Shown here: positions 1 to 64,000 of the stretch, piece by piece | How positions within the stretch are numbered: the stretch's first letter is position 1 | How the letters are laid out: each line of letters starts with the position of its first letter | Assembly: GCA_963718615.1 (NCBI GenBank) | Contig: OY970368.1 | Span: 4,288,001 to 4,352,000, forward strand | Origin: an uncultured cyanobacterium | GTDB taxonomy: Bacteria > Cyanobacteriota > Cyanobacteriia > PCC-9006 > JAAUQQ01 | Direction of reading: 5' to 3' | Length of the DNA: 64,000 nt | Position numbers and translations under genes: made by a program | The notes under the pieces: generated by a model | What the model was told of the DNA's origin: nothing | What the model saw: only the letters and a program-made list of their open reading frames with translations | Database searches by the model: none

Positions 1-2
1 AC

Positions 3-1922
3 TTCAGTGGCTATGGCAGCACGATTCAGGTTACTCCGGAGGGGCCGGTTCAGCGCAGTTTGGTCCTGTATGACAGCTGTTTAGAAGACAAAAATTCTGG
101 GATTCGAGATTGGCCCGAGGCCACGCTGCTGGCCTTACTGCGGGCATTGCCGACGGACCAGGTTATCTCTGTACTGGATACTAGCTATACCCTACCAGAG
201 GGCTATGGGTTGACGGAGGCGGTGCGGTTGCGATCGCGACCCAGTCCTCCCCCTGGGCCCTTAGATGCTCAAACCACAGACTTGCAAGAAAAACTGCGGG
301 GCCAACTCCAGGGGCGGGGTGTTTTGGTGAAACCCTCGGCCTCTGCCGGATTAATTCTACGCGCCACGGACTGGGGAGAGCTTGCCCTAGAATTTGACAG
401 CCCTGCGGGTCCCCTAGGGTTGATGACCTATGCCCTCACCCAGCAGCTTTGGCATACAGCTGCCGAGGCCAATTGGTCTCGGGTTTGGGTTAATGCCCAA
501 GAGCGACTTCCTAATCTGCTGCGGCGTGCCGCCTTGGTTCAGAGCAGTATTCCGGTGCTGTCCTTAGCCCAGTCGGGTTTGGTGCCAATGCAGCCCAGTG
601 GGGGAGCCGGCGTGGTGACGGCGGTGCGCAAGGATAAAACCGTGGAACTCTGGCTCGGAGGTCTCTCAACAGAAGCGCTGGCCTATGGGGGGGAAGGGGC
701 GATCGTCCGTTTGCGATCGCTGACGCCAGGGGCAAATGCCACCACAAGTGCCACCGAAAATACCACCGAACAGTATTTGCAAATTCAAAGTCGTACAGGC
801 CTTGGGGCTGAAGCTCGCCTCTACCGACCCCCCACAACGGGCCTGGCGAGTGCAGCAGAGGCTGGAGTGTCAATATCGCCGCCCAGTCCTCAACGGGGGC
901 AACTCATTCAAGAACAGGTGCGTCTCCTGCCGCGCCAGGTGGAATTGGCGGTGGCCGTGGACCAGCATCTGAATCGGATTGAGCGGGTCGATGCTACCAG
1001 TGCCCTATCTTCGCTTTCCAAGGTTTCAGTGGTGGCCCTGGGTAGTGCCCCCGCCGACTATCTGTTTGGTCGCGTTTCGCCCCATTTGCCCACACTGGTT
1101 GCCGCCCTTCCCCAGGAACTGCGTCCCCCCGGAACTGGCCTAGAGGATAGTCCCCAACCCGAGCTGCCAGGGATTCAGTACGGATTGCTAACCCTGGGGC
1201 ATTCTCCCCTGCCACCCACGGTGGGAGCCCCCTCGGAGGCCATTAAAACGGCAATTCAGCATTTGCAGCCCCATGTGCAATCCCTGCGAGCGGCCAAGAA
1301 TTTTCGGCTGCTGCAAAACGAATACAGCTCACGTTTGGCCGTGCGTAGCCATTGGCAGGTGCTGTCCCCCAATAATCAAGCCAAATCCGCCACTGCTGCG
1401 GCTACCGCCGAAACCCAACCCTCGCCCCGGCGCGATCGCCTCAGTGCCCATCCTGCCGTACCCTCTCCGTGGATGACCCTCGCGCCCCAGGATCGCCTAC
1501 GCTACCAGATCAAAAATGAGAGCGATCGCCCGGTTTATCTGATTATTCTCAGTTTTAGCAACCGGGCCAATTGGCATAGCCTCGCCATTCGCAACCTCAC
1601 CACCCCCCTAGTCCCTGCCGCCGAGGCCCAGGACAGTGTCGCTTTGCCCCAAGGCCAAAGTGTGGTTGAACTCTATAGCCTGGTCAGCACAGCACCCTTT
1701 AGCCAAACCCAAAAATTTCTGATGGGGGCTTCTGCGGCCAACCCGCCAGAGCGGGGTCAGCAGATTGCAATGCCCTTTGCCCTGTCAGAAGCGATTTTGC
1801 AGGATTTGCAACAGGCCAGCTTGGCCCATCAAATTGCGCCCACCAGCAATAGCGATTTCTATACCCTAGACCTTTCTACTTGGGCCGCGTTTCATCAAAC
1901 CTGCCAGATTACAAACCTTTGA
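3..1922 (+). CDS. Caspase-family (peptidase C14) pseudo-orthocaspase with probable C-terminal DUF4384-like domain; 5'-truncated by the window edge
   Basis: The frame is open from position 3 (FSGYGSTIQ...). The p20 motifs read SGYG and VLDTSY where active C14 enzymes have SGHG and D-x-C. The C-terminal LRYQIKNESDRPVYLIIL resembles DUF4384. Confidence 0.7.
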   Translation, partial: FSGYGSTIQVTPEGPVQRSLVLYDSCLEDKNSGIRDWPEATLLALLRALPTDQVISVLDTSYTLPEGYGLTEAVRLRSRPSPPPGPLDAQTTDLQEKLRGQLQGRGVLVKPSASAGLILRATDWGELALEFDSPAGPLGLMTYALTQQLWHTAAEANWSRVWVNAQERLPNLLRRAALVQSSIPVLSLAQSGLVPMQPSGGAGVVTAVRKDKTVELWLGGLSTEALAYGGEGAIVRLRSLTPGANATTSATENTTEQYLQIQSRTGLGAEARLYRPPTTGLASAAEAGVSISPPSPQRGQLIQEQVRLLPRQVELAVAVDQHLNRIERVDATSALSSLSKVSVVALGSAPADYLFGRVSPHLPTLVAALPQELRPPGTGLEDSPQPELPGIQYGLLTLGHSPLPPTVGAPSEAIKTAIQHLQPHVQSLRAAKNFRLLQNEYSSRLAVRSHWQVLSPNNQAKSATAAATAETQPSPRRDRLSAHPAVPSPWMTLAPQDRLRYQIKNESDRPVYLIILSFSNRANWHSLAIRNLTTPLVPAAEAQDSVALPQGQSVVELYSLVSTAPFSQTQKFLMGASAANPPERGQQIAMPFALSEAILQDLQQASLAHQIAPTSNSDFYTLDLSTWAAFHQTCQITNL

Positions 1923-2063
1923 GGCCCAACCCATCAACTTTGTCCCCCTTTTCCCCACCCCCTTAGGGGATGTGCGTTAAGATTAATTAACATCGGGTTC
2001 AGATTGGGAGTCACCCCTCCCATCCCCTAACTATTTGAGACTATTTGAGGAGGAAGCGCTTCG

Positions 2064-3908
2064 GTGAAAAAGCGGTGGAGAAATGTTGGGCTCTATGCCC
2101 TGTTGCTGTTAGTCGTTGTGGCTCTGCTCACCTCGTTCCTAGATACTGCGCCTCAGTCCAACAAAGAAACCTGGCGCTACAGCCAGTTTTTGCAGGCGGT
2201 TGAAAAGCAGGAGGTGGTGGGCGTTCTCATCAGCCCCAATGACAGTCGTGCCACGGTCAAAACTAAAACGGGCGACAAGGTCGAAGTCAATTTGCCCCCA
2301 GACCCCAACTTGGAATCAATGTTGGTGCGCAACGGTGTGGATCTCGCGGTGAATCCCGGTACCACCGACAACGTCTGGCTGCGGACAGCCAGCAGCTTCT
2401 TCCTGCCGTTCCTGTTGCTGGTAGGTTTGTTTTTCCTGCTGCGTCGAGCTCAAAATGGTCCCGGCAGTCAGGCGATGAACTTTGGCAAGTCTAAGGCTCG
2501 GGTCCAGATGGAGCCCCAAACCCAGGTGACCTTTGGCGATGTAGCCGGTATCGACCAAGCCAAACTGGAATTGACCGAAGTCGTGGACTTCCTCAAGAAT
2601 GCCGAGCGCTTTACGGCGGTCGGAGCCAAAATTCCCAAGGGTGTTCTGCTGGTCGGGCCTCCGGGCACCGGTAAGACGCTCCTCGCTCGGGCGGTTGCGG
2701 GGGAAGCGGGCGTGCCGTTCTTCTCGATCTCCGGTTCTGAGTTCGTCGAAATGTTTGTGGGCGTGGGCGCGTCGCGGGTCCGGGACCTGTTTGAACAAGC
2801 CAAAAACAATGCCCCCTGCATTGTCTTTATCGATGAAATTGATGCGGTGGGTCGTCAACGGGGCGCGGGCCTGGGCGGCGGCAACGATGAGCGGGAGCAA
2901 ACCCTCAACCAGTTGCTGACCGAAATGGACGGCTTTGAGGGCAATACTGGCATCATCATCATTGCGGCAACCAACCGTCCCGACGTGCTTGATTCGGCCT
3001 TGATGCGTCCCGGTCGGTTTGACCGTCAAGTCGTGGTTGATCGCCCGGACTACGCCGGTCGTCTGGAAATTCTCAATGTCCATGCTCGTGGCAAAACCCT
3101 AGCCAAGGATGTTGACCTAGAGAAAATTGCTCGCCGGACCCCTGGGTTTACGGGGGCTGATCTCTCTAACCTGCTGAATGAGGCGGCGATTTTAGCGGCC
3201 CGTCGCAATTTGACCGAAGTTTCCATGGATGAAGTCAACGATGCCATCGATCGCGTCCTGGCTGGTCCTGAGAAGAAAGACCGCGTCATGAGCGAAAAGC
3301 GCAAGCAGCTCGTTGCCTACCACGAAGCTGGTCACGCCCTAGTCGGTGCGCTGATGCCCGACTATGACCCAGTCCAGAAAATCAGCATTATTCCTCGCGG
3401 TCGTGCCGGGGGCTTGACCTGGTTCACCCCTAGCGAAGATCGCATGGAGTCTGGGCTTTACTCCCGTGCCTATTTGCGCAACCAAATGGCTGTGGCCCTA
3501 GGTGGACGCGTGGCCGAAGAGATTATCTTTGGCGAAGAGGAAGTCACAACCGGCGCATCCAATGACCTCCAGCAGGTGGCTCGGGTGGCCCGGCAGATGA
3601 TTACGCGGTTTGGCATGAGCGATCGCCTCGGTCCCGTGGCCCTAGGCCGTCAGCAAGGCAGCAGCATGTTCCTCGGTCGTGAAATCGCCGCTGAGCGAGA
3701 TTTTTCCGAAGAAACGGCATCTGCCATTGACGAAGAAGTTCGGACCCTAGTCGACCAAGCCTATGCACGCTGCAAGGATGTTCTGGTCAGCAACCGTGAC
3801 GTTTTGGATCAGCTGGCGCAAATGCTGATCGACAAAGAAACCGTGGATTCGGAAGAACTGCAAGAGTTGTTGGGCAAAAACGATGTGAAGATGGCGGCGA
3901 TCGCCTAG
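2064..3908 (+). CDS. ftsH: ATP-dependent zinc metalloprotease FtsH (FtsH3-type)
   Basis: Two TM segments, Walker A GPPGTGKT, Walker [20 protein letters not shown] and Zn motif HEAGH. The N-terminus [12 protein letters not shown] is typical of cyanobacterial FtsH3. GAGGAGG Shine-Dalgarno upstream. Confidence 0.95.
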
Positions 3909-4072
3909 CTTTCCATCCGGCTCTAGGGCATTTTCGGCTGTCTAGCATGGCCAAAAGTGTAACGCTCGATAACGCAAATCCGCTTCCCTCCAACGCTTTT
4001 TAAAGCAGCAATTGATAATAGGAGTAGTCCTTGGACTGCTCCTTTTTTGTGGGGATTCCCTGAGGGAAATCC

Positions 4073-4804
4073 TTGGAGAAATCCCTAAGGCTTATTTTGG
4101 ATCGAGAGGAATCGGACTTGGTGAGACCATCACGTCGAAAATTGTCCCAGGAGCCTTGGGTTTTGCCCACAGGGGTGCGCTGGCGATCGCAACTGCTCCA
4201 ACATCGGGTTATTGGTATTCTTCGAGCCCCTTCCCTCTCAATCGGTGAAGCCATGGCCGCCGCTGCGGTTCGGGGGGGACTGCGGCTGCTAGAAGTGACT
4301 TGGACGAGCGATCGCCCCCTACAACTTCTGGAACGCCTGCGCGATCGCTGGCCCCAATGCCAGATCGGGGTTGGTACCGTGCTCTCTGTCGAACAGCTGC
4401 AAGCCTCGATCGCCGCAGGAGCCCAGTTTGGCTTCAGCCCTGTGTCGGATTTAAACCTGATTCACCAGGCAGCGGCAGTGGAATTTCCCTTTGTGGCAGG
4501 AGCCCTCACCCCTAACGAAATTTGGCAAACCTGGCAAGCCGGAGCCAGCGCTGTCAAGGTATTTCCGGCAACGGCTCTGGGTGGCCCCAGCTACATTCGC
4601 AATCTGCAAGGGCCCCTAAGCGCGATTCCATTAATCCCTACAGGAGGCATTACCGTTGAAAATGCGACCGCTTTTTTGGCAGCGGGGGCGATCGCCGTGG
4701 GGATTGCCGGAGATCTCTTTCCCCCAGCCCTGCTCGCCCATCAAGACTGGCCCGCCATCGAGCAGCGCATTGCCCAACTGGTTCAACACCTAGGCAAACT
4801 TTAG
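4073..4804 (+). CDS. eda: KDPG/KHG aldolase (true start possibly GTG 4175)
   Basis: Motifs LEVT, IGVGTV, GAQFGFSP, GALTPNEI, VKVFPA and IPTGGI. Confidence 0.85.
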   Translation: MEKSLRLILDREESDLVRPSRRKLSQEPWVLPTGVRWRSQLLQHRVIGILRAPSLSIGEAMAAAAVRGGLRLLEVTWTSDRPLQLLERLRDRWPQCQIGVGTVLSVEQLQASIAAGAQFGFSPVSDLNLIHQAAAVEFPFVAGALTPNEIWQTWQAGASAVKVFPATALGGPSYIRNLQGPLSAIPLIPTGGITVENATAFLAAGAIAVGIAGDLFPPALLAHQDWPAIEQRIAQLVQHLGKL

Positions 4805-4811
4805 GCAAACT

Positions 4812-5306
4812 TTAGGAAAAATTCAGTGACGGCTTAGACAGGCGACATTGCTCTTGGGAATGGAGCCACTTGCGCATGGTTAAACAATTGCGACCTTCGG
4901 AGGTTCGAGTATAGCTGACTTGATCGGCAATTTCGCGGATCAACCGGAGACCTCGTCCACTCTCCGCCTCGTCGGATCCTTGGCTAGACAATGTCTTGAG
5001 ATACCCCGATAGATCAAAGGGTTGTCCTTGGTCCCAAATTTGAATTTCAACCTTACGTTCTGAGCAAATGGCCTGTAGCTCAATGGCGGTAGCCTCTGGG
5101 CGATTGCCATGGGCATGCTTGACGGCATTGGTAAAGCCTTCCGCAAGGGCAATGCGGCATTGCTCCCAATCCGTTTCCTGGGAAAATGACAGACGCAACT
5201 GCTCGAACCACGCCAGAACGGTGGCGAGGGCATGCAAGTTGGAAGGGACGCGCAAAGAAATTTTCTGAAGCACCGGTGGGCAAGGGAAAGCAAAAAGCGC
5301 AATCAA
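4812..5306 (-). CDS. RsbW-like anti-sigma factor / Ser-Thr kinase (HATPase_c_2)
   Basis: N box LAEGFTNAVKHAH, G1 box IWDQGQPFD and G2 box ESGRGL. Confidence 0.8.
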   Translation of the reverse strand: MIALFAFPCPPVLQKISLRVPSNLHALATVLAWFEQLRLSFSQETDWEQCRIALAEGFTNAVKHAHGNRPEATAIELQAICSERKVEIQIWDQGQPFDLSGYLKTLSSQGSDEAESGRGLRLIREIADQVSYTRTSEGRNCLTMRKWLHSQEQCRLSKPSLNFS

Positions 5307-5665
5307 AGGGTCATCCCACGCATCAACCCAAGCTTAAGCCAGGGAACGGAACTAGAGACAACCGTCATGAAGGTAGTGCACAGGACTTCAAAGTACTAAA
5401 ATAACTCAGGATGCAGGCTCGGACAATGGGAAGATCCCGGAGGAACCCTAGATTTTCTAACCAATCTGACCCATGGCAACCCTTCTTGCTCTAGGCTAAA
5501 ACAAGAAAGGGCATATTGACCACTATATTGCTCGTCTTGAGCGTCGGAGCCCCATATTATAGTTATCGAAATTCCCTAACAATCGAAATTTCTTCGTTTA
5601 ATCCTTTTCGATAAACAGCGTCCTACCGAAAACTTCATTCGTTATTCTTCCTTTGCCGCAACTCC

Positions 5666-6811
5666 ATGGCGGATATTTTAGTCGTTGATGATGATCCCGC
5701 AATCCAGCTTGTCCTGAAGCGGACGCTTTCCCAGCAGGGACATTGCGTTTCGCTGGCTGACAATGGGTGTGATGGGTTGTTGAAGGCTCAACAGGAGCAG
5801 CCTGCCCTGATCATTTGTGATTGGATGATGCCGCTCATGGATGGCTTAGAGGTCTGTCGCCGGGTTAAAGAGGATCCAAGGTTATCCACGACTTTTTTTA
5901 TTTTACTGACCTCAAAAAAGTCCTTAACCGATCGGGTTCGCGGCCTGGACAGTGGGGCGGATGATTTTTTGGCTAAGCCGATCGAATTGGCTGAGCTAAA
6001 AGCCAGGATTAGGGCGGCATTGAGGATTCAGCAGCTGACCCGCGATCTACAATTGCAAAAGCAACAGCTAGAGAACGAGCTAGCCGAAGCCAGCGACTAT
6101 GTTCAATCGCTCTTGCCCCTGACGCTGCGCAGTCCCCTGGCGATCGACTCCTGTTTTATTCCGTCTCGGCAGTTAGGCGGCGACTGTTTTGACTATGCCT
6201 GGATCAGTGCCAATCACTTGGTGGTGTTTTTGCTCGATATGTCGGGCCATGGTTTAGGGGCTGCGCTGCCCTCGGTGTCCATCCTCAATTTGCTGCGGTC
6301 CCAGTCCCTCACAGGCGTTGATTTTCATCAGCCCCACCAGGTGTTGACGGCCCTCAACCGCATTTTTCAGATGGACAATCAGGGGGACAAATATTTCACC
6401 ATGTGGTATGGGATTTATAGTCGGAGCGATCGCCAACTCCGTTACGCCAGCGCCGGCCATCCCCCCGCCCTTTTGCTGTCCTACGAAGGTAAAAATTGCC
6501 AGGTCACCCGCCTCAAAACCCCTGGTTTTCCCATTGGTCTCTTTCCAGAGGCCCAGTTTGTCAGTCAGACCCAGGTAATTCCGAGGTCTAGTCAGCTCTA
6601 CATTTTCAGCGATGGGGTATATGAAATCCCTCAACCAGATGGCACCATTTGGGGGTTAGATCCCTTTGTGGAGATGCTTCAGGAAGTTTCCTGCCAAGCC
6701 GGTACTGACTGTGGAAAAAGCACAATCGCAGACATCCTAGAACGCCTGCGATTGCTGAATTCGGCACCCAGTTTTAATGACGACGTGTCTTTGATTCAGG
6801 TGAATCTTTGA
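5666..6811 (+). CDS. Response regulator with C-terminal PP2C/SpoIIE (RsbU-like) phosphatase
   Basis: Receiver motifs LVVDDD, ICDWMMP and KP. Phosphatase motifs GGDCFD, LDMSGHG, ASAGHPP, FSDGVYE and DDVS. Confidence 0.9.
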   Translation: MADILVVDDDPAIQLVLKRTLSQQGHCVSLADNGCDGLLKAQQEQPALIICDWMMPLMDGLEVCRRVKEDPRLSTTFFILLTSKKSLTDRVRGLDSGADDFLAKPIELAELKARIRAALRIQQLTRDLQLQKQQLENELAEASDYVQSLLPLTLRSPLAIDSCFIPSRQLGGDCFDYAWISANHLVVFLLDMSGHGLGAALPSVSILNLLRSQSLTGVDFHQPHQVLTALNRIFQMDNQGDKYFTMWYGIYSRSDRQLRYASAGHPPALLLSYEGKNCQVTRLKTPGFPIGLFPEAQFVSQTQVIPRSSQLYIFSDGVYEIPQPDGTIWGLDPFVEMLQEVSCQAGTDCGKSTIADILERLRLLNSAPSFNDDVSLIQVNL

Positions 6812-6861
6812 GGGGTCAATTTTTGAGGGGTCAATTTTTGAGTTTTATGCAAGGTCATCGC

Positions 6862-7461
6862 CTAGGGCCGGGGAAACTGGGTATTGACAAAGCCCAGCTC
6901 AAATAACTGTTGGTAGGCCCGTTTGCCCAGGTCTTGGGTGGGATTCTGGCTGCGAATAATCTGGACCAAGAGAGGAACCGCCAGGTCCGGCTGATTTTTC
7001 GCCCGGTGGGTCAGCGCCAAGCGATAGGTGGCTTCGTCCCGGAGCTGAGCCGCAGCTACGGCTTGCTCCCGCAAATCCTTGGAAATCCGGCTTTCAATCC
7101 CTTGGAAGGCCGTGCTCAAATCTTGATAAAAATTAGAGACCTGGTTAAAGACCTGGCGGGCGCTTTGCAGCTTTTCTTCCGAAAGGTCATAGTTTTGGGC
7201 ATTGACAGCGGCGTCCGCTTCTTGCATTAACCGACGTCCACCCTCTAGACTCAGCAGACTTCCCGGTTGCGCCAGGGGACGCAAATCTCCCGAGTTTTGA
7301 GCCAAGATTGCTGGGGACTGTTGGGGGGAAACCGCACCCGCCGTCGTTTGAGCTTGGGCCGCGACGGGCTGAAACGCAGTTATTGCAGAAGCGAGAGAAA
7401 AAATCGCGCAATAACGGAGGACAAAAGGAGAAACAGGAGGCATAGTGCAGAAGAAATGCAA
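6862..7461 (-). CDS. Conserved cyanobacterial exported helical (TPR-like) hypothetical protein
   Basis: Signal-peptide-like N-terminus (AAQAQ). Helical C-terminus AVPLLVQIIRSQNPT...AYQQLFELGF resembles conserved cyanobacterial proteins. Confidence 0.65.
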   Translation of the reverse strand: MHFFCTMPPVSPFVLRYCAIFSLASAITAFQPVAAQAQTTAGAVSPQQSPAILAQNSGDLRPLAQPGSLLSLEGGRRLMQEADAAVNAQNYDLSEEKLQSARQVFNQVSNFYQDLSTAFQGIESRISKDLREQAVAAAQLRDEATYRLALTHRAKNQPDLAVPLLVQIIRSQNPTQDLGKRAYQQLFELGFVNTQFPRP

Positions 7462-7614
7462 TTTTGAAGTCGCGTCCGGGAACGGTTACGTAGCTGTTTC
7501 GCTAGACTAGGCTAGCGGCTAGGAAGTTTCCGAAGATCTTTCCAGGCCAGTTTCCGAACCTAGCCAGCGTTTTAGTCCGGTTCAGCTCAGGTCGTCAAGT
7601 TATTCTATACCCTC

Positions 7615-9747
7615 ATGAGTGCTGCTCCAGATCCCTCGATCCCACCTGTTCAAACCTCAACCTTTGGGGGGGTTCCCCTGGGGCGGGAAGGTCTAATTTT
7701 GCAACGGGGGGGCGAGGAATTGGTGCTTTTGAAGTCGCCGGATTGCTTTACGATTTGCCTCGAAGAGATGGGGTCTGGGACAAACCGAGACGTGATGGGA
7801 GCATCTCGGCTGTTGGGGGCACTGCCCTTAGTCGATCGCGCGGAATTGCCCACAGGATTGCAGGTGGTTCAGGTGCCGGAGTCGGAGCTTGAGGCGGCGA
7901 TGGCCCAAGCGCGGGCCTCTGCGGCTAGCCGCTATGTGAGCCATGTTTATCATCTTTATAATGACCCCCGTGCGCGGATTTATCTGACGGATGAGATGAC
8001 GGTCCAGTTTGCGCCTCAAGTTACTCAAGCCCAGCAGGAAGCGATCGCCTCCTCCCTCGGTCTCCAACGGGTTCGCTCCGTCCCCGGCCTCGCCAACACC
8101 CAAATTTTTCGAGTCACCGCCGAGGCCCAGGACAACCCGGTCAAGCTGGCCAATCAACTGATGACGCTGCCCGAGGTTTTGCTGGCGGAAGCCAATGTGA
8201 TTGTGCCGAGCCAGTCGGCCTATCGGCCCAAGGATTCACTCTATAGCCAGCAATGGTATCTCCAGCACAATGGGGGGACGGAGCTAACGGCCAATTCCCA
8301 CATCAGCGCGGAGCAGGCGTGGGATATTACGCGGGGCGATCGCTCCATTGTGATTGCCATTGCCGACGACGCCATTGACATTGGCCATCCAGATTTCCAG
8401 GGCATGGGCAAAATTGTCGCCCCCCGAGACCTGTTTGACAAAGATTTTTCACCGCTACCCACCGGGAAGGACGATAACCACGGCACCGCCGTCGCCGGGG
8501 TGGCCCTAGCGGAGGAAAACGGCAGTGGTATCGTCGGCGTGGCTCCAGGTTGCGCCATGATGCCGGTGCGCACGACGGGATTTTTGGATGATACCTCCGT
8601 GGAAGCGGTGTTTGACTGGGTGCGAACCCAAGGGGCTGCGGTGGTTTGTTGTAGTTGGGGGGCCGGGGCCGTCCGGTTTCCCTTGTCCCTGCGACAGCGG
8701 GCGGCGATTACCCGTGCGGCGTCGGAGGGGCGCGGCGGACGGGGCTGTGTGATCGTATTTGCGGCGGGGAATTTCAACCGACCGTTAAACAGTACGGTGC
8801 AGGAACAGGGCTGGCCCAACAATATTTTGACCGGCGTGACCACCTGGCTGAATGGTTATGCGGTCCATCCCGATATTATTACCGTGGGAGCCTGCACCAG
8901 CCAAAACAAAAAAGCGGCCTATAGCAACTGGGGCGATGAGCTGTTTATTTGTGCCCCCAGCAACAATGCGCCTCCGGCCATCTGGCTAGAGCAGACGGGC
9001 TACATTGAAGTGCCGCCCAAGTATAATCGCCGCCTACCCGGAGCCCCGGTGATTACGACCGATCGCCCTGGTTCCGCAGGCTATAGTGCCGACAACTATA
9101 CCAATGCCTTTGGGGGAACGTCATCGGCTTGTCCGATCGTTGCTGGGGTGGTCGGGTTAATGCTGTCGGTGAATCCCAATTTGACCGTGGCGGATGTCAA
9201 GCGCATTCTGCAACAAACGGCGGACAAAATCATCGATCGGGATGAAGATCCCCAGTTCAAAGTTAATTTTGGGACCTACGAGGCCAATGGCCATTCCCGC
9301 TGGTTTGGCTATGGCAAGGTGAATGCGGCGAAGGCAGTGCAGGCGGCTCAGGCGGCGATTCAAGGGCCGGGGAAACCTCAGCAGCAGGTGCGGTTGAAGA
9401 GCGATCGCGCGGTGACCATTGGCGATCGCCAACTCACCCAAAGTGTTCTGCAAGTGCAGCAAACGGGTCTGGTTAAAACCCTAACGGTACAGGTAGATCT
9501 GGAGCATGGCTATTTGGGGGATGTGGAGTTACGCCTAGTTTCTCCGAGCCAAGAGTCAATTTTGTTGCAAAGTCGCGTATTGGGACGGCGGACCCAGCTC
9601 CAGGCAACCTATGATGTAACGACAACTCCTTTACTGAAGCGGCTGGTACAGAAGCCTTCCCAAGGGCAGTGGCAGCTTGAGGTTCAGGATTATGCGACGA
9701 CACATACGGGAACCTTGAAGCAGTGGGAGCTGGTGTTGGGGCTTTAG
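7615..9747 (+). CDS. S8 (subtilisin/kexin-like) serine protease with C-terminal P-proprotein domain
   Basis: Catalytic motifs IAIADDAID, HGTAVAG, FAAGN and GGTSSACP. P-domain LEHGYLGDVELRLVSP...GQWQLEVQD. Confidence 0.9.
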   Translation: MSAAPDPSIPPVQTSTFGGVPLGREGLILQRGGEELVLLKSPDCFTICLEEMGSGTNRDVMGASRLLGALPLVDRAELPTGLQVVQVPESELEAAMAQARASAASRYVSHVYHLYNDPRARIYLTDEMTVQFAPQVTQAQQEAIASSLGLQRVRSVPGLANTQIFRVTAEAQDNPVKLANQLMTLPEVLLAEANVIVPSQSAYRPKDSLYSQQWYLQHNGGTELTANSHISAEQAWDITRGDRSIVIAIADDAIDIGHPDFQGMGKIVAPRDLFDKDFSPLPTGKDDNHGTAVAGVALAEENGSGIVGVAPGCAMMPVRTTGFLDDTSVEAVFDWVRTQGAAVVCCSWGAGAVRFPLSLRQRAAITRAASEGRGGRGCVIVFAAGNFNRPLNSTVQEQGWPNNILTGVTTWLNGYAVHPDIITVGACTSQNKKAAYSNWGDELFICAPSNNAPPAIWLEQTGYIEVPPKYNRRLPGAPVITTDRPGSAGYSADNYTNAFGGTSSACPIVAGVVGLMLSVNPNLTVADVKRILQQTADKIIDRDEDPQFKVNFGTYEANGHSRWFGYGKVNAAKAVQAAQAAIQGPGKPQQQVRLKSDRAVTIGDRQLTQSVLQVQQTGLVKTLTVQVDLEHGYLGDVELRLVSPSQESILLQSRVLGRRTQLQATYDVTTTPLLKRLVQKPSQGQWQLEVQDYATTHTGTLKQWELVLGL

Positions 9748-10113
9748 GATTAAAAAAGCCAATGAGGAGGGAATGGCTGAACGTTGATTCCCGGTGGTGC
9801 AGGGATTACCTGGAATTGCTCCTTTAGCGAAGCCCTTAACCATTGACCCGCGATTCTCGTTGGCTCGTCCAGTCATTCTGCGATTTGGTGTAAAGGGGAA
9901 CGATACTCATCTTTTGCTTGCCTCAACAACTATCTTTGTCATACCGCCTCCGATACCATGCATTACGGTTCTACTCTGTCTCATCCCAGCGGTTCCGGGG
10001 AACATGCAATAATACGAAGATCCTAAGGATTTCACAACGCACCTTATCAACCCAGTGGCAGCTTTTATTGTGACCTAAATCACCGATCGAAGCACGGTTT
10101 CCCATTTCGTAGA

Positions 10114-12645
10114 ATGCTGGATTGTATGTATCTACCTCAAGCTCATCCTATCCCCCTAGGCCCTAGGCGTAAACTACACAGCATTTTGCTTTCAGCTCTA
10201 GGAATATCGACCCTGGTGCTGGTACTGCAACAAATGGGACTGTTTCAAAACTTGGAACAGGATTGGTTGGATCAAATGGCTCAGCTCCGCCCTGCCGAAA
10301 CCGTTGCACCGCCGATCACACTGATCACAATGACCGAAGCCGATATTGCCCAACAACAGCAGTGGCCCCTGAGCGATGCCACGCTGGCTCAATTGCTCCA
10401 ACAGATCCAACAGGCTCAACCCCGCACCATTGGCTTAAATCTCTATCGAGACATTGCCATAGAGCCCGGTTCTGAGCGTTTGCAGCAGGTCTTTCAATCA
10501 ATGCCTAACCTGATTGGGATTGAAAAACTCATTGGTAATAGTACGGGACCTGCGATCGCCCCACCCCCCCAACTCCACCAGCAACAGCAAATTGCCGCCA
10601 GCGATGTTGTCTTGGATGGCGATGGCAAAATCCGTCGCCACCTGCTCTCTTTGCGATCGCCCCAAGGCAAAACTCAACTGAGCCTGGGAGCAAGGCTAGC
10701 GGTAGACTATCTCGCCCAGCAAGGCATTGAGCAGATTCCCCTAGATCCCAAAGGCTGTACCATCCGACTGGGTCAAGCCCTGATCCAGGCCCTTAAGCCG
10801 ACCTCCGGAGGCTATGTGCGCACGGATGCTGGGGGCTATCAAATTCTGTCCAACTTTTTGCCCCAAGCCTCAATGTCTCGTCTTACGCTGAGCCAGGTGT
10901 TAGCCGGAGAAGGGACTGAGCTAATGCGCGATCGCATCGTTCTGATTGGTGCCACAGCCCCTAGTCTACAGAATCATTTTTATACCTCCAGCACCCGAAC
11001 CCCCGAGGAAGGCTGGAGCGGCCTTGAAATTCAAGCGGATTTAGCGGGGCAACTGGTGTTGGCGGCGCTGCAAGGACGGCCCCTGCTGCGAGGGTTGCCG
11101 GAGGGTTTGGAATGGGGCTGGATTTTGCTCTGGGCCGGGGTGGGGGCGATCGTGGGGGTCCAATTGCGATCGTCGAGTCGGGCGCTTTGGTTCGGGGTAC
11201 CGCTGAGTCTGCTGGGGCTTTTGGGGATTTCCTACGGGCTGTTGCTCAATGGTTGGTGGGCGATCGCGATCGCGCCAGGGTTAGCCTGCTTGGGTTCGGC
11301 CTTGATGGCTCGTCAGTTGATGCTGTGGCAACTCATTCGACAGTCGCAAGCCCAACTGGATGAATATAACCGCAGTTTTGTGACGCAATTGGCCCATGAG
11401 GTTGAGGCTCGAACTCGGCTATGGTCGCTAGAAAAACAGGATTTGGTTGAGGCCAAGGAGGCGGCTGAAACGGCTAATCAAACCAAAAGTAAATTGTTGG
11501 CGCTGATTGGTCACGAACTGCGCACGCCACTCAACTCGATTGTGGGGTATGGACAGCTCATGGCCGATGAACCGGCACTGCCGGAGCAATATCGCACCAC
11601 GGTCAACACTATTAATCACAGCAGCGAATATTTGCTCGGTCTGGTGAATGAACTATTGGACTTCTCTAAAATCGAAGCAGACCAATTGCCGCTAAATTTG
11701 AGGACAGTGCATCTTCCGAGTCTACTCAAACAATTAGAAATCCTCTTTCAGCTGCAAGCCAAACAGCGTCGCTTGCGGCTGCGTTGCTCCCTAGACAATA
11801 CGTTACCTGAATCGGTTTGGGTGGATGAAATTAAGTTGCGCCAGGTCTTGATTAATCTACTCAACAATGCTCTGAAATTTACCCAGGCCGGCCATGTGAT
11901 TTTGCGTGCCTGGGGCAATGGCAGCATGTACTTTGAAGTAGAAGATACAGGTCCCGGCATTCCCCCCGCCGAACTCAGCCAAATCTTTGAACCCTTCCAG
12001 CAGGGCCAAGCCGCTAGCCCAGCCCATAGCCGGACCGGAAACCCCCAGGGGATGGGCCTAGGACTCTGGATTACTAATTCGCTGGTCAAGTTAATGGGGG
12101 GAGAGCTGACGGTGAATAGCCAGGTAGGCCGGGGAACTAATTTTCGGGTGGTGTTGCCGCTCTATCCAGCCCCCCAGACGCCTCACCCAGAGGCCGTTCA
12201 GGACCGGGCGATCGCCTCCTCCCCCGCTGATTTTCCCCTCTATCGAGTGTTGGTTGTGGATGACGTCACCTTAAACCGCCGCCTCCTGGTGAAATTGCTC
12301 GAAGAGGTTGGGGTCGAAGTGCGGGAAGCTTGTTCTGGGGAAGAGGCGATCGCCCTGTGGCAAACCTGGCACCCTCAGTTGATTTTGATGGATATGCGCA
12401 TGCCCGGTATGGATGGCTATGAAGCGGTGCGGCAGATTCGTCTTCAAGAACCATCGGAAGCTCCGCCCGTGCCGATTTTGGCGATCACGGCCAATGTTCT
12501 GCAATCGGAGCATGAGGCGGCGCTGATGGCGGGCTGCCAAGACATGATTACGAAACCCTTCCGGCGGCAGGACGTGTTGATCAAAATTGCCAATTATTTG
12601 GACAGCCAATTGGGTGGGGTGGAAACGGACTTTCATCAGAACTAG
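10114..12645 (+). CDS. CHASE2-domain hybrid sensor histidine kinase
   Basis: CHASE2 motifs (QWPLSD, IGLNLYRD, DGKIRR), TM segments, HELRTPL, NLLNNALKFT, DTGPGI, GLGL and a C-terminal receiver MDMRMP. Confidence 0.9.
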   Translation: MLDCMYLPQAHPIPLGPRRKLHSILLSALGISTLVLVLQQMGLFQNLEQDWLDQMAQLRPAETVAPPITLITMTEADIAQQQQWPLSDATLAQLLQQIQQAQPRTIGLNLYRDIAIEPGSERLQQVFQSMPNLIGIEKLIGNSTGPAIAPPPQLHQQQQIAASDVVLDGDGKIRRHLLSLRSPQGKTQLSLGARLAVDYLAQQGIEQIPLDPKGCTIRLGQALIQALKPTSGGYVRTDAGGYQILSNFLPQASMSRLTLSQVLAGEGTELMRDRIVLIGATAPSLQNHFYTSSTRTPEEGWSGLEIQADLAGQLVLAALQGRPLLRGLPEGLEWGWILLWAGVGAIVGVQLRSSSRALWFGVPLSLLGLLGISYGLLLNGWWAIAIAPGLACLGSALMARQLMLWQLIRQSQAQLDEYNRSFVTQLAHEVEARTRLWSLEKQDLVEAKEAAETANQTKSKLLALIGHELRTPLNSIVGYGQLMADEPALPEQYRTTVNTINHSSEYLLGLVNELLDFSKIEADQLPLNLRTVHLPSLLKQLEILFQLQAKQRRLRLRCSLDNTLPESVWVDEIKLRQVLINLLNNALKFTQAGHVILRAWGNGSMYFEVEDTGPGIPPAELSQIFEPFQQGQAASPAHSRTGNPQGMGLGLWITNSLVKLMGGELTVNSQVGRGTNFRVVLPLYPAPQTPHPEAVQDRAIASSPADFPLYRVLVVDDVTLNRRLLVKLLEEVGVEVREACSGEEAIALWQTWHPQLILMDMRMPGMDGYEAVRQIRLQEPSEAPPVPILAITANVLQSEHEAALMAGCQDMITKPFRRQDVLIKIANYLDSQLGGVETDFHQN

Positions 12646-12659
12646 GCGAGTTGCGCCGG

Positions 12660-12830
12660 ATTTACCCACCGAAGCTGTTGACACTCCCCAGCCCTAAAGG
12701 GACGGGGATTCTTCTTTCATTGACGTGACTTTACCCCAATTGCCCAGAAGCAACTGACAAAGCGGTCTCATCTCCAGAAGCGTTCGGACCTACGATTCAA
12801 GTTCCCGTATCCCCTACGGTACTTAATCCC
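12660..12830 (-). ncRNA. Putative TnpB omegaRNA (reRNA) scaffold plus flank-derived guide
   Basis: Occupies the tnpB 3' end through the right-end hairpin ending in TCAA, where TnpB guide RNAs are known to be encoded. Boundaries and expression are inferred, not observed. Confidence 0.5.
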
Positions 12831-13105
12831 ACAGACAGGATGTTGAGTGCTGCATTATGGTCTCTCTCTAGCTCATAGCCACATTGACAAACATGGGTTC
12901 GAGTAGAGAGAGACTTTTTCACCATCGTCCCACAGCTTGAACAAACCTGAGAGGTGTATTGAGGCGGAACGGCAACCGTTGCCCGACCAAACACTACACC
13001 ACACCGTTCTAGCCAGACCCGGAACTGGTACCAACCGGCCTCAGAGATAGACTTCGCTAAGCAATGGTTCTTGACCATATCCTTGATTCTCAAGTCTTCG
13101 GCGAT
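12797..13105 (-). pseudogene. tnpB: tnpB 3' fragment (RuvC-II, Zn ribbon, RuvC-III)
   Basis: IAEDLRIKDMVKNHCLAKSISEAGW...TSQVCSSCG...RTHVCQCG...RDHNAALNIL. No upstream TnpB sequence in frame. Confidence 0.9.
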
Positions 13106-13355
13106 CGAGTCGTTATACGGCTGTAGAGAGCCAGTCGGGCACTACCCAGCAATGCTCCGATGTTGTGGTACAAGCCGTCTCTCCTGACAATCTCGGTTGT
13201 TTGCAGTCATTGCCCGAAAACAAGGCAACAAGTGGTGGAGCCTCGTTCCTGCATCTCTATAGGGCTCACTTCAATTTGTTACATTTTTTAACTGGGAGAG
13301 CCTTTCTAGGGCATCATTTAGACAAAGGTTTCGATTCAGGTGAACATCCTGTACC

Positions 13356-14342
13356 ATGTCCACTGCTCGTCAAGTCCTCGCTCTTTTGAAGAGCCATATA
13401 GAAGGCGAAGAACAGCAGTTTTTTACTGTTGCGATGCAGGTTGCTGCTCATGAGGCACGTCAAGGACATGGAAAAGTTGCTCAGGAAATTCGGAGTTTAG
13501 TCGATCAAGCGAAAGACCAAAGATCTCAGTTTGTCAATAAGAAAGGTGGACCAATCCCCTTAATCCAGCCGAAGGGAGATTTACTTAACCTGCTGTCTGC
13601 CCGATATTCGGATTTGCGTCTGGCAGACATGGTGCTTTCTGAGAAATTGTATGAAAGGTTGATGAGGGTTGTAACTGAACAAGCAAACTCAAACCTTCTG
13701 AAAGAGCATAATCTGAAACCTCGTCGTAAGCTGCTCTTAGTGGGAGCACCGGGAACAGGTAAATCGATGACAGCCGCAGCGATCGCTGGAGAGTTAAAGA
13801 TCCCTCTCTTTACAGTGCTGTATGAGGGACTGTTCACAAAGTTCATGGGTGAAACAGCTACTCAACTAAAGTTGATTTTTGACGCAATGTCGTCTACTCG
13901 TGGGGTTTATTTCTTTGATGAGTTTGATGCACTTGGATCGCAGCGTTCTAGCAATAACGATGTTGGTGAGATTCGACGTGTTTTAAATTCTTGTTTACAA
14001 TTTTTGGAGAATGATGATAGCGATAGTTTGATTATTGCTGCAACCAATCATCCTGACCTCTTAGACAAGGCTCTCTACAGACGCTTTGATGACGTGATTC
14101 AATACGAGCTGCCTAGCTCAGAAGTTATAAAAAAATTGATTCAATCGCGTCTTGTGGCCTTTCGATTGGACTGGAAAATTTGGGATGGCATTCTGGAAGC
14201 CGCAGCAGGTTTAAGTCAGGCTGAAATTATTCGAGCGATTACGGAAGTCGCAAAGAATACTGTTCTAGAGAGTAGGAAAACGATTTTGGAAGATGAGCTA
14301 ATTACATCAGTTGTAGAGCGTAAATTGATGACTCACTGGTAA
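13356..14342 (+). CDS. AAA-family ATPase, IetA-like partner of the adjacent S8 protease
   Basis: Walker A GAPGTGKS, Walker B FFDEFD and IAATNHPDLLDKALYRRFD. The N-terminus MQVAAHEARQGH and DVGEIRRVLNS are typical of ATPases paired with Y4bN-like proteases. Confidence 0.88.
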   Translation: MSTARQVLALLKSHIEGEEQQFFTVAMQVAAHEARQGHGKVAQEIRSLVDQAKDQRSQFVNKKGGPIPLIQPKGDLLNLLSARYSDLRLADMVLSEKLYERLMRVVTEQANSNLLKEHNLKPRRKLLLVGAPGTGKSMTAAAIAGELKIPLFTVLYEGLFTKFMGETATQLKLIFDAMSSTRGVYFFDEFDALGSQRSSNNDVGEIRRVLNSCLQFLENDDSDSLIIAATNHPDLLDKALYRRFDDVIQYELPSSEVIKKLIQSRLVAFRLDWKIWDGILEAAAGLSQAEIIRAITEVAKNTVLESRKTILEDELITSVVERKLMTHW

Positions 14343-14389
14343 ATGAGCTTATTGCTTAGAGTTGAAAAACCCATCTTTTCCTTTAATGT

Positions 14390-17005
14390 ATGTCCGAATC
14401 GCTGCGTAACTTACCCCATCTGAGTCTTCCTCATCATCCCTCTATTACAAGTCGGCAAGATTATACATATCCCAAGAAGGTAGTTGATAAACGTCCTAAC
14501 CCTGTACGAAATCGGGGAAGTCATTCTAGTAAACTTCGTTCTGATTTGGGTAATGTTTTGGCGGCTTTGGAACAGGAAAGGCAGTCATCTGAGTCCGAAG
14601 TAGATGCAGTGGGTGAACCTGGATTTTATTTAGATGTGGAGTTTAGCGCTTCTGAAAAGGACAAGATACTTCAAAGCTTAGAAAATCTTGGCTCTAAGAT
14701 TGAATTAATGTCAGTCACTGCTTCTCTGAAATTGGACATAAATTGTTATATAGTCCTAAAAATTGCGCTGTTTCTCATAGCTGATGAGGAATCTATAAGC
14801 CAAGAAAAACTATCACTCTTGACTTTGCTTCTGATTAGTCTGAAACGGCCCTACCTGGAAGCGACGCTGTTTGTTCCTGACACTAAGAAAAACTATTTTA
14901 AGGAAAAAATCACTACCTATGAACATGAGGAAACAAAAAAGGGTAAACCGAAGCATGAAGCTCTAGTTAGCCGCATAGAAGCCTTTTCCTTAGGCTTTAT
15001 TACTTCACTGTTTACCGATGAGAAGTCACTGTTTCCACAGGAGCAAAGTGTGGCGGTTTGGTGGGAGATATGGTTGAGAGGCGATCGAAAGGAGAATTTT
15101 GATACGATCTCTGAACGGCTGAATATTCGGGTTCAACCCCATTCCGTTAAATTTGTTGAACGTGAAGTGGTTTTAGCGCTGGCTAATGTTGTTCAGCTTG
15201 GACAAATTATCCGTAAGTGTGATGCGATCGCAGAACTCAGAATTGCGAAGGATCTACCATCGTTCTTTTTTGAGAATAATGAGCTTGAGCAACAGGCATG
15301 GATGAATGATTTATTGAATAGATGCGTATTTGAGCAATCTCCGAATGTCTCTGTATGTTTGTTGGATGGTGGTGTGATGAGAGTTCATCCATTGCTAGAA
15401 CATAGCCTTAACGTGGATGATATGCATAGCTATGAGCCAGCATGGGAGACTCACGATACTAGTGAAGGACATGGCACGAATATGTCTGGACTATTGATCT
15501 ATGGGGAACTATGTGAAGCTCTGGTTGGGTATCAAAAAATCGAGATTTCGCATTGCCTAGAATCAGTAAAAATACTTCCTCCTCAAGGAGAAAATGATCC
15601 TGCGCTGTATGGGTGGATCATGCAGGAAGGGATTAGCCGCGCTGAGATACAAGCTCCATGCCGAACACGGGTGATTTGTATGCCAGTAACCAGTGAGGGT
15701 TCAAATCGAGGGACGCCTTCCTCTTGGTCTGCGGCAATCGATAATATGTGCTTTGGTCGAGATAAAATCTCTGATGAATTGGTGCAAAGGTTAATAATTT
15801 TGCCAGTTGGTAATATTCGTGATGAGATCAATCGTGGGGATTATATTGCCAATAACGATAGTGCATCTGCTGAGAATCCGGCACAGTCTTGGAATGCGTT
15901 GGTCGTTGGGGCTTTTACCGAGAAGGTAAATATAGTTGATTCTAAATATCTCCATTGGCAGCCGATCGCGCCTGCTGGTGATTTATCACCTCGAAGTAGA
16001 ACGTCTTGTATCTGGGGCCGACAATGGCCTAATCGCCCGGATATCGTATTTGAAGGGGGAAATCTTGCGACGGATGGAGTTTGTGCGGGTGGGGTTTTGG
16101 ATGATTTGAGTTTGTTGACGGTTCATCACAAAGTTGGTCAGCGACTCTTTACGCTATTTAGTGATACCAGTGCAGCGACTGCTTTAGCGGGATATTTTGC
16201 AGCACAGATTCTGGTTCAAAATCCTGATTTTTGGCCGGAGACGGTGCGAGCTTTGATTGTTCACTCAGCGACTTGGACAGCGGCGATGCGAAAGTATTTT
16301 CTTGCTACACCACCACAGCAAAAGGACAAAAATATTCTGCTCAGGCGTTATGGATATGGTGTACCGAGTTTAGAAAAGGCACTTCGGAGTGCGAAGAATG
16401 ATTTGACAATGATTGTTGAAGATGGATTTCAGCCCTTTCAGAAGAAGGAAAATCAGTCCAAGGTGACAACTAAGGATATGAATCTTCATACCCTTCCCTG
16501 GCCGAAAAAGGAACTGGAATCTCTGGCTGAGAGGGATGTTGAGATGAGGGTGACACTTTCGTACTTTATCGAGTCGAATCCAGGAGAACGAGGTTGGGTT
16601 CGCCGCTATTCCTATCCTTCCTATGGGCTAAGATTTGCCACTAAAGATGCAACTGAGACACTTACAGATTTCAAGAAACGGATTACTAAGAATGCCCATG
16701 AGGAAGGGGATACAGTTTCTTTTAAAGAGGATAAAGGTTGGTTTTTAGGTACCGAATTGCGTAATAGAGGTTCCTTACATTCGGATATTTGGACGGGAAC
16801 TGCTGCTGATTTAGCTGCCAAGGATGCGATCGGTGTTTATCCAGTGGGAGGATGGTGGAAAGAGCGCCTTATACATAATCGATGGGACGAGCAGATTAGG
16901 TATGCGCTTATTGTTTCGATTCGGGTAACAGGGGAAGGGGCTGATATTTATACACCTGTTGAAACTTTGGTGAGGCAAACGCTGGCGATCGAGATTGAAA
17001 CTTAA
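14390..17005 (+). CDS. S8 family peptidase, Y4bN/IetS-like
   Basis: WWEIWLR; catalytic Asp LLDGGV, His GHGTNM and Ser DTSAAT; WPETVRALIVHSA, YGYGVP, VTLSYFIE, RGSLHSDIW and YPVGGWWK. Starts 47 bp downstream of the ATPase. Confidence 0.88.
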   Translation: MSESLRNLPHLSLPHHPSITSRQDYTYPKKVVDKRPNPVRNRGSHSSKLRSDLGNVLAALEQERQSSESEVDAVGEPGFYLDVEFSASEKDKILQSLENLGSKIELMSVTASLKLDINCYIVLKIALFLIADEESISQEKLSLLTLLLISLKRPYLEATLFVPDTKKNYFKEKITTYEHEETKKGKPKHEALVSRIEAFSLGFITSLFTDEKSLFPQEQSVAVWWEIWLRGDRKENFDTISERLNIRVQPHSVKFVEREVVLALANVVQLGQIIRKCDAIAELRIAKDLPSFFFENNELEQQAWMNDLLNRCVFEQSPNVSVCLLDGGVMRVHPLLEHSLNVDDMHSYEPAWETHDTSEGHGTNMSGLLIYGELCEALVGYQKIEISHCLESVKILPPQGENDPALYGWIMQEGISRAEIQAPCRTRVICMPVTSEGSNRGTPSSWSAAIDNMCFGRDKISDELVQRLIILPVGNIRDEINRGDYIANNDSASAENPAQSWNALVVGAFTEKVNIVDSKYLHWQPIAPAGDLSPRSRTSCIWGRQWPNRPDIVFEGGNLATDGVCAGGVLDDLSLLTVHHKVGQRLFTLFSDTSAATALAGYFAAQILVQNPDFWPETVRALIVHSATWTAAMRKYFLATPPQQKDKNILLRRYGYGVPSLEKALRSAKNDLTMIVEDGFQPFQKKENQSKVTTKDMNLHTLPWPKKELESLAERDVEMRVTLSYFIESNPGERGWVRRYSYPSYGLRFATKDATETLTDFKKRITKNAHEEGDTVSFKEDKGWFLGTELRNRGSLHSDIWTGTAADLAAKDAIGVYPVGGWWKERLIHNRWDEQIRYALIVSIRVTGEGADIYTPVETLVRQTLAIEIET

Positions 17006-17027
17006 GTGCCAGAGAGTAGATAGGCGA

Positions 17028-17093
17028 TATGGCTTCGTCAATCGCAGACAATTGCTGAATATTGGTTCTGGCTTTGAATTCTAGGACAAGCAT
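17028..17093 (-). pseudogene. tnpB: tnpB 5' fragment (first ~22 codons)
   Basis: MLVLEFKARTNIQQLSAIDEAI matches the typical N-terminus of cyanobacterial IS605-family TnpB. Similarity stops abruptly at the cargo junction. Confidence 0.75.
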
Positions 17094-17247
17094 CTATTTG
17101 TTCTAGCACGTTTATCATCAAACATATTGAGGAGAGCTATGTATGGACATTGCTCCCTTTTCGTTGCACGGATTATATCCCCATTCTTGAAAGCAGGGGT
17201 CTTACGCCGATTTCTGATAAAATCGCAGGACAATTCCTCGGGTATGG

Positions 17248-18903
17248 GTGGAGGGTGAAAGCATGTATTGGCGAAGATTTTCAACAGGGTCGCGGGGCTG
17301 GATGGGCCGCTTTGCAGGGGTCGTCATTTTGTGCGCCATGCTGGTGGTGGGGTGTCAAAGTCCCAATCCTCAGTCGGGTGCGCCTGGGGCGGGGGGAAAT
17401 TCCAGCGGAAATCCCAATCGAATTACCCTGGGAACCACTGCCAAGGTGCGGACGCTAGATCCAGCCGATTCCTACGAGATTTTGTCAGGGAATTTGCTCT
17501 ACAACTTGGGCGATCGCCTCTACACAACCGAACCCAACCAAACCACTCTAGTGCCTCAGTTGGCCACAGCGCTGCCCCAGATTAGCGAGGATGGCTTGAC
17601 CTACACCATTCCCCTGCGCGAGGGCGTGGTGTTTCATGACGGCACCCCGTTTAATGCCGAGGCCATGGCCTTTTCACTCAACCGCTTCATCCAAAATGGG
17701 GGGGACCCGGCGTCGTTGCTGGGGAATTTAGTGAACTCTGTTAATGCCACTAGCCCTACCGAATTGACCATTCAACTCAAGGCTCCCTTTGCGGCATTTC
17801 CTTCAATCTTGGCGTTTCCCGGTCTTTGCGCAGTGTCGCCCCAGTCCTACGAAATAGGTGCAGGCAAGTTCAAACCCCAGGAATTTGTCGGGACTGGACC
17901 GTACAAATTGGCGCAGTACGGTAACGACTCGATTAGGCTGGATACGAATCCGGATTATTGGGGTGAAAAACCGGCCAATGAAGGGGTTGATATTCAGATT
18001 TTTGCCAGTTCTTCCAATCTGTTCAATGCGGCTAAAACCGGTGCGGTGGATGCGGCCTACCAAAGTCTTGACCCCAATCAGGTCAAAAGTCTTCAGGAAA
18101 ACGCAGCACTGCAAACCGTTGAAAGCGAGGGCTTAGGAATTCACTATTTGAGTGTGAATGTGCGGAGTGCACCGCTGGATAAACCGGAAGTTCGGCAGGC
18201 GCTGGCGCTGTTGATTGACCGAAAATTGCTGAGCGATCGCGTGTTCCAAGGTCAGGTAGAACCGCTCTATAGTTTAGTTCCAGCCAGCGTCGAGGGTTCC
18301 AAGCCCGTGTTTGAAGCAGGGGATGGCGATGCCGATGCCGCGAAAGCCTTGCTGGAAAAAGCGGGATTTTCTGAGGCGAATCCCCTGCAACTTGACTTCT
18401 GGTATCGGTCTAATTTATCGAGTAATGTGCAAGCTGCGAATACGATTAAGGCGATCGCCGATCAAAAGCTACCGGGTTTAGTTCAGCTCAAACTTCAAGG
18501 GGTTGAATCCGCAACGGCCTATGAAAACCTAGACAAAGGAGCCTACCCTATTTTTATGCTGGACTGGACGCCAGACTACCTGGATGCCGATAGCTATTTG
18601 CAGCCCTTTATGGCCTGTGAAGAAGGCTCTGCGGCAGCAGGCTGTCAATCGGGTGAAAGTGCCTATCAAGGGTCGTTCTATTACAACGATCGGGTGAATC
18701 AACTGATTGCTCAAGAGCGCACGCTCACCGATGCCGCAGCGCGGGATAAAATCCTAATAGAACTACAGGATATCCTGGCCAAGGATGTGCCGTTTATTCC
18801 CCTGTGGAATAGCAAGGACTATCTGTTTGTCCAAAAGAATGTGCAAGGTGCAGCAATTTTACCAACTTCTCAAATTCCCTTTAAGGCCCTAAAAAAAGGG
18901 TAG
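17248..18903 (+). CDS. Peptide/nickel ABC transporter substrate-binding lipoprotein (family 5, DppA/OppA-like); start may be ATG 17263
   Basis: Lipobox LVVGC, plus TLDPA, FHDGTPFNAEA, GTGPY and VRQAL. Confidence 0.9.
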   Translation: MEGESMYWRRFSTGSRGWMGRFAGVVILCAMLVVGCQSPNPQSGAPGAGGNSSGNPNRITLGTTAKVRTLDPADSYEILSGNLLYNLGDRLYTTEPNQTTLVPQLATALPQISEDGLTYTIPLREGVVFHDGTPFNAEAMAFSLNRFIQNGGDPASLLGNLVNSVNATSPTELTIQLKAPFAAFPSILAFPGLCAVSPQSYEIGAGKFKPQEFVGTGPYKLAQYGNDSIRLDTNPDYWGEKPANEGVDIQIFASSSNLFNAAKTGAVDAAYQSLDPNQVKSLQENAALQTVESEGLGIHYLSVNVRSAPLDKPEVRQALALLIDRKLLSDRVFQGQVEPLYSLVPASVEGSKPVFEAGDGDADAAKALLEKAGFSEANPLQLDFWYRSNLSSNVQAANTIKAIADQKLPGLVQLKLQGVESATAYENLDKGAYPIFMLDWTPDYLDADSYLQPFMACEEGSAAAGCQSGESAYQGSFYYNDRVNQLIAQERTLTDAAARDKILIELQDILAKDVPFIPLWNSKDYLFVQKNVQGAAILPTSQIPFKALKKG

Positions 18904-18999
18904 ATTGAATCTTCTGTCAACCAAAACCCACCCTCTAAAAGCCACCAACCAAAACTCTCTCCCACAGACGTTTTTATCAATCCGTTTCTACCCAAATCT

Positions 19000-20025
19000 A
19001 TGGCACGTTCTGGCTCCCTAAAATACTACATTACGGTGCGCTGCTTACTCGCCCCTTTAATGATTTGGACAGCAACAACGATTGTGTTTCTGCTATTGCG
19101 GGTGATTGGCGGTGATCCGGTGGAGGCTCGGCTCGGTCCCAAAGTTCCCCCGGCTATTAAGGAGCAAATGCGGGAACAAATGGGGCTGACGGGGCCACTT
19201 TGGCAGCAGTATTTGGATTATATTGGCAAGCTTTTTCGGTTTGATTTGGGCACTTCCATGGAAACCCAAGGGCTGAAAGTCAATGACATTATTCAAAGCT
19301 TTTTCCCGGCCACGGTAGAGTTGGCAGTTGTGAGTTTGGCGATCGCCTTTCTCATCGGTCTGGCGATCGGTTCTCTCTCGGCCTCAAAACCCAATAGCGG
19401 CTGGGATTTGTTTGGACGATTGTTTGGCATCATCACCTATGCCATTCCGCCCTTTTGGGCCGGGATGCTCATGCAATTAATCTTTGCGGTGCAGCTCCAG
19501 TGGTTTCCCATTGGCACCCGATTTCCGATTGATTTGGATCCACCAACATCGATTACAGGTCTTTATACCCTCGATAGTTTACTAACCGGCAATCTTCAGC
19601 AATTTGGCGCGGCGGTGTACTATTTGTTTCTGCCCAGTGTGACGCTGGGTTTGTTGCTCAGCGGCATTTTCGAGCGGATTGTTCGGGTCAATTTACGGCA
19701 ATCCCTACAGGCCGACTATGTGGAAGCGGCGCGCGCGCGCGGAATTCGAGAACGTCGCATTCTATTTGTTCATGCCCTCAAAAACGCCATGATTCCGGTG
19801 ATTACGATTCTGGGGCTGACGCTGGCGGCGCTGCTTGGGGGGGCTTTGCTGACCGAGGTGACCTTTTCTTGGCCAGGTTTAGCCCAGCGTTTGTACCAGG
19901 CAATCTCGTCGCGAGACTACACCACGGTTCAGGGCATTATTGTATTTTTCTCGGCGATCGTCGTCATAGCCAGTATTTTAATCGACATCATTAGTGCCTA
20001 CATTGATCCCCGCATTCGCTACTAA
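19000..20025 (+). CDS. Peptide ABC transporter permease (DppB-like)
   Basis: PATVELA, EAA loop YVEAARARG, HALKNA, TEVTFSWPG and IDPRIRY. Confidence 0.9.
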   Translation: MARSGSLKYYITVRCLLAPLMIWTATTIVFLLLRVIGGDPVEARLGPKVPPAIKEQMREQMGLTGPLWQQYLDYIGKLFRFDLGTSMETQGLKVNDIIQSFFPATVELAVVSLAIAFLIGLAIGSLSASKPNSGWDLFGRLFGIITYAIPPFWAGMLMQLIFAVQLQWFPIGTRFPIDLDPPTSITGLYTLDSLLTGNLQQFGAAVYYLFLPSVTLGLLLSGIFERIVRVNLRQSLQADYVEAARARGIRERRILFVHALKNAMIPVITILGLTLAALLGGALLTEVTFSWPGLAQRLYQAISSRDYTTVQGIIVFFSAIVVIASILIDIISAYIDPRIRY

Positions 20026-20319
20026 ACCCCAAAAAAGTCTTTGGACCTTATAAGCTTTGGACCTTACAAAATGAATCCAGTATTTTTACGGAACAAATAA
20101 ATAAAGGTACGTTGAACTCTTGAGGCTGTTGTTTAAAGTTTATGCCGCAGTTTCATCCCGATAAACTTTTCATGGTTACGTAGAATTATCACGCTCCCAA
20201 GCGGCATCTCATTGAACTTCGCTCTAGAAGCGACGGAAAATTAATCCTTTAAAACTCAGCACGAGTCAGGTGCTATCTGCCTTTGTCAACGCAGGACATC
20301 TCAGGCAGGACAGTTAAAT

Positions 20320-23300
20320 ATGGTGTGGACTCATCAACGAACAGCCTCGGTTGCAATGCCATCGGGGCAGAGATTTGTGGCCGCTTTAGCTGCGGACGAT
20401 CTCCAGGGCTCTTCCTTAGAGAGTGCCTCTTCCGGATTGCGAGAAACGGTTGCCATTTTTGACCCGGCGATCGCCGATCTCGAAACCCTATTGGCTGGAA
20501 TTCGGGCCGATCGCGTCGTCATCCTAGACCCGACTCAAAATGGGCTAGATCAAATTACAGCAGCCCTTCAGGGCCTAGAAAATATCGAAAGTTTGCAGAT
20601 TTTTTCCCACGGCAGTGCAGCAGAGCTGTTGCTGGGGCAAGCCCGTTTGTCTGCCGATACGCTTGATCAGTATCGCGATCGCCTCTCTCAATGGCAAAGT
20701 GCCCTAGCGCCCGGTGCCGATTTGCTGCTCTATGGCTGTGATGTGGCAGCAACCGAGATCGGGCGGACCTTTTTGTCGGATCTGAGTCAGATCGTGGGGG
20801 CGGATGTAGCGGCCTCGACGGATTTAACCGGCGATCGCGCCCAGGGTGGAGATTGGGATCTGGAGTTTACCACGGGGGCAATTGAGTCGGCGATCGCCCT
20901 CACGGTCCAAGCCCAAGCCACCTACGCCGATGTGTTGGCGGCGGGGACTCAGTTTAACTTCGGCTCGTTTACGAACGCGACCCCGCTTCAGCGTAACGGC
21001 AATGCCTCCATCAGCGGCAGTCGTCTGCAACTGACTCCGAATCTCTCGGGACAGCGAGGCAGTGCATTTTATAATCAGGCGATCGCCCTAGATCCCAACG
21101 TCTCCTTTAGCAGTCAATTTAGCTTTGACATTGATGGGGGAACCACGGGAGCCGATGGTTTTACCTTTGTGCTGCAAAATACGCTTGCAGGTTCCCGACT
21201 CTTGGGCGGTGCGGGGGGCAGTCTTGGCTATGGGGGCAGTGGCGCAGAGAGTATCGCCATCAAGTTTGATACCTTCCAAAACGGCATTGATCCCAACAGC
21301 AACCATGTGGCGATTCTGCAAAATGGAGATGAGAATCGCTTTCTAGCGGTAAATGCCAATCCAGGGGTGGATCTCAATAGCGGTCAGGTTGTCAATGCCT
21401 GGGTGGACTATAACGGATCGAGCGATCGCCTCCAGCTTTTCCTGTCCAATGGCACCGCTAAGCCCAATAATCCGGTTTTAAATACGACGATTGATTTGTA
21501 TAGAGCCTTGGGCGATCGCGCCTACGTCGGCTTCACTGCCGCAACCGGTTGGGCACGCAACCGTCACACGATTACCCGTTGGCAATTCAACAGTAGCGAC
21601 ACCGGCAGCGGCGGCGGAACACCACCCGGAACAGGAAATGGTCTTCGAGGTGAGTATTTCGACAATATCAACTTCACCAATCCGGTCCTGACGCGAACGG
21701 ATGCCACGGTCAATTTTGATTGGGGCAACGGCTCTCCGGCGAGCAATATTGGTGCAGATACCTTTTCAGTACGCTGGACCGGTCAAGTTGAGCCCCGATA
21801 TAGCGAAACCTATCAGTTCTACACCACCTCCGACGATGGGGTACGACTGTGGGTGAATAACCAACTGGTGATCGACAACTACGTGGATCAAGCACCGACG
21901 GAGCGATCGGGCAGCATTACGCTGCAAGCGGGTCAAAAGTACGATCTGCGGCTGGAATACTACGAAAATGGCGGTGGTGCCGTTTCCCAACTGGCTTGGT
22001 CCAGTGCCAGCACGCCCAAGCAAATCATTCCTACCAGCCAGCTTTACGCGGCCAGTGGCGGGGGCGGCGGGAGCGACCCAACCTACAATGGCAATCGCTA
22101 TCGCCTAACCAATAGCCTCACTTGGGAGGAGGCCCAGGCTGCCGCTCAAGCGGTGGGTGGCAACCTAGTGACCCTCAATGACGCGGCGGAAGAAGCTTGG
22201 CTCAAACAGACGTTTGGCGGAGTCGAACAGTTTTGGATAGGCATCACCGATCGCCAAACCGAAGGCCAGTTCCGCTGGATCAGTGGCGAAGCAGTCACCT
22301 ACACCAATTGGGCACCGGGAGAGCCGAATAACTACAACGGCGACCAGGATTATGGCGTCATCAACTTTGGCTCCACCCGCCAATGGGATGACGAATCTAC
22401 CGGAGCTCGATTCCGAGGCATTATCGAAATTCCCACGACAACGCCACCTCGCAGTACGATCGCCCTGGAACAAAACATCTACAGCGTCAACGAAGCCGGG
22501 GGCGGCGTTGAGATTGGCGTAGTCCGGAGTGGCAATACAACCGGTGCAGCAACGATTATCTACCGAACAGATAATGGGACTGGGGGAACTGGGGCGATCG
22601 CCGATTCAGATTTCACCGCTGCCAACGGAACCCTCAGCTTCGCCCCTGGGGAAACGCGCAAAACCGTGCGCATTCCCATCCTCAATGATGGCCAAACGGA
22701 AGCAAATGAGACCTTTAGCTTTGTGATCGAATCCCCCGGCAATGCAGATTTGGGCACCCAGCGCACCGCCGTGATCACGATTTTGGATGACGACAATCCA
22801 GCCCTGACGGTTAACGATATCCAAGTCAATGAAAACGCCGGTAATGCGGTATTAACCCTAACGCGGGGCAACGGCGTGGGTACGGCAACGGTGCAGTATG
22901 CCACGGTCAATGAAACGGCGGTCGCCGGAAGCGACTACAGCAGCCGCACCGGCACGGTCACCTTTGCGGCGGGACAAACTAGCCAGTCCATCGCCATTCC
23001 CCTCACCAACGACAACAGCGGCGAACCCAACGAAACCTTCCGGGTCAACTTTAGTAATCCTGTCGGTATTACCTTGCCGGATCCCGATGCGAGGGTGACG
23101 ATTCTCGATGATGACCCTGGTAACTTTGTGAAGGAAGCGGTGATTGGGGGATTGAATCAGCCAACGGCGATCGCCTGGACGCCAGACAACGCCCTGCTGT
23201 TTATTCTAGAAAAATCCGGTCTGGTTAAAGTTGCTCAAAATGGCCAGGTGATTGGGACCTTTGCGGATTTACGCGATCAGGTGAATGATGTGCGCGATCG

Positions 23301-24423
23301 CGGTGCCCTGGGACTAGCCATCCATCCCAACTTCTACAACGGTAGTCCTTACATCTACATCTCCTACACCTACGATCCCCCCGAGGCCGATCGCACCAAC
23401 CGCACCGCCAATCCCCTCGACGATGCCGATCAATTTGGCAATCGCCCCTCCCGCGTCGTGCGGCTCACGGCCAATGCCAGCAATGGCTACCGCACAGCGG
23501 TCAATAACAGCGAGTTTGTCCTCATCGGCAAAAACAGCACCTGGGCCAACACCAGCCGTCCTGATAGCAACAGCACGGTCGATTTCTCGATTCCGGAATC
23601 TGGTCGCACCAGCAACGGCGGCTATGTCCAGGACTACATCAAAACCGATAGCGAATCCCACACCATTGGCAGCTTAGCCTTTGGGGCCGATGGCAATCTC
23701 TATGTCTCCGTAGGCGACGGTACATCCTACAACAGCGTCGATCCGCGCACGGCTTCGGTCCTCAATCCCGACAGCCTCTCGGGTAAAATTCTGCGAGTGG
23801 ATCCGATTACCGGCTCTGGTCTCACCGACAACCCATTCTGGGACGGCAACGCCAACAGCAACCGCTCAAAAGTCTGGAACATGGGCCTGCGCAATCCCTT
23901 CCGCACGGTAATGCAACCTGGCACCAGCACACTCTTTATCGGCGATGTGGGCTGGAAATCCTGGGAGGAAATCAATGTTAGCAGCCGAGGGGCCAACTTT
24001 GGCTGGTCTGCCTACGAGGGCGGTACAACCACAGGAACTAGCACTGGCACACCCACCAGCCTGCGGCAGCCTGAGTATGACGCGGCGAACATTCCCGCTA
24101 TCGAAGCATTTTATAACAGCGGCCAAGGAGTAACGGCACCGATTTTTGCCCGCAACCATAGCGAAGGCGCGCAGGCCATCATTGCGGGCGATTTTTACGA
24201 TGGGAACACCTTCCCCAGTGTTTATAACGGTGCTTTGTTTGTATCGGATGTTAACCAAGGAACAGTCGATGCCTTAACTCTCGATGCCAATAATCGAGTC
24301 ACCGGAGTACGACGATTTACGACCGGTGCCCAAGGTGTGGTGCAAATGGTTACCGGAGCCGATGGAAATCTGTATTATGTCAATATTGGAACCGGCGAAA
24401 TCGGGCGCTGGCGTCCGGTGTAA
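20320..24423 (+). CDS. Large multidomain protein: DUF4347, legume-type lectin, PA14, C-type lectin, 2x Calx-beta, PQQ-dependent sugar dehydrogenase (GSDH)-like propeller
   Basis: DUF4347 (SHGS, LLYGCDVA, ASTDLTG, GGDWDLE); lectin GADGFTF; PA14 FSVRWTG/SDDGVRLW; CTL WIGITD/NWAPGEPNN; Calx-beta LSFAPGET; GSDH GKILRVDP/GLRNPFR. Confidence 0.85.
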   Translation: MVWTHQRTASVAMPSGQRFVAALAADDLQGSSLESASSGLRETVAIFDPAIADLETLLAGIRADRVVILDPTQNGLDQITAALQGLENIESLQIFSHGSAAELLLGQARLSADTLDQYRDRLSQWQSALAPGADLLLYGCDVAATEIGRTFLSDLSQIVGADVAASTDLTGDRAQGGDWDLEFTTGAIESAIALTVQAQATYADVLAAGTQFNFGSFTNATPLQRNGNASISGSRLQLTPNLSGQRGSAFYNQAIALDPNVSFSSQFSFDIDGGTTGADGFTFVLQNTLAGSRLLGGAGGSLGYGGSGAESIAIKFDTFQNGIDPNSNHVAILQNGDENRFLAVNANPGVDLNSGQVVNAWVDYNGSSDRLQLFLSNGTAKPNNPVLNTTIDLYRALGDRAYVGFTAATGWARNRHTITRWQFNSSDTGSGGGTPPGTGNGLRGEYFDNINFTNPVLTRTDATVNFDWGNGSPASNIGADTFSVRWTGQVEPRYSETYQFYTTSDDGVRLWVNNQLVIDNYVDQAPTERSGSITLQAGQKYDLRLEYYENGGGAVSQLAWSSASTPKQIIPTSQLYAASGGGGGSDPTYNGNRYRLTNSLTWEEAQAAAQAVGGNLVTLNDAAEEAWLKQTFGGVEQFWIGITDRQTEGQFRWISGEAVTYTNWAPGEPNNYNGDQDYGVINFGSTRQWDDESTGARFRGIIEIPTTTPPRSTIALEQNIYSVNEAGGGVEIGVVRSGNTTGAATIIYRTDNGTGGTGAIADSDFTAANGTLSFAPGETRKTVRIPILNDGQTEANETFSFVIESPGNADLGTQRTAVITILDDDNPALTVNDIQVNENAGNAVLTLTRGNGVGTATVQYATVNETAVAGSDYSSRTGTVTFAAGQTSQSIAIPLTNDNSGEPNETFRVNFSNPVGITLPDPDARVTILDDDPGNFVKEAVIGGLNQPTAIAWTPDNALLFILEKSGLVKVAQNGQVIGTFADLRDQVNDVRDRGALGLAIHPNFYNGSPYIYISYTYDPPEADRTNRTANPLDDADQFGNRPSRVVRLTANASNGYRTAVNNSEFVLIGKNSTWANTSRPDSNSTVDFSIPESGRTSNGGYVQDYIKTDSESHTIGSLAFGADGNLYVSVGDGTSYNSVDPRTASVLNPDSLSGKILRVDPITGSGLTDNPFWDGNANSNRSKVWNMGLRNPFRTVMQPGTSTLFIGDVGWKSWEEINVSSRGANFGWSAYEGGTTTGTSTGTPTSLRQPEYDAANIPAIEAFYNSGQGVTAPIFARNHSEGAQAIIAGDFYDGNTFPSVYNGALFVSDVNQGTVDALTLDANNRVTGVRRFTTGAQGVVQMVTGADGNLYYVNIGTGEIGRWRPV

Positions 24424-24697
24424 CCGGCATAAACAAGGCCTAAATTGAAATTCCGAATTCTTTTTAGGCCAAATACAAACTTGGGAATTATTCCGGATAG
24501 TTTGGAGATTTCGCAAGAAATTAATCGTATATAATCGACAGTTTCCCGGATTTTTTTAGCGCTGCAATCTGACATTCTAAGTTCAGAAAGCGAGAAAGAA
24601 ATCGGGTCGACGCCACGGCGCACCTCACTCTCTCTCAACGTTTTGAGTTCAACTCACTCAACGTCAACTCAGCAAGCAGCTTAATTCATCTAGACCT

Positions 24698-24994
24698 ATG
24701 AACTTCAAGTATTTGATTGGATCTGTCTTGGTTGCCGCTACCGTCGCCTTGGGTAGCATCGACCCCGCTGCGGCATCACTCCCTGGCAAAATTGTTGGTC
24801 AGGATTATGGCTCTCGGGTCACGTTGCGTTCGGGTCCTTCGACCGCCACTCGTTCCTTGGGATATGGACTTGTGGGTCAAGATGTAGAGTTGCTTGACCG
24901 GGTGTATAGTGACGGTGCGTGGTGGGTGCAGGTGAAATTCTATGAATCGGGTGCTGTGGGTTGGATTCACGGCAGCTACATCATGCCCTACTAA
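24698..24994 (+). CDS. Secreted SH3b-domain protein
   Basis: Signal peptide followed by VTLRSGPST...WWVQVKF...GWIHGSY. Confidence 0.8.
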   Translation: MNFKYLIGSVLVAATVALGSIDPAAASLPGKIVGQDYGSRVTLRSGPSTATRSLGYGLVGQDVELLDRVYSDGAWWVQVKFYESGAVGWIHGSYIMPY

Positions 24995-25057
24995 TCCATC
25001 CATCGATTAGTTACTCTTTGCATCAAAGCTATTGTTTGGACTAGATAACGCCTTTTT

Positions 25058-25092
25058 AGGGCTTGGTCATGATTCTGACCAAGCCCTTTTTT
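25058..25092. terminator. Rho-independent terminator between convergent genes
   Basis: 12-bp stem AGGGCTTGGTCA-TGATTC-TGACCAAGCCCT followed by a T run. Confidence 0.75.
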
Positions 25093-25116
25093 GATTCGAT
25101 CAAGCCTTGCTTGAAC

Positions 25117-26070
25117 TTATGCTGCAACTGGTTTCGCCGGTTCTAGTATCCGCGCAATTTCCTGCATAACTTCAACACTTAACTCAACCCCAGATGCTGC
25201 TGCATTGTCCACAAGCTGCTCGGGTCGAGTTGCGCCGACAATCGCGGCGGAAACCCTTTTATCTTGCAAGATCCATGCGAGGGCAAGCTGCGCCATAGAG
25301 AGGTCAAGCTGTGCCGCTAGGGGCTTTAGGTTTTGGACAACGCTTAGGACGCGATCGCTCCGTAACTCCCGCATAAACCCATTCATTTTGTCATTGGCTG
25401 CGCGGGAGTTGGAGGGAGGAACCTCGCCCGGTTTGTATTTGCCGGTGAGTACGCCTTGGGCTAGGGGAGACCAGACGATTTGACTGATGCCGTTGCGATC
25501 GCACAGCGGAAACACTTCCGCCTCAGGCTTTTGCCACAGCATCGAATATTGTGGCTGACTAGAGACAAATTTTTCCATCCCCGGCATTGATAGCGCTCCA
25601 CGAATTTGGTCCGGTGTCCATTCGCTAAAGCCGATGTAGCGGGCTTTTCCCTGACGCACTAAGTCGGTGAGGGCAATGAGGGTGTCTGCCAGGGGCGTGT
25701 CTTGGTCATAGCGGTGGCACTGATACAAATCAACATAATCTGTACGCAGCCGTTTTAAGGAATCATCAATTTGCTTATAAATCTGAGTAGGGGAAAGTCC
25801 TCGATCCGTCGGCGACATGGGAAAGAAGACTTTAGTGGCGAGAATGTAGCTGCTGCGATCGATCCCTTGCAAAACCTCCCCGAGAAACGCTTCAGCCGCA
25901 CCGCGTCCATAGACGTTGGCGGTGTCTATCAAGTTGATACCCAAGTCCAAGGCTTGGTGGATGCAAGTTGCTGCCTGAGCCCGTTCGACGCCACCGCTAT
26001 AGGTTAACCAGGAGCCTAGGGCAATCTCAGAAACCTGGAGGTCACTGCTGCCCAATGGTCGATATTTCAT
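25117..26070 (-). CDS. Aldo/keto reductase
   Basis: LGSSDLQVSEIALG, IDTANVYG, LATKV, DYVDLYQCH, YIGFSEW and WSPLAQGVLTGKY. Confidence 0.93.
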   Translation of the reverse strand: MKYRPLGSSDLQVSEIALGSWLTYSGGVERAQAATCIHQALDLGINLIDTANVYGRGAAEAFLGEVLQGIDRSSYILATKVFFPMSPTDRGLSPTQIYKQIDDSLKRLRTDYVDLYQCHRYDQDTPLADTLIALTDLVRQGKARYIGFSEWTPDQIRGALSMPGMEKFVSSQPQYSMLWQKPEAEVFPLCDRNGISQIVWSPLAQGVLTGKYKPGEVPPSNSRAANDKMNGFMRELRSDRVLSVVQNLKPLAAQLDLSMAQLALAWILQDKRVSAAIVGATRPEQLVDNAAASGVELSVEVMQEIARILEPAKPVAA

Positions 26071-26152
26071 AGTGGAATTACCGTTTTAATCCTAGCGTGG
26101 CGGCTGAATCAAAATCTGTCCTCTTTCTTCGGGGTCAGTTTTTGAACGTTGA

Positions 26153-27853
26153 CTAATTGCCTCCGCTGACTTTTTGCACGGCCACCTCTACCTTGCCATC
26201 CGGTCGTAGCGTCAGGAGTAGCGTCGAGGTTTGGGCATTGGACCCAGCGCTAATAAAAGGCTCACCAATAGCGGGAATCCCAGCCTTATCCGCGTAGAGT
26301 CCTGCCGCTGAGCTCAAGGGCGCGCTTTTGGTCAAGGTCCCATTGGCTCCAACAATGAGTTGATACTGAAGCGGCTGAGCCAAGTTGCTCGGGGGTTGCC
26401 AGCGCGATTCAAAATAGGATTGAACGGCTTTGGCTTGATTATTGGGCGGTAAAGCTGAGACCGCTGCAACGGCGGCGGGAGCGGCAGGGGGCGGGGCGGT
26501 GTTGGCGGTGCTGGAGTTGACCGGCTTAGGCGGGGCTGTCGGTTTGGCCGCCGCTGATGCAGGAGGAGCCCCATCAGCCATGGCTGCTCCATTTGCGGCT
26601 GCCCCATTCGCTGGACTGTTGGCACTCGCGACCGGCTCCTTCTGAGGGATTTCAGCCGATTCAGCCGGCTGTTTCGCCGTAGTGGATTGCCGAGCTTCCA
26701 GTTCTGCTTCTGCTGCCGCTAGCTGTTCCTGAGCGGTTTTGAAGGGACTTTCTGTGCGAGCGGGAACCGAGGAGGAAGATTGTGTGGAGGAAGCCGAGGT
26801 GCCCCCGCTGGATGTTGTCCCAGAAGTATTGGGATTAGTCTGAAGCGAGATATTGGGTGGCGGCGCGACGGGGACTACGGGCGTGACCGGATAGGATTGC
26901 ACCCCGACAGAACCCTCTGGCAGCGGTACCGTTGTCACCCCATTGGAGCCAGACAACGAGTCCCCCGTTGTGCCATTTGCCCCATCCGGCGGCGCAACGC
27001 TGGAATTGGCTGGAGCAGGCCCATTAAAAATTCCGCTGGGGGGTTGATTGACCGGCTGACCGTCAGGACCTAGAGGCACTGTGCCATTGGGATTATTGGG
27101 ATCCTGTTGTTTTAAGAAGGGCTGACCAAACTGCCCATCGGGCAGCTGACCTGACGGATTGGTACTGATTTCGGGAAAAGCACTGATATCCCCGGTGGCG
27201 TTAGGGTCAAGGGCAACTTCGGCGGTGGGTGCGCTGTTGAGAGGGTTATAGATAAAGTAAAGTCCTGTACCCGTGGCACCTAGGGCGATCGCCACACTGG
27301 CAGCCACCCGTCCCCAGGCGGGCATGGCAAAGTCACTGGTCTTGCCACCTGCAAGCGCCGTTAATCCCTCTTTCGGTAGGGACAAGGTCTCTGCCTGCCA
27401 ACGGTCTAGAACCTCTACCAAATCCGCCAATTGAATCGTCGAGAGTTCTAGGGCCTTGGCAACAGCATTACGGGGGCTATAGCGCAGATGGTGGCTCAGG
27501 GCTCCGCTGGGGCCGAGGCTAAAGCGGCTGTCTGAGGGCGCGAGGGGATTCGGGGAAGGGACAAGCTCTGTTGCCAGCCCATTGCCGCCACCGGCAAATT
27601 GCAGGGTGGGCTGCTGCAACTGATTTTGGACATACTGCTCCGTGGTGTGGTGAAGGGTTTCGAGGAGTTTGCGATCGCCCTCCAGCCACAAAATCGGCGC
27701 AGCCCCCAGCTCAAAGTTGAGCAATGACAGCCGAAACTGCTGATTTTTCATCACGGTCCGTCCGGTCCAGCGCGACAGGGGCGATGGCGTTCCCGTGAGT
27801 TCAAGGCTCCAGGAATCGGAGGTGTAGCGATGCTGCACAGGGGTTAGGGTCAT
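26153..27853 (-). CDS. DUF4335-like cyanobacterial membrane protein with Pro/Ser-rich linker
   Basis: N-terminal SPLSRW...LSTIQLADLVEVLD, one TM helix, low-complexity middle and C-terminal YFESRWQPP. Adjacent to a DUF3038 gene. Confidence 0.7.
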   Translation of the reverse strand: MTLTPVQHRYTSDSWSLELTGTPSPLSRWTGRTVMKNQQFRLSLLNFELGAAPILWLEGDRKLLETLHHTTEQYVQNQLQQPTLQFAGGGNGLATELVPSPNPLAPSDSRFSLGPSGALSHHLRYSPRNAVAKALELSTIQLADLVEVLDRWQAETLSLPKEGLTALAGGKTSDFAMPAWGRVAASVAIALGATGTGLYFIYNPLNSAPTAEVALDPNATGDISAFPEISTNPSGQLPDGQFGQPFLKQQDPNNPNGTVPLGPDGQPVNQPPSGIFNGPAPANSSVAPPDGANGTTGDSLSGSNGVTTVPLPEGSVGVQSYPVTPVVPVAPPPNISLQTNPNTSGTTSSGGTSASSTQSSSSVPARTESPFKTAQEQLAAAEAELEARQSTTAKQPAESAEIPQKEPVASANSPANGAAANGAAMADGAPPASAAAKPTAPPKPVNSSTANTAPPPAAPAAVAAVSALPPNNQAKAVQSYFESRWQPPSNLAQPLQYQLIVGANGTLTKSAPLSSAAGLYADKAGIPAIGEPFISAGSNAQTSTLLLTLRPDGKVEVAVQKVSGGN

Positions 27854-27878
27854 GGCCGGGAGAAAAGAAAATTGGGGT

Positions 27879-28466
27879 TTAGGAAGTGGGGGGTGTCGAG
27901 CGGTCCAGCAGGGCTAGCCAGAGGCGGCGGGTGCCGTTGGTGCTGCCGTAGAAGACGAGATCGACCAAAAGCTTGAGTGCCAGTTGGGTGAGGTCGCTGC
28001 TGTTGGAAATTTCGTCAGCCATGCGCTCTTCGTAGAAGTTACAAAACCGATCGAGGTAGTCGCCCACGATGGCAGCCCCATGGGGGGGCCGATTTTGAGC
28101 GGTGAGTTGTTCGAGGCGGTGAACCGCTTCGCGAATGTGGCTACGGTGCTCCTGGGCCAGATGACAGCTCATTTGTACGAGGGCACGGGCCTCTTCGACA
28201 TCGAGCTTTTTGCGCCCGCCAGAACTTTTCCGCAGGGGACTCGATTGTCGCAATCGCCAGAGGCTGACTCGGTCGGAGATAAATTCCTCCAAATTGAGTT
28301 CAGCAGCGGCTTGGAGCATGGCTTCGGAGCCGAGATTGGCGATCGCCTCCAAGGCCAGCAAGACCAAGTCTAAATGGGCCTTGATGCTATCGAGTTGTTC
28401 GGTCTGAGCGGGCAGATCGGGAAGGGTCTGCGAGGATGACACCACGGTCAAGCGGGGAGGGGACAT
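27879..28466 (-). CDS. DUF3038 family protein
   Basis: HLDLVLLALEA, DRVSLWRLRQSSPLR, LDVEEARALV and DLVFYGSTNG. Confidence 0.8.
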   Translation of the reverse strand: MSPPRLTVVSSSQTLPDLPAQTEQLDSIKAHLDLVLLALEAIANLGSEAMLQAAAELNLEEFISDRVSLWRLRQSSPLRKSSGGRKKLDVEEARALVQMSCHLAQEHRSHIREAVHRLEQLTAQNRPPHGAAIVGDYLDRFCNFYEERMADEISNSSDLTQLALKLLVDLVFYGSTNGTRRLWLALLDRSTPPTS

Positions 28467-28654
28467 GTCTTTACCCAGCCTAGCGGAGAGACAGTGAAGA
28501 AGTGGATAAGGTTACGGTTCTGGAAACGAAAGTGCTGGATCCTGAGAGCCGTTTTCGAGCTGTCGTTGATCTCCACCTAGTTTAGAACGTCGGTTCGAAA
28601 ACGTTGGGTTTAAGCCTATCGAAAAAGCGGCAGGCCTGGAGCGATCCCAGGACT

Positions 28655-29548
28655 TCAGTCGATGGCGTCGATCGCTTCAGGTTCAAGAATTTCAGGATTG
28701 GAACCAGGGGTATCGTAATGGATCTCTGGGGGGATAGGGTTGGAGGCAGGGTTCAAGGCTGGTGGCAACGCCGCCGGTAGGGTTGACGTCGGGAACTGTT
28801 CAGCGACTTCCTTGAGGCGATCGGAAAATCCTGAGGGATCTTCAGCGGGGGTAAATTGCCCAATGGGAGGCTGATGCATTTGCAGGGCGCGCTCCCGCAT
28901 CGGGGCTGTCTCTACCGTAATTTCTTGGGGACCCACAATGTGGGGCGCTGAGAGATCGGGTACGGTCTCCGCTGAGGAAGAACCCTGACCGGAACTGGGA
29001 CCGAGGTTCTGAAAAAATTCGGCAGGGGACTGGGAGGGCTGAGGAGGAGCCGAGGCAGAAGCCTGAAGACTGTCAGGGAGAGTGTCGGAGGGCGTAGTCG
29101 TCTCCGCTTCCTCCTCGACGATCGCGGTGACCACAATGGCCGCAGCCTGCAACGCCGATTGCTTGCGGGGGAGAGGCTGTAGGGCTGGGCGCTGGCCACG
29201 GCTGAGTTCTGCGATCGCCTGGGCCTGCTGGGCCGCAAATTCCTGTTGAATGGGAACCGCAATCAGCATTTCAAACTCTCGATTGAAATGACTAATCATT
29301 TTGCTACGACGCAGCCAAAACGCCAGGATCTGCTCCACCGAAACCGGTCGGTAGCGGCCCTGATAGAGCGCCTCAATCACAGCGGCCCGCACCCAATGGG
29401 CTGGACAGCGCTGCAACCATTTATTTAACAGGAGCCTCGCCGAAGCCGGTGCCAGGTCATAGTAATGAACCAATAGCGCCATGGCCGAAGCGATCGCCAT
29501 CTCCTCGCCCGTGATTAGAGCCTGTTCTGCTGGAACTGCCATGAACAA
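28655..29548 (-). CDS. Probable cell division protein Ftn6-like (N-terminal DnaD-like domain)
   Basis: WVRAAVIEALYQGRY...SVEQIL..W matches my recollection of the conserved Ftn6 N-terminal domain. The C-terminus is disordered. Confidence 0.6.
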   Translation of the reverse strand: MFMAVPAEQALITGEEMAIASAMALLVHYYDLAPASARLLLNKWLQRCPAHWVRAAVIEALYQGRYRPVSVEQILAFWLRRSKMISHFNREFEMLIAVPIQQEFAAQQAQAIAELSRGQRPALQPLPRKQSALQAAAIVVTAIVEEEAETTTPSDTLPDSLQASASAPPQPSQSPAEFFQNLGPSSGQGSSSAETVPDLSAPHIVGPQEITVETAPMRERALQMHQPPIGQFTPAEDPSGFSDRLKEVAEQFPTSTLPAALPPALNPASNPIPPEIHYDTPGSNPEILEPEAIDAID

Positions 29549-29800
29549 ACCCCCGCTTGAACCCCGTCATCTCTATTTTGTATCTACTTCTAGTATTACC
29601 GAAGAACCCTGAGGACTCACGCGCCAAATCAAGGAAGACTCCAAGGGACATCTTCGGAAAATCTTCATACTGACGGGAGGGTGACTAAATTTAATACAAA
29701 CTCATCTTTAATACAAACTGATCGATTTGCACAGGGCTTTCGCAACTTAAAATAGGCTGGGCTTTTTGTTTAGCCTTGTCACCCCTCGATTTCTCTTGCC

Positions 29801-31189
29801 ATGAGTCGTCCAAAAAAGCTTGCCGTTGCCATCCTTGCCGCTGGAAAAGGCACCCGGATGAAATCTAGCTTGCCAAAGGTCCTGCATCCATTGGGAGGGC
29901 GATCGCTCGTGGAATGGGTCCTTCAGGGACTACGGGAGATGGCGGTCGAACGCACGCTCGTCATCGTGGGCTATCAGGCAGAGGCCGTCAAAACCGCGCT
30001 TGCCGATCAGCCCCAGGTAGAATTTGTTGAACAGCGGGAGCAATTGGGCACGGGCCATGCGGTTCAACAGGTGCTCCCGTACCTGCAGGACTTTGACGGA
30101 GATTTGTTAGTCCTCAATGGGGATGTGCCGCTGCTGCGAGCCGCAACCCTCGCTGACTTGGTTCGCACCCACCAGGACAAGGGCAACGCCGCCACGGTGC
30201 TCACGGCCCATTTGCCCAATCCCAAGGGCTATGGCCGCGTTTTCTGCGATGCCCAGAACCGCTTGACCCAAATTATTGAAGACCGCGACTGTACCCCCGA
30301 GCAGCGAGCCAATGATCGTGTCAATGCCGGGATTTATTGCTTCTCCTGGACAGCCCTGGCCCAAGCGCTGCCCCAGCTCCGCACCGACAACGACCAGCAG
30401 GAGTACTACCTCACCGACGTTGTCCGTCACCTCGACCCGGTTATGGCCTTAGATGTCGTGGACTCCGAAGAAACCCTGGGAATTAACGATCGCAAACAGC
30501 TCGCCCACGCCTACACCATCTTACAGAACCGTCAAAAAGATGCCCTGATGGCCGCCGGGGTGACCCTGATTGACCCCGACAGCATTACCATCGACGACAC
30601 CGTAGAAATTGGGCCAGACGTTGTGATCGAGCCCCAGACCCATTTGCGGGGCAACAGTCGAATTGGCGCAGGCTGCCGGATTGGACCGGGAACGCTGATT
30701 GAAGATAGTGCCATTGGCGATCGCACCACCGTTCTCTTTTCCGTCATTACCCAAAGCCAAGTGGGCAGCGACACCCAGGTCGGCCCCTACAGCCACCTAC
30801 GGGGTCAAGCGCAAATTGGCTCAAGCTGCCGGATTGGCAATTTTGTCGAAATCAAAAGTTCCACCTTGGGCGATCGCACCAACGCCGCCCATCTCTCCTA
30901 CCTAGGCAACGCCGAACTCGGCGAACGGGTCAACATCGGAGCCGGGACGATCACCGCCAACTACGACGGCTACCAGAAACACAAAACCGTGATTGGCGAT
31001 CGCACCAAAACCGGCTCCAACAGCGTCCTAGTAGCCCCCATCACCATCGGCAGCGACGTCACCATCGGCGCAGGCTCAACCCTCACCAGAGACGTCGAAG
31101 ACCAAGCCCTAGTGGTCGCCCGTGCCAAACAGATTGTCAAAACCAACTGGCAACCCAAATCCCAAACGCCAGATACTCCCACCCCCTAG
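29801..31189 (+). CDS. glmU: Bifunctional UDP-GlcNAc pyrophosphorylase / glucosamine-1-P acetyltransferase
   Basis: [25 protein letters not shown], hexapeptide repeats, GNFVEIK and NYDG. Confidence 0.97.
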
Positions 31190-31231
31190 CCACTCTCTTT
31201 ACCCCATCACCTCTCTCTACCCCATCAACCC

Positions 31232-31417
31232 ATGGCCAGTCTCCTGCTCAAAATCGCGACGGCCTCAGCGCTCCTGTCGCTCCTAATTAAATACGGCGGG
31301 CCTAGGCTATCGTTACCTGCCACGTCTTGGGTGGCAGGACTGATTGTCTTCTCGGTGCCCTTGGGGATGGCCAGCTTTTTAGCTTGGCAAGCTTGGCAAG
31401 CCAGAACACAGCGCTAG
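31232..31417 (+). CDS. Small conserved membrane protein
   Basis: 61 aa with two hydrophobic segments and an LIKYGGP motif familiar from cyanobacterial small proteins. Confidence 0.6.
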   Translation: MASLLLKIATASALLSLLIKYGGPRLSLPATSWVAGLIVFSVPLGMASFLAWQAWQARTQR

Positions 31418-31465
31418 GGAGCGCGGGGTCAAGCGCCCCCATGGGGAAATTAATCTGCGTGATCG

Positions 31466-31600
31466 TTAATCTTCGTGATCGTCAAACGGGTCCGTCAACT
31501 GTTTTGCCGGGGGACCAAAGGAGACATAAATCGCAAAGCCTGTCATCAGCACCAGCGCCGCCGCAATGGCGATCCCAATGGAAAGAGCAGTGGAGTCCAT
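31466..31600 (-). CDS. psbN: Photosystem II assembly protein PsbN
   Basis: MDSTALS...TGFAIYVSFGPPAKQLTDPFDDHED; divergent from psbH. Confidence 0.95.
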   Translation of the reverse strand: MDSTALSIGIAIAAALVLMTGFAIYVSFGPPAKQLTDPFDDHED

Positions 31601-31856
31601 AAAAGCCCTGTTAAGTCGTGACGATAAATCGAACCTGAAAATCGAAACTGAGAAGATCTCCCTCAAATTGTAACGAAGAGTTACCAAATCGTTATCCCCC
31701 ACCCAGATAGACCAAAGTCAGGCAGCACCAGCCTGCGGGCAGATTCGTGCAAAATTCAGGCCAGGAAACCACTAGCGCGGTTTTCCACCCTGTAGGATAC
31801 TGGTGTTGCGAATGATTAAAATCAGCCTTTTACTCTTTAATAAGCAATAGGTAGCC

Positions 31857-32057
31857 ATGGCACAGAAAACTCGTTTGGGCGATATCCTGCGACCCCTTAA
31901 CTCGGAGTACGGCAAGGTTGCGCCCGGTTGGGGCACAACGCCCGTGATGGGAGGGTTCATGCTCCTGTTTTTCGTCTTTCTGCTGATTATTCTCCAGATC
32001 TACAACTCCTCTTTGATTCTTGATAGCTTTGATGTCAACTGGTTAGGAGTCAATTAA
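31857..32057 (+). CDS. psbH: Photosystem II protein PsbH
   Basis: [29 protein letters not shown]. Confidence 0.97.
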
Positions 32058-32175
32058 GCTTCAATCCTTCGATCTTTTAAAAAAGACTTCTGAAAGTGAG
32101 AATCTATAGGATGGGCACTCCTCTGGAGGTTGGCAAAGCCAATACGCCCATCTTTTTGCTGCGTGGAGAACGACC

Positions 32176-32514
32176 ATGAATGTATTTGGCATTGGTTTGC
32201 CCGAAATGGCCATTATCCTGGTCCTGGCCTTGCTGATTTTTGGCCCCAAAAAATTGCCCGAAATCGGTCGGAGCCTGGGGAAGGCCTTGAAGGGATTCCA
32301 GGAAGCCTCGCGGGAGTTTGAGGCGGAATTGAAGAAGGAAGCTGAGGCGATCGAGCAGGTGGCGAAGACGACGATGGAAGCTACGCTGGAGCAAAAAGAC
32401 ACCTCGCTCAAAAAAGACACCTCACCCAAATCTGAACCCCAAGCCCTGTCGGCAGCGGACGATGCTTCCAATCCCGTAGTAGACGTTGTCAGCGACACCA
32501 ACACGGCATCTTAA
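32176..32514 (+). CDS. tatA: Twin-arginine translocase TatA/TatE subunit
   Basis: MNVFGIGLPEM...FGPKKLPEIGRSLGK. Confidence 0.93.
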   Translation: MNVFGIGLPEMAIILVLALLIFGPKKLPEIGRSLGKALKGFQEASREFEAELKKEAEAIEQVAKTTMEATLEQKDTSLKKDTSPKSEPQALSAADDASNPVVDVVSDTNTAS

Positions 32515-32582
32515 TGATTTCGATCCCATTGCCCTGACCCTATTGCCCTGACCCCATTAGTTTGACCCAACCGTTTTGACCG

Positions 32583-33218
32583 ATGGCAGAGATCGCACTG
32601 ATTAAACCCCAGCTCATCGTGGGGTTAGGAAACCCTGGCGCAAAATATGAGGGCACCCGCCATAACGTTGGCTTTGATGTGATTGATGCTCTGAGCCGCC
32701 GCTGGTTGATTGATCTAGCCAAAACGCAAAAATTTCAGGGGATCTTTGGTGAAGGCCCGGTGCGCAGCTTTGGCAAATTGCGGCTGCTGAAGCCCACCAC
32801 CTACATGAATCTCTCAGGACAGTCCATTCGGGCGGTTCTGGATTGGTATAAGCTCTCTCCCCAGTCCGTTTTGGTGGTCTATGACGAGATGGATTTGCCG
32901 ACGGGGCGGCTGCGGCTGCGGCTGTCGGGCTCGGCGGGGGGCCACAACGGCATGAAGTCTGCGATCGCCCACCTCGGCACCCAAGCGTTTCCTCGACTGC
33001 GGGTTGGGATCGGCGCACCCAAGGGCACGAGTAATCATGGGTCGGGCGATCGCCACGACGAAACCATCTCCCATGTCCTGGGTCGGTTTGCCCCCAGCGA
33101 GAAGACCCAGATGGCAGAGGTGATCGAGCTCGTGACCGAAGCTATTGAGCTCAGTTTGGTCGAAGGGGTCGAAAAAGCTATGAGTCTTTACAACAACCGA
33201 GAGGTTGTGGGACGTTAG
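32583..33218 (+). CDS. pth: Peptidyl-tRNA hydrolase
   Basis: LIVGLGNPG, TRHNVGF, KPTTYMNLSG and GGHNGMKS. Confidence 0.96.
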   Translation: MAEIALIKPQLIVGLGNPGAKYEGTRHNVGFDVIDALSRRWLIDLAKTQKFQGIFGEGPVRSFGKLRLLKPTTYMNLSGQSIRAVLDWYKLSPQSVLVVYDEMDLPTGRLRLRLSGSAGGHNGMKSAIAHLGTQAFPRLRVGIGAPKGTSNHGSGDRHDETISHVLGRFAPSEKTQMAEVIELVTEAIELSLVEGVEKAMSLYNNREVVGR

Positions 33219-33266
33219 GACGTAATAACCAGCCACGTTCTCTGATTCCGGCTGCTTTTCCTGCGG

Positions 33267-33527
33267 ATGTCTTCTCATCTCCCGGCTACAACCGCCCATG
33301 TGCGCATCACCCGTCAGAGCTGGCAGGAAGGTCTGCTCGAAGGGGAGGTCGCGGCCAGCCAGTTTCAGTGGCGATTTCGATGGTATTTCACCCATGGCAA
33401 GTTAGTGCTGGAGCCTTCCCTGGGGCGCACCCTGATCAAGGATGCCCTCAATCGTTTTTTGGTTCAGCGAGATTATCAGCTTGAACCGGGGGGGGATTAT
33501 TGCTTCACGGTGCGAAGTCGTTTTTAG
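33267..33527 (+). CDS. DUF3146 family protein
   Basis: LPATTAHVRI...EPSLGR...YQLEPGGDY; conserved position downstream of pth. Confidence 0.8.
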   Translation: MSSHLPATTAHVRITRQSWQEGLLEGEVAASQFQWRFRWYFTHGKLVLEPSLGRTLIKDALNRFLVQRDYQLEPGGDYCFTVRSRF

Positions 33528-33969
33528 GTTTGTTAGCAGGTTTGTTAGCAAAAGTTAAATAGCGCTCCACCAGCAGAATCGCCACGATGTCATCCACCGG
33601 ACGCGGCGGCTGGCGTAAGCCTGGGGGCAAAAGTCGCTGGAGTCCCTGAGGGGGATACATTTGCCAGTAGCGATCGCGGGCTTCCAAGGTCGTATTGCGT
33701 TCGTCCACGGGAAAAATTAGCACATCGGGCGGTAGCTCAGCCCGCAGTCGGGCCTGCCATTGCTTGGAGGTGGTTTGGTTGCCGATGATCAGACCTTGGA
33801 TGGTGTAGGAATCGAGGAGGGTGAGGAGTAGGGCGATCGCCGCCTGGGAAGCAACCACCTCATGGTGCAACACCGTCCCCTGCTCTATCCCCTGCTCTAT
33901 CCCCTGGCGAACCACTGCAACGCCGCATTTATCCCGACCGGGATCAAATCCAATCCAGCAGATATCCAT
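33505..33969 (-). CDS. YqgF/RuvX-like RNase H-fold nuclease
   Basis: GFDPGRDKCG, IGNQT, VDERNTTLEAR and VDDIVA. Confidence 0.85.
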   Translation of the reverse strand: MDICWIGFDPGRDKCGVAVVRQGIEQGIEQGTVLHHEVVASQAAIALLLTLLDSYTIQGLIIGNQTTSKQWQARLRAELPPDVLIFPVDERNTTLEARDRYWQMYPPQGLQRLLPPGLRQPPRPVDDIVAILLVERYLTFANKPANKPKNDFAP

Positions 33970-33992
33970 GCCTGTATTCCGCTTAGAACTCC

Positions 33993-35471
33993 TCATTCGT
34001 CATTTTCGTCCTCGGCAGTGCTAAACAGGGTTTCCCCATTGCGTAAGGCCACCAGCTCAATCCGTAGGGGACCCGCCGGATAAATTGGGGCAGCGGTGAC
34101 CGCTTGCAAACTGAGAAAACTATTGGCCTTTTGGATTTTTTCGTAAAACTGGACCAGGCTGGCAACACTATCATTGCCAATAATCGGTCGTTCGGAAATC
34201 AGGCCCGCCCGCTGGGCTCGAAACTGCGAGGCTTCCACGAGTAGACTAATCCGCTCCTGAATTTGCGCGGCATCCATGGTGTCTGGGGTGACGGAGGTTG
34301 TCGCCAAAATCGAGCCCTTTTCAAAGATGACCTGATTGGGAACCACATCGGTGAACACCAAAATCTTTTCCTCGCCGCTCACATAGTTACCTGCGGACAA
34401 AATTCGCACCACGTATTCCCGTCCATCCTCAATTTCACGGCGCAGACGCTCGACTTCGGCCTGGGTAATTTGGATCGTCGGGACCTTGGTTTCGTTGATG
34501 CCGGGTCGAATCACTTCCAAGGCCCGTTTGTTGGCTTCTTGCAGCAGCAAATTAATCGCCTGCTCAGATGCACTCGGCACGAGCACTCGCACAATGCGGA
34601 CGGCGAGGACTTCGTTGCGGGTAATGACGACGCTGCCCTGGCGAATCTGTAAGAGCTCTTTCTCTCGCTGACGAATGGCATCATCCAGAAAGCGCTGCGT
34701 ATCTTCTAGCTCCTGGAGACGGCGTTCGCCCTCGGCCACCACCTGCCGCTGGGCCGCAATGCGCTGATCCCGTTCGGAAATTTCGGTTTGCTGCTGTTGG
34801 ATATTGGCATCCTGACGGCGCAGACGCTCTTCCTGCTGGCGGATTTGGCCGGTTTGTTGTCCTAGCTGCTCCTCCTGCTGGGCAATGTCTCGATCGCGCG
34901 CTGCAATATCCTGATTCCGTCGCTGAATCTGCGCAATCACCCCATCCCGCTGACGAATCAAAGCCTGCTGCTCCTGCTGAAGTCGTTGGGCTTCATTGCG
35001 GAGGGCGATCGCCCGCTCCGCCACCGCACTCAACTGAGCCTGGGTTTGTTGCTGTTTCTTGAGGGATTCATCCAGGCTTTTCCGCGTTTCGGTCAACCGC
35101 TTTTCCGCCGTCACCTGTTCTGAGCGCGCCTGATCCCGTTCTTTCTCGACCGTTTGGCGCTCGGTGCGGGTCTGCTCCAGTTCACCCTTCGTGACCTCTA
35201 GTTCACCCCGAGCCTTTCTCAGTTTTTTCTCAATCGATCCGAGTTCAAAAACGCCCCGGCGCAACTGTTCGCTAGAGGCAAAAAGAATGCCTAGGGTTGT
35301 AGCCGAAATGACGCCCCCCGTCAAAATCGTAATTGCCACAGCTGTCTTGCGTGGTCGCATGCCCCAGAGGCTTAACCGCGCTTTGCCGACCTTTGTTCCG
35401 AGACGATCGCCAATGGTTGCGATCGCACCTCCCAGCAGCAGAATTGCCAACACCAAGATATAGCCAGCCAT
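33993..35471 (-). CDS. DUF3084 coiled-coil membrane protein
   Basis: GGAIATIGDRLGTKVGKARLSL..RPR.TA followed by a long coiled coil; conserved neighbour of ntcA. Confidence 0.85.
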   Translation of the reverse strand: MAGYILVLAILLLGGAIATIGDRLGTKVGKARLSLWGMRPRKTAVAITILTGGVISATTLGILFASSEQLRRGVFELGSIEKKLRKARGELEVTKGELEQTRTERQTVEKERDQARSEQVTAEKRLTETRKSLDESLKKQQQTQAQLSAVAERAIALRNEAQRLQQEQQALIRQRDGVIAQIQRRNQDIAARDRDIAQQEEQLGQQTGQIRQQEERLRRQDANIQQQQTEISERDQRIAAQRQVVAEGERRLQELEDTQRFLDDAIRQREKELLQIRQGSVVITRNEVLAVRIVRVLVPSASEQAINLLLQEANKRALEVIRPGINETKVPTIQITQAEVERLRREIEDGREYVVRILSAGNYVSGEEKILVFTDVVPNQVIFEKGSILATTSVTPDTMDAAQIQERISLLVEASQFRAQRAGLISERPIIGNDSVASLVQFYEKIQKANSFLSLQAVTAAPIYPAGPLRIELVALRNGETLFSTAEDENDE

Positions 35472-35613
35472 AGATCCTGCTGCGACAACGCCTCACCCAC
35501 GGATTTTTAGGACTATTTAACCCCAAACCGTGATCAACCCTACCATTTTAGAGAACCGATCCTCCGAGTTACGAGCCTTTCCGAGTGCAGCACCTTGCCG
35601 GTAGCCGACGGGA

Positions 35614-36300
35614 CTAGACAAATTGCTGGCTGAGGGCGACGGGATTGTGAACGGTAATTTTTTTCTTATGGATCGAAATCATTTTGTCTTGGCGCAGATC
35701 ACCCAGCAGGCGAGTAATGGTCACGCGGGTGGACCCAATGGCTTCGGCGATCGCCTGGTGAGAAAGTTTCAGATCGATCGTAATGCCCTCAGGACTGGGA
35801 ATCCCAAAGTCCCGACAGAGAATCAGCAAAAAGCTCACCAACCGTGATCCCATGTCTCGATGGGCCAGGGTTTCAATCATCATTTCCGTTTGCAGGATGC
35901 GTGAAGAGAGCCCCTGCAACATCAACATCGCCAGTTCTGGATTGCTTTTGAGCGCCCCTTCCACCTGTTCAATGGGTAACGACAGCAGCTCAACCGGCGT
36001 AAAGGCAACCGAATGGTAGAAACGGTCCGAGCGTTGTCCTGTGGCTAAGGATAAAACGCCAAAAACGCTGTTTTCTTTTAACAGCGCTACCGTAATTTCT
36101 TCGCCCGCCTCATAAACTCGCGAAAGCTTAACCGCGCCGCGCATCAAAAAATACACTCGCTCTGCGGGATCTCCGGGAAAGAAAATGGTTTTTCCCCGCT
36201 CAAATGTTTCTACAACCGGTGGAAATGAGTTACCGGCAATTTGACGAAAAAGGCTAGCTAAAGGCTTATCAGAGGGTGCAAACATTACTTCAGCATTCAT
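35614..36300 (-). CDS. ntcA: Global nitrogen regulator NtcA (start probably ATG 36300)
   Basis: [40 protein letters not shown] and [18 protein letters not shown]. Confidence 0.96.
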
Positions 36301-36406
36301 TTTCACGCCACCAATTGCTTGCAATGCCCCGCAAAGCCATCGATTCGTGAGAGGTGATAAGGAACAGGCAAACAGAGCAACTATAGATGCTCTAGTCATT
36401 CACGCT

Positions 36407-36412
36407 ATTATA
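36407..36412 (-). promoter_or_regulatory. Candidate -10 box (TATAAT) for ntcA
   Basis: Perfect TATAAT on the minus strand ~110 nt upstream of the probable start. No canonical GTA-N8-TAC at the expected spacing. Confidence 0.35.
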
Positions 36413-36659
36413 AGCCGTTGTAAAGCCATTCATCTCTGAAATTCCCCCGGATTTACGGAAAAGTTTGTCAATCTTCCTTGCGCGTTGCGCATGGAAATCT
36501 CGCTTTTTTTCATAGGTTTGCAGGGTGAACCCTGATAAAGACTTCACAAAGATCTGGATAGCCCAAAGCCTCCCCCGGAACTTCCTGGGCCAGAGAAAGG
36601 GGAGCGCGTTGCTCTAAAATAGTTCTCCTGCATTCGAGAGGACCCACGCAGGACTCAAT

Positions 36660-37436
36660 ATGTTGGATCTAAAAGGGAAAAACGCGCTGGTGACCGGGAT
36701 CGCGAACAATCGTTCGATCGCCTGGGGAATTGCTCAACAGCTCCATGCAGCGGGGGCAAATTTAGGGATTACGTATTTACCGGATGATCGCGATCGCACA
36801 AAAGGCAAAGTCGAGGAGTTGACTGCGCCCCTATCTCCCTCCCTGTTTGTACCCTGTAATGTGCAGGACGATGCCCAGGTGGAGGAGATGTTTGGTGCGG
36901 TGAAAGAGAAATGGGGCAGGCTGGACATCTTGATCCACTGTCTGGCGTTTGCGGGCAAGGAGGAGCTGATTGGAGATTTCAGCAACACCAGTCGCGAGGG
37001 CTATGGCCGCGCCCTAGAAATTAGCTCGTTCTCGATGGTGCAGTTAGCCAAGGGAGCCAAGGCGCTGATGACCGAGGGTGGCAGCATTGTGACGCTGACC
37101 TACCTGGGGGGCGCGCGGGTGGTGCCCAACTACAACGTCATGGGGGTGGCCAAGGCCGCCCTAGAAATGGAAGTGCGCTATCTGGCGGCAGAAATGGGTC
37201 CCCAAAAGATTCGGGTAAATGCGATTTCCGCAGGGCCGATTCGGACGTTGGCGTCTTCGGCGATCGGCGGCATTTTGGACATGATTCACCACGTTGAAGA
37301 AATTGCGCCCCTGCGTCGGACCGTAACCCAAACCGAAGTGGGCAACGCCACCGCGTTTTTGTGTAGCGATTTGGCCAGTGGCGTCACCGGACAGGTGTTG
37401 TACGTCGATTCCGGCTACTCCATCATGGGAATGTAA
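36660..37436 (+). CDS. fabI: Enoyl-ACP reductase
   Basis: GIANNRSIAWGIA, YNVMGVAKAALE and ISAGPIRTLA. Confidence 0.96.
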   Translation: MLDLKGKNALVTGIANNRSIAWGIAQQLHAAGANLGITYLPDDRDRTKGKVEELTAPLSPSLFVPCNVQDDAQVEEMFGAVKEKWGRLDILIHCLAFAGKEELIGDFSNTSREGYGRALEISSFSMVQLAKGAKALMTEGGSIVTLTYLGGARVVPNYNVMGVAKAALEMEVRYLAAEMGPQKIRVNAISAGPIRTLASSAIGGILDMIHHVEEIAPLRRTVTQTEVGNATAFLCSDLASGVTGQVLYVDSGYSIMGM

Positions 37437-37463
37437 CGCCCCTCTTTCACCCTAATCAAAACC

Positions 37464-38114
37464 ATGCAACTGTCAGATCGACCCGTTACCCAAAGTTCCA
37501 GTCATTCCAGCCCCGCCCACTTGCCGGACCGCACCGCCAGCGTTCAACGCAAAACCGGTGAAACCGATGTGTCGGTTCGGATCAATCTCGATGGCACGGG
37601 GCAATGCGTTGCTGAGACCGGGATTCCGTTCCTCGACCACATGCTCCATCAGATTGCCTCCCATGGGCTGATCGACTTGGATGTGCGGGCAACGGGGGAT
37701 CTGCACATTGATGACCACCACACCAACGAAGATGTGGGGATTACGCTGGGGATGGCGTTTCATCAGGCCTTAGGCGATCGCAAAGGCATCGTCCGCTTTG
37801 GCCATTTTGTCGCCCCCTTAGATGAAGCGCTAATCCAAGTCGCCCTGGACTTTTCCGGACGGCCCCACCTCAGCTATAGCCTAGAAATTCCCACCCAGCA
37901 GGTTGGCACCTACGATACCCAGCTCGTCCGGGAGTTTTTTGTGGCGATCGTCAACCATAGCCAGATGACGCTGCATCTTCGGCAGCTCGATGGTATTAAC
38001 TCCCATCACATTATTGAGGCTACGTTTAAGGCCTTTGCGCGATCGCTGCGGATGGCGACGGCGATGGATCCCCGGCGGGCCGGTGAAATTCCGAGCTCCA
38101 AAGGGGTGATTTGA
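37464..38114 (+). CDS. hisB: Imidazoleglycerol-phosphate dehydratase
   Basis: [26 protein letters not shown] and PSSKG. Confidence 0.96.
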
Positions 38115-38736
38115 GGGAGGCCAACAGGGGCGAGGCGTCGAGGTCGTGGGCCAGGGCGCAGGCCAGTGGTGTGTTGCCGTAGTAGTCGCGGGCGCTGAGG
38201 GTGGCTCCGGCTTCGAGCAGCAGCAAGGCCACGGCGGTATGTCCCGCATTCGCCGCGATCATCAGTGGCGTTTGGCCATCGCGATCGGTGATGTTGGCGT
38301 CGGCTCCGGCCTGGAGGAGTTGCTGGGCGATCGCCGTTCGCCCATAGCAGGCGGCATACATTAGCGGCGACCAGCCTTGACGGCGGGAATCCCACTGGCG
38401 ATCGGTTAGATTGAGCTCCGCCCCAGCATCGATCAGGCGCTGCACCACGTCTGGATAGTTGCCCATGACGGCGGCATGGAGCGCGCTGCCACCGGGAAAG
38501 ACGAGATTAATCGGAGCCCCAATCTCAATCAGAGCCTCCACCACCGCACTGTGGCCCCGAGCGGCAGCCAGCATCAGCGCTTCGGCAGATTCTTCGTCTT
38601 GGGGAGGAGCCTGGTAGGATACGGGCTCTGTTGTTTGCAGTAATTGATACACCCGTAGGGCATCCCCTTCCATCGCTGCGATCCGAAGTTTTGACATATT
38701 TGTGGAAAACTTTAATCTCTCCCTTGGGTTAATCAT
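38026..38736 (-). CDS. Ankyrin repeat protein (start uncertain)
   Basis: About five ankyrin repeats: [30 protein letters not shown] and NTPLA. Confidence 0.8.
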
Positions 38737-38877
38737 GGCGAAACCCTGACGGAAAGCCTCCCGTGGGAATGCTGAATTTCTCAAGGGGGCGCTGAGCTCT
38801 ACCGATCGGGGGCCGGTGGAGCGGGAGGCGATCGCTATACTGGGGGGAAGTTGATATTTCTTAACACCCCAAAGCAC

Positions 38878-40302
38878 ATGCTCATCCCAGCCGGTGGCGT
38901 GGATCGTCTTAAGCAAACCCTGAAGAACAAACTGCTGTTTGGCAATGAGCCAACGCCTGAACTAATGGCGTTGCTGTTAATTTATTTTGTCCAAGGCATT
39001 TTAGGGCTGTCTCGCCTTGCAGTGAGCTTTTTTCTCAAGGATGATCTGGCCTTGAGCCCCGCCCAAACCTCCGCCCTGATGGGGGTGGCGGCGATTCCCT
39101 GGATGATCAAGCCCCTATTTGGTTTTTTGTCCGATGGGTTGCCGCTATTTGGTTATAATCGCCGTCCCTATCTGATTTTGTCGGGGATTTTGGGCGCTGC
39201 CGCTTGGATTGCCCTAGGTACCGTCGTACAGACGCCGCTGATGGCCACGATCGCCATTGGCTTTTGTTCACTCTCTGTCGCCATGAGTGATGTCATTGCT
39301 GATTCGGTGATTGTGGAACGGGCGCGGCAAGAGACGGGAGACGAGGCCGGGTCCCTGCAATCCCTGAGCTGGGGGGTGTCAGCGGTGGGGGGACTGATTA
39401 CGGCCTATTTGGGGGGGCTGTTGTTGCAGGAGTTGAGCACGCGATCGCTCTTCTTGATTACGGCCACATTTCCCCTGATTGTCTCCTCGGTGGCTTGGCT
39501 GATTGTTGAGCCCCGTCGACTCAACCAGGCGGGGTTTGCCCAGGTCCGGAAGCAGGTGGGTCAGCTCGGTCAAGCCCTGCGCCAGCGGGCCATCTGGATG
39601 CCAACGCTGTTTTTGTTTCTTTGGCAATGCACCCCCAATTCGGAATCGGCATTTTTCTTTTTTACAACCAATGAACTAGGATTCCAGCCGGAATTTCTGG
39701 GGCGTGTTCGCCTGGTGAGTAGTCTGGCCATGCTCTTGGGGGTTTGGCTGTTTCAGACTTTTTTCAAGGCCGTTCCGTTTCGGCGGATGTTTGGCTGGAT
39801 GATTGTGATTTCGTCACTCTTGGGCATGACTTCGCTCCTGCTGGTGACCCACACTAACCGCAGCTTGGGCATTAGCGATCAGTGGTTTAGCCTGGGCGAT
39901 AGTCTAGTCCTGGTTGTGGCGGGACAATTGGCGTTTATGCCGGTGCTGATTCTCGCGGCTCGGCTCTGTCCGCCAGGGGTGGAGGCGACGCTGTTTGCGC
40001 TGCTGATGTCGATTGTGAATTTGGGCGGTACCGTGAGCAATGAATTGGGGGCATTGCTGACCCATTTTCTGGGCGTGACTGAACGGGATTTCTCGAATTT
40101 AGCGCTGCTGGTCTTGCTGACGAATTTGAGTTCTCTGCTGCCATTGCCCCTGTTGGGTCTATTGCCGGATATCAATGCCCAAGGGCTACAGGTCGCCGAT
40201 CGCGCACTGCACCAAGCCCTGAATGAGACGCTCAATCCGCTTGAGGAGGGGGATATTGGGGCGATCGCCCCCCCTGAATCCAGCAAATTAGTCACTCGCT
40301 AA
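38878..40302 (+). CDS. Folate/biopterin (BT1/FBT) family MFS transporter
   Basis: YFVQGILGL, PWMIKPLFGFLSD, RRPYL and ARLCPPGVEATLFALLMS. Confidence 0.9.
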   Translation: MLIPAGGVDRLKQTLKNKLLFGNEPTPELMALLLIYFVQGILGLSRLAVSFFLKDDLALSPAQTSALMGVAAIPWMIKPLFGFLSDGLPLFGYNRRPYLILSGILGAAAWIALGTVVQTPLMATIAIGFCSLSVAMSDVIADSVIVERARQETGDEAGSLQSLSWGVSAVGGLITAYLGGLLLQELSTRSLFLITATFPLIVSSVAWLIVEPRRLNQAGFAQVRKQVGQLGQALRQRAIWMPTLFLFLWQCTPNSESAFFFFTTNELGFQPEFLGRVRLVSSLAMLLGVWLFQTFFKAVPFRRMFGWMIVISSLLGMTSLLLVTHTNRSLGISDQWFSLGDSLVLVVAGQLAFMPVLILAARLCPPGVEATLFALLMSIVNLGGTVSNELGALLTHFLGVTERDFSNLALLVLLTNLSSLLPLPLLGLLPDINAQGLQVADRALHQALNETLNPLEEGDIGAIAPPESSKLVTR

Positions 40303-42225
40303 TCAGTAATTCACTAATTTAACGCAGTTATGCCCCTGACGCTGGGCTTGGCTAAAGGCCTGTTCTGCCTTTTGCAGGATTGACATTCGTTCCTGCTCCG
40401 GCTGGGGAGTTGTACTTACGACACCAATACTTACGGTAATCACCTGGGCAGGCCAACCCAGATAGTTGGACGGATGGCGAATATCCAGCGCCTCCACCTG
40501 TTCTCGGATCTGATGGGCCAGGACCAAGGCTTGGTCAATTGTGCTGTCGGTCAATAACACCCAAAACTGTTCTGTACTATTCAAGCCCACACAACCGGCT
40601 CCTCGGTCCTGGACGATCGCCTGAATGGTCTGCGCCACCTGCTGACGGCAGGCTTCGCCCTGGACTTGGCCATGGGCTTCGACATAAACATGGAAAAAGT
40701 CAATGCCACAGAGCAAGAGGGCGATCGCCTGTCGAGACGGCTGAGCCGCCTGCCAAGCCTGTTCAAGCACCCCCTCAAAGGCTGCGCGGTTCATGACCTG
40801 GGTGGTGGGGTCAAGCTGATGCGATCGCTGCAACCCCTGCACTTGCTCTTCCAGATATTCCACACGTTTTTCCAGTCGTTCTATCAGGCTAAGTACATCG
40901 GGGGACAGGGCATTGGGTGAAGTCCTGGGGGGCTGGGTTTGTTGCAAGAGGTTGGCAAAAAACCGTTGATACAAAGGGCAAGCTGCATAGGCTAATCCCC
41001 CTTGAATTTTGATCAGCCCTACACTTTCGAGGGCATCCGCCGCCTCTCCCTCCAGCGGTACCCCTGCGCCCTCCGCCCGAACCACAGCCTGAATCGCTGG
41101 AGCCAAATGGGGATGGGTTTGAATAAACGACCAGTAGGCCCGCAGATGGGTGCCATAGAGGCCATTGCTCAACTCTGCCTGTTGCAGAATCTCCTCAATC
41201 ATCATGGCTTCGGTGGCCATGTGGTAGAGGGCGATCGCCATCAAATAGGGATGTCCCCCAATTAACGCCATGAGCCGCTCGGCTTGATTTCCCTGGCTCC
41301 AGTCCACCCCATAGCGCTGACTGAGCTGTTGAACCTGAGGCAGCGTCAACTCGGGCAGTTGTAATTCTAACCCCGCCATTAAAGACGACAGTGCCAAAGC
41401 CGACGATGACGATAAATCAATGGCATGGGTAACCACGACGCGCAGTTTCTGCCAGCTTTCCAATCGCTGGGCTTCCTCGTGCCAGCCCCGTAACAAGGGC
41501 AAAAACTCCCAGGCAATGTGGGCATGGCGCAACAACACATCTAGTCCCTGAATCACCAAAACAATGGGATTACGGCAGACTTCTAGAATTTCTCGCTGGA
41601 GATAGAACGTACAGTTTAACGAGCTCCCCATCCCGGCATCCCACGGCAGATGGAGGGGGTCCTCCGCAAGCTCTAGCTGATAGCTGATGGTGGCACAGAA
41701 CCAGCGCAGAAACGTTTCTCCCGTTTCAAAAATCACCGGTTCCACCTGCTGAAGATTGAGCATGATGGTTTGGTAGCCAAACTTTTTGGCCTCCCCCATC
41801 AGACGATAGAGCAGTGAAGTTTGGCCCATCTTACGCGTCGCCCGAATCCGCAGCAGACAGCCCGGCTGGCGAATCGCCTTGGCAGCTTTCTGTTCCAGCG
41901 GGGGCCGCTCAATGTACAGATGAGAGTTGACCCCTAGGGGACCCGACGGAAACTCTGGTGCGTTGGCCTGGGCGACTTGGTCGGCATTGAGCAGGAGCTG
42001 GAGATTTTTCTTGGTGACACGGGCACCCAGGGCCTCCGAAAGTGCTTGCCACAGACGGGAGCCCACCTCCCGTACATAAACACTGGCATATCCGGAAGTT
42101 TGCGCAATTTCACTGTAGGTTCGCCCAGCCCAGGAATGCTCCAGGATGAGTTGCTCGATGGGCTCTAATGGACGCCTCAGAATTTGTTCTGCCGCCCCTC
42201 GGATATCATTACCAGGCATATCCAA
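40303..42225 (-). CDS. HTH + AAA-like (AAA_35) + degenerate GGDEF-domain protein
   Basis: N-terminal YSEIA...LWQALSEALG..VTKKN; YIERPPLE and GGHPYL; C-terminal LDPTT..NR, IDFFH and ITVSIGV. Confidence 0.8.
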   Translation of the reverse strand: MDMPGNDIRGAAEQILRRPLEPIEQLILEHSWAGRTYSEIAQTSGYASVYVREVGSRLWQALSEALGARVTKKNLQLLLNADQVAQANAPEFPSGPLGVNSHLYIERPPLEQKAAKAIRQPGCLLRIRATRKMGQTSLLYRLMGEAKKFGYQTIMLNLQQVEPVIFETGETFLRWFCATISYQLELAEDPLHLPWDAGMGSSLNCTFYLQREILEVCRNPIVLVIQGLDVLLRHAHIAWEFLPLLRGWHEEAQRLESWQKLRVVVTHAIDLSSSSALALSSLMAGLELQLPELTLPQVQQLSQRYGVDWSQGNQAERLMALIGGHPYLMAIALYHMATEAMMIEEILQQAELSNGLYGTHLRAYWSFIQTHPHLAPAIQAVVRAEGAGVPLEGEAADALESVGLIKIQGGLAYAACPLYQRFFANLLQQTQPPRTSPNALSPDVLSLIERLEKRVEYLEEQVQGLQRSHQLDPTTQVMNRAAFEGVLEQAWQAAQPSRQAIALLLCGIDFFHVYVEAHGQVQGEACRQQVAQTIQAIVQDRGAGCVGLNSTEQFWVLLTDSTIDQALVLAHQIREQVEALDIRHPSNYLGWPAQVITVSIGVVSTTPQPEQERMSILQKAEQAFSQAQRQGHNCVKLVNY

Positions 42226-42462
42226 TTGCTACGTCTCCCTGAAACAGTAGAATTCGTCCATCCAATCCTTTAATCAAGGCTCAATCAAGGCTCAAAAACT
42301 GAATGGAAAGTTTGAGTCTAGAATCGAAGTACTAATCCTACGCATGTCCTGAGAGACTATGATCCCACGTTGAGAATTTCAATTGCCTAGAAAAATAGGG
42401 TATCCCCCTGTTGACAATTTTGATTTTCCAAAAGTGGAAAATCAGTCATTTTACGTAAGCCT

Positions 42463-44463
42463 ATGACCGCAGAACTCACCCTATTAATTGAACTGGTAAC
42501 GGTTCTAGGCACGGCTACGGTTGGCGGGTATTTGGCCAATCGATGGCGACAGCCAGTTCTCTTGGGCTATTTGCTGGGGGGAATGGTGGTTGGCCCCCAG
42601 GGGTTGGGTTGGGTAACGGGAAACGGCAATGTGGAGGTCCTGGCGGAAATTGGTGTAGTCCTGTTGCTCTTTACCCTGGGCGTTGAGTTTTCGCTAAAGG
42701 ATTTGCTGCGCCTCAAACGCATTGCCCTGGGCGGTGGCAGCTTGCAAATGGGCTTGACTATTCTGCTGGGCGGTGGGATCGCCTATGTCACGGGCTGGGT
42801 TGATACGGTGCCTACGGCGATTTTTCTGGGAGCGGTGCTGTCGCTGTCTTCGACGGCAGTGGTGCTCAAAAGTCTGATTGAGCGCAATGAGGTGCAGACG
42901 GCCCAGGGGCAGATCATGCTGGCAATACTGGTTGTTCAGGACCTGGGGCTGGGGGTGATGTTAGCCATTTTGCCGACCCTGAGTGATCCGCCCCAGGCGA
43001 TGGGTCAGGCACTGGCCCTGGCGATCTTGAAGGTGCTGCTGTTTTTGGGCGGGGCGATCGCCGCTGGCAAAGGGTTGATTCCGGTCCTGATTCGGCGCAT
43101 TGCCCAGCAAGGCTCCCAAGAACTATTTCTGCTGGCGATTTTGAGTTTGTGTTTGGGGATTGCCCTCTTGACCTCGGCGATCGGCCTCGGCATTGAGATG
43201 GGAGCCTTTGTGGCGGGGCTGATGGTTTCAAATGTTGACCAGGCAGACCATGCCCTCGATCGGGTTCTGCCCATGCGGGATGTGTTTGCGACGCTGTTTT
43301 TTGCCTCAATTGGCCTCTTGATTGATCCAATTTTTCTCTGGGAGAACGGCTGGACGCTGCTGGGTTTGGTGATGATGACGCTGGTGGGCAAGGCGGTGAT
43401 TGTGACGGGCGTGGTTCGGGGGTTTGGCTATCCGCTCAAAACGGCGCTGACCGTGGGGACGGGAATTAACCAAATTGGGGAATTTTCCTTTGTTTTGGCT
43501 GGGGTCGCCCAGCTCAACGGCCTGTTCTCCGATGAACTCTATGGCCTGACGGTGGGCACCACCGCCGTAACGCTTTTAGTGACGCCGCTGTTGCTCAAGC
43601 TAACCCCTCCCCTGATCATGGGGTTAGAAGCCCAATCCTGGTTTCGGGCCTTGATGCCTAGCCCCGAACCAGATCTCATGGGTTTAGGGGCGTCGGAGTT
43701 GCGGGACCATGTGGTTGTGGCGGGATATGGGCGAGTGGGACAGACCCTGGTCCGTCTGCTGTATTTCCAGGGCTATTCGATCCTGGTGATCGACAATAAC
43801 GAGGCGACCTTACAGCAGTTACGCGATCGCCAGATTCCCTATCTCTACGGCGATTCGAGCAGCACTCTGATCCTCGAAAAAGCCCAGGTTCAACAAGCCA
43901 AAGCCCTAGCCATTACCCTCCCGGACCCGATGGCCACCCGCTTAACCCTCAACCGTGCCCTGGGGCTGGCTCCCGATTTAGATATTACGGTGCGCGCCCA
44001 TCTCGATCGCGAAATTGATACGCTCTACCAGCTCGGTGCCCAAGAAGTGGTGCAACCGGAGTTTGAAGCCGCCTTGGAAATGGGAGCCCATCTCTTAATC
44101 AATTTAGGGGAAACCGCCTATACGGTTCAGCAGGTGGTCAATCGCTATCGCAGCGATCGCTATCGCGATATTTTGCCCCAGCGCGCGGAGTACTGGGGAG
44201 CGGGAAACTTGGAGCAAGCGATCGAGGGGTTAGCCCATCACTGGTACGACCTAGAGTCCCACCATTCCCTCGTAGGCCGCAGCATTGCCGCAGCGAACAT
44301 TCGACGGCGGACCGGGGCGACGATCATGGCCATCGATCGGGGCAAGGTTCGGTTGCGGTATCCCTTGGGAACGACGGTGTTTGAGGGGGGCGATCGCCTC
44401 TTGGTGGTGGCCAGTCCCGCAGGGCAGCGGGCCTTTGTGGCGTTGCTGGAGACCTTGGGCTGA
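42463..44463 (+). CDS. CPA2-family cation:proton antiporter with TrkA-N/TrkA-C domains
   Basis: QPVLLGYL, LSSTAVV, QIGEFSF, VVAGYGRVG and an RCK C-terminus. Confidence 0.9.
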   Translation: MTAELTLLIELVTVLGTATVGGYLANRWRQPVLLGYLLGGMVVGPQGLGWVTGNGNVEVLAEIGVVLLLFTLGVEFSLKDLLRLKRIALGGGSLQMGLTILLGGGIAYVTGWVDTVPTAIFLGAVLSLSSTAVVLKSLIERNEVQTAQGQIMLAILVVQDLGLGVMLAILPTLSDPPQAMGQALALAILKVLLFLGGAIAAGKGLIPVLIRRIAQQGSQELFLLAILSLCLGIALLTSAIGLGIEMGAFVAGLMVSNVDQADHALDRVLPMRDVFATLFFASIGLLIDPIFLWENGWTLLGLVMMTLVGKAVIVTGVVRGFGYPLKTALTVGTGINQIGEFSFVLAGVAQLNGLFSDELYGLTVGTTAVTLLVTPLLLKLTPPLIMGLEAQSWFRALMPSPEPDLMGLGASELRDHVVVAGYGRVGQTLVRLLYFQGYSILVIDNNEATLQQLRDRQIPYLYGDSSSTLILEKAQVQQAKALAITLPDPMATRLTLNRALGLAPDLDITVRAHLDREIDTLYQLGAQEVVQPEFEAALEMGAHLLINLGETAYTVQQVVNRYRSDRYRDILPQRAEYWGAGNLEQAIEGLAHHWYDLESHHSLVGRSIAAANIRRRTGATIMAIDRGKVRLRYPLGTTVFEGGDRLLVVASPAGQRAFVALLETLG

Positions 44464-44551
44464 CTCGCTGACCGGACTCTCACCCCTTGCGGGCCAATTT
44501 TGTAGTACGTGTAGTATATTAAGGGGGAGCTGAGTTGCGGTCTGCCGGGTC

Positions 44552-46384
44552 ATGGTTTTGTTGAAGGATTTTTTGAATTATTTTCGGGACTATCGCGCTC
44601 TGATGGTCCTAAGCATTATCAGCAGTAGTCTCTTTGAAAGCGTTGATTTGGTGGTGCCCTACGCCATCGGGCAGATGCTCAATAGTTTGTCGGGCGATCC
44701 GCTAGATGTCGGGGTGCAATGGGGGGTTGGCTGGGGCCAAGCCCTGGTGGCACGCCTGACGGGCCAAACGCTATCCCCCCAATGGGTGGCCTTGGGGTTG
44801 CTCTTAGGACTGGTTTTTGGGGTGACCGTGGTGCGGGCTCCGATTCAGGCTTGGGCCTCTAACTGGATGCATTGGGCGATCGCCCTACGGGCCAGACGGG
44901 ATAATTCCGAAAAGGTTCTGCGCCAAATTCTGACGCTGCCCCTGGAATTTTACGACGAAAATAATCCCGGTCGGATCGCCAGCCGTGTTGCGCGGGGCAT
45001 CGAAAATCACACCTGGAGTTATCCCGAAGCCACGGGGCAAATCCTGCCCAAATTGGCGCGGGTGCTGGTGATTTTTGTGATGATTTTGTGGATTGATTGG
45101 CGGATTGCGATCGCCTTCTTCATTTCCTTTGTGGTGATTTTGGGGTTTAGTTTGCGCAAACTGCAAACCCTCATGGGTCAGGAAAAGCTCCTAGAAACCT
45201 ACTCAGAAAATACAGCCAGTCGCACCTCTGAAATCATTACCAATATCAAAACCGTCAAGGCCTTTGCTACGGAATCACGGGAGTTGCGTCGTCAACGGAC
45301 CCGCATGGATCGGGAGCTATTCATGGTGCTCTATCGCATTCATTGGGGCTATATTCAGCTCGGCTCCTGGCAACGCACGGGGGTTCAGTGCTGCGTCTTT
45401 GGGGTGTTGGCGATGACGCTGGTGACGACGTTGCAAGGCCAAATTTCCCTGGGGCATTTTGTCACAACGCTGACAGTGTCGAGCATGGCCTATGCCGAGC
45501 TAGAACCCCTGAGTGTGTTGGCAGAACTGTTTGCACGGCGCTATGCGGCGATCGATCGCTACCACGAGTTTATGCGCCAACCGGCAGGTCCGGACGCGCG
45601 CTATCTGAAGCTCGAAGGCGAGATTCCGGCCTATCAATTCACCGGCAAAATCGAGTTTTCCCAAATGAGTTTTGGCTACAACCCAGAACGTCCGATCTTG
45701 CAATCGATTAATTTGCTCATCCATCCCTATCAAACTGTGGCGTTGGTGGGGCGATCGGGGTCGGGAAAATCCACGTTGGTGAAGCTCTTATTTCGCTATT
45801 TTGACCCGAGCAGTGGCTGTATTCGTATCGATGGTCAAGATATTCGTCAGTTGGATATTACGGGCTATCGGCGACGGCTGGCGATTGTTCACCAAGAGGT
45901 GGATCTATTTAACGGGACATTGCTCGAAAACCTCACCTATGGCAATCCCCAAGCCAGCCTTGCCCAGGTTCAAGCCGCCTGCGAGATCGCCCAGGTCGAG
46001 CCCTTTTTGCGAGACCTACCCCAGGGCTATCAAACCGTGGTGGGAGAGCGAGGAATGCGGCTTTCGGGGGGACAACGGCAACGCCTGGGGATTGCGCGGG
46101 CGCTCTTGGTAAATCCCGATGTTTTGGTTTTAGATGAAGCAACGTCTAGCTTGGATTATGAATCCGAGCGAGCGATTCAACTGGCCCTGCGATCGATCTA
46201 TGGCACCCGCACCACCCTGGTCATTGCCCACCGGCTAAGTACCGTGCGTGAAGCCGATCAGATCGTCGTCCTGGACCAAGGGCAAATCGTCGAAGTGGGA
46301 AGTCATGAACAACTTCTATCCCATCGGGGAATTTATCACCGGCTCCACTGGCTGCAAGAAACGGGGGAATTGTTAACGGAGTGA
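44552..46384 (+). CDS. ABC exporter, fused permease/ATP-binding protein
   Basis: TM domain, GRSGSGKS, LSGGQRQR, LVLDEATS and IAHRLST. Confidence 0.93.
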   Translation: MVLLKDFLNYFRDYRALMVLSIISSSLFESVDLVVPYAIGQMLNSLSGDPLDVGVQWGVGWGQALVARLTGQTLSPQWVALGLLLGLVFGVTVVRAPIQAWASNWMHWAIALRARRDNSEKVLRQILTLPLEFYDENNPGRIASRVARGIENHTWSYPEATGQILPKLARVLVIFVMILWIDWRIAIAFFISFVVILGFSLRKLQTLMGQEKLLETYSENTASRTSEIITNIKTVKAFATESRELRRQRTRMDRELFMVLYRIHWGYIQLGSWQRTGVQCCVFGVLAMTLVTTLQGQISLGHFVTTLTVSSMAYAELEPLSVLAELFARRYAAIDRYHEFMRQPAGPDARYLKLEGEIPAYQFTGKIEFSQMSFGYNPERPILQSINLLIHPYQTVALVGRSGSGKSTLVKLLFRYFDPSSGCIRIDGQDIRQLDITGYRRRLAIVHQEVDLFNGTLLENLTYGNPQASLAQVQAACEIAQVEPFLRDLPQGYQTVVGERGMRLSGGQRQRLGIARALLVNPDVLVLDEATSSLDYESERAIQLALRSIYGTRTTLVIAHRLSTVREADQIVVLDQGQIVEVGSHEQLLSHRGIYHRLHWLQETGELLTE

Positions 46385-46563
46385 AGAAACGTAACGCTTT
46401 TGGCCTTTTTCAGTAAAGATACTCGTCTAGTTTGAAGTTCCCTTTAGAACCCGGTGGAAGCCGTATAGATCTGAATTAAGGTATGAGTCAAGTCAAGGGT
46501 GACTCATTCGTTGAACCCTTCGTTGAAACAAAACGAAAGTATCAAATAAAAGGATCAAGAAAT

Positions 46564-46704
46564 ATGAACATAACCCTGATGGAACCGGAACTGCTCAATA
46601 GCATTAGTGTTACGCTCCTGATTGCCGCTAGCTTAACCCTGTTGGGGCCAGTGTTTTACTGGCTTTTGACGGCTGGGCGCGGTTTCAATACTCGCCATGG
46701 CTAA
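46564..46704 (+). CDS. Putative small single-TM protein
   Basis: 46-aa ORF with one hydrophobic helix and a purine-rich upstream region; no recognised family. Confidence 0.4.
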   Translation: MNITLMEPELLNSISVTLLIAASLTLLGPVFYWLLTAGRGFNTRHG

Positions 46705-46865
46705 AGGGCCTCGATCAATGCCTTCGTGCCACGCCAGATGATTGAAAAGCAAAGCAACTGCAACACTTTGGAATGGTTTGTAATTATCTAATTCTCGTCT
46801 ACGGGTTAGGATCCTTTCGGACGCTGAAAATAGAAGATTTTCTGACGGATTGAGGGAGTTCCTCC

Positions 46866-47240
46866 ATGGTGAGAAGTTTACTAGCAATCTTTGCAGGCTA
46901 TTTATTGATTGCCGTTGGTGTGGTGAGCTTATTTGCCCTGGTTTCCCTAGAAACTGCGGCAACCTCTGGGTTTATGGCGATCGCCCTCGCCTGTAACCTC
47001 GCCTTTGCCACTGCTGGAGGCTATGTGACCGCCCTGCTAGCGGGCCAAAGCCCCTTTGTCCATGGTCTTGGGCTGATGGGATTGGCCAGCGGGATGTGGA
47101 TTGTCTCGGCGACTTCCAGTGCATCGAGCTACGAGTCCCTTGGCTTTCAATTGCTGAATTGGGGCATGATGGCGCTGGGGGTCCTGACCGGGGCCTACTG
47201 GCGATCGCACCAGCAGCGCTTATCCACCGACAAGCGTTGA
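46866..47240 (+). CDS. Hypothetical 4-TM membrane protein
   Basis: Four hydrophobic segments and a GGYVTA motif; GAGGGAG Shine-Dalgarno. Confidence 0.7.
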   Translation: MVRSLLAIFAGYLLIAVGVVSLFALVSLETAATSGFMAIALACNLAFATAGGYVTALLAGQSPFVHGLGLMGLASGMWIVSATSSASSYESLGFQLLNWGMMALGVLTGAYWRSHQQRLSTDKR

Positions 47241-48350
47241 ACTCCCGGTTGAATTCCCCTTTGTACTCCCGGTTGAACTCCCCTTTGTACTCCCGGTTGA
47301 ACTTTCCTTTGAACTTCCCTTTGGGCTACCATGGGACCCCAGCAAGACCTCAGAGGCTTGTCGCAGCAGTTCACGGCTGTCAAACTCTTCATCCTCGTCT
47401 TCATCGCCGAGCACATGGACATCCCGGAGGTAGGTCAGTCGATAGTCCCGTAGGGCCATGTTTTGGGCTTCAAACCAAGTCCAATGGGGGTCTGCCAAGA
47501 GTTCGCCAATGCCCTGGAACTGGTTCATAAGGCCCGATTGGGCGGTTAGTTTGAAAACTTCGCGGGCGATGACTTTGCAGCAAGCCTCGGGCTGAGTCAT
47601 AACTTGGGCTTCGCTAAAGCGGATCACAATCCAGCCCTTTTCTAAAAAGAAATCGTTGCGATCGCCATCGCTCTGGTCCCCTAAACAATGGATCGGTCGC
47701 CGCGTCGTAGAGATATAGGGCTCGTCGATTTCGAGATTAATATGCAGGTGGGTTACCCGGTCAATGTAGGCAAATTCCGGCACATAAATATCCTGACAGC
47801 CCGAGTGAGAAAGGGCCGCTTTGGTGACAATTTTCCCCGGAAAGTACTTGTCTAAATACAGTTGAAAAAAGGCTTCTGCGGCCTCCCGTCGTTGTCCGCG
47901 CGAAGAGAGATCACAGCCAATTTCTAAGTCATAGCCAACGGCGGTTTGGAGGGCGGCGAGAGCCAATAGCTGTTGATATTCGGCGATGCTGTCGGGATCG
48001 AGCAAGGATTCGCAGTAGCGCAGGTGTGCGGCTTGTTTGAGACGATAATTATCTAGCTCTTGGTAGTAGCGATCCATCTGCTGGCGAAAGCGACGACGGC
48101 GTTTGAGGTGTTGTTGTCGCAGCAGGAGGCTATGGATGAGGGCGATCGCCCCCCCGGCCAGTCCGACATAGCCTAGAAACCCCAATGCTAAGCCACTCAA
48201 TCCCAGTTCCAGCAGCACTATCCAGCCATAGATAGCTCGTGGCTTGGTGGGGGGAGTGGGTTCGAGTCCCTGAAAGGGGGGGATAGGAGGGCGTTGATTC
48301 CAGGCTAGCGTCAACGCTGGGGGATAAAAAATGATGGGATAAGTAGACAT
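47220..48350 (-). CDS. Membrane-anchored DUF559/Vsr-like PD-(D/E)xK nuclease-fold protein
   Basis: TM segment and coiled coil, then YVPEFAY...LEIDEPY...IH...RNDFFLEKGWIVIRFSE. Confidence 0.7.
   Translation of the reverse strand: MSTYPIIFYPPALTLAWNQRPPIPPFQGLEPTPPTKPRAIYGWIVLLELGLSGLALGFLGYVGLAGGAIALIHSLLLRQQHLKRRRRFRQQMDRYYQELDNYRLKQAAHLRYCESLLDPDSIAEYQQLLALAALQTAVGYDLEIGCDLSSRGQRREAAEAFFQLYLDKYFPGKIVTKAALSHSGCQDIYVPEFAYIDRVTHLHINLEIDEPYISTTRRPIHCLGDQSDGDRNDFFLEKGWIVIRFSEAQVMTQPEACCKVIAREVFKLTAQSGLMNQFQGIGELLADPHWTWFEAQNMALRDYRLTYLRDVHVLGDEDEDEEFDSRELLRQASEVLLGSHGSPKGSSKESSTGSTKGSSTGSTKGNSTGSSTLVGG
47236..47323 (+). repeat. 12/24-bp tandem repeat
   Basis: Units such as GTTGAACTCCCCTTTGTACTCCCG, about 3.5 copies, encoding the STGSTKGS tail of the minus-strand ORF. 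Confidence 0.85.
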
Positions 48351-48653
48351 GGCTTCCCTGATGCAAGTCTCTGTTCCTTCAGCATTCCCGAATATTTAGC
48401 GATCGCTTGACCCCTGGGTCAGCCGTTTGGCGGAATCTAGGCGTGGGTTTGAGGCGATAAAGGGGGGAATCAATGCAGCAGTTCATATTTATGCGCGTTT
48501 ACGTGAGGTTACTACATCAATTGGCTCTTTAAGTAGATAGGGTCCGTGCTTGACTTAGCACAATGGGTAGAGGTCTTCAGTCGTCTAACGCTCTAGGGTG
48601 CAAGTAGAGCAGTTGCTCAATGACTTCATGAAATAATTCAACAAATAACGACC

Positions 48654-49127
48654 ATGCTGAACCCTCACCAAAATTCGATCCTGCCGAGACTCGGTCTGTT
48701 TACACTGACGACGGTGTCGATCGCCCTACTAACCTCACGACCTAGCCAAGCTCAAAGCTGCCAACCTTTGCCTGTGGTAGCGGGAGAAGGAACAGAAGTT
48801 GAAAAGTCAATTTCGGCCCCTAGTATCGGTGTTTACAGAAACAATTGGGATACAGATTTCTCGGCAGAGAATGCAACTGCCAGCCAATATTTAGCCAATA
48901 TTACGGCCCAGGATGGCGGCGAATATAGTATCGAAATGTATCTCAAATATGCGGATGGTTCCGCTGATGAAATCTATAATCAAAGTGTGGGGTTTGAGCC
49001 CGGTGAGTCGCTAAATATTAGCGGTGTACCTCGCCTGGATGAACAGCCCTATCAAGTGAATCTTTCGGTGGGTGGCCTGACGGCGGTGGGGAATCACTAC
49101 AACGCGACCGTTTCAGCCTGTCCCTGA
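48654..49127 (+). CDS. Secreted hypothetical protein
   Basis: Signal peptide ending SQAQ; paired Cys near both termini; NNWDTDF motif. Confidence 0.7.
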   Translation: MLNPHQNSILPRLGLFTLTTVSIALLTSRPSQAQSCQPLPVVAGEGTEVEKSISAPSIGVYRNNWDTDFSAENATASQYLANITAQDGGEYSIEMYLKYADGSADEIYNQSVGFEPGESLNISGVPRLDEQPYQVNLSVGGLTAVGNHYNATVSACP

Positions 49128-49264
49128 ATCCTTTTGGCTAACGTCTTTTTCAAGCCAGCCTGACATTGTAGGGCTGAAGCTCTAACCCGAGACGGAGCCT
49201 GCCTGGGTCTAACTTGCCTAGGGTAAAGACAAATGCACCTTCTGACTGTCGAGATTAGCTTGCT

Positions 49265-49969
49265 ATGAACACTCAAATTTTGTTTCGCCTTGGTGTTGCT
49301 GCGAGCCTGATGAGCAGCTTTGCCCTAGGGGGTAGGGCGATCGCCCAAACATCGGTTGATACTAACCGTCCCGAGGACAATACCGAAATGCCGATGATGG
49401 ATTCAGCTCCGGAGACAATGGAGGGAAACATGATGCCGGACTCCACGACGCCAGACTCCATGACGCAGGACTCCATGACGCCAGAGCCCATGACGCCGGA
49501 AAGCAGTGCCGCACCAGGGTCTTCAAGTATTTCCTCTCTGGCTGCCTCTAGCCAATCCCTCTCCACCTTGACTCAAGCGCTGCAAGCCGCCAGCCTTGTA
49601 GAGACACTGAATGGCAGTGGTCCCTACACTGTTTTTGCGCCGACGAATGAAGCCTTCGCGGAACTGCCTACGGGTGCGTTGGATTTCCTACTTCGTCCTG
49701 AAAACAAAGATCTGCTTCAGCAGGTGTTGAGATACCACGTTGTGCCCGGTGAAGTCATGGCAGCGGACCTGTCCACGGGGGGCATTAGTTCCCTGGCGGG
49801 TGGAATTGCGGTGCGGGTGACGGACGATCGCGTCATCATCAATAATGGTAGCGTCGTGCAGCCAGATATTGAAGCTAGCAATGGTGTCGTCCATGTGGTC
49901 AACCGGGTTTTGATTCCCAGCGCTGTCCGGGATCAGCTTTTGGCGCAACTAGCCCAACTCAGTCAATAG
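49265..49969 (+). CDS. Fasciclin (FAS1) domain protein
   Basis: TVFAPTNEAF, LRYHVV and ASNGVVHVVNRVL; signal peptide; Met-rich 15-bp repeat linker. Confidence 0.93.
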   Translation: MNTQILFRLGVAASLMSSFALGGRAIAQTSVDTNRPEDNTEMPMMDSAPETMEGNMMPDSTTPDSMTQDSMTPEPMTPESSAAPGSSSISSLAASSQSLSTLTQALQAASLVETLNGSGPYTVFAPTNEAFAELPTGALDFLLRPENKDLLQQVLRYHVVPGEVMAADLSTGGISSLAGGIAVRVTDDRVIINNGSVVQPDIEASNGVVHVVNRVLIPSAVRDQLLAQLAQLSQ

Positions 49970-50079
49970 GTCCTAGGGCAGGTCCTGGGGCAAGTCCTAG
50001 CGTAAGTCTTTGTGTAACGCTGAAACATCATCCTAAAATGAAGTGATTCTGTTTTTCGTTTAGGGTGAATGGTAACGCT

Positions 50080-51711
50080 ATGACAACGTCCCACGCATCT
50101 CCCGACCGCATCTTGATTTTTGATACTACCCTTCGGGATGGTGAACAGTCCCCTGGGGCGAGCCTCAATCTGGACGAAAAACTGGCGATCGCCCGTCAAC
50201 TCGCCCGCCTAAACGTGGACATCATCGAAGCCGGGTTCCCCTTTGCCAGTCCTGGGGACTTTGAAGCGGTTCAACGCATTGCCGAGGCAGTTGGGACGGC
50301 CCAAGGACCGACGATTTGTGGTTTGGCGCGGGCTTCAGAAAAGGACATCAAAGCCGCTGCGGATGCCCTCAAGCCTGCGGCTAAACCCCGTATCCACACG
50401 TTCATTGCCAGTTCTGACATTCATCTTAAGTACAAACTCAAGAAAACCCGCGCGGAGGTGTTGGAAATCGCGCCGGAGATGGTTGCCTATGCGAAGGGTT
50501 TTATGGACGATGTGGAATTTTCTCCGGAGGATGCAGGGCGGTCTGATCCTGAGTTTCTCTATCCCCTGCTGGAAGCGGTCATTGATGCGGGAGCAACCAC
50601 GGTCAATATACCTGACACTGTGGGCTTTACAACTCCGGCGGAGTTTGGCGCTTTGATTCGCGGCATTAAACAACATGTGCGCAATATCGATCAGGCAATT
50701 ATTTCCGTTCATGGTCACAATGACCTCGGCCTTGCCGTGGCCAACTTCCTGGCTGCGGTGGAGAACGGGGCGCGGCAGTTGGAATGCACGATCAACGGCA
50801 TTGGCGAACGGGCTGGTAATGCGGCGCTTGAGGAGTTGGTGATGGCGCTCTATGTGCGTCGGAGCTACTACAACCCATTTTTGAAACGTGCTGTTGATTC
50901 TGAAGCGTCGCTTACCCAGATTAATACCCAGGAAATTTATAAGACTTCCCGCTTGGTTTCTAATTTGACGGGGATGTTGGTGCAACCGAATAAGGCGATT
51001 GTTGGGGCCAATGCGTTTGCCCATGAATCTGGTATTCATCAAGATGGGGTGCTCAAAAATAAGCTCACCTACGAAATTATGGATGCTGAGGTGATTGGCC
51101 TCACGACGAATCGCATTACGCTGGGGAAACTGTCGGGTCGCAATGCCTTTCGGACGCGGTTGCAGGAACTGGGATTTGAGCTCAATGAGGATGAGCTCAA
51201 TAAGGCGTTTGTGCGGTTTAAGGAGCTGGCGGATAAGAAGCGGGAGGTGAGCGATCGCGATCTAGAAGCCATCGTCAAAGATGAAACCAGCCATGTACCT
51301 GAGTTGTTCAAGCTGGAGCATATTCAGGTGTCCTGTGGGGATAAGGCTCGTCCGACGGCAACGGTGACGGTGCGCACGCCGGATGGCTTGGAATTGACGG
51401 ATGCGGCGATCGGTACGGGGCCGGTGGATGCGGTATATTGTGCGATTAACCGGGTGGTGAATATTCCCAATGAGTTGATTGAGTTTTCGGTCAAGTCTGT
51501 GACGGAGGGGATTGATGCGATGGGGGAAGTGACGATTCGGTTGCGCCACGAGGATCGGATTTTCTCGGGAAGTTTTGCCAATACGGACATTATTGTGGCG
51601 TCGGCGGAGGCGTTTATGATTGCGCTCAATCGGCTGGCAGCGGCGCTGCAAACGCAGCGGCCTTTGCATCCGCAACTGGAGGTGGTGAGTAAGGCGGGAG
51701 CGGGGGTTTAG
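50080..51711 (+). CDS. leuA: 2-isopropylmalate synthase
   Basis: [36 protein letters not shown] and regulatory domain GPVDA. Confidence 0.96.
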
Positions 51712-51966
51712 GGTTGGATGGCTTAGGAAACGGCAAAGCCAGAGTGCTGGCAGATGAAAGGATCGTGGGAGGCGAGCACAATGTCTTGCTTGGGGACGTT
51801 GCGTCTACCGTTGAGGAGCCAAACAACTTGGATGTATTGGCGATATTGCTCTACAGCCAGGCTTCCTCCTGTACTGCTCCATCCAAATCCTGCCAGGTCA
51901 ACTTAAAGGCTGCCTGCATCCTTTGGGAAGAGCTAGCCGTGGGCTACCGGCTAGCTCTTGACGTTT

Positions 51967-51985
51967 TGTTCTCGAAATGAGAACA
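51967..51985. promoter_or_regulatory. Palindromic operator upstream of higBA
   Basis: TGTTCTC-GAAAT-GAGAACA just downstream of TTGACG (51958) and 25 nt before the toxin start. Confidence 0.6.
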
Positions 51986-52010
51986 TTGGTAGAAAGTCAA
52001 CTCATTAAAA

Positions 52011-52310
52011 ATGCGCGTTATTAGCCGCAAAATCCTCAGGGATTTCTGTAATTCCCATGCCGACTCTTGCGATTCACTCTCCAACTGGTACAGGATTGCA
52101 AGCAGGGCAAGTTGGAAGACAATAAACGACGTTCAAAAAACCTACAAAACCGCAGAGGCCGTTGGGAATTGTACTATCTTTAATGTCAAAGGTAATCATT
52201 ATCGACTCATTGTAGATATTGTCTATGTCAGCCAAAGAATTTACATTAAATATATCTTAACCCATTCCGAATACGACAAAGGAAAGTGGAAAAATGATCC
52301 TTACTTTTAG
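52011..52310 (+). CDS. higB: Type II TA toxin, HigB family
   Basis: MRVISRKILRDF...W...FNVKGNHYRLI...ILTHSEYDK; toxin-first gene order. Confidence 0.88.
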   Translation: MRVISRKILRDFCNSHADSCDSLSNWYRIASRASWKTINDVQKTYKTAEAVGNCTIFNVKGNHYRLIVDIVYVSQRIYIKYILTHSEYDKGKWKNDPYF

Positions 52311-52692
52311 CTCAGAAAACTACACTCATCTTTTGGCCCAGTACCAGCCTAAGGTGATCAAAACCGAGAGGGAAAACGGACGGGCGATCGCCCTAGCCGC
52401 ACAACTAGAACATCAACCCGATCGAACCCCAGAAGAAGAAGCCCTCCTAGAACTTCTGGTCCTTCTCATTGAGAAATTCGAAGAGCAACAATATCCCCTT
52501 CCCCAAGCTTCTCCCCACTCCCTGCTGCTCCACCTCATGGAAGAAAACAACTTAAAACAAGAAGATTTAGTCGGTGTTCTAGGCAGTCGAGGCGTTGTTT
52601 CCGAAATCGTAAACGGCAAACGTGGCATCAGTAAAACCCAAGCCAAATCTCTGGCTCATTACTTTAACATCGATGCCGGTTTATTTATTTGA
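52294..52692 (+). CDS. higA: Type II TA antitoxin, HigA family (HTH)
   Basis: LIEKFEE...LMEENNLKQEDL...VSEIVNGKRGIS; overlaps the toxin 3' end. Confidence 0.88.
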   Translation: MILTFSSENYTHLLAQYQPKVIKTERENGRAIALAAQLEHQPDRTPEEEALLELLVLLIEKFEEQQYPLPQASPHSLLLHLMEENNLKQEDLVGVLGSRGVVSEIVNGKRGISKTQAKSLAHYFNIDAGLFI

Positions 52693-52719
52693 ACATCCAT
52701 CGATCCACCATCCCATCCC

Positions 52720-55700
52720 TCATCCTTCCACCTCCAGCACTGCTTCCCCACTGCGACCAAACTCCTCCGGCGCATACTGCAACTGAGCCTGGGCTCCCGG
52801 CCAACGGTACTCCCCCGGCGTCACCGATCGCACTAAATAATGCAAACTATAAATCCCTGCCTCCAACTGTTCCCCATAGGCCACAACGCGGTCCTGATAA
52901 ATCGTTTGATAACTCAACTGCCAACTATCATCCTCCGCCTCAAAGTAAGGCGTGGAAGTCTGGAAGCTATTGTCCACCGCCTCAAACCCCGCAGGCAGCG
53001 GATCAGTAATCACCAGATGATCCACCGGATGGTCCGCAATCACCTCAATGCCAATGTCAAACACCTGGCCCGCCCTGACCTGAAGCGGCTTTTCCACAGC
53101 CGAGAGACCGTGACGGGCGATCGCCTCACTGCCCTTTTGTCCCCCCTGAACTGGCTTAACCTCCCGCGTCACCCGCAGGCCACCAAACCGACCGGGCAAC
53201 GCATTTTGAGGCCGATAGCGATAGGCCGCAAGATAGTGCAACGTGCCTGAACCGGATTTGCTCAGAACCAGCTCCTGGTTGCCGTTGAGTAGATTTGCCA
53301 TGGCAACTGTTTGGATTTGACTGGGCTGGGTGGGGCTGAGGGGGGCGGTGGCGATCGCCTGATTCCCCAACGTCGCCGTAGCAGTGAATTGGGCATTCAC
53401 GGGCTCGGCTTTCGCAACCGTGGCAAGGGCCAAAAGCGCCTGGGCGTTGTTATAGCGATTCCCCCAGGTGCCTTCTGGGTTGCGTAGACTCAACAGACTG
53501 CGCAGCAGGCGATCGACCCGTTCTACGGGCAAATCCCGTTGCACATACAGCCGCAATGCCTGAGCCTGTTCCACCGTGGGCGAGTCTAGCCACCCCCAGC
53601 GCGGGGGCAAATTCAACCGGGCATTGCGTCCGCTGTCGTAGAGAACTGAATCAAACTCAGTCAGTAGCGCTTGGGCTTGGCTTTGCCAGTTCGGTAGCCG
53701 CAGCAAATGCCGAGCCAACTGAAGCTGATTGACTAAGCTCAGATCATTGCGCTCTTGATAGATCTGGGAAACATAATCCTCCCGGACATCACCCAGTTCC
53801 GCCAAGGCATTCAGCGCACCCAAACGCAGCGAGGCTTTACAAAGGGGGTCGTCGCAATAGCTGTACTGGCCTGGGTCCGAGAGGAGTTTGTCGAGATAAC
53901 GGCGGAGGCTCGCCAACAGCGTCGAGTTCACGGGAATTTGGGCCTGCTGGGCCTGGGCGATCGCCTCTGCCGCATAGGGCGTTACCCCCGGATCGCTCTG
54001 CTCCGCTGTGGCCCAACTGGCAAAGCCACCGTCCGGTTTTTGCAGGGTTTGGAGTTGTTCTAGGGCGGCGATCGCCGTTTTCTGAAGCTGTGACTTTCTC
54101 GGTGCATAAATGCCCGTTCCCAGATTGAGCAAACTCGCCGCAGTGGCTAACTGACTCGCAGTCGGTTCCAGGAACTCCAGATTCTCCTCATTCAACACCG
54201 CATCCGCCGCTGCGTTCATTTCCGGAATGAGCGTACTGGCCAGGGAGACTTCTAATCCCCCCGCATTGGGGATGACCTGATCCTTGTTGATCTGCAACGG
54301 GATCGTGACGGTGTTTTGGGTGGTGCCTGTTTCGATGGTCTGCTCGGTGAGGTCGAGCGATCGCACGCTCAAGGGCAGTTCAAAGGCGTCAATATGCTGA
54401 TTCAACTGGGCTTCAAAGGCGATTTTTGTATCCCCTGAGGCTTCGACAACCACGGGAAACCTTAACGCCTCGGTTTTGCCGTCACCGACTTTTTGTCGTG
54501 CTTCGGTTGTTTGACCCTCTTCTGCCTGACCTCCTCCTTTCGTAAATTTCAGTCCCTCTCCCAGTTGACTGCTGACTGCAACGGTGCCGCCTTTGCCAGT
54601 GCTGTTGGTAAGCGTGAGGCCGAGATTGAGGCGATCGCCCGGTCGGGCAAACTGGGGCAGGGCCGGATTGGCCAGGAGCGGTCGCTGGGTCATAAACGTC
54701 TCTTCGCCGTTGCCGGCGGCATAGGGAGCATTACCGGATTGGGCCGTTTGGGCCAAACCTACGGCCATGACGCGCCAAGTTGTCAGGTCATCGGGAAGTT
54801 TAAATTGAATCTGGGCTTGGCCTTTAGCATCGGTCTGCACTGCGCCATTGTAGTAGGCCAAGGGGCGAAAATCGCGCCGCGCACGGGTGTTGCCGCTGCC
54901 GGTGGAAAAGCCGCCGCCATAGCCCCAGCCTTTTTCCAGGGGCGAGGCTGGGGTTTGCAAAATCACGTCGAGGCGATTATCGTTGAACCGAGTTGTGATC
55001 GGTTGCTCGGCATACAAGGTTTTGACCAGATCCGGAGGCCGATAGCCTGTCAGTTGTAGGACCGCCTCATTGACGACCATGACCGCCATTTGCCCCTGCA
55101 CAGGTTGGTTTTGGGCATTGGTAACCGTGAACGCCACAGTTTGATCGGTGCCTGGTTCTAAGGTTTTGTTTTGCGGTTGTACGGCCACCTGAAGGTATTG
55201 ACTGGCGAGGTCTAGGGTGAAGGACTGGAAGCCAATTTGCACTAGATCCTCCAGTTGATTCACTTCATTTTCCGCCAGATCCGCCAGAGGTTTGCCTTTG
55301 CGGACCAGCACCGCTTCCACCGCCGCATTGGGCAACATTTCTGGGGTGACGGTGAACTGAACTTGGGGGGCGCTGCCCTGGACGGGCACAATGGTTTGGT
55401 AGAGGGGGCGATCGCGCACCACGGACAAAAACAATTCTCCTGCCTCAAAGGGTGACTGAATCAGCACCGTCGCGGTATCCCCCGGCTTATAGGTTTCCCG
55501 ATCGAGCTGTAGCTCCAGTTTGGCCTGGTCCCGTCTTCCCCAGAAAAACGATCCCGTACCCGTGGCCCAGAGACTGCGTTCGGTTGCCGTGGCATCGGAG
55601 GAGCTACCTACCAAATTAGCGCGGATGCGATAGGCCCCGGCTTCCGGTGCGGTGAACTGGACCGGTTGAGGTTGCTCCCCTGAGCGGACTGTGGCCTGGG

Positions 55701-58569
55701 CAACGGGTTTGTACGTGACTTGGTTGCGATCGCGTTCACTCCCCGCCACTACCTGACGGATGTAGCTAAACTCCCGCTGTTCGAGCTGCAACTCAACCGC
55801 TTGTCCCGAAATTGCTTGCCCCTCCGGATCCGTAACAATTACATCCACGGAGAAGGCTTGACCCGCATCGGCAACAGAGTTGCTGCGTAATCCGATCAGG
55901 CGATCGCTCGGCAACGCCGTCAGGGTTTGGCTACTGCCCACGGATAGGTTCGCAACGTCCGTCACATCGGCATCCACCCGGTAGGTCATGGGATAGGGGA
56001 GGTCCTGGGCGATGGCGATCGCCTGTTGTCCCTGACCCTGGCCATTGAGCGTGCCTTGTTCCTGCAACACCTCCGACTCGACTTCCGGGGCTTTCTCCGG
56101 CCAGAGCCACTGTCGCCCAAACTGGAACGCCTCCCAACCCTTGGGGGCAAAATCCTCGGCGGGACGGCGGGTGACAAAATACTGAATCTGAGCATCTGCT
56201 AAGGGCGCGCCGAACAGATACTGGCTCTCCGCATTAGCCGTGATCTCACTGCCTGCGGTGGCGAACGGTTTACTAAGTTGTAGATCAACCTTAAAGTTCA
56301 GTGGTTTGAACTCGGCCACGCGAAATTCCCCCGCCAGTTCAGGATAGTCGCCGCCGTTCCGTTTGGCTTTGATTTGATAGAAGCCGAGGGCTTGGCTGTC
56401 CTCTAGGGGCAGATCAACGGAGAAGGTGCCCAGTTTCGTCGTGGTTTTCTGGCCGAGGGCTTGGGATTGACCCTCCGGCCCTTGGATGCTTACAACATAG
56501 GTTGCATTGGCATCCGCTTGCAATTTGCCGTCCTTGAGGTAGTAAGCCACGCCGGTAAAGTCAGCGGTTTCGCCCGGTTGATAGAGTTGGCGATCGGAAA
56601 AGATGGTCCCTCGGGATTCAACTTGACCACTATTCCACTGAGGACTAACGCCATAGCCATAGGAGCCACTGTAGGCATCTGTTGCGGCAAAGGCCCAGTC
56701 GTCCGCTTCTCGCACCACAGCCAAAAGCTTTGGCCCCTCCTGCTCATAGGCGTCGCTGGCCCGTCCTGCCGCGTAGCAAGATTGCAGCGCCCCCCCTTGT
56801 AACTGGAATGTACCCTGGGCATCGGTTTTGCCCGTGGCGCAGGGGCCAGAGGCGTTGGCGTAGATCTCCACGGGTGCATTGGCAACCGGCGAACCATCCT
56901 GGAGATGATGAGCACGAACCCAGCCCAACGTGGGGAACCACTGGGCAAAGACGCCGAGGCGTGTGAGCTGGACCATGCCGTAGAATTCGGGCGATCGCTG
57001 TTTCGTCTTCCCGTCTTCTTGATAGGAATTGGTTTTGCCCGTTACCCCATAGGCCACCAGCCCCGTCGGTTTCTTCAAAATATCTTTGAGGTTTAAAGCC
57101 ATTTCAGCAGGCTGATTCGGTTGCGGATTTTTAACCGTAACCGCGTTCCACTGACCCACCGGAGGCAAGAGTGATTCTACGGTTCCTGCAATGTAGTCCA
57201 GCGATTCACCCGCGATATCCTGCGGCTGCAACACCTTCACCGTTTGCTGAAACTTGGCCTCGGGCAAATTCACCGCCGAGACATTCAGCGCAATCTCCTG
57301 ACCCGCTGGAAAAATATTCAAATCCCCCGGTGCCCACAAATCCGCTGCTACATCGCCGGTTTCATAGGTCAAGGTTTGGGCCTGTTCCAGAGTTTGACCA
57401 AAAATATCTTGAATGCCAGTTCCTAGTTCAACTTGATAGGTCGTCCCCGGCTCCAAGGCCCAGGGATTGAGATCTACGGTTTGAGATTCATCGTAGATTC
57501 GCAGGGCAGGCACGGAGGCATTGGGTTCTGGCGTCAGCTTGATATTGGCCAATACCGAGTCGCGATCGAGGGGATTATTAAATGTGAGTTGTGCTTGCCC
57601 TTTAACAAACCGACCATAGGTGCCGCCGCCATCGGGTTGGCCAAAATAATCAATTTTCTTGAACTGTAGCGGGGCGTAGGTGGTGATCGTGCTGGCGATC
57701 GCCTTCTCTAAGGCCAAATTCCCCACCGCAGGCCGCAATCCCGGCGTTAGCTCTAGGCTATAGGCCGTAGATTTCTCCAGTTTTTTGCTGGGCTCTAGCC
57801 TGTAGCGCCAGGGTTTTTGGGAGGGATCAAAGGCGATCGCACTCGACCGAAATGACTCCTCCGATTTCTCTAGACTGGGCTTGAGCGTTACCACTTGATC
57901 GCCCACCCGCAGCACTGCATGCTCCTTCAGCGAATCCAAATCCAGTTCTGTATTGGCAACAAAGCCCAACGCTGGCGATAGCGAAAACGGTGGTTGATAC
58001 TCTTGGTCCGCTGATAGGTCAGAAATTTCAATCGCCGGGGTTTCAAAACTCCACACCAAATCCTCGCTGAGTTGATGATTGCTCAGATCTTTTAATCCAG
58101 CCTTGAGACGCACCTGGAACCGACTGGCAACGGGGAGGGCGCGATCGCTCTGGAATCCCACCATACGCGGCGTTAAAATCCGAAACTGCCCTGGGAACTT
58201 CGGCTGTAGTTCAAACTGATCCAGAATGACCTGCTGGTTATCGCTTTCCAGTGCCTCCAGCGGAATCAAGGGCTCCTTGAAGCGAATCCGGATCTGGGAT
58301 AGGGGTTGCGCCTGCTTCTGTGGCGAGATTTCTTCAATCCAGTCCGGTAGGGTTGGCTCCGGTACGGCCTCCACGCTGGCCAGGGGAGACAAGGGTTCAG
58401 TTTGTGTTTGTCCCGAGGACTGACTCACCGACATCCCCGGCTGCGCCGATGGTTGGGGATTACAGGCCGAGAGACCCAACGCCAGATGGAACCCCAACCA
58501 AACCAAAACCAACCAGGTTGCAAACCGACGTCCCACGGCGATGACCTCTCTGTCCAATATTCCCCACAC
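52720..58569 (-). CDS. Bacterial alpha-2-macroglobulin family lipoprotein
   Basis: Lipobox LSAC, FSDRQLYQPGE, FRVAEFK, LPDDLTTWRVMA, QKPDGGF, DPLPAGFE and YAPEEFGRS. Confidence 0.9.
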   Translation of the reverse strand: MWGILDREVIAVGRRFATWLVLVWLGFHLALGLSACNPQPSAQPGMSVSQSSGQTQTEPLSPLASVEAVPEPTLPDWIEEISPQKQAQPLSQIRIRFKEPLIPLEALESDNQQVILDQFELQPKFPGQFRILTPRMVGFQSDRALPVASRFQVRLKAGLKDLSNHQLSEDLVWSFETPAIEISDLSADQEYQPPFSLSPALGFVANTELDLDSLKEHAVLRVGDQVVTLKPSLEKSEESFRSSAIAFDPSQKPWRYRLEPSKKLEKSTAYSLELTPGLRPAVGNLALEKAIASTITTYAPLQFKKIDYFGQPDGGGTYGRFVKGQAQLTFNNPLDRDSVLANIKLTPEPNASVPALRIYDESQTVDLNPWALEPGTTYQVELGTGIQDIFGQTLEQAQTLTYETGDVAADLWAPGDLNIFPAGQEIALNVSAVNLPEAKFQQTVKVLQPQDIAGESLDYIAGTVESLLPPVGQWNAVTVKNPQPNQPAEMALNLKDILKKPTGLVAYGVTGKTNSYQEDGKTKQRSPEFYGMVQLTRLGVFAQWFPTLGWVRAHHLQDGSPVANAPVEIYANASGPCATGKTDAQGTFQLQGGALQSCYAAGRASDAYEQEGPKLLAVVREADDWAFAATDAYSGSYGYGVSPQWNSGQVESRGTIFSDRQLYQPGETADFTGVAYYLKDGKLQADANATYVVSIQGPEGQSQALGQKTTTKLGTFSVDLPLEDSQALGFYQIKAKRNGGDYPELAGEFRVAEFKPLNFKVDLQLSKPFATAGSEITANAESQYLFGAPLADAQIQYFVTRRPAEDFAPKGWEAFQFGRQWLWPEKAPEVESEVLQEQGTLNGQGQGQQAIAIAQDLPYPMTYRVDADVTDVANLSVGSSQTLTALPSDRLIGLRSNSVADAGQAFSVDVIVTDPEGQAISGQAVELQLEQREFSYIRQVVAGSERDRNQVTYKPVAQATVRSGEQPQPVQFTAPEAGAYRIRANLVGSSSDATATERSLWATGTGSFFWGRRDQAKLELQLDRETYKPGDTATVLIQSPFEAGELFLSVVRDRPLYQTIVPVQGSAPQVQFTVTPEMLPNAAVEAVLVRKGKPLADLAENEVNQLEDLVQIGFQSFTLDLASQYLQVAVQPQNKTLEPGTDQTVAFTVTNAQNQPVQGQMAVMVVNEAVLQLTGYRPPDLVKTLYAEQPITTRFNDNRLDVILQTPASPLEKGWGYGGGFSTGSGNTRARRDFRPLAYYNGAVQTDAKGQAQIQFKLPDDLTTWRVMAVGLAQTAQSGNAPYAAGNGEETFMTQRPLLANPALPQFARPGDRLNLGLTLTNSTGKGGTVAVSSQLGEGLKFTKGGGQAEEGQTTEARQKVGDGKTEALRFPVVVEASGDTKIAFEAQLNQHIDAFELPLSVRSLDLTEQTIETGTTQNTVTIPLQINKDQVIPNAGGLEVSLASTLIPEMNAAADAVLNEENLEFLEPTASQLATAASLLNLGTGIYAPRKSQLQKTAIAALEQLQTLQKPDGGFASWATAEQSDPGVTPYAAEAIAQAQQAQIPVNSTLLASLRRYLDKLLSDPGQYSYCDDPLCKASLRLGALNALAELGDVREDYVSQIYQERNDLSLVNQLQLARHLLRLPNWQSQAQALLTEFDSVLYDSGRNARLNLPPRWGWLDSPTVEQAQALRLYVQRDLPVERVDRLLRSLLSLRNPEGTWGNRYNNAQALLALATVAKAEPVNAQFTATATLGNQAIATAPLSPTQPSQIQTVAMANLLNGNQELVLSKSGSGTLHYLAAYRYRPQNALPGRFGGLRVTREVKPVQGGQKGSEAIARHGLSAVEKPLQVRAGQVFDIGIEVIADHPVDHLVITDPLPAGFEAVDNSFQTSTPYFEAEDDSWQLSYQTIYQDRVVAYGEQLEAGIYSLHYLVRSVTPGEYRWPGAQAQLQYAPEEFGRSGEAVLEVEG

Positions 58570-58683
58570 GGTCCGACTCAGGAACCTCCAAGCCTAGATC
58601 CGTGATAACCGAGGGCGATCGCCCTTGACAGGCTCTGGGCATAATTCTTAACGTCGTGCTTAACCTTACGCTGCCCATCGGCC

Positions 58684-58903
58684 CTAGCGGCGGCGACGCT
58701 CCAAAAACTTCAGCACATCCTCAGCATAAAAATTAACCTGAGCCAGCCCATGGACGATTAAGAGCCAGCGATCGCCTTTAGACTTAATCAACCATTCCCC
58801 TTCCCCTGGAGCACTGATCACAATCTCGCCCTGCTCATCCAAACCACAGACAAATCTCCAGGCTTGGGCCTGGCTCAGCAACTCCTCATTAGACAAAGAC
58901 ATT
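58684..58903 (-). CDS. Small hypothetical protein (start probably ATG 58903)
   Basis: Compact ORF MSLSNEELL...WLLIVHGLAQV...LKFLERRR. Confidence 0.55.
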
Positions 58904-59104
58904 GTTGGACCAAGACATCGTTCACACAGGTAAGCAAAAACAGGGGCTGTCAGCCCCTTGTCATGAAATTTTGAAATTAGGTCGCCAGCTCTAGTTGACC
59001 ACAGGGACATTAAGTCATCAGCAAGCTAAGTTTAAGAACAGGTTATGAAACAGGCGAGTCTTGAGAAAAGACTTAGCCGAGCTTAAGCGAGGAACTTAGT
59101 TTAG

Positions 59105-60414
59105 GGACTTCCAGGGAAATAATCATGCCAATAGTGGTTCAGGGCGATAGCCAATATCGATAAACCATTTGCCGAGATTCAAGGGTTTGCCGTTGACCTC
59201 GAACTCGGGGAGGCGCTGAATCTGCGTTTCCACCTCAGCCATCGCCAGTTTGGTCAGTTTGACGCCAGTTTGATAAGTTTGGGTTACGAGTTTAACCACT
59301 GGATGGTGACCGTTCCAAGTCATGGATTGGGCGAATTTCAAAACAGTGTCAATGTCATCGAGAATGGTGCCATTCCAGTGATTTTCGAGAACGCCCCAGG
59401 TTCTTTCTATTGGATTGTATTTACTGTGATAGGGCGGATAATAAGCCAAGCGGAGATTTATCTGATGACGCTGGGCAAAGTCCACCATCCGTTTCATGAA
59501 CTGCGTGCGTCGAGAATGATTTTCTGGACCATTATCCTGGTGGAGTAATAACGTCTGAACCGCCGAGAACCGCTGCCGATGCTCCAACCACCAATCTTCC
59601 AAAGCATCGACGATGAAGTCACTGGTCACGTTTGAGGTAGTGCAATAGAGAAATAGTTCGTCCCATTGCGGTAGGAAAATACCGTAGGGGATGACCGTCG
59701 CTTGAGGTTGAAAATCATGGTCGCAGGCTTCGGTCAGGAGCCGATTTTTGCCCTTTCGGGAGAACGGCCCTACTTTCACAGCGGCTTTGGCGTCCAACGA
59801 GAGTCGTAATACTGTGGGGTCGTCGAGGGCGACGGCATTGACGACAGCCATCTGGTCAAAAATGGCATCGGTCAAGGCAATTTTTTTTGAGGTTTCGTTT
59901 TCCCGACCTTGCTGGGGTAATAGCCCAATTGATTCAGCCGCGTTCGGATGGTTTCGGTCGTGGGCAATTCCTCGTCGCGATAGCCGTTTTGGGCAATCAG
60001 TTGACGGCGCACTTCGGCGGCACTCAGACGGGTGTACAAGCGATTTGTCGTGAATTTCGGATCGCTCTGGCTTTGGCTATCCACGAGCGCTTGAATATCC
60101 CTCAGCAAGTTGGGTAAACGGCTCTCTGTTCGCTTGCGACCACGCATCTTAAAGGCATCGACACAAATCACGCCGTTCTCGATTTCGCGTTGCCCTTTGC
60201 GAATCAAGTCACGATGCCAACCTAATTCGCGCTCGGCGAGGCGCTGTCCTCCTCGCCCTAGCTCTGCTACAGTTTGGGCCATAAACCGACGACGCTCGTG
60301 GCCTTGCAGACACTCGGCGGTCTCTTTCAATAACACTTTGAGGGAGTCTGTGAGTTTCAACATGAACTCAGTTTAGTTCATGCCTGCTGGGACGATTTAT
60401 TTATTGGAAGTCCC
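59105..60414 (-). mobile_element. ISAzo13-family insertion sequence
   Basis: Terminal inverted repeats begin GGGACTTCCA at both ends, flanked by a TTA duplication (59102-59104 and 60415-60417). Two transposase ORFs inside. Confidence 0.9.
59123..60363 (-). CDS. ISAzo13-family DDE transposase, two ORFs joined by a -1 frameshift at an A8 run (59881-59888)
   Basis: ORF1 RRRFMA...SQSDPKF...LYTRLSA...KPQKK; ORF2 SLDAKA, DHDF, DNGPEN and YYPPYHSKYNPIER. Confidence 0.88.
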
Positions 60415-61218
60415 TTAACCAAAGCGTCCATTGATATAGTCCTGGGTTTCTGGGTGGGTGGGTTGCTTAAAAATTTTCTGGGTGCGGTCAAACTCAATCA
60501 GTTTACCCAAGTACATAAAGGCAGTGTAATCCGAGATCCGCGCTGCCTGTTGCATACTGTGAGTTACAATCAGCACCGTCACCTGCTCCTTCAGTTGGAT
60601 CATCAGTTCCTCGATGCTTGCGGTGGCAATTGGATCCAAGGCAGAGGTGGGTTCGTCAAACAAAATTAACTCTGGGTCTGTGGCTAAGGCCCGCGCAATA
60701 CAAAGACGCTGTTGCTGGCCGCCCGAGAGGTTGTAGGCTTGATCCTCTAGTCGGTCTTTTACCTCGTCCCATAGTGCGGCTTGCTGTAAGGATTTTTCAA
60801 CTTTTTTATCTAATACACGACGGCGAGTTTCTCCCCGAACCCGTAGGCCGTAGGCTACATTTTCGTAGATGGACTTAGGAAACGGATTGGGTCGCTGAAA
60901 TACCATGCTAATCCGCATCCGAACTTCAATAGGATCAATTTTGCGAGAAATTAAATTGACCGCAGAATCGAGTAGAATTTTGCCTTCATAGCGATTACCA
61001 TCGTAGAGATCATGCATACGGTTAAAACAACGCAAAAGGGTTGTTTTACCACAGCCAGAGGGACCGATGAGCGCTGTAATTTGTTTCTCTGGGATGGCTA
61101 AACTAACATTTTTAATGGCATGAACATTGCCATAGTAAAAGTTCAGATTAATCGCCTCTACTTTTGCGTTGTGGGCGATCGCCGATGGAGAACTAAATCC
61201 AGAAGTTTCGCTTACCAT
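60415..61218 (-). CDS. pstB: Phosphate ABC transporter ATP-binding protein
   Basis: [37 protein letters not shown] and DEPTSALDP. Confidence 0.96.
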
Positions 61219-62147
61219 TTGATATTTTTCCGCAGACGATAACGAATAAAAATTGCCAATCCATTCATGAACAGGGTCAACGTGACGAGCACTGCACCGG
61301 CTGCCGCTGCATTCACTTCAAAAGCCAGATCCGGTCGCGAGACCCAGCTAAACATTTGAATCGGTAAGACTGTAAAGGGAGACAGTAACCAGGAAAAGGA
61401 AAGGAAGGGAAATTCAGATTTAAAGGGGGAATCTGGTAAAAACGTAATGAAGGTTAGGGCACCAATGGTGACCAAGGGAGCTGTTTCACCAATGGCGCGA
61501 GATAATCCAATAATCACGCCCGTCAAAATGCTTCCCATGGAGTAGGGCAAAATATGGTCCTTGATCATACGCCATTTGCTAGCACCCAGGGCATAGGCCG
61601 CTTCTCGCAGACTACTCGGAATGGATCGTAATGCTTCTCGGGTCGTCACAATCACAACGGGCAGAACAAGCAGCGCTAAGGTCAATCCAGCAGTGATGAT
61701 ACTTTCACCCAAATTTAACGCGTATTTGAATAGGCCGAGGGCCAGCAAGCCATAGACAATCGAGGGAACACCGGCCAAATTGGTGACATTGATTTCAATC
61801 AGGTCTGCTAGCCAACCTTTCCTGGCATATTCTTCTAGATAAATTCCCGCCGCAATGCCCACGGGCACGGCAAGCGTCGTGGTCACGAGCATGACGAGCA
61901 TGCTGCCCACGAGGGCAATAAAAACCCCTGCATCTTCCGCATCGCTACTGGCGGGGGAAGAAAGAAACTGCCAATTGAGGCGGCTGATGCCTTGGCCAAA
62001 GAGACTAACGATGAGTACCAAAAGGACCAGCAATGCAACCAGAATGGAAATCAATCCAACGATCGCAAAAATATTGCTGTATAACTGTCGTCGAGAGACA
62101 GATTTGCGCAGAGCAATCAGTCCATGCTCGGGGATTGCGATCGCCAT
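61212..62147 (-). CDS. pstA: Phosphate ABC transporter permease PstA
   Basis: [18 protein letters not shown] and SRAIGETAP. Confidence 0.95.
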
Positions 62148-62148
62148 C

Positions 62149-63060
62149 CTAATAGTTCTCCCGATATCGCTTACTGAGGAAGTGGCCAAAAATATTAAAG
62201 ACTAATGTCATTAAGGCCAAAACCAAACCCGCTGCAAAAACCGTTTGGTAAGCGGTAGAACCGTGGGGCAAATCCCCCAAACTGACCTGAACGATGTAAG
62301 CCGTAATGGTTGCCGCAGGCTCTAGGGGGTTGAGGGTAATGGTCGGCTGCAAACCAGCGGCGATCGCCACAATCATGGTTTCACCAACAGCACGGGAAAT
62401 AGACAGAATATAAGAGGAAGAAATGCCCGAAATTGCCGCAGGAAAGACAACCCTAACCGCCGTTTGAAACCGAGTTGCCCCAGTGGCATAGGAGCCCTCA
62501 CGGAGTTCCCGAGGGACAGCCCGCATTGCATCTTCACTAATCGACGCCACCAGGGGAATAATCATAATCCCCATCACTAAACCGGGACTGAGCATATTAA
62601 ATCCTGGCAAACTGGGCAGAATTTTTTGCAGCAGGGGCGTGACAAGGATCAGCGCAAAATAGCCGTAGACCACGGTTGGAATCCCGGACAGCATTTCAAG
62701 ACCCGGCTTAATCAATTCCCGCACCCGATCTGAGGCAAATTCGCTCAAGTAAAATGCCGACAACGTCCCCATGGGAATGGCGACCGTTAAGGCGATGAGC
62801 GAAGTCATTAGGGTTCCACAGACCAAGGGCAAAATCCCATAGGTCGGCGGTTCAAACATGGGAGCCCAATCCGTTCCCGTGAGAAACTCAACAATTGAAA
62901 CGTCCTTGAATAACCCAATCGACTCAGTGATGAGAATCACCATGATGGCAGCGGTGGTCGCGACTGCCACCAAAGCAGAGGCAAAAAGGACAGCTTCGAT
63001 GGCTTTCTCTCTGATGTGACGACCTCGGCGGTATTCTAAATTAGAGGCTTGAACATTCAT
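62149..63060 (-). CDS. pstC: Phosphate ABC transporter permease PstC
   Basis: GIPTVVYG, SEDAMRAVP and SRAVGETMIV. Confidence 0.95.
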   Translation of the reverse strand: MNVQASNLEYRRGRHIREKAIEAVLFASALVAVATTAAIMVILITESIGLFKDVSIVEFLTGTDWAPMFEPPTYGILPLVCGTLMTSLIALTVAIPMGTLSAFYLSEFASDRVRELIKPGLEMLSGIPTVVYGYFALILVTPLLQKILPSLPGFNMLSPGLVMGIMIIPLVASISEDAMRAVPRELREGSYATGATRFQTAVRVVFPAAISGISSSYILSISRAVGETMIVAIAAGLQPTITLNPLEPAATITAYIVQVSLGDLPHGSTAYQTVFAAGLVLALMTLVFNIFGHFLSKRYRENY

Positions 63061-63086
63061 TATAAAATCGAAACCGTAAAAGGCAG

Positions 63087-63110
63087 AAGGGGGTAATCAA
63101 TCACCCCCTT
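63087..63110 (-). terminator. Stem-loop between pstS and pstC (terminator or mRNA stabiliser)
   Basis: AAGGGGGT-N8-ACCCCCTT inverted repeat in the pstS-pstC spacer. Confidence 0.5.
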
Positions 63111-63193
63111 GGTTGGCATCTTCGCGACTAGACTGCCACGGGCAAAGTCCCAGATTCAGTCACCAAGTTTTGCCGGGTAGCGACTTAGAAACG

Positions 63194-64000
63194 CTATTTG
63201 AAGCTCTTGAACTTAGACAAGGTTTGCTGATAAGCAGCAGCCTTGTAAGGCACATAGCCAACCTTATCAACGGTTGTGCCCGCATTTTTGAGATAGTACT
63301 CTACAAAAGAGCGGACTTCGGGCTTTTTGGCCGCCTTATCAGACACATAGATAAAGATAGGGCGGGACAGCGGCGTATACTTGCCATTCAACACGTTCGC
63401 ATCCGTGGGCTGGACACCGTTGATGGCGACAGACTTAAGCTTGTCCTTGTGGGCGAGGTAGTAGGCATAGCCAAAGTAGCCAAGCCCATTGGCATCGTTT
63501 TCTACGCCGCGAACCAGGATGTTGTCATCCTCACTGGCCGTGTAGTCCTTACGGCTTGCACCAGACTTGCCATTAATTTCTTCGGTGAAGTAGTCAAAGG
63601 TTCCAGAGTCAGCACCCGGTCCAAAAAGGCGCATTTTAGTATTGGGTAACCCTGACCGAACCTGGCTCCAAGTAGATACCTTACCCTGGGATTCCGGAGC
63701 CCAAATTTTCTTCAGTTCCGCTGTCGTCAGGTTGCTAACAGCTGTGTTTTTCTTATTGACTACGACGGTAAGAGCATCAATGGCAACGGGAAGTTCGACA
63801 TACTTGATTCCCTTTGCTGCACAAGCTTTCTTTTCAGAATCTTTGATTGGGCGGGAGGCATTGGAGATATCGGTCTCACCAGCACAAAACTTTTTAAAGC
63901 CGCCGCCTGTACCCGAAACACCCACGGTCACCCGAACCGCCTTATTGGCTTTCTGGAAACCATCAGCCACTCGTTCAGTAATGGGGAAAACGGTGCTTGA
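63194..64000 (-). CDS. pstS: Phosphate ABC transporter substrate-binding protein, 5'-truncated by the window edge
   Basis: SSTVFPI at the window edge, SGTGGGFKKFC, NASRPIK, DSGTFDYF and YTPLSRP. Confidence 0.95.
   Translation of the reverse strand, partial: SSTVFPITERVADGFQKANKAVRVTVGVSGTGGGFKKFCAGETDISNASRPIKDSEKKACAAKGIKYVELPVAIDALTVVVNKKNTAVSNLTTAELKKIWAPESQGKVSTWSQVRSGLPNTKMRLFGPGADSGTFDYFTEEINGKSGASRKDYTASEDDNILVRGVENDANGLGYFGYAYYLAHKDKLKSVAINGVQPTDANVLNGKYTPLSRPIFIYVSDKAAKKPEVRSFVEYYLKNAGTTVDKVGYVPYKAAAYQQTLSKFKSFK

Follow-up and report, generated by a model that had tools for sequence, protein, structure and literature searches.

The locus lies in a window of 64,000 nucleotides, by which we mean the whole stretch of DNA analyzed in this study, between the gene of a CHASE2 hybrid sensor kinase as upstream neighbor (843 aa; 10114-12645, plus strand) and an operon for a peptide-type ABC transporter, which follows ietS and starts at 17248. 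The 4,539 bp from 12678 to 17216 on the minus strand are an insertion sequence (IS) of the IS200/IS605 family (IS608-like). In the direction of this strand, the element comprises a left end beginning with CAGAAATCGGCGTAAGA (17149..17216), a stub with the first 65 nt of tnpB (MLVLEFKA...; 17029..17093; 84.6% identity to rcL027 841-905), a replacement segment of 3,910 bp with cargo on the plus strand (13119..17028), a 3′ remnant of tnpB with about 100 codons from the TNB zinc-finger region (last ~320 nt; 12797..13118), and the scaffold of an omegaRNA (12678..12846), which takes in both the last part of tnpB and the right end. The cargo consists of ietA, encoding an AAA+ ATPase (328 aa; 13356..14342, plus strand; Pfam AAA 1.6e-28; PADLOC IetA 6.2e-71), and ietS, encoding a subtilase-family S8 peptidase (871 aa; 14390..17005, plus strand; Pfam Peptidase_S8 2.5e-55; PADLOC IetS 6.8e-26).

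For the assignment of these parts, we used the genome G003 of the same family, which contains an intact element with both genes, namely a tnpB frame of 402 aa and a divergent Y1 tnpA. On the minus strand of the window, this element has three matching pieces, which are collinear and in one orientation. Its left-end piece matched at 17222..17149 with 78% identity, and its last 443 nt, covering the 3′ part of tnpB and the right end, matched at 13118..12678 with 87% identity. Compared with the G003 element, the tnpA segment is absent between the left end and the tnpB stub, and the central 714 bp of tnpB, measured on the intact relative, are represented by 3,910 bp, so that a replacement and not a simple insertion took place. 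The 3′ remnant is homologous to rcL027 1620-2062, and a 98-aa minus-strand open reading frame within it (12797-13093) gave a hit to PF07282 (E=1.5e-19), the Cas12f1-like TNB domain of TnpB; compared with the intact relative, the remnant ends prematurely at a TGA. As the original prediction had stated, tnpB is thus destroyed, with only the two terminal pieces left. A repeat search from 12600 to 17300 gave only short chance-like pairs, none of which brackets the cargo.

The right end of IS608 terminates at TCAA. In the window, the minus-strand right end reads ...GAATCCCCGTCCCTTTAGGGCTGGGGAGTGTCAA and terminates at 12678 with GAGTGTCAA. A terminal hairpin (12707..12686), located within the omegaRNA scaffold and with a covarying stem, is followed by the terminus AGTGTCAA (12685..12678), which also forms the last bases of the scaffold. 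Homology to a second copy elsewhere in this genome, the sister copy (88%; 390 of 444 positions identical), stops exactly at TGTCAA (...GGGGAGTGTCAA), and homology to the G003 element (87%) stops there as well. Also, a 12-mer ending with GAGTGTCAA was detected with at most two mismatches in 33 of 43 related cyanobacterial loci, the flanks of which diverge straight after it. Because of this shared stop of homology and the recurrence of the 12-mer next to unrelated flanks, the right-end boundary at 12678 is firm.

The left end opens with CAGAAATCGG at 17216 on the minus strand and contains an imperfect hairpin (17199..17179), which was aligned with those of relatives. Together with the left ends of G003 and of a protein-less mini-element described below, it aligns from C(A/G)(G/A)A.ATC..., and the preceding bases are TTTTAT (window), TTTTAC (G003) and TCTTAC (mini-element). 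The original prediction placed TTTAT outside the left end; it is present at 17221..17217 directly 5′ of the left end, and the target motif, or target-adjacent motif (TAM), supported by comparison is the 4-nt core TTAY, here TTAT. In a survey of left ends, 20 of 29 fitted a pattern of target, left end, 4 nt and hairpin, with the targets TTAC (11), TTAT (5), TGAC (2), TGAT (1) and CGAT (1), frequencies that are partly imposed, since only targets of the form [TC][TG]A[CT] were admitted by the pattern. Not imposed by the pattern is that the final base of the target covaries with the base directly preceding the hairpin. The combinations in these 20 left ends are 12 C-G, seven T-A and one C-A; the window has T-A. 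For IS608, the available text of PMC5027513 describes such a left guide, with the target TTAC being read by AAAG at the foot of the hairpin. Two features of the IS200/IS605 family were thereby found in the window element, namely subterminal imperfect hairpins at both ends without terminal inverted repeats, and a fixed target read by the 4 nt before the left-end hairpin without target duplication. A third, the Y1 (HUH) transposase TnpA, is absent from the element, and the TnpA proteins encoded in the genome are 35-41% identical to the cognate one.

Uninterrupted counterparts of the site were found in the genomes G001 and G003, in which a hybrid kinase-like gene lies directly upstream of the transporter gene without an insertion. 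The kinase-like gene shares 42-45% amino acid identity with that of the window (residues 286-831) and the transporter gene 71-80%. Both uninterrupted sites read TTTATCAG, without target duplication, and an 18-nt block, CTGATAAAATCGCAGGAC, is common to the window, G001 and G003. With a slash marking the insertion point, the minus strand of the uninterrupted sites is ...GATTTTATCAG/... and that of the window is ...GATTTTAT/CAG-element-TCAA/CAGCTTCGG. Precise excision would therefore join TTTAT to CAGCTTCGG and restore TTTATCAG of both relatives, i.e., TAM plus guide, which agrees with the excised allele of TTTAT and right flank that had been predicted. The whole 4,539-bp unit (12678..17216) is one insertion. 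Two independent partial elements were ruled out, because the pieces are collinear, have the same orientation and bracket a single insertion point. TAM and guide thereby match the donor joint of precise excision, as in a homing system; this geometry is true of every IS200/IS605 insertion by construction and is therefore not evidence of function.

The 18-nt block (window 17214-17231, plus strand; matching sites in G001:C215 and G003:C195) lies upstream of the binding-protein gene in genomes that are otherwise about 75% identical, and it contains a -10-like sequence, GATAAAAT. As the target TTAT is located inside this conserved block, the element was inserted right at a probable promoter. In G003:C195 (L061), five tandem copies of GGTCTGTGATTTTC, which are absent in the window and in G001, are located between the promoter-like block and the start of the binding-protein gene.

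For the RNA, a search against Rfam from 11000 to 21000 (E≤1) gave no matches, and therefore a covariance model (R1) was built from relatives, for which 20 copies with an adjacent near-full-length tnpB frame (at least 370 aa) were aligned over the 170 nt that end at the right-end boundary. The RNAalifold consensus of these copies has 33 pairs, 21 of them with compensatory changes on both sides, and consists of a terminal hairpin, a three-tier central stem and a 5-bp long-range helix joining the conserved loop GGCAU to GUGUC just before the guide. R1 found 53 matches in 56 sources. In their alignment, 92.4% of the cells pair versus 37-48% with the partners slid by 1-3 columns, and double changes occur at 25 of the 33 pairs; since this alignment was fitted to R1 and leans to the model, these figures are upper estimates.

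The window scaffold reached 121.9 bits over R1 positions 1-170, within the range of 108-184 bits of the 20 model-building copies, while its closest relatives, the sister copy and the intact G003 copy, reached 139.5 and 136.4 bits. It keeps 31 of the 33 consensus pairs, as does the G003 copy, and the sister copy keeps 32. Owing to a C-to-G change, the middle pair of the long-range helix has become G-G; all 20 model-building copies form this pair, and among the 53 matches CG was found in 45, UG in four and another combination in two. Furthermore, a single T is inserted in the conserved G.AAG loop, and three changes weaken a variable hairpin, one of them creating the TGA stop. The ORF-breaking changes (TGA stop, additional T) fall inside the RNA region. 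The C-to-G change and the extra T may be variants of the lineage or decay; within the order (8 genomes), no intact relative of this tnpB sub-lineage closer than G003 was found. According to the model, the region can be assigned as a TnpB omegaRNA, a conserved structured RNA encoded across the 3′ end of tnpB as far as the right-end boundary, and its scaffold is near-intact, though not pristine. The retained omegaRNA locus that had been proposed from 12655 to 12830 is thus borne out with respect to the structured RNA, which runs further, to about 12846. The proposed covariance alignment to intact copies, now carried out, placed its score among theirs and revealed the broken pair and the 1-nt loop insertion.

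The 20 bases after the right end (12677..12658, minus strand), CAGCTTCGGTGGGTAAATCC, were assigned as guide segment by their position. They occur once in the window at up to three mismatches, with 0 expected from shuffled sequences, and lie within the 3′-untranslated region of the hybrid kinase gene, the stop codon of which is at 12643-12645. If made, the RNA would carry this right flank as its guide, and the prediction that the guide is taken from the flank beyond the right end is in line with the position directly 3′ of 12678. Regarding other genomic targets, 47 further near-matches to the first 16 nt of the guide (1-3 mismatches) were found, none of them directly preceded by TTAT or TTAC, so that the guide is without a second target in the genome.

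Further remains of the same lineage were detected in the genome. The sister copy is a tnpB fragment (G000:C1:799777-800362; L002/L007) with a 182-aa frame, the omegaRNA of 139.5 bits and an intact right end. Apart from this fragment and the window remnant, coding sequence of the lineage is absent from the genome. The sister copy is 97% identical to the 402-aa tnpB frame of G003 and breaks off, beside an unrelated 418-aa ORF, at a point about 40 codons upstream of that at which the window copy ends. About 28 kb upstream of the window start lies the mini-element (G000:C1:4259910-4260359; L004/L119), which is about 450 bp long and protein-less; its left end follows CTTAC and is 90% identical to that of G003, its right end stops with GAGTGTCAA, and its omegaRNA-like region has 79.6 bits. 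This mini-element looks like a PATE. In addition, an isolated fragment of the scaffold is present at G000:C1:3245492-3245650 (L003/L120; 49.4 bits, 85% over 128 nt), which has lost the right-end hairpin and terminus.

A comparison of 300 coding positions in the tnpB remnant of the window and in the sister fragment gave 42 differences (dS 0.53, dN/dS 0.13). With this dN/dS ratio, most of the divergence arose while both genes were under selection. Going by the sequence comparison, the window copy stems from a distinct sub-lineage, and its inactivation may be recent relative to the split from the sister copy. The 170-nt RNA region has about 12 differences versus the 42 in 300 of the upstream coding remnant. 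This lower divergence could reflect continued constraint on the RNA; it would equally be expected from the double constraint on RNA and protein in a live gene.

By gene content, with ietA and ietS adjacent, the cargo qualifies as an IetAS pair. IetAS was named as toxin and antitoxin of plasmid pTiC58 in the accessible part of PMC5006074, and PADLOC lists it as an anti-phage system. Relatives of ietA (E≤1e-40) were found in 54 of 401 genomes of the class. The closest among them, with 93% amino acid identity, belongs to G112 from a different family, the DNA of which (G112:C62:324-3952; L135) matches the window at 13266-14726 (87.7%) and 14856-17007 (89.3%). The 9-kb neighborhood of the G112 genes has no similarity to the IS and no IS ends. 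When R1 was applied to 88 ietA loci (80 metagenomic and 8 genomic; 661,596 bases), no match was obtained at E≤0.1, and the right end was found in none of the 88; one metagenome contig with a 91%-identical ietA relative is too short to show the flanks. Since the G112 cassette is without IS and no searched locus has the RNA, the cassette travels independently of the IS, and the G112 match suggests that it was recently transferred horizontally by itself. The composite of left end, ietAS and right end is so far unique, as the loci searched did not contain it a second time. Either the cassette may have entered the IS here or the composite may have arrived as a unit.

The genome available for the search of cognate proteins is one contig of 6.1 Mb with completeness 100; any plasmids would lie outside this assembly. 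Twelve matches to the TNB domain were obtained, consisting of two 400-aa frames, one 432-aa frame, seven frames of 398-403 aa, most of them beside a tnpA, and the two lineage fragments in the window and the sister locus. An intact tnpB of the window lineage was not among them. When the intact G003 proteins were used for the search, identity reached no more than 37% for an intact resident TnpB (range 29-37%) and 41% for TnpA. On R1 with filters off, the RNA regions of resident elements scored 23.4, 16.9 and 11.0 bits, with the seven-locus family also put at 23-31 bits and the 432-aa tnpB copy at no more than 4.7 bits, compared with 121.9 bits for the window. The left ends of the resident elements follow CTAC/CTAA-like and TCAT-like sequences, not TTAT, the boundaries of the two-copy family being approximate. 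A TnpB cognate to the omegaRNA and a TnpA cognate to the ends are thus both absent from the genome, and as there is no cognate TnpA, the excision that homing should counteract is without an evident driver.

The seven loci (e.g., G000 C1:714281-715894, 3021142-3022754 and 4881822-4883435) represent a resident, apparently active IS605-type family with near-identical tnpB genes. Six of the seven lie beside a tnpA of the 140-aa class; their right ends stop with GAGCGTCAA and their left ends begin with CAGAAATCTC after CTAC. They are distant cousins of the window element.

Given the absence of a cognate nuclease or transposase in the genome, the locus is most likely a fossil element, with a near-intact omegaRNA as relic that nothing in this genome is able to use, rather than a working retention device. 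Direct observations are the anatomy, the RNA structure, the lack of cognate proteins and the uninterrupted sites in the relatives, whereas the order of events and the lack of activity are inferred as follows. An IS608-like element would have inserted 3′ of TTAT between the hybrid sensor kinase gene and the peptide-type ABC transporter operon. Later, the central 714 bp of tnpB would have been replaced by the horizontally acquired ietA/ietS cassette. The ends and the 170-nt scaffold have survived almost intact, the cognate TnpB to bind the RNA and the TnpA to excise the element are both absent, and oppositely oriented cargo of 3.9 kb now lies between the RNA gene and the promoter side of tnpB. 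The cassette would then be kept because the element is immobile, possibly helped by the addictive behavior reported for ietAS. An addiction effect had already been suggested alongside RNA-guided retention and fits the toxin-antitoxin pair of pTiC58, as far as described in the accessible part of PMC5006074; by analogy, addiction by ietAS itself would be the simpler reason for retention.

Some observations stand against a mere fossil. Both element ends look usable from their sequence, the scaffold is not grossly decayed, being within the range of the model copies and equal to the G003 copy in its pairs, and an intact cognate element is present in a genome of the same family. The composite could accordingly be a functional non-autonomous cargo transposon that is silent until an element with cognate TnpA and TnpB, e.g., a G003-like one, enters the cell. 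Hairpins and cleavage motifs are kept at both ends, the left-end guide base fits the TTAT target, and the same lineage has left other non-autonomous derivatives in the genome, including the ~450-bp mini-element with left and right ends. We nevertheless regard such a latent competence as unlikely, since the composite lacks a second copy, with neither RNA nor right end at the 88 ietA loci, and the closest ietAS relative has no IS ends. Moreover, the nearest intact TnpB lineage uses TTAC and has C at the position of the broken pair, and 4.5 kb is about three times the normal length of an element. That the composite would in addition be moved and homed into cargo-free copies by cognate TnpA and TnpB, supplied by horizontal transfer or by an unassembled plasmid, and thus act as an RNA-guided drive for a defense or addiction cassette, seems very improbable indeed.

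Preservation of the right end could alternatively be due to a new role of its hairpin as terminator or 3′ end of the kinase mRNA, for which we see only a very small chance. On the plus strand, the hairpin lies 33 nt after the kinase stop codon, is predicted as a G+C-rich structure of 5+3 bp and is followed by the U-rich run AUUCUUCUUUCAUU; the distance from the kinase-like gene to the next promoter region is only 30-50 nt in the relatives. Against this role, a scan for promoters and terminators from 12500 to 13500 found none of either, where chance alone would give about 0.8 of each, the fold of 80 nt does not exceed shuffled sequences in stability (z = -0.16), and the preservation of the other 130 nt of the scaffold would be left unexplained. 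The plus-strand stretch in question is 12686-12724, in which the right-end hairpin is followed by ATTCTTCTTTCATT.

According to the original prediction, the orphan omegaRNA would be transcribed, be loaded in trans by a TnpB from a resident IS, and direct cleavage of cargo-free chromosome copies, so that the ietAS element is homed in a possibly polyploid host; the lack of an intact cognate tnpB in the genome was named as a result that would refute it. We consider this proposal extremely improbable. Its donor-joint geometry is correct, the scaffold is largely intact, ten open TnpB frames (398-432 aa) exist in the genome, and the use of omegaRNAs of protein-less PATEs in trans has already been proposed in the available text of bioRxiv 10.1101/2023.03.14.532601. 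However, exactly this refuting result was obtained, the cognate tnpB being missing among the 12 TNB matches and all intact resident TnpBs being non-cognate with at most 37% identity. The scaffolds of the resident elements score far below the window on R1, their left-end contexts (CTAC-like, TCAT-like) differ, and no TnpA of the lineage (best 41%) is available to make element-free copies. The RNA itself breaks the long-range pair kept in 20 of 20 copies and has an insertion in a conserved loop. Also, a promoter-like site was absent from the scanned region, the promoter side of tnpB lies 3.9 kb away behind genes on the opposite strand, and TnpB is reported, in the accessible part of PMC10278001, to process its own mRNA into omegaRNA. 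From sequence comparison, homing by a resident, 37%-identical TnpB with the window RNA is not supported, and the retention of the cargo by a TnpB in trans was not upheld.

Had the proposal been true, TnpB homing could fix cargo unrelated to the transposon in polyploid bacteria, a natural gene drive for immunity genes. The evidence points to a less unusual history, in which an insertion sequence became inactive where it stood and ietAS, acquired horizontally, came to lie between its ends. The locus is a reminder that a guide matching the empty site cannot by itself indicate function. Beyond that, its analysis yielded an omegaRNA consensus of 170 nt, not matched by Rfam, in which a long-range helix lies beside the guide, and a boundary-resolved IS608-like family in cyanobacteria with the target TTAC/TTAT, the right end TCAA and covariation between left guide and target. 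In a search of the main texts of the literature, we found no paper on a defense cassette between IS605-family ends or on an orphan omegaRNA retaining cargo.

Homing at the donor joint, where the TAM abuts the right-end flank and cutting by TnpB drives recombinational restoration, is established according to the available text of bioRxiv 10.1101/2023.03.14.532601. Like the IS608/ISDra2-type elements treated there (Meers et al.), the window element has subterminal imperfect hairpins, was inserted 3′ of a TTAC-like tetranucleotide without duplication, has an omegaRNA that extends from within tnpB, at its 3′ end, to the right end, and has a donor joint made of TAM and right-end flank. Unlike in them, the interior of tnpB has been lost and tnpA is not present, nor does the genome contain a cognate copy of one or the other; both enzymes of the homing pathway are therefore missing, and what is left are the RNA gene and the ends. 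With PATEs, which as far as described are protein-less and often keep an omegaRNA, it shares the non-autonomous combination of left end, right end and omegaRNA that needs proteins in trans, but in contrast to these short and gene-less elements it carries a 3.9-kb two-gene cassette and tnpB stubs. The cargo resembles IetAS of pTiC58, as far as that system is described, in gene order and domain content, and differs in that the pair of the window is chromosomal and lies inside the remains of an insertion sequence. Measured against these systems, the locus is most likely a well-resolved example of a decayed IS200/IS605 element with a relic omegaRNA.

Follow-up and report, generated by a model that had tools for sequence, protein, structure and literature searches.

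The window, a stretch of 64,000 nucleotides from the genome of an uncultured cyanobacterium, carries a two-gene IetAS operon inside the remnant of an IS605 element which has kept both of its ends. This arrangement is real, and it is rare. Judged from its sequence, the segment 12678-17216 is a single IS200/IS605-family element (Table 1). We consider it probable (roughly 0.6) that an IS, now stranded, captured a horizontally acquired defence cassette in a one-off event.

Table 1. Features of the composite element and its flanks (window positions), followed by other fragments of the same IS lineage (positions in the whole genome, G000). L010 is an intact IS of the parent type; L046 is a locus of the cassette donor type.
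Feature	Position	Strand	Evidence or remarks
Hybrid histidine kinase, host gene outside the element	10114..12645	+	All 7 family genomes have an orthologue (45-53% identical)
IS right end (RE)	12678..12796	-	Homology with other copies; ssDNA fold
tnpB 3' remnant	12797..13118	-	Pfam PF07282 (Cas12f1-like_TNB), 1.7e-19
Junction 1	13113..13118	.	TTATAC in cassette donor type L046, TTAGAC in tnpB (L010, metagenome copies)
ietA upstream region, came with the cassette, presumed promoter region	13119..13355	+	Homology to L046 from 13113
ietA, AAA+ ATPase, 328 aa	13356..14342	+	PADLOC IetA PDLC02196, 6.2e-71 over aa 2-323; Pfam AAA, 1.6e-28
ietS, S8 subtilase-family protease, 871 aa	14390..17005	+	PADLOC IetS PDLC02198, 6.8e-26 over aa 320-863
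Junction 2	17025..17028	.	Cassette homology to 17024; tnpB homology from 17028/17029
tnpB 5' remnant, codons 1-22 (MLVLEFKARTNIQQLSAIDEAI)	17028..17093	-	Match to the L010 TnpB N-terminus
tnpA deletion scar	17094..17148	.	55 bp versus the parent's 12-bp spacer plus 432-bp divergent tnpA
IS left end (LE)	17149..17216	-	78% identity to the L010 LE
Target/cleavage tetranucleotide TTAT	17217..17220	-	Top strand, outside the element; TTAC there in three other copies
Peptide ABC-transporter substrate-binding protein, host gene outside the element	17248..18903	+	Partial orthologues 79% and 71% identical in G001 and G003, directly downstream of the kinase gene
G000 fragment	799777-800341		Cut by a DDE-type IS
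G000 fragment, RE piece, 128 bp	3245504-3245631		
G000 fragment, LE piece	4259917-4259979		Surroundings without notable features

The genes for the histidine kinase and the substrate-binding protein are directly adjacent in G001 and G003, two genomes of a sister genus. The spacer between them (..CTG|ATAAAATCGCAGGAC..) corresponds to the join of 12677 to 17217, i.e., to the empty site. On the strand of the element, both empty sites show TTTTAT|CAGGTT where the window has TTTTAT[element]CAGCTT. The insertion thus lies 3' of TTAT, without target-site duplication and with a precise empty site. As to the order of events, the cassette may already have been inside the element when it inserted here, which goes against capture in place.

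The interior of the element was compared with L010, an intact IS found in G003:C93, which carries a divergent tnpA between LE and tnpB (tnpA at L010 2735-3166, Y1_Tnp 7e-44). Such a divergent tnpA/tnpB pair is the layout of IS605 itself. The 3' remnant corresponds to codons about 262-366 of the 401-codon parent tnpB and comprises the RuvC-II Glu region, the zinc ribbon/TNB and the RuvC-III region; relative to the parent, it shows a premature stop (12797-12799) and, further 3', a frame change. Together with RE it is 87% identical to L010 at the DNA level over 444 aligned columns, reaching exactly 12678, and tblastn with aa 262-389 of L010 TnpB gave 85% identity. The 5' remnant shares 19 of its 22 residues with L010 TnpB (E 4.7e-7 against a 6-kb region) and 85% of its DNA sequence over 65 nt (E 1.3e-15). 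Among 113 full-length TnpBs, L010 was the best match for the N-terminal remnant and was tied as best with P0001 for the C-terminal one. P0001, which is L010-like, is the closest full-length TnpB in a collection of 5.8 billion protein clusters; as it is only 86% identical, the window's own IS sublineage has no recorded intact representative.

Codons 23-261 of tnpB are absent, and a 3.9-kb cassette of low GC content stands in their place. Hardly anything is left of the OrfB_IS605 domain (parent aa 163-278), and the element encodes no intact TnpB. The 3' remnant has a dN/dS of 0.11 relative to L010 (dS 0.62), which means little neutral decay, so that the inactivation would be young compared with the divergence from L010. 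When the composite originated, a cognate TnpA was perhaps still available. These points go against the stranded reading. The place of tnpA itself holds just 55 bp, the last ~40 nt of which show a weak resemblance to the tnpA 3' end in the alignment, and no TnpA similarity was detected by tblastn within 12000-18000. This points to a second deletion, beyond the loss of the tnpB core, and without TnpA the copy is at best non-autonomous.

A preliminary description of this locus had listed these parts, and sequence comparison supports each of them at the position given there or a few bases away. Its view of one IS605-family element, the tnpB core of which had been replaced and not displaced, agrees with the match of both remnants and both ends to a single lineage (L010). 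No relative was found in which ietAS occupies this locus in the absence of IS ends, and the empty site which it proposed to look for in relatives exists. It was also right that tnpA is lacking, but it did not mention that the parent's divergent tnpA had been deleted here.

These data bear directly on another possible origin, in which two independent, degraded IS insertions bracket an ietAS island by chance. The same genome does hold other solitary end fragments of the lineage. However, both remnants best fit the same TnpB, they are arranged and oriented as within one element, and homology to the cassette occupies the entire interval between the tnpB breakpoints. Moreover, in G001 and G003 the sequences that flank the element on either side abut each other directly, down to the TTAT|CAG join, which is not what two separate insertions would leave behind. 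This origin is close to refuted.

Both ends show the subterminal hairpins and the lack of terminal inverted repeats expected of the IS200/IS605 family. Read on the top strand of the element, RE shows the succession GAAT, hairpin, GTG and TCAA: the cleavage tetranucleotide TCAA occupies + strand positions 12678-12681, followed by the GTG spacer, the hairpin core (12686-12707) and GAAT (12708-12711). The hairpin was formed in the ssDNA fold, and a possible extra T-A pair at its foot would move the guide tetranucleotide to AGAA. Position 12678 is the exact start of RE homology in three other copies (G000:799777, G003:C93 and G003:C144), and identity with the copy in G003:C144 reaches 95% over 12678-12820. 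Inward of the hairpin, the region that overlaps the tnpB 3' end in the parent would contain the omega-RNA scaffold; an Rfam scan of 12400-17500 returned no match at E<=1, so that it cannot be assigned to a curated omega-RNA family.

At the left end, a hairpin lies at 17179-17199 next to the guide AAGA (top strand; + strand positions 17200-17203). The terminus could be placed at 17216, as four aligned LE copies are similar up to 17216|17217 and diverge after it. The CCCC...GGGG hairpin is kept in all LE copies compared, i.e., in these four and in a fifth (G083:C156). The window's copy of this hairpin has a weak stem, with one mismatch more than in L010, and the minimum-energy fold passes over it; by an eye count, it has diverged further than the hairpins of the other LE copies seen (5 in all).

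The rule known from IS608 involves an exact register of guide pairing. It holds at both ends of the element (GAAT/TCAA at RE, AAGA/TTAT at LE), as the preliminary description had proposed. Also, guide and flank covary at LE, AAAG being found with TTAC in three other copies and AAGA with TTAT in the window. As given in PMC5934647, the tetranucleotides of IS608 are GL AAAG/CL TTAC and GR GAAT/CR TCAA. The parent-type left pair AAAG/TTAC and the element's right pair GAAT/TCAA are identical to these, unlike the AAGA/TTAT pair at its left end. Insertion 3' of a tetranucleotide is also a feature shared with IS608. Hairpin, guide tetranucleotide and matching flank are all preserved at both ends, which is what one would expect of a mobilisable element and also goes against the stranded reading.

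The genes carried by the cassette match both PADLOC profiles of IetAS, namely an AAA+ ATPase and an adjacent S8 subtilase, so that the IetAS-like nature of the cargo, already suggested earlier, is retained. ietS starts 47 bp downstream of ietA on the same strand. IetA shows a Walker A motif GAPGTGKS and a Walker B motif DEFD. In IetS, Pfam Peptidase_S8 covers aa 319-657 (2.5e-55), and the N-terminal domain matches no Pfam family. Both genes are intact and under purifying selection, with dN/dS values of 0.09-0.14 for ietA (two relatives) and 0.19-0.20 for ietS. A 37-codon stretch of ietS (14727-14855) is present in the ietAS loci L048 and L049 and absent in L045, L046 and L047. We considered these extra 129 nt as a MITE and rejected this idea: the stretch is single in G000 and is present in L048 and L049, and it therefore represents an indel polymorphism of the ietS family.

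IetAS is reportedly a stability or toxin-antitoxin (TA) module of pTiC58, and is said to be an anti-phage system in Gao-2020. The pair described here resembles it by its two co-oriented genes with a 47-bp gap; unlike IetAS of pTiC58, it is chromosomal, cyanobacterial and located inside an IS. Most likely, it would act as an ordinary chromosomal IetAS module, with a predicted role in abortive anti-phage defence or in toxin-antitoxin-like addiction that the intact ORFs and their purifying selection support indirectly.

The cassette is evidently foreign to this genome and horizontally acquired. Its GC content is 0.40-0.46 versus 0.49-0.58 in the flanks, its ietAS DNA is 86-93% identical to ietAS of cyanobacteria from other families, and no ietAS DNA was detected in 40 relatives. 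L046, an Almyronema contig, shares 13113-17024 with the window, and the other ietAS loci share only about 13270-17007; upstream of ietA, homology to these loci starts at about 13266-13275. The homology boundaries thus differ among loci, which led us to reject the idea that ietAS forms a discrete mobile cassette bounded by ends of its own. At junction 1, pairwise alignments gave a microhomology of 5-6 bp; loose ends of metagenome contigs occur at 13100. Beyond junction 2, the donor-type loci L046 and L047 remain homologous to each other for another 46 bp, so this breakpoint is not a natural cassette end. Both junctions have the appearance of illegitimate recombination, with breakpoints at arbitrary places in the donor locus. 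No consensus sigma-70 site was seen upstream of ietA and no + strand terminator after ietS in consensus scans, in which promoter and terminator counts were no higher than in shuffled sequences.

The composite is present as a single copy in G000, where the same IS lineage otherwise occurs as fragments only (Table 1). The whole-genome search for an intact parent and a tnpA, recommended in the preliminary description, was thus fruitful only outside G000, where the intact parent type was recovered in G003:C93. G000 itself has 9 Y1_Tnp matches and no cognate TnpA; the best of the nine is 38.8% identical to the cognate-type TnpA and belongs to an IS with different hairpins. The cumulative GC skew of this 6.1-Mb genome was noisy, and when its extremes were taken as ori and ter, only 3 of the 6 resident IS copies had the expected lagging-template orientation, too mixed a result to bear on the strand orientation of the element.

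No second composite was detected in 40 relatives, in 400 further genomes of the class, at 2 loci of a genome-contig collection, at 6 metagenome-contig loci or in 4 metagenome runs; thus, the same ends around the same cargo, which the earlier description had suggested seeking, were met nowhere else in the collections searched. Beside ietAS, a TnpA or TnpB fragment was found at 0 of 17 other loci (10 + 1 + 6, including 9 other class genomes with IetS, 2 genome-contig loci and 6 metagenome loci), many of which have only 0.3-1.5 kb of flank or are ended by a contig end. These negatives are weak for this reason and also because the relatives compared all belong to other genera than the window. The chimeric junction ORF (61 aa) had no match in the 5.8-billion-cluster protein collection, a weak negative because such ORFs are rarely called. 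A DNA search of the class with the intact IS gave matches in 99 of 401 genomes (two candidates scored per genome); at the 64-73% identity of these matches the ends are undetectable, and cargo-bearing copies are neither shown nor excluded by them. The same search revealed a tnpA-less copy with the same LE (G083:C156), and the lineage is present in several cyanobacterial genera. Among sequencing runs, the best share of words was 0.11. In the four metagenome runs, IS-like contigs run on as intact tnpB and ietAS-like contigs run into non-IS flanks; no contig spans 13100-13274 or 17016-17052, and the uncovered parts prove nothing. Also, four short contigs of the soil metagenome X2 are about 100% identical to ietAS, at a depth of ~2 that is too little to place them.

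These results have to be weighed against a more active role of the IS, namely a working, non-autonomous cargo transposon in which LE-ietAS-RE would have been built earlier, moved as ssDNA by a Y1 TnpA acting in trans, inserted as a unit at this TTAT, and kept mobilisable. IetAS, being toxin-antitoxin-like, would then take over the retention role of TnpB and penalise loss of the element. The ends are intact, and guide and target match this very site. Since tnpA-less derivatives with the same LE exist (e.g., G083:C156), mobilisation in trans would be normal for this lineage. Same-lineage remnants show that the cognate TnpA was once in this genome, and the tnpB remnant is almost without neutral decay. 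G000 has no further copy of the window-type sublineage, as would fit an arrival in an already defective state. Rare cargo genes have also been reported for IS200/IS605-family elements (PMC10691335). Against this stand the single copy, with no second instance in any of the collections searched, the present absence of a cognate TnpA and the divergence of the LE hairpin. The size of the element, 4.5 kb versus ~1.7 kb for the parent, is also long for a mechanism which needs both ends single-stranded at once. Excision of IS608 drops steeply with length. Single-stranded gaps at the replication fork measure about 1.5-2 kb according to PMC5027513. On balance, we regard such a working transposon as rather unlikely.

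The stronger claim of the preliminary description, that the IS had been converted into a vehicle, is therefore not supported here: to the single copy, the missing TnpA and the length are added the arbitrary junctions and the lack of an IS605 gene at all 17 ietAS loci. It is rather improbable that a peel-and-paste IS has been turned into a trans-mobilised defence carrier, in which the RNA-guided nuclease TnpB would have been swapped for IetAS, the retargeted AAGA guide would choose TTAT, and the element would be remobilised if a cognate Y1 TnpA entered the cell.

The IS may also have served as portable homology and not as a transposon. The composite would then have formed in another genome or plasmid, and the interior of a resident, cargo-free IS would have been replaced through homologous recombination in the IS arms. 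IS sequence flanks the cargo with about 440 bp towards RE and about 190 bp towards LE. Members of the lineage are present in several cyanobacterial genera, and the X2 contigs are nearly identical to ietAS. However, the LE-side arm is short, and no donor composite was found in the collections searched. This reading, which we hold to be improbable, only shifts the question, because the same rare composite must first form elsewhere.

We therefore favor the one-off capture, for which the following sequence of events may be proposed. An IS with the IS605 layout (LE, divergent tnpA, tnpB, RE) would have transposed through the single-strand mechanism of Y1 TnpA, and inserted 3' of TTAT in the spacer between the histidine-kinase gene and the peptide-binding-protein gene. 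The tnpA gene would then have been lost from the element by deletion. Subsequently, the 3.9-kb ietA-ietS cassette would have replaced tnpB codons 23-261 through illegitimate recombination at the level of microhomology, from a donor locus like that of the Almyronema contig and with two arbitrary breakpoints; ietA and ietS would have brought their own upstream region. The IS ends would remain structurally intact and the element would be stranded, its lineage being reduced to fragments in G000 and its cognate transposase being gone. Seen in this way, the IS would be a harmless landing pad rather than a proven vehicle.

The element can be placed among several known systems. Like IS608 and IS605 of Helicobacter pylori, which use a Y1 HUH TnpA, it has imperfect hairpins in a subterminal position and lacks both terminal inverted repeats and a target duplication, and its parent copy L010 has the divergent tnpA/tnpB layout of IS605. 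Unlike them, the window copy lacks tnpA, keeps only 22 + ~105 codons of tnpB and holds 3.9 kb of unrelated genes. Known tnpA-less IS200/IS605 derivatives include the IS1341-type stand-alone tnpB elements and the PATE-like elements which consist of ends only. With these it shares a non-autonomous state, the retention of LE and RE and a dependence on TnpA in trans; they have tnpB or nothing between their ends, whereas here a defence operon replaces the tnpB core. Tn7-like and other defence-carrying transposons are large DDE/AAA+ elements that have dedicated regions for cargo and are known from many independent cases. The present element also has a defence module between transposon ends, but it is one lone case, a minimal ssDNA IS whose mobility is putative.

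Extra genes within TnpB-associated transposons have been described by Altae-Tran et al. (2023), who reported rare cargo in IS200/IS605/IS607 elements, IS200 and IS605 having previously been without known cargo (PMC10691335). In that work, the cargo consisted of an HTH protein, an RNA helicase or a WhiA-like protein, alongside TnpB (PMC10691335). Our element is similar in carrying extra genes; it differs by its defence system and by the replacement of tnpB, neither of which is mentioned in the passage concerned (PMC10691335). In the literature searched (including 10.1101/2023.11.20.567912), no report of an IS200/IS605 element with a defence system was found.

The window provides a natural example, in a cyanobacterial IS, of the IS608 rule of guide and target covariation. 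IS200/IS605 elements are regarded as minimal. A defence operon placed exactly between functional-looking IS605 ends would be a concrete, testable construct for two questions: can immunity genes spread through Y1/ssDNA transposition, and can an addiction module replace TnpB in its retention role? On the conservative reading, a small IS would put neutral DNA into an otherwise conserved spacer of the core genome, and this IS-derived DNA would then become the landing pad on which a defence cassette arrived by horizontal transfer.

The nearest genomes compared belong to the sister genus (G001 and G003). In both, the kinase gene and the binding-protein gene that flank the element in the window lie side by side. 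The spacers between them read ..AACCTG|ATAAAATCGCAGGAC.., whereas the window reads ..GAAGCTG, then 12678-17216, then ATAAAATCGCAGGAC... These uninterrupted spacers show that 12678-17216 is a single insertion without duplication; on the top strand (the minus strand of the window) it lies 3' of TTAT. The empty site joining 12677 to 17217, which the preliminary description suggested looking for, thus exists in both genomes and rules out two independent IS remnants. Neither genome carries ietAS at this locus. The binding-protein gene was not found within the 1.5-kb flank in the other five genomes of the family.

An 18-nt motif, CTGATAAAATCGCAGGAC (window 17214-17231), lies upstream of the peptide-binding-protein gene and is kept in three genera, as compared across the window and the G001 (L057) and G003 (L059) spacers. 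The IS was inserted within it, after CTG; the final three bases of the left end (LE) happen to be CTG (plus strand), so that the motif was restored. It may serve the transporter gene as promoter or operator. The G003 spacer (contig C195) also holds five tandem repeats of a 14-nt unit, GGTCTGTGATTTTC, missing from the G001 spacer and the window. On the plus strand, no terminator-like site was seen from the end of ietS to the start of the binding-protein gene (17006-17247), and ietAS transcription may therefore run through LE into that gene.

Features of the element, its host flanks and its nearest relatives (window coordinates; gene content from the ORF map and profile searches)
Feature	Position	Strand	Match or identity
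Hybrid histidine kinase, host flank	10114-12645		
Block 1 shared with L010: right end (RE), tnpB codons 262 to end	12678-13118		87%
TnpB C-terminal fragment	12797-13118	-	Cas12f1-like_TNB 1.7e-19
Nearest DNA relative: Almyronema contig L046, entire insert	13113-17024		86-90%
Nearest DNA relative: Synechococcales MAG contig G112 (L045)	13266-17007		88-89%
Nearest DNA relatives: metagenome contigs L047-L050	about 13274-17016		85-93%
ietA	13356-14342	+	PADLOC IetA 6.2e-71; Pfam AAA 1.6e-28
ietS	14390-17005	+	PADLOC IetS 6.8e-26; Peptidase_S8 2.5e-55
TnpB start, 22 codons	17093-17028	-	19/22 against L010 TnpB
Block 2 shared with L010: tnpB codons 1-22	17029-17093		85%
Block 3 shared with L010: LE	17149-17222		78%
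Peptide ABC substrate-binding protein, host flank	17248-18903		

Homology of RE to three other copies begins precisely at 12678, and four LE copies (window, L010, G003:C184 and G000:4259917-79) can be aligned up to 17216 and diverge past it. On the top strand, RE presents GAAT, a hairpin, GTG and TCAA in this order. The LE flank is TTAT in the window versus TTAC in the three other copies, and the tetranucleotide 5' of the LE hairpin is AAGA versus AAAG; a fifth LE, from a tnpA-less copy in G083 (another genome of the class), also pairs TTAC with AAAG. Read in the pairing register between guide and cleavage tetranucleotides, GAAT goes with TCAA and AAGA with the TTAT outside, and the covariation at LE agrees with the IS608-type guide rule claimed earlier. 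The resetting rule predicts this combination of G to A in the guide and C to T in the target. TTAC and AAAG of the other copies, like TCAA and GAAT, are the tetranucleotides quoted for IS608 (left cleavage site and guide TTAC and AAAG, right TCAA and GAAT; PMC5934647). The RE hairpin folds well; that of LE keeps its CCCCT/A(T)GGGG stem with one mismatch more than L010 and is not chosen by the minimum-energy fold.

No intact parent IS was found in the genome from which the window comes (G000; a single contig of 6.1 Mb). An intact 1.74-kb IS of the parent type (L010) lies in G003:C93, in the order RE, tnpB, 12-bp spacer, divergent tnpA, LE, and encodes a TnpB of 401 aa (OrfB_IS605 and TNB) and a TnpA of 143 aa (Y1_Tnp, 7e-44). 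Against its TnpB, tblastn gives identities of 85% and 86% for the two tnpB remnants. Of 113 full-length TnpBs compared, 111 came from the protein collection and the others were those of L010 and G083. Among them, L010 was best for the N-terminal remnant (19/22) and, jointly with the L010-like P0001, for the C-terminal one (91/105). As the two scores are otherwise uncorrelated over this set (Spearman 0.12), L010 topping both is informative, though one clade carries the result. The parent's 432-bp tnpA is reduced to 55 bp in the window (17094-17148), a separate loss by which the copy became non-autonomous independently of the cargo event. The tnpA-less copy at G083:C156 has the same LE, with an LE-to-tnpB spacer not homologous to the window's.

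Other pieces of this lineage occur in G000. One is a second remnant (C1:799777-801642; RE and tnpB codons 222-401), whose protein is 97% identical to the G003 copy; a 425-aa transposase-like ORF belonging to a different IS (type judged by eye) cuts it off near 800368. No partner end was seen near a solitary LE piece (C1:4259917-4259979) or a solitary 128-bp RE piece (C1:3245504-3245631); about 50 nt at the former resemble the tnpA 3' end and are shared with G003:C184. In the G003:C93 stretch at L010 1-1139, cas2 has the parent-type IS some 360 bp downstream of it, and Cas1 there spans two overlapping ORFs and so may be frameshifted.

The ATPase/S8 pair announced as IetAS-like matches the PADLOC profiles of both proteins. 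Both genes are intact, with dN/dS of 0.09-0.14 (ietA) and 0.19-0.20 (ietS), and a Walker A and a Walker B motif are visible in the translations, as is the context of Asp/His/Ser. The GC content is 0.40-0.46 over 13500-16800 versus 0.49-0.58 outside; ietAS DNA was not found in 40 relatives, and of 401 class genomes 10 have IetS, G000 being one of them. In its N-terminal part IetS has an in-frame stretch of 37 codons (14727-14855) that is present in L048 and L049 and absent in L045, L046 and L047 (18 nt there); its reading as a repeat of G000 was rejected in favor of an indel polymorphism of the family. In a soil metagenome run (X2), four short contigs (151-204 nt, depth about 2) within 14186-16050 match the window's ietAS with 0-1 differences; the run also contains an L010-type RE, in another flank.

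The cassette stands in place of 714 bp of tnpB. Junction 1 is GTCGTTATACGGCTG in the window, against GTCGTTAGAC in the tnpB copies and TTATACGGCTG in L046, with 5-6 bp of microhomology; at junction 2 the cassette and tnpB homologies meet within 17025-17028. The likeness of L046 and L047 runs 46 bp beyond the window's break at junction 2 and the upstream homology limits vary among ietAS loci, so that the cassette lacks ends of its own. It appears to have been excised from a donor-like locus at arbitrary points.

We consider that the cassette was probably captured in situ (probability about 0.6) by an IS that would now be stranded. That the composite transposed as a unit and is still mobilisable seems unlikely; these weights follow from mobility evidence pointing both ways. 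The ends are intact and far better conserved than synonymous sites, the guide fits the present flank, and the tnpB remnant (dN/dS 0.11 at dS 0.62 against L010) shows little neutral decay, by a rough estimate 0.02-0.03 neutral substitutions per site at most. However, the composite is a single copy in G000, where the parent lineage is extinct and reduced to fragments. The same ends were not found around this cargo elsewhere: TnpA or TnpB stands beside 0 of 17 other ietAS loci, many with short flanks, no bridging contig was found in four metagenome runs, and the junction ORF has no relative in the protein collection. Also, the element (4.5 kb) exceeds the single-stranded gaps of about 1.5-2 kb cited for the replication fork in PMC5027513. 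Finally, none of the nine Y1_Tnp matches in G000 exceeds 38.8% identity with the cognate TnpA. Seven are strong: six come from near-identical copies of a resident 1785-bp IS, which shares the TCAA end and CAGAAATC start with the element but has longer, different hairpins, and the seventh (693041, the best match) is merely 35% identical to the cognate type. Of the cargo transposon originally claimed, a single element with intact ends around IetAS stands, and its mobility is putative. Capture elsewhere followed by transplantation of the composite through recombination in the IS arms is improbable, and any other explanation very remote.

The resident IS has the IS605 layout (copies at 714k, 1612k, 3022k, 3064k, 4040k and 4882k), a (C)TAC flank, an LE starting CAGAAATC and an RE ending GCGTCAA, and is probably active; a stand-alone tnpB of its type lies at 771063-772169.

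Each part is already known, both the element of IS605 layout, with guides of the IS608 type, and the IetAS pair. In the literature, supplements aside, we found no report of intact IS605 ends that enclose a defence operon in place of the TnpB core. Closest to it is PMC10691335, which describes IS200/IS605 elements as previously not known to carry cargo and as doing so rarely, with genes of other kinds. The present arrangement, of putative mobility, is known from one case, whose anatomy is well documented.
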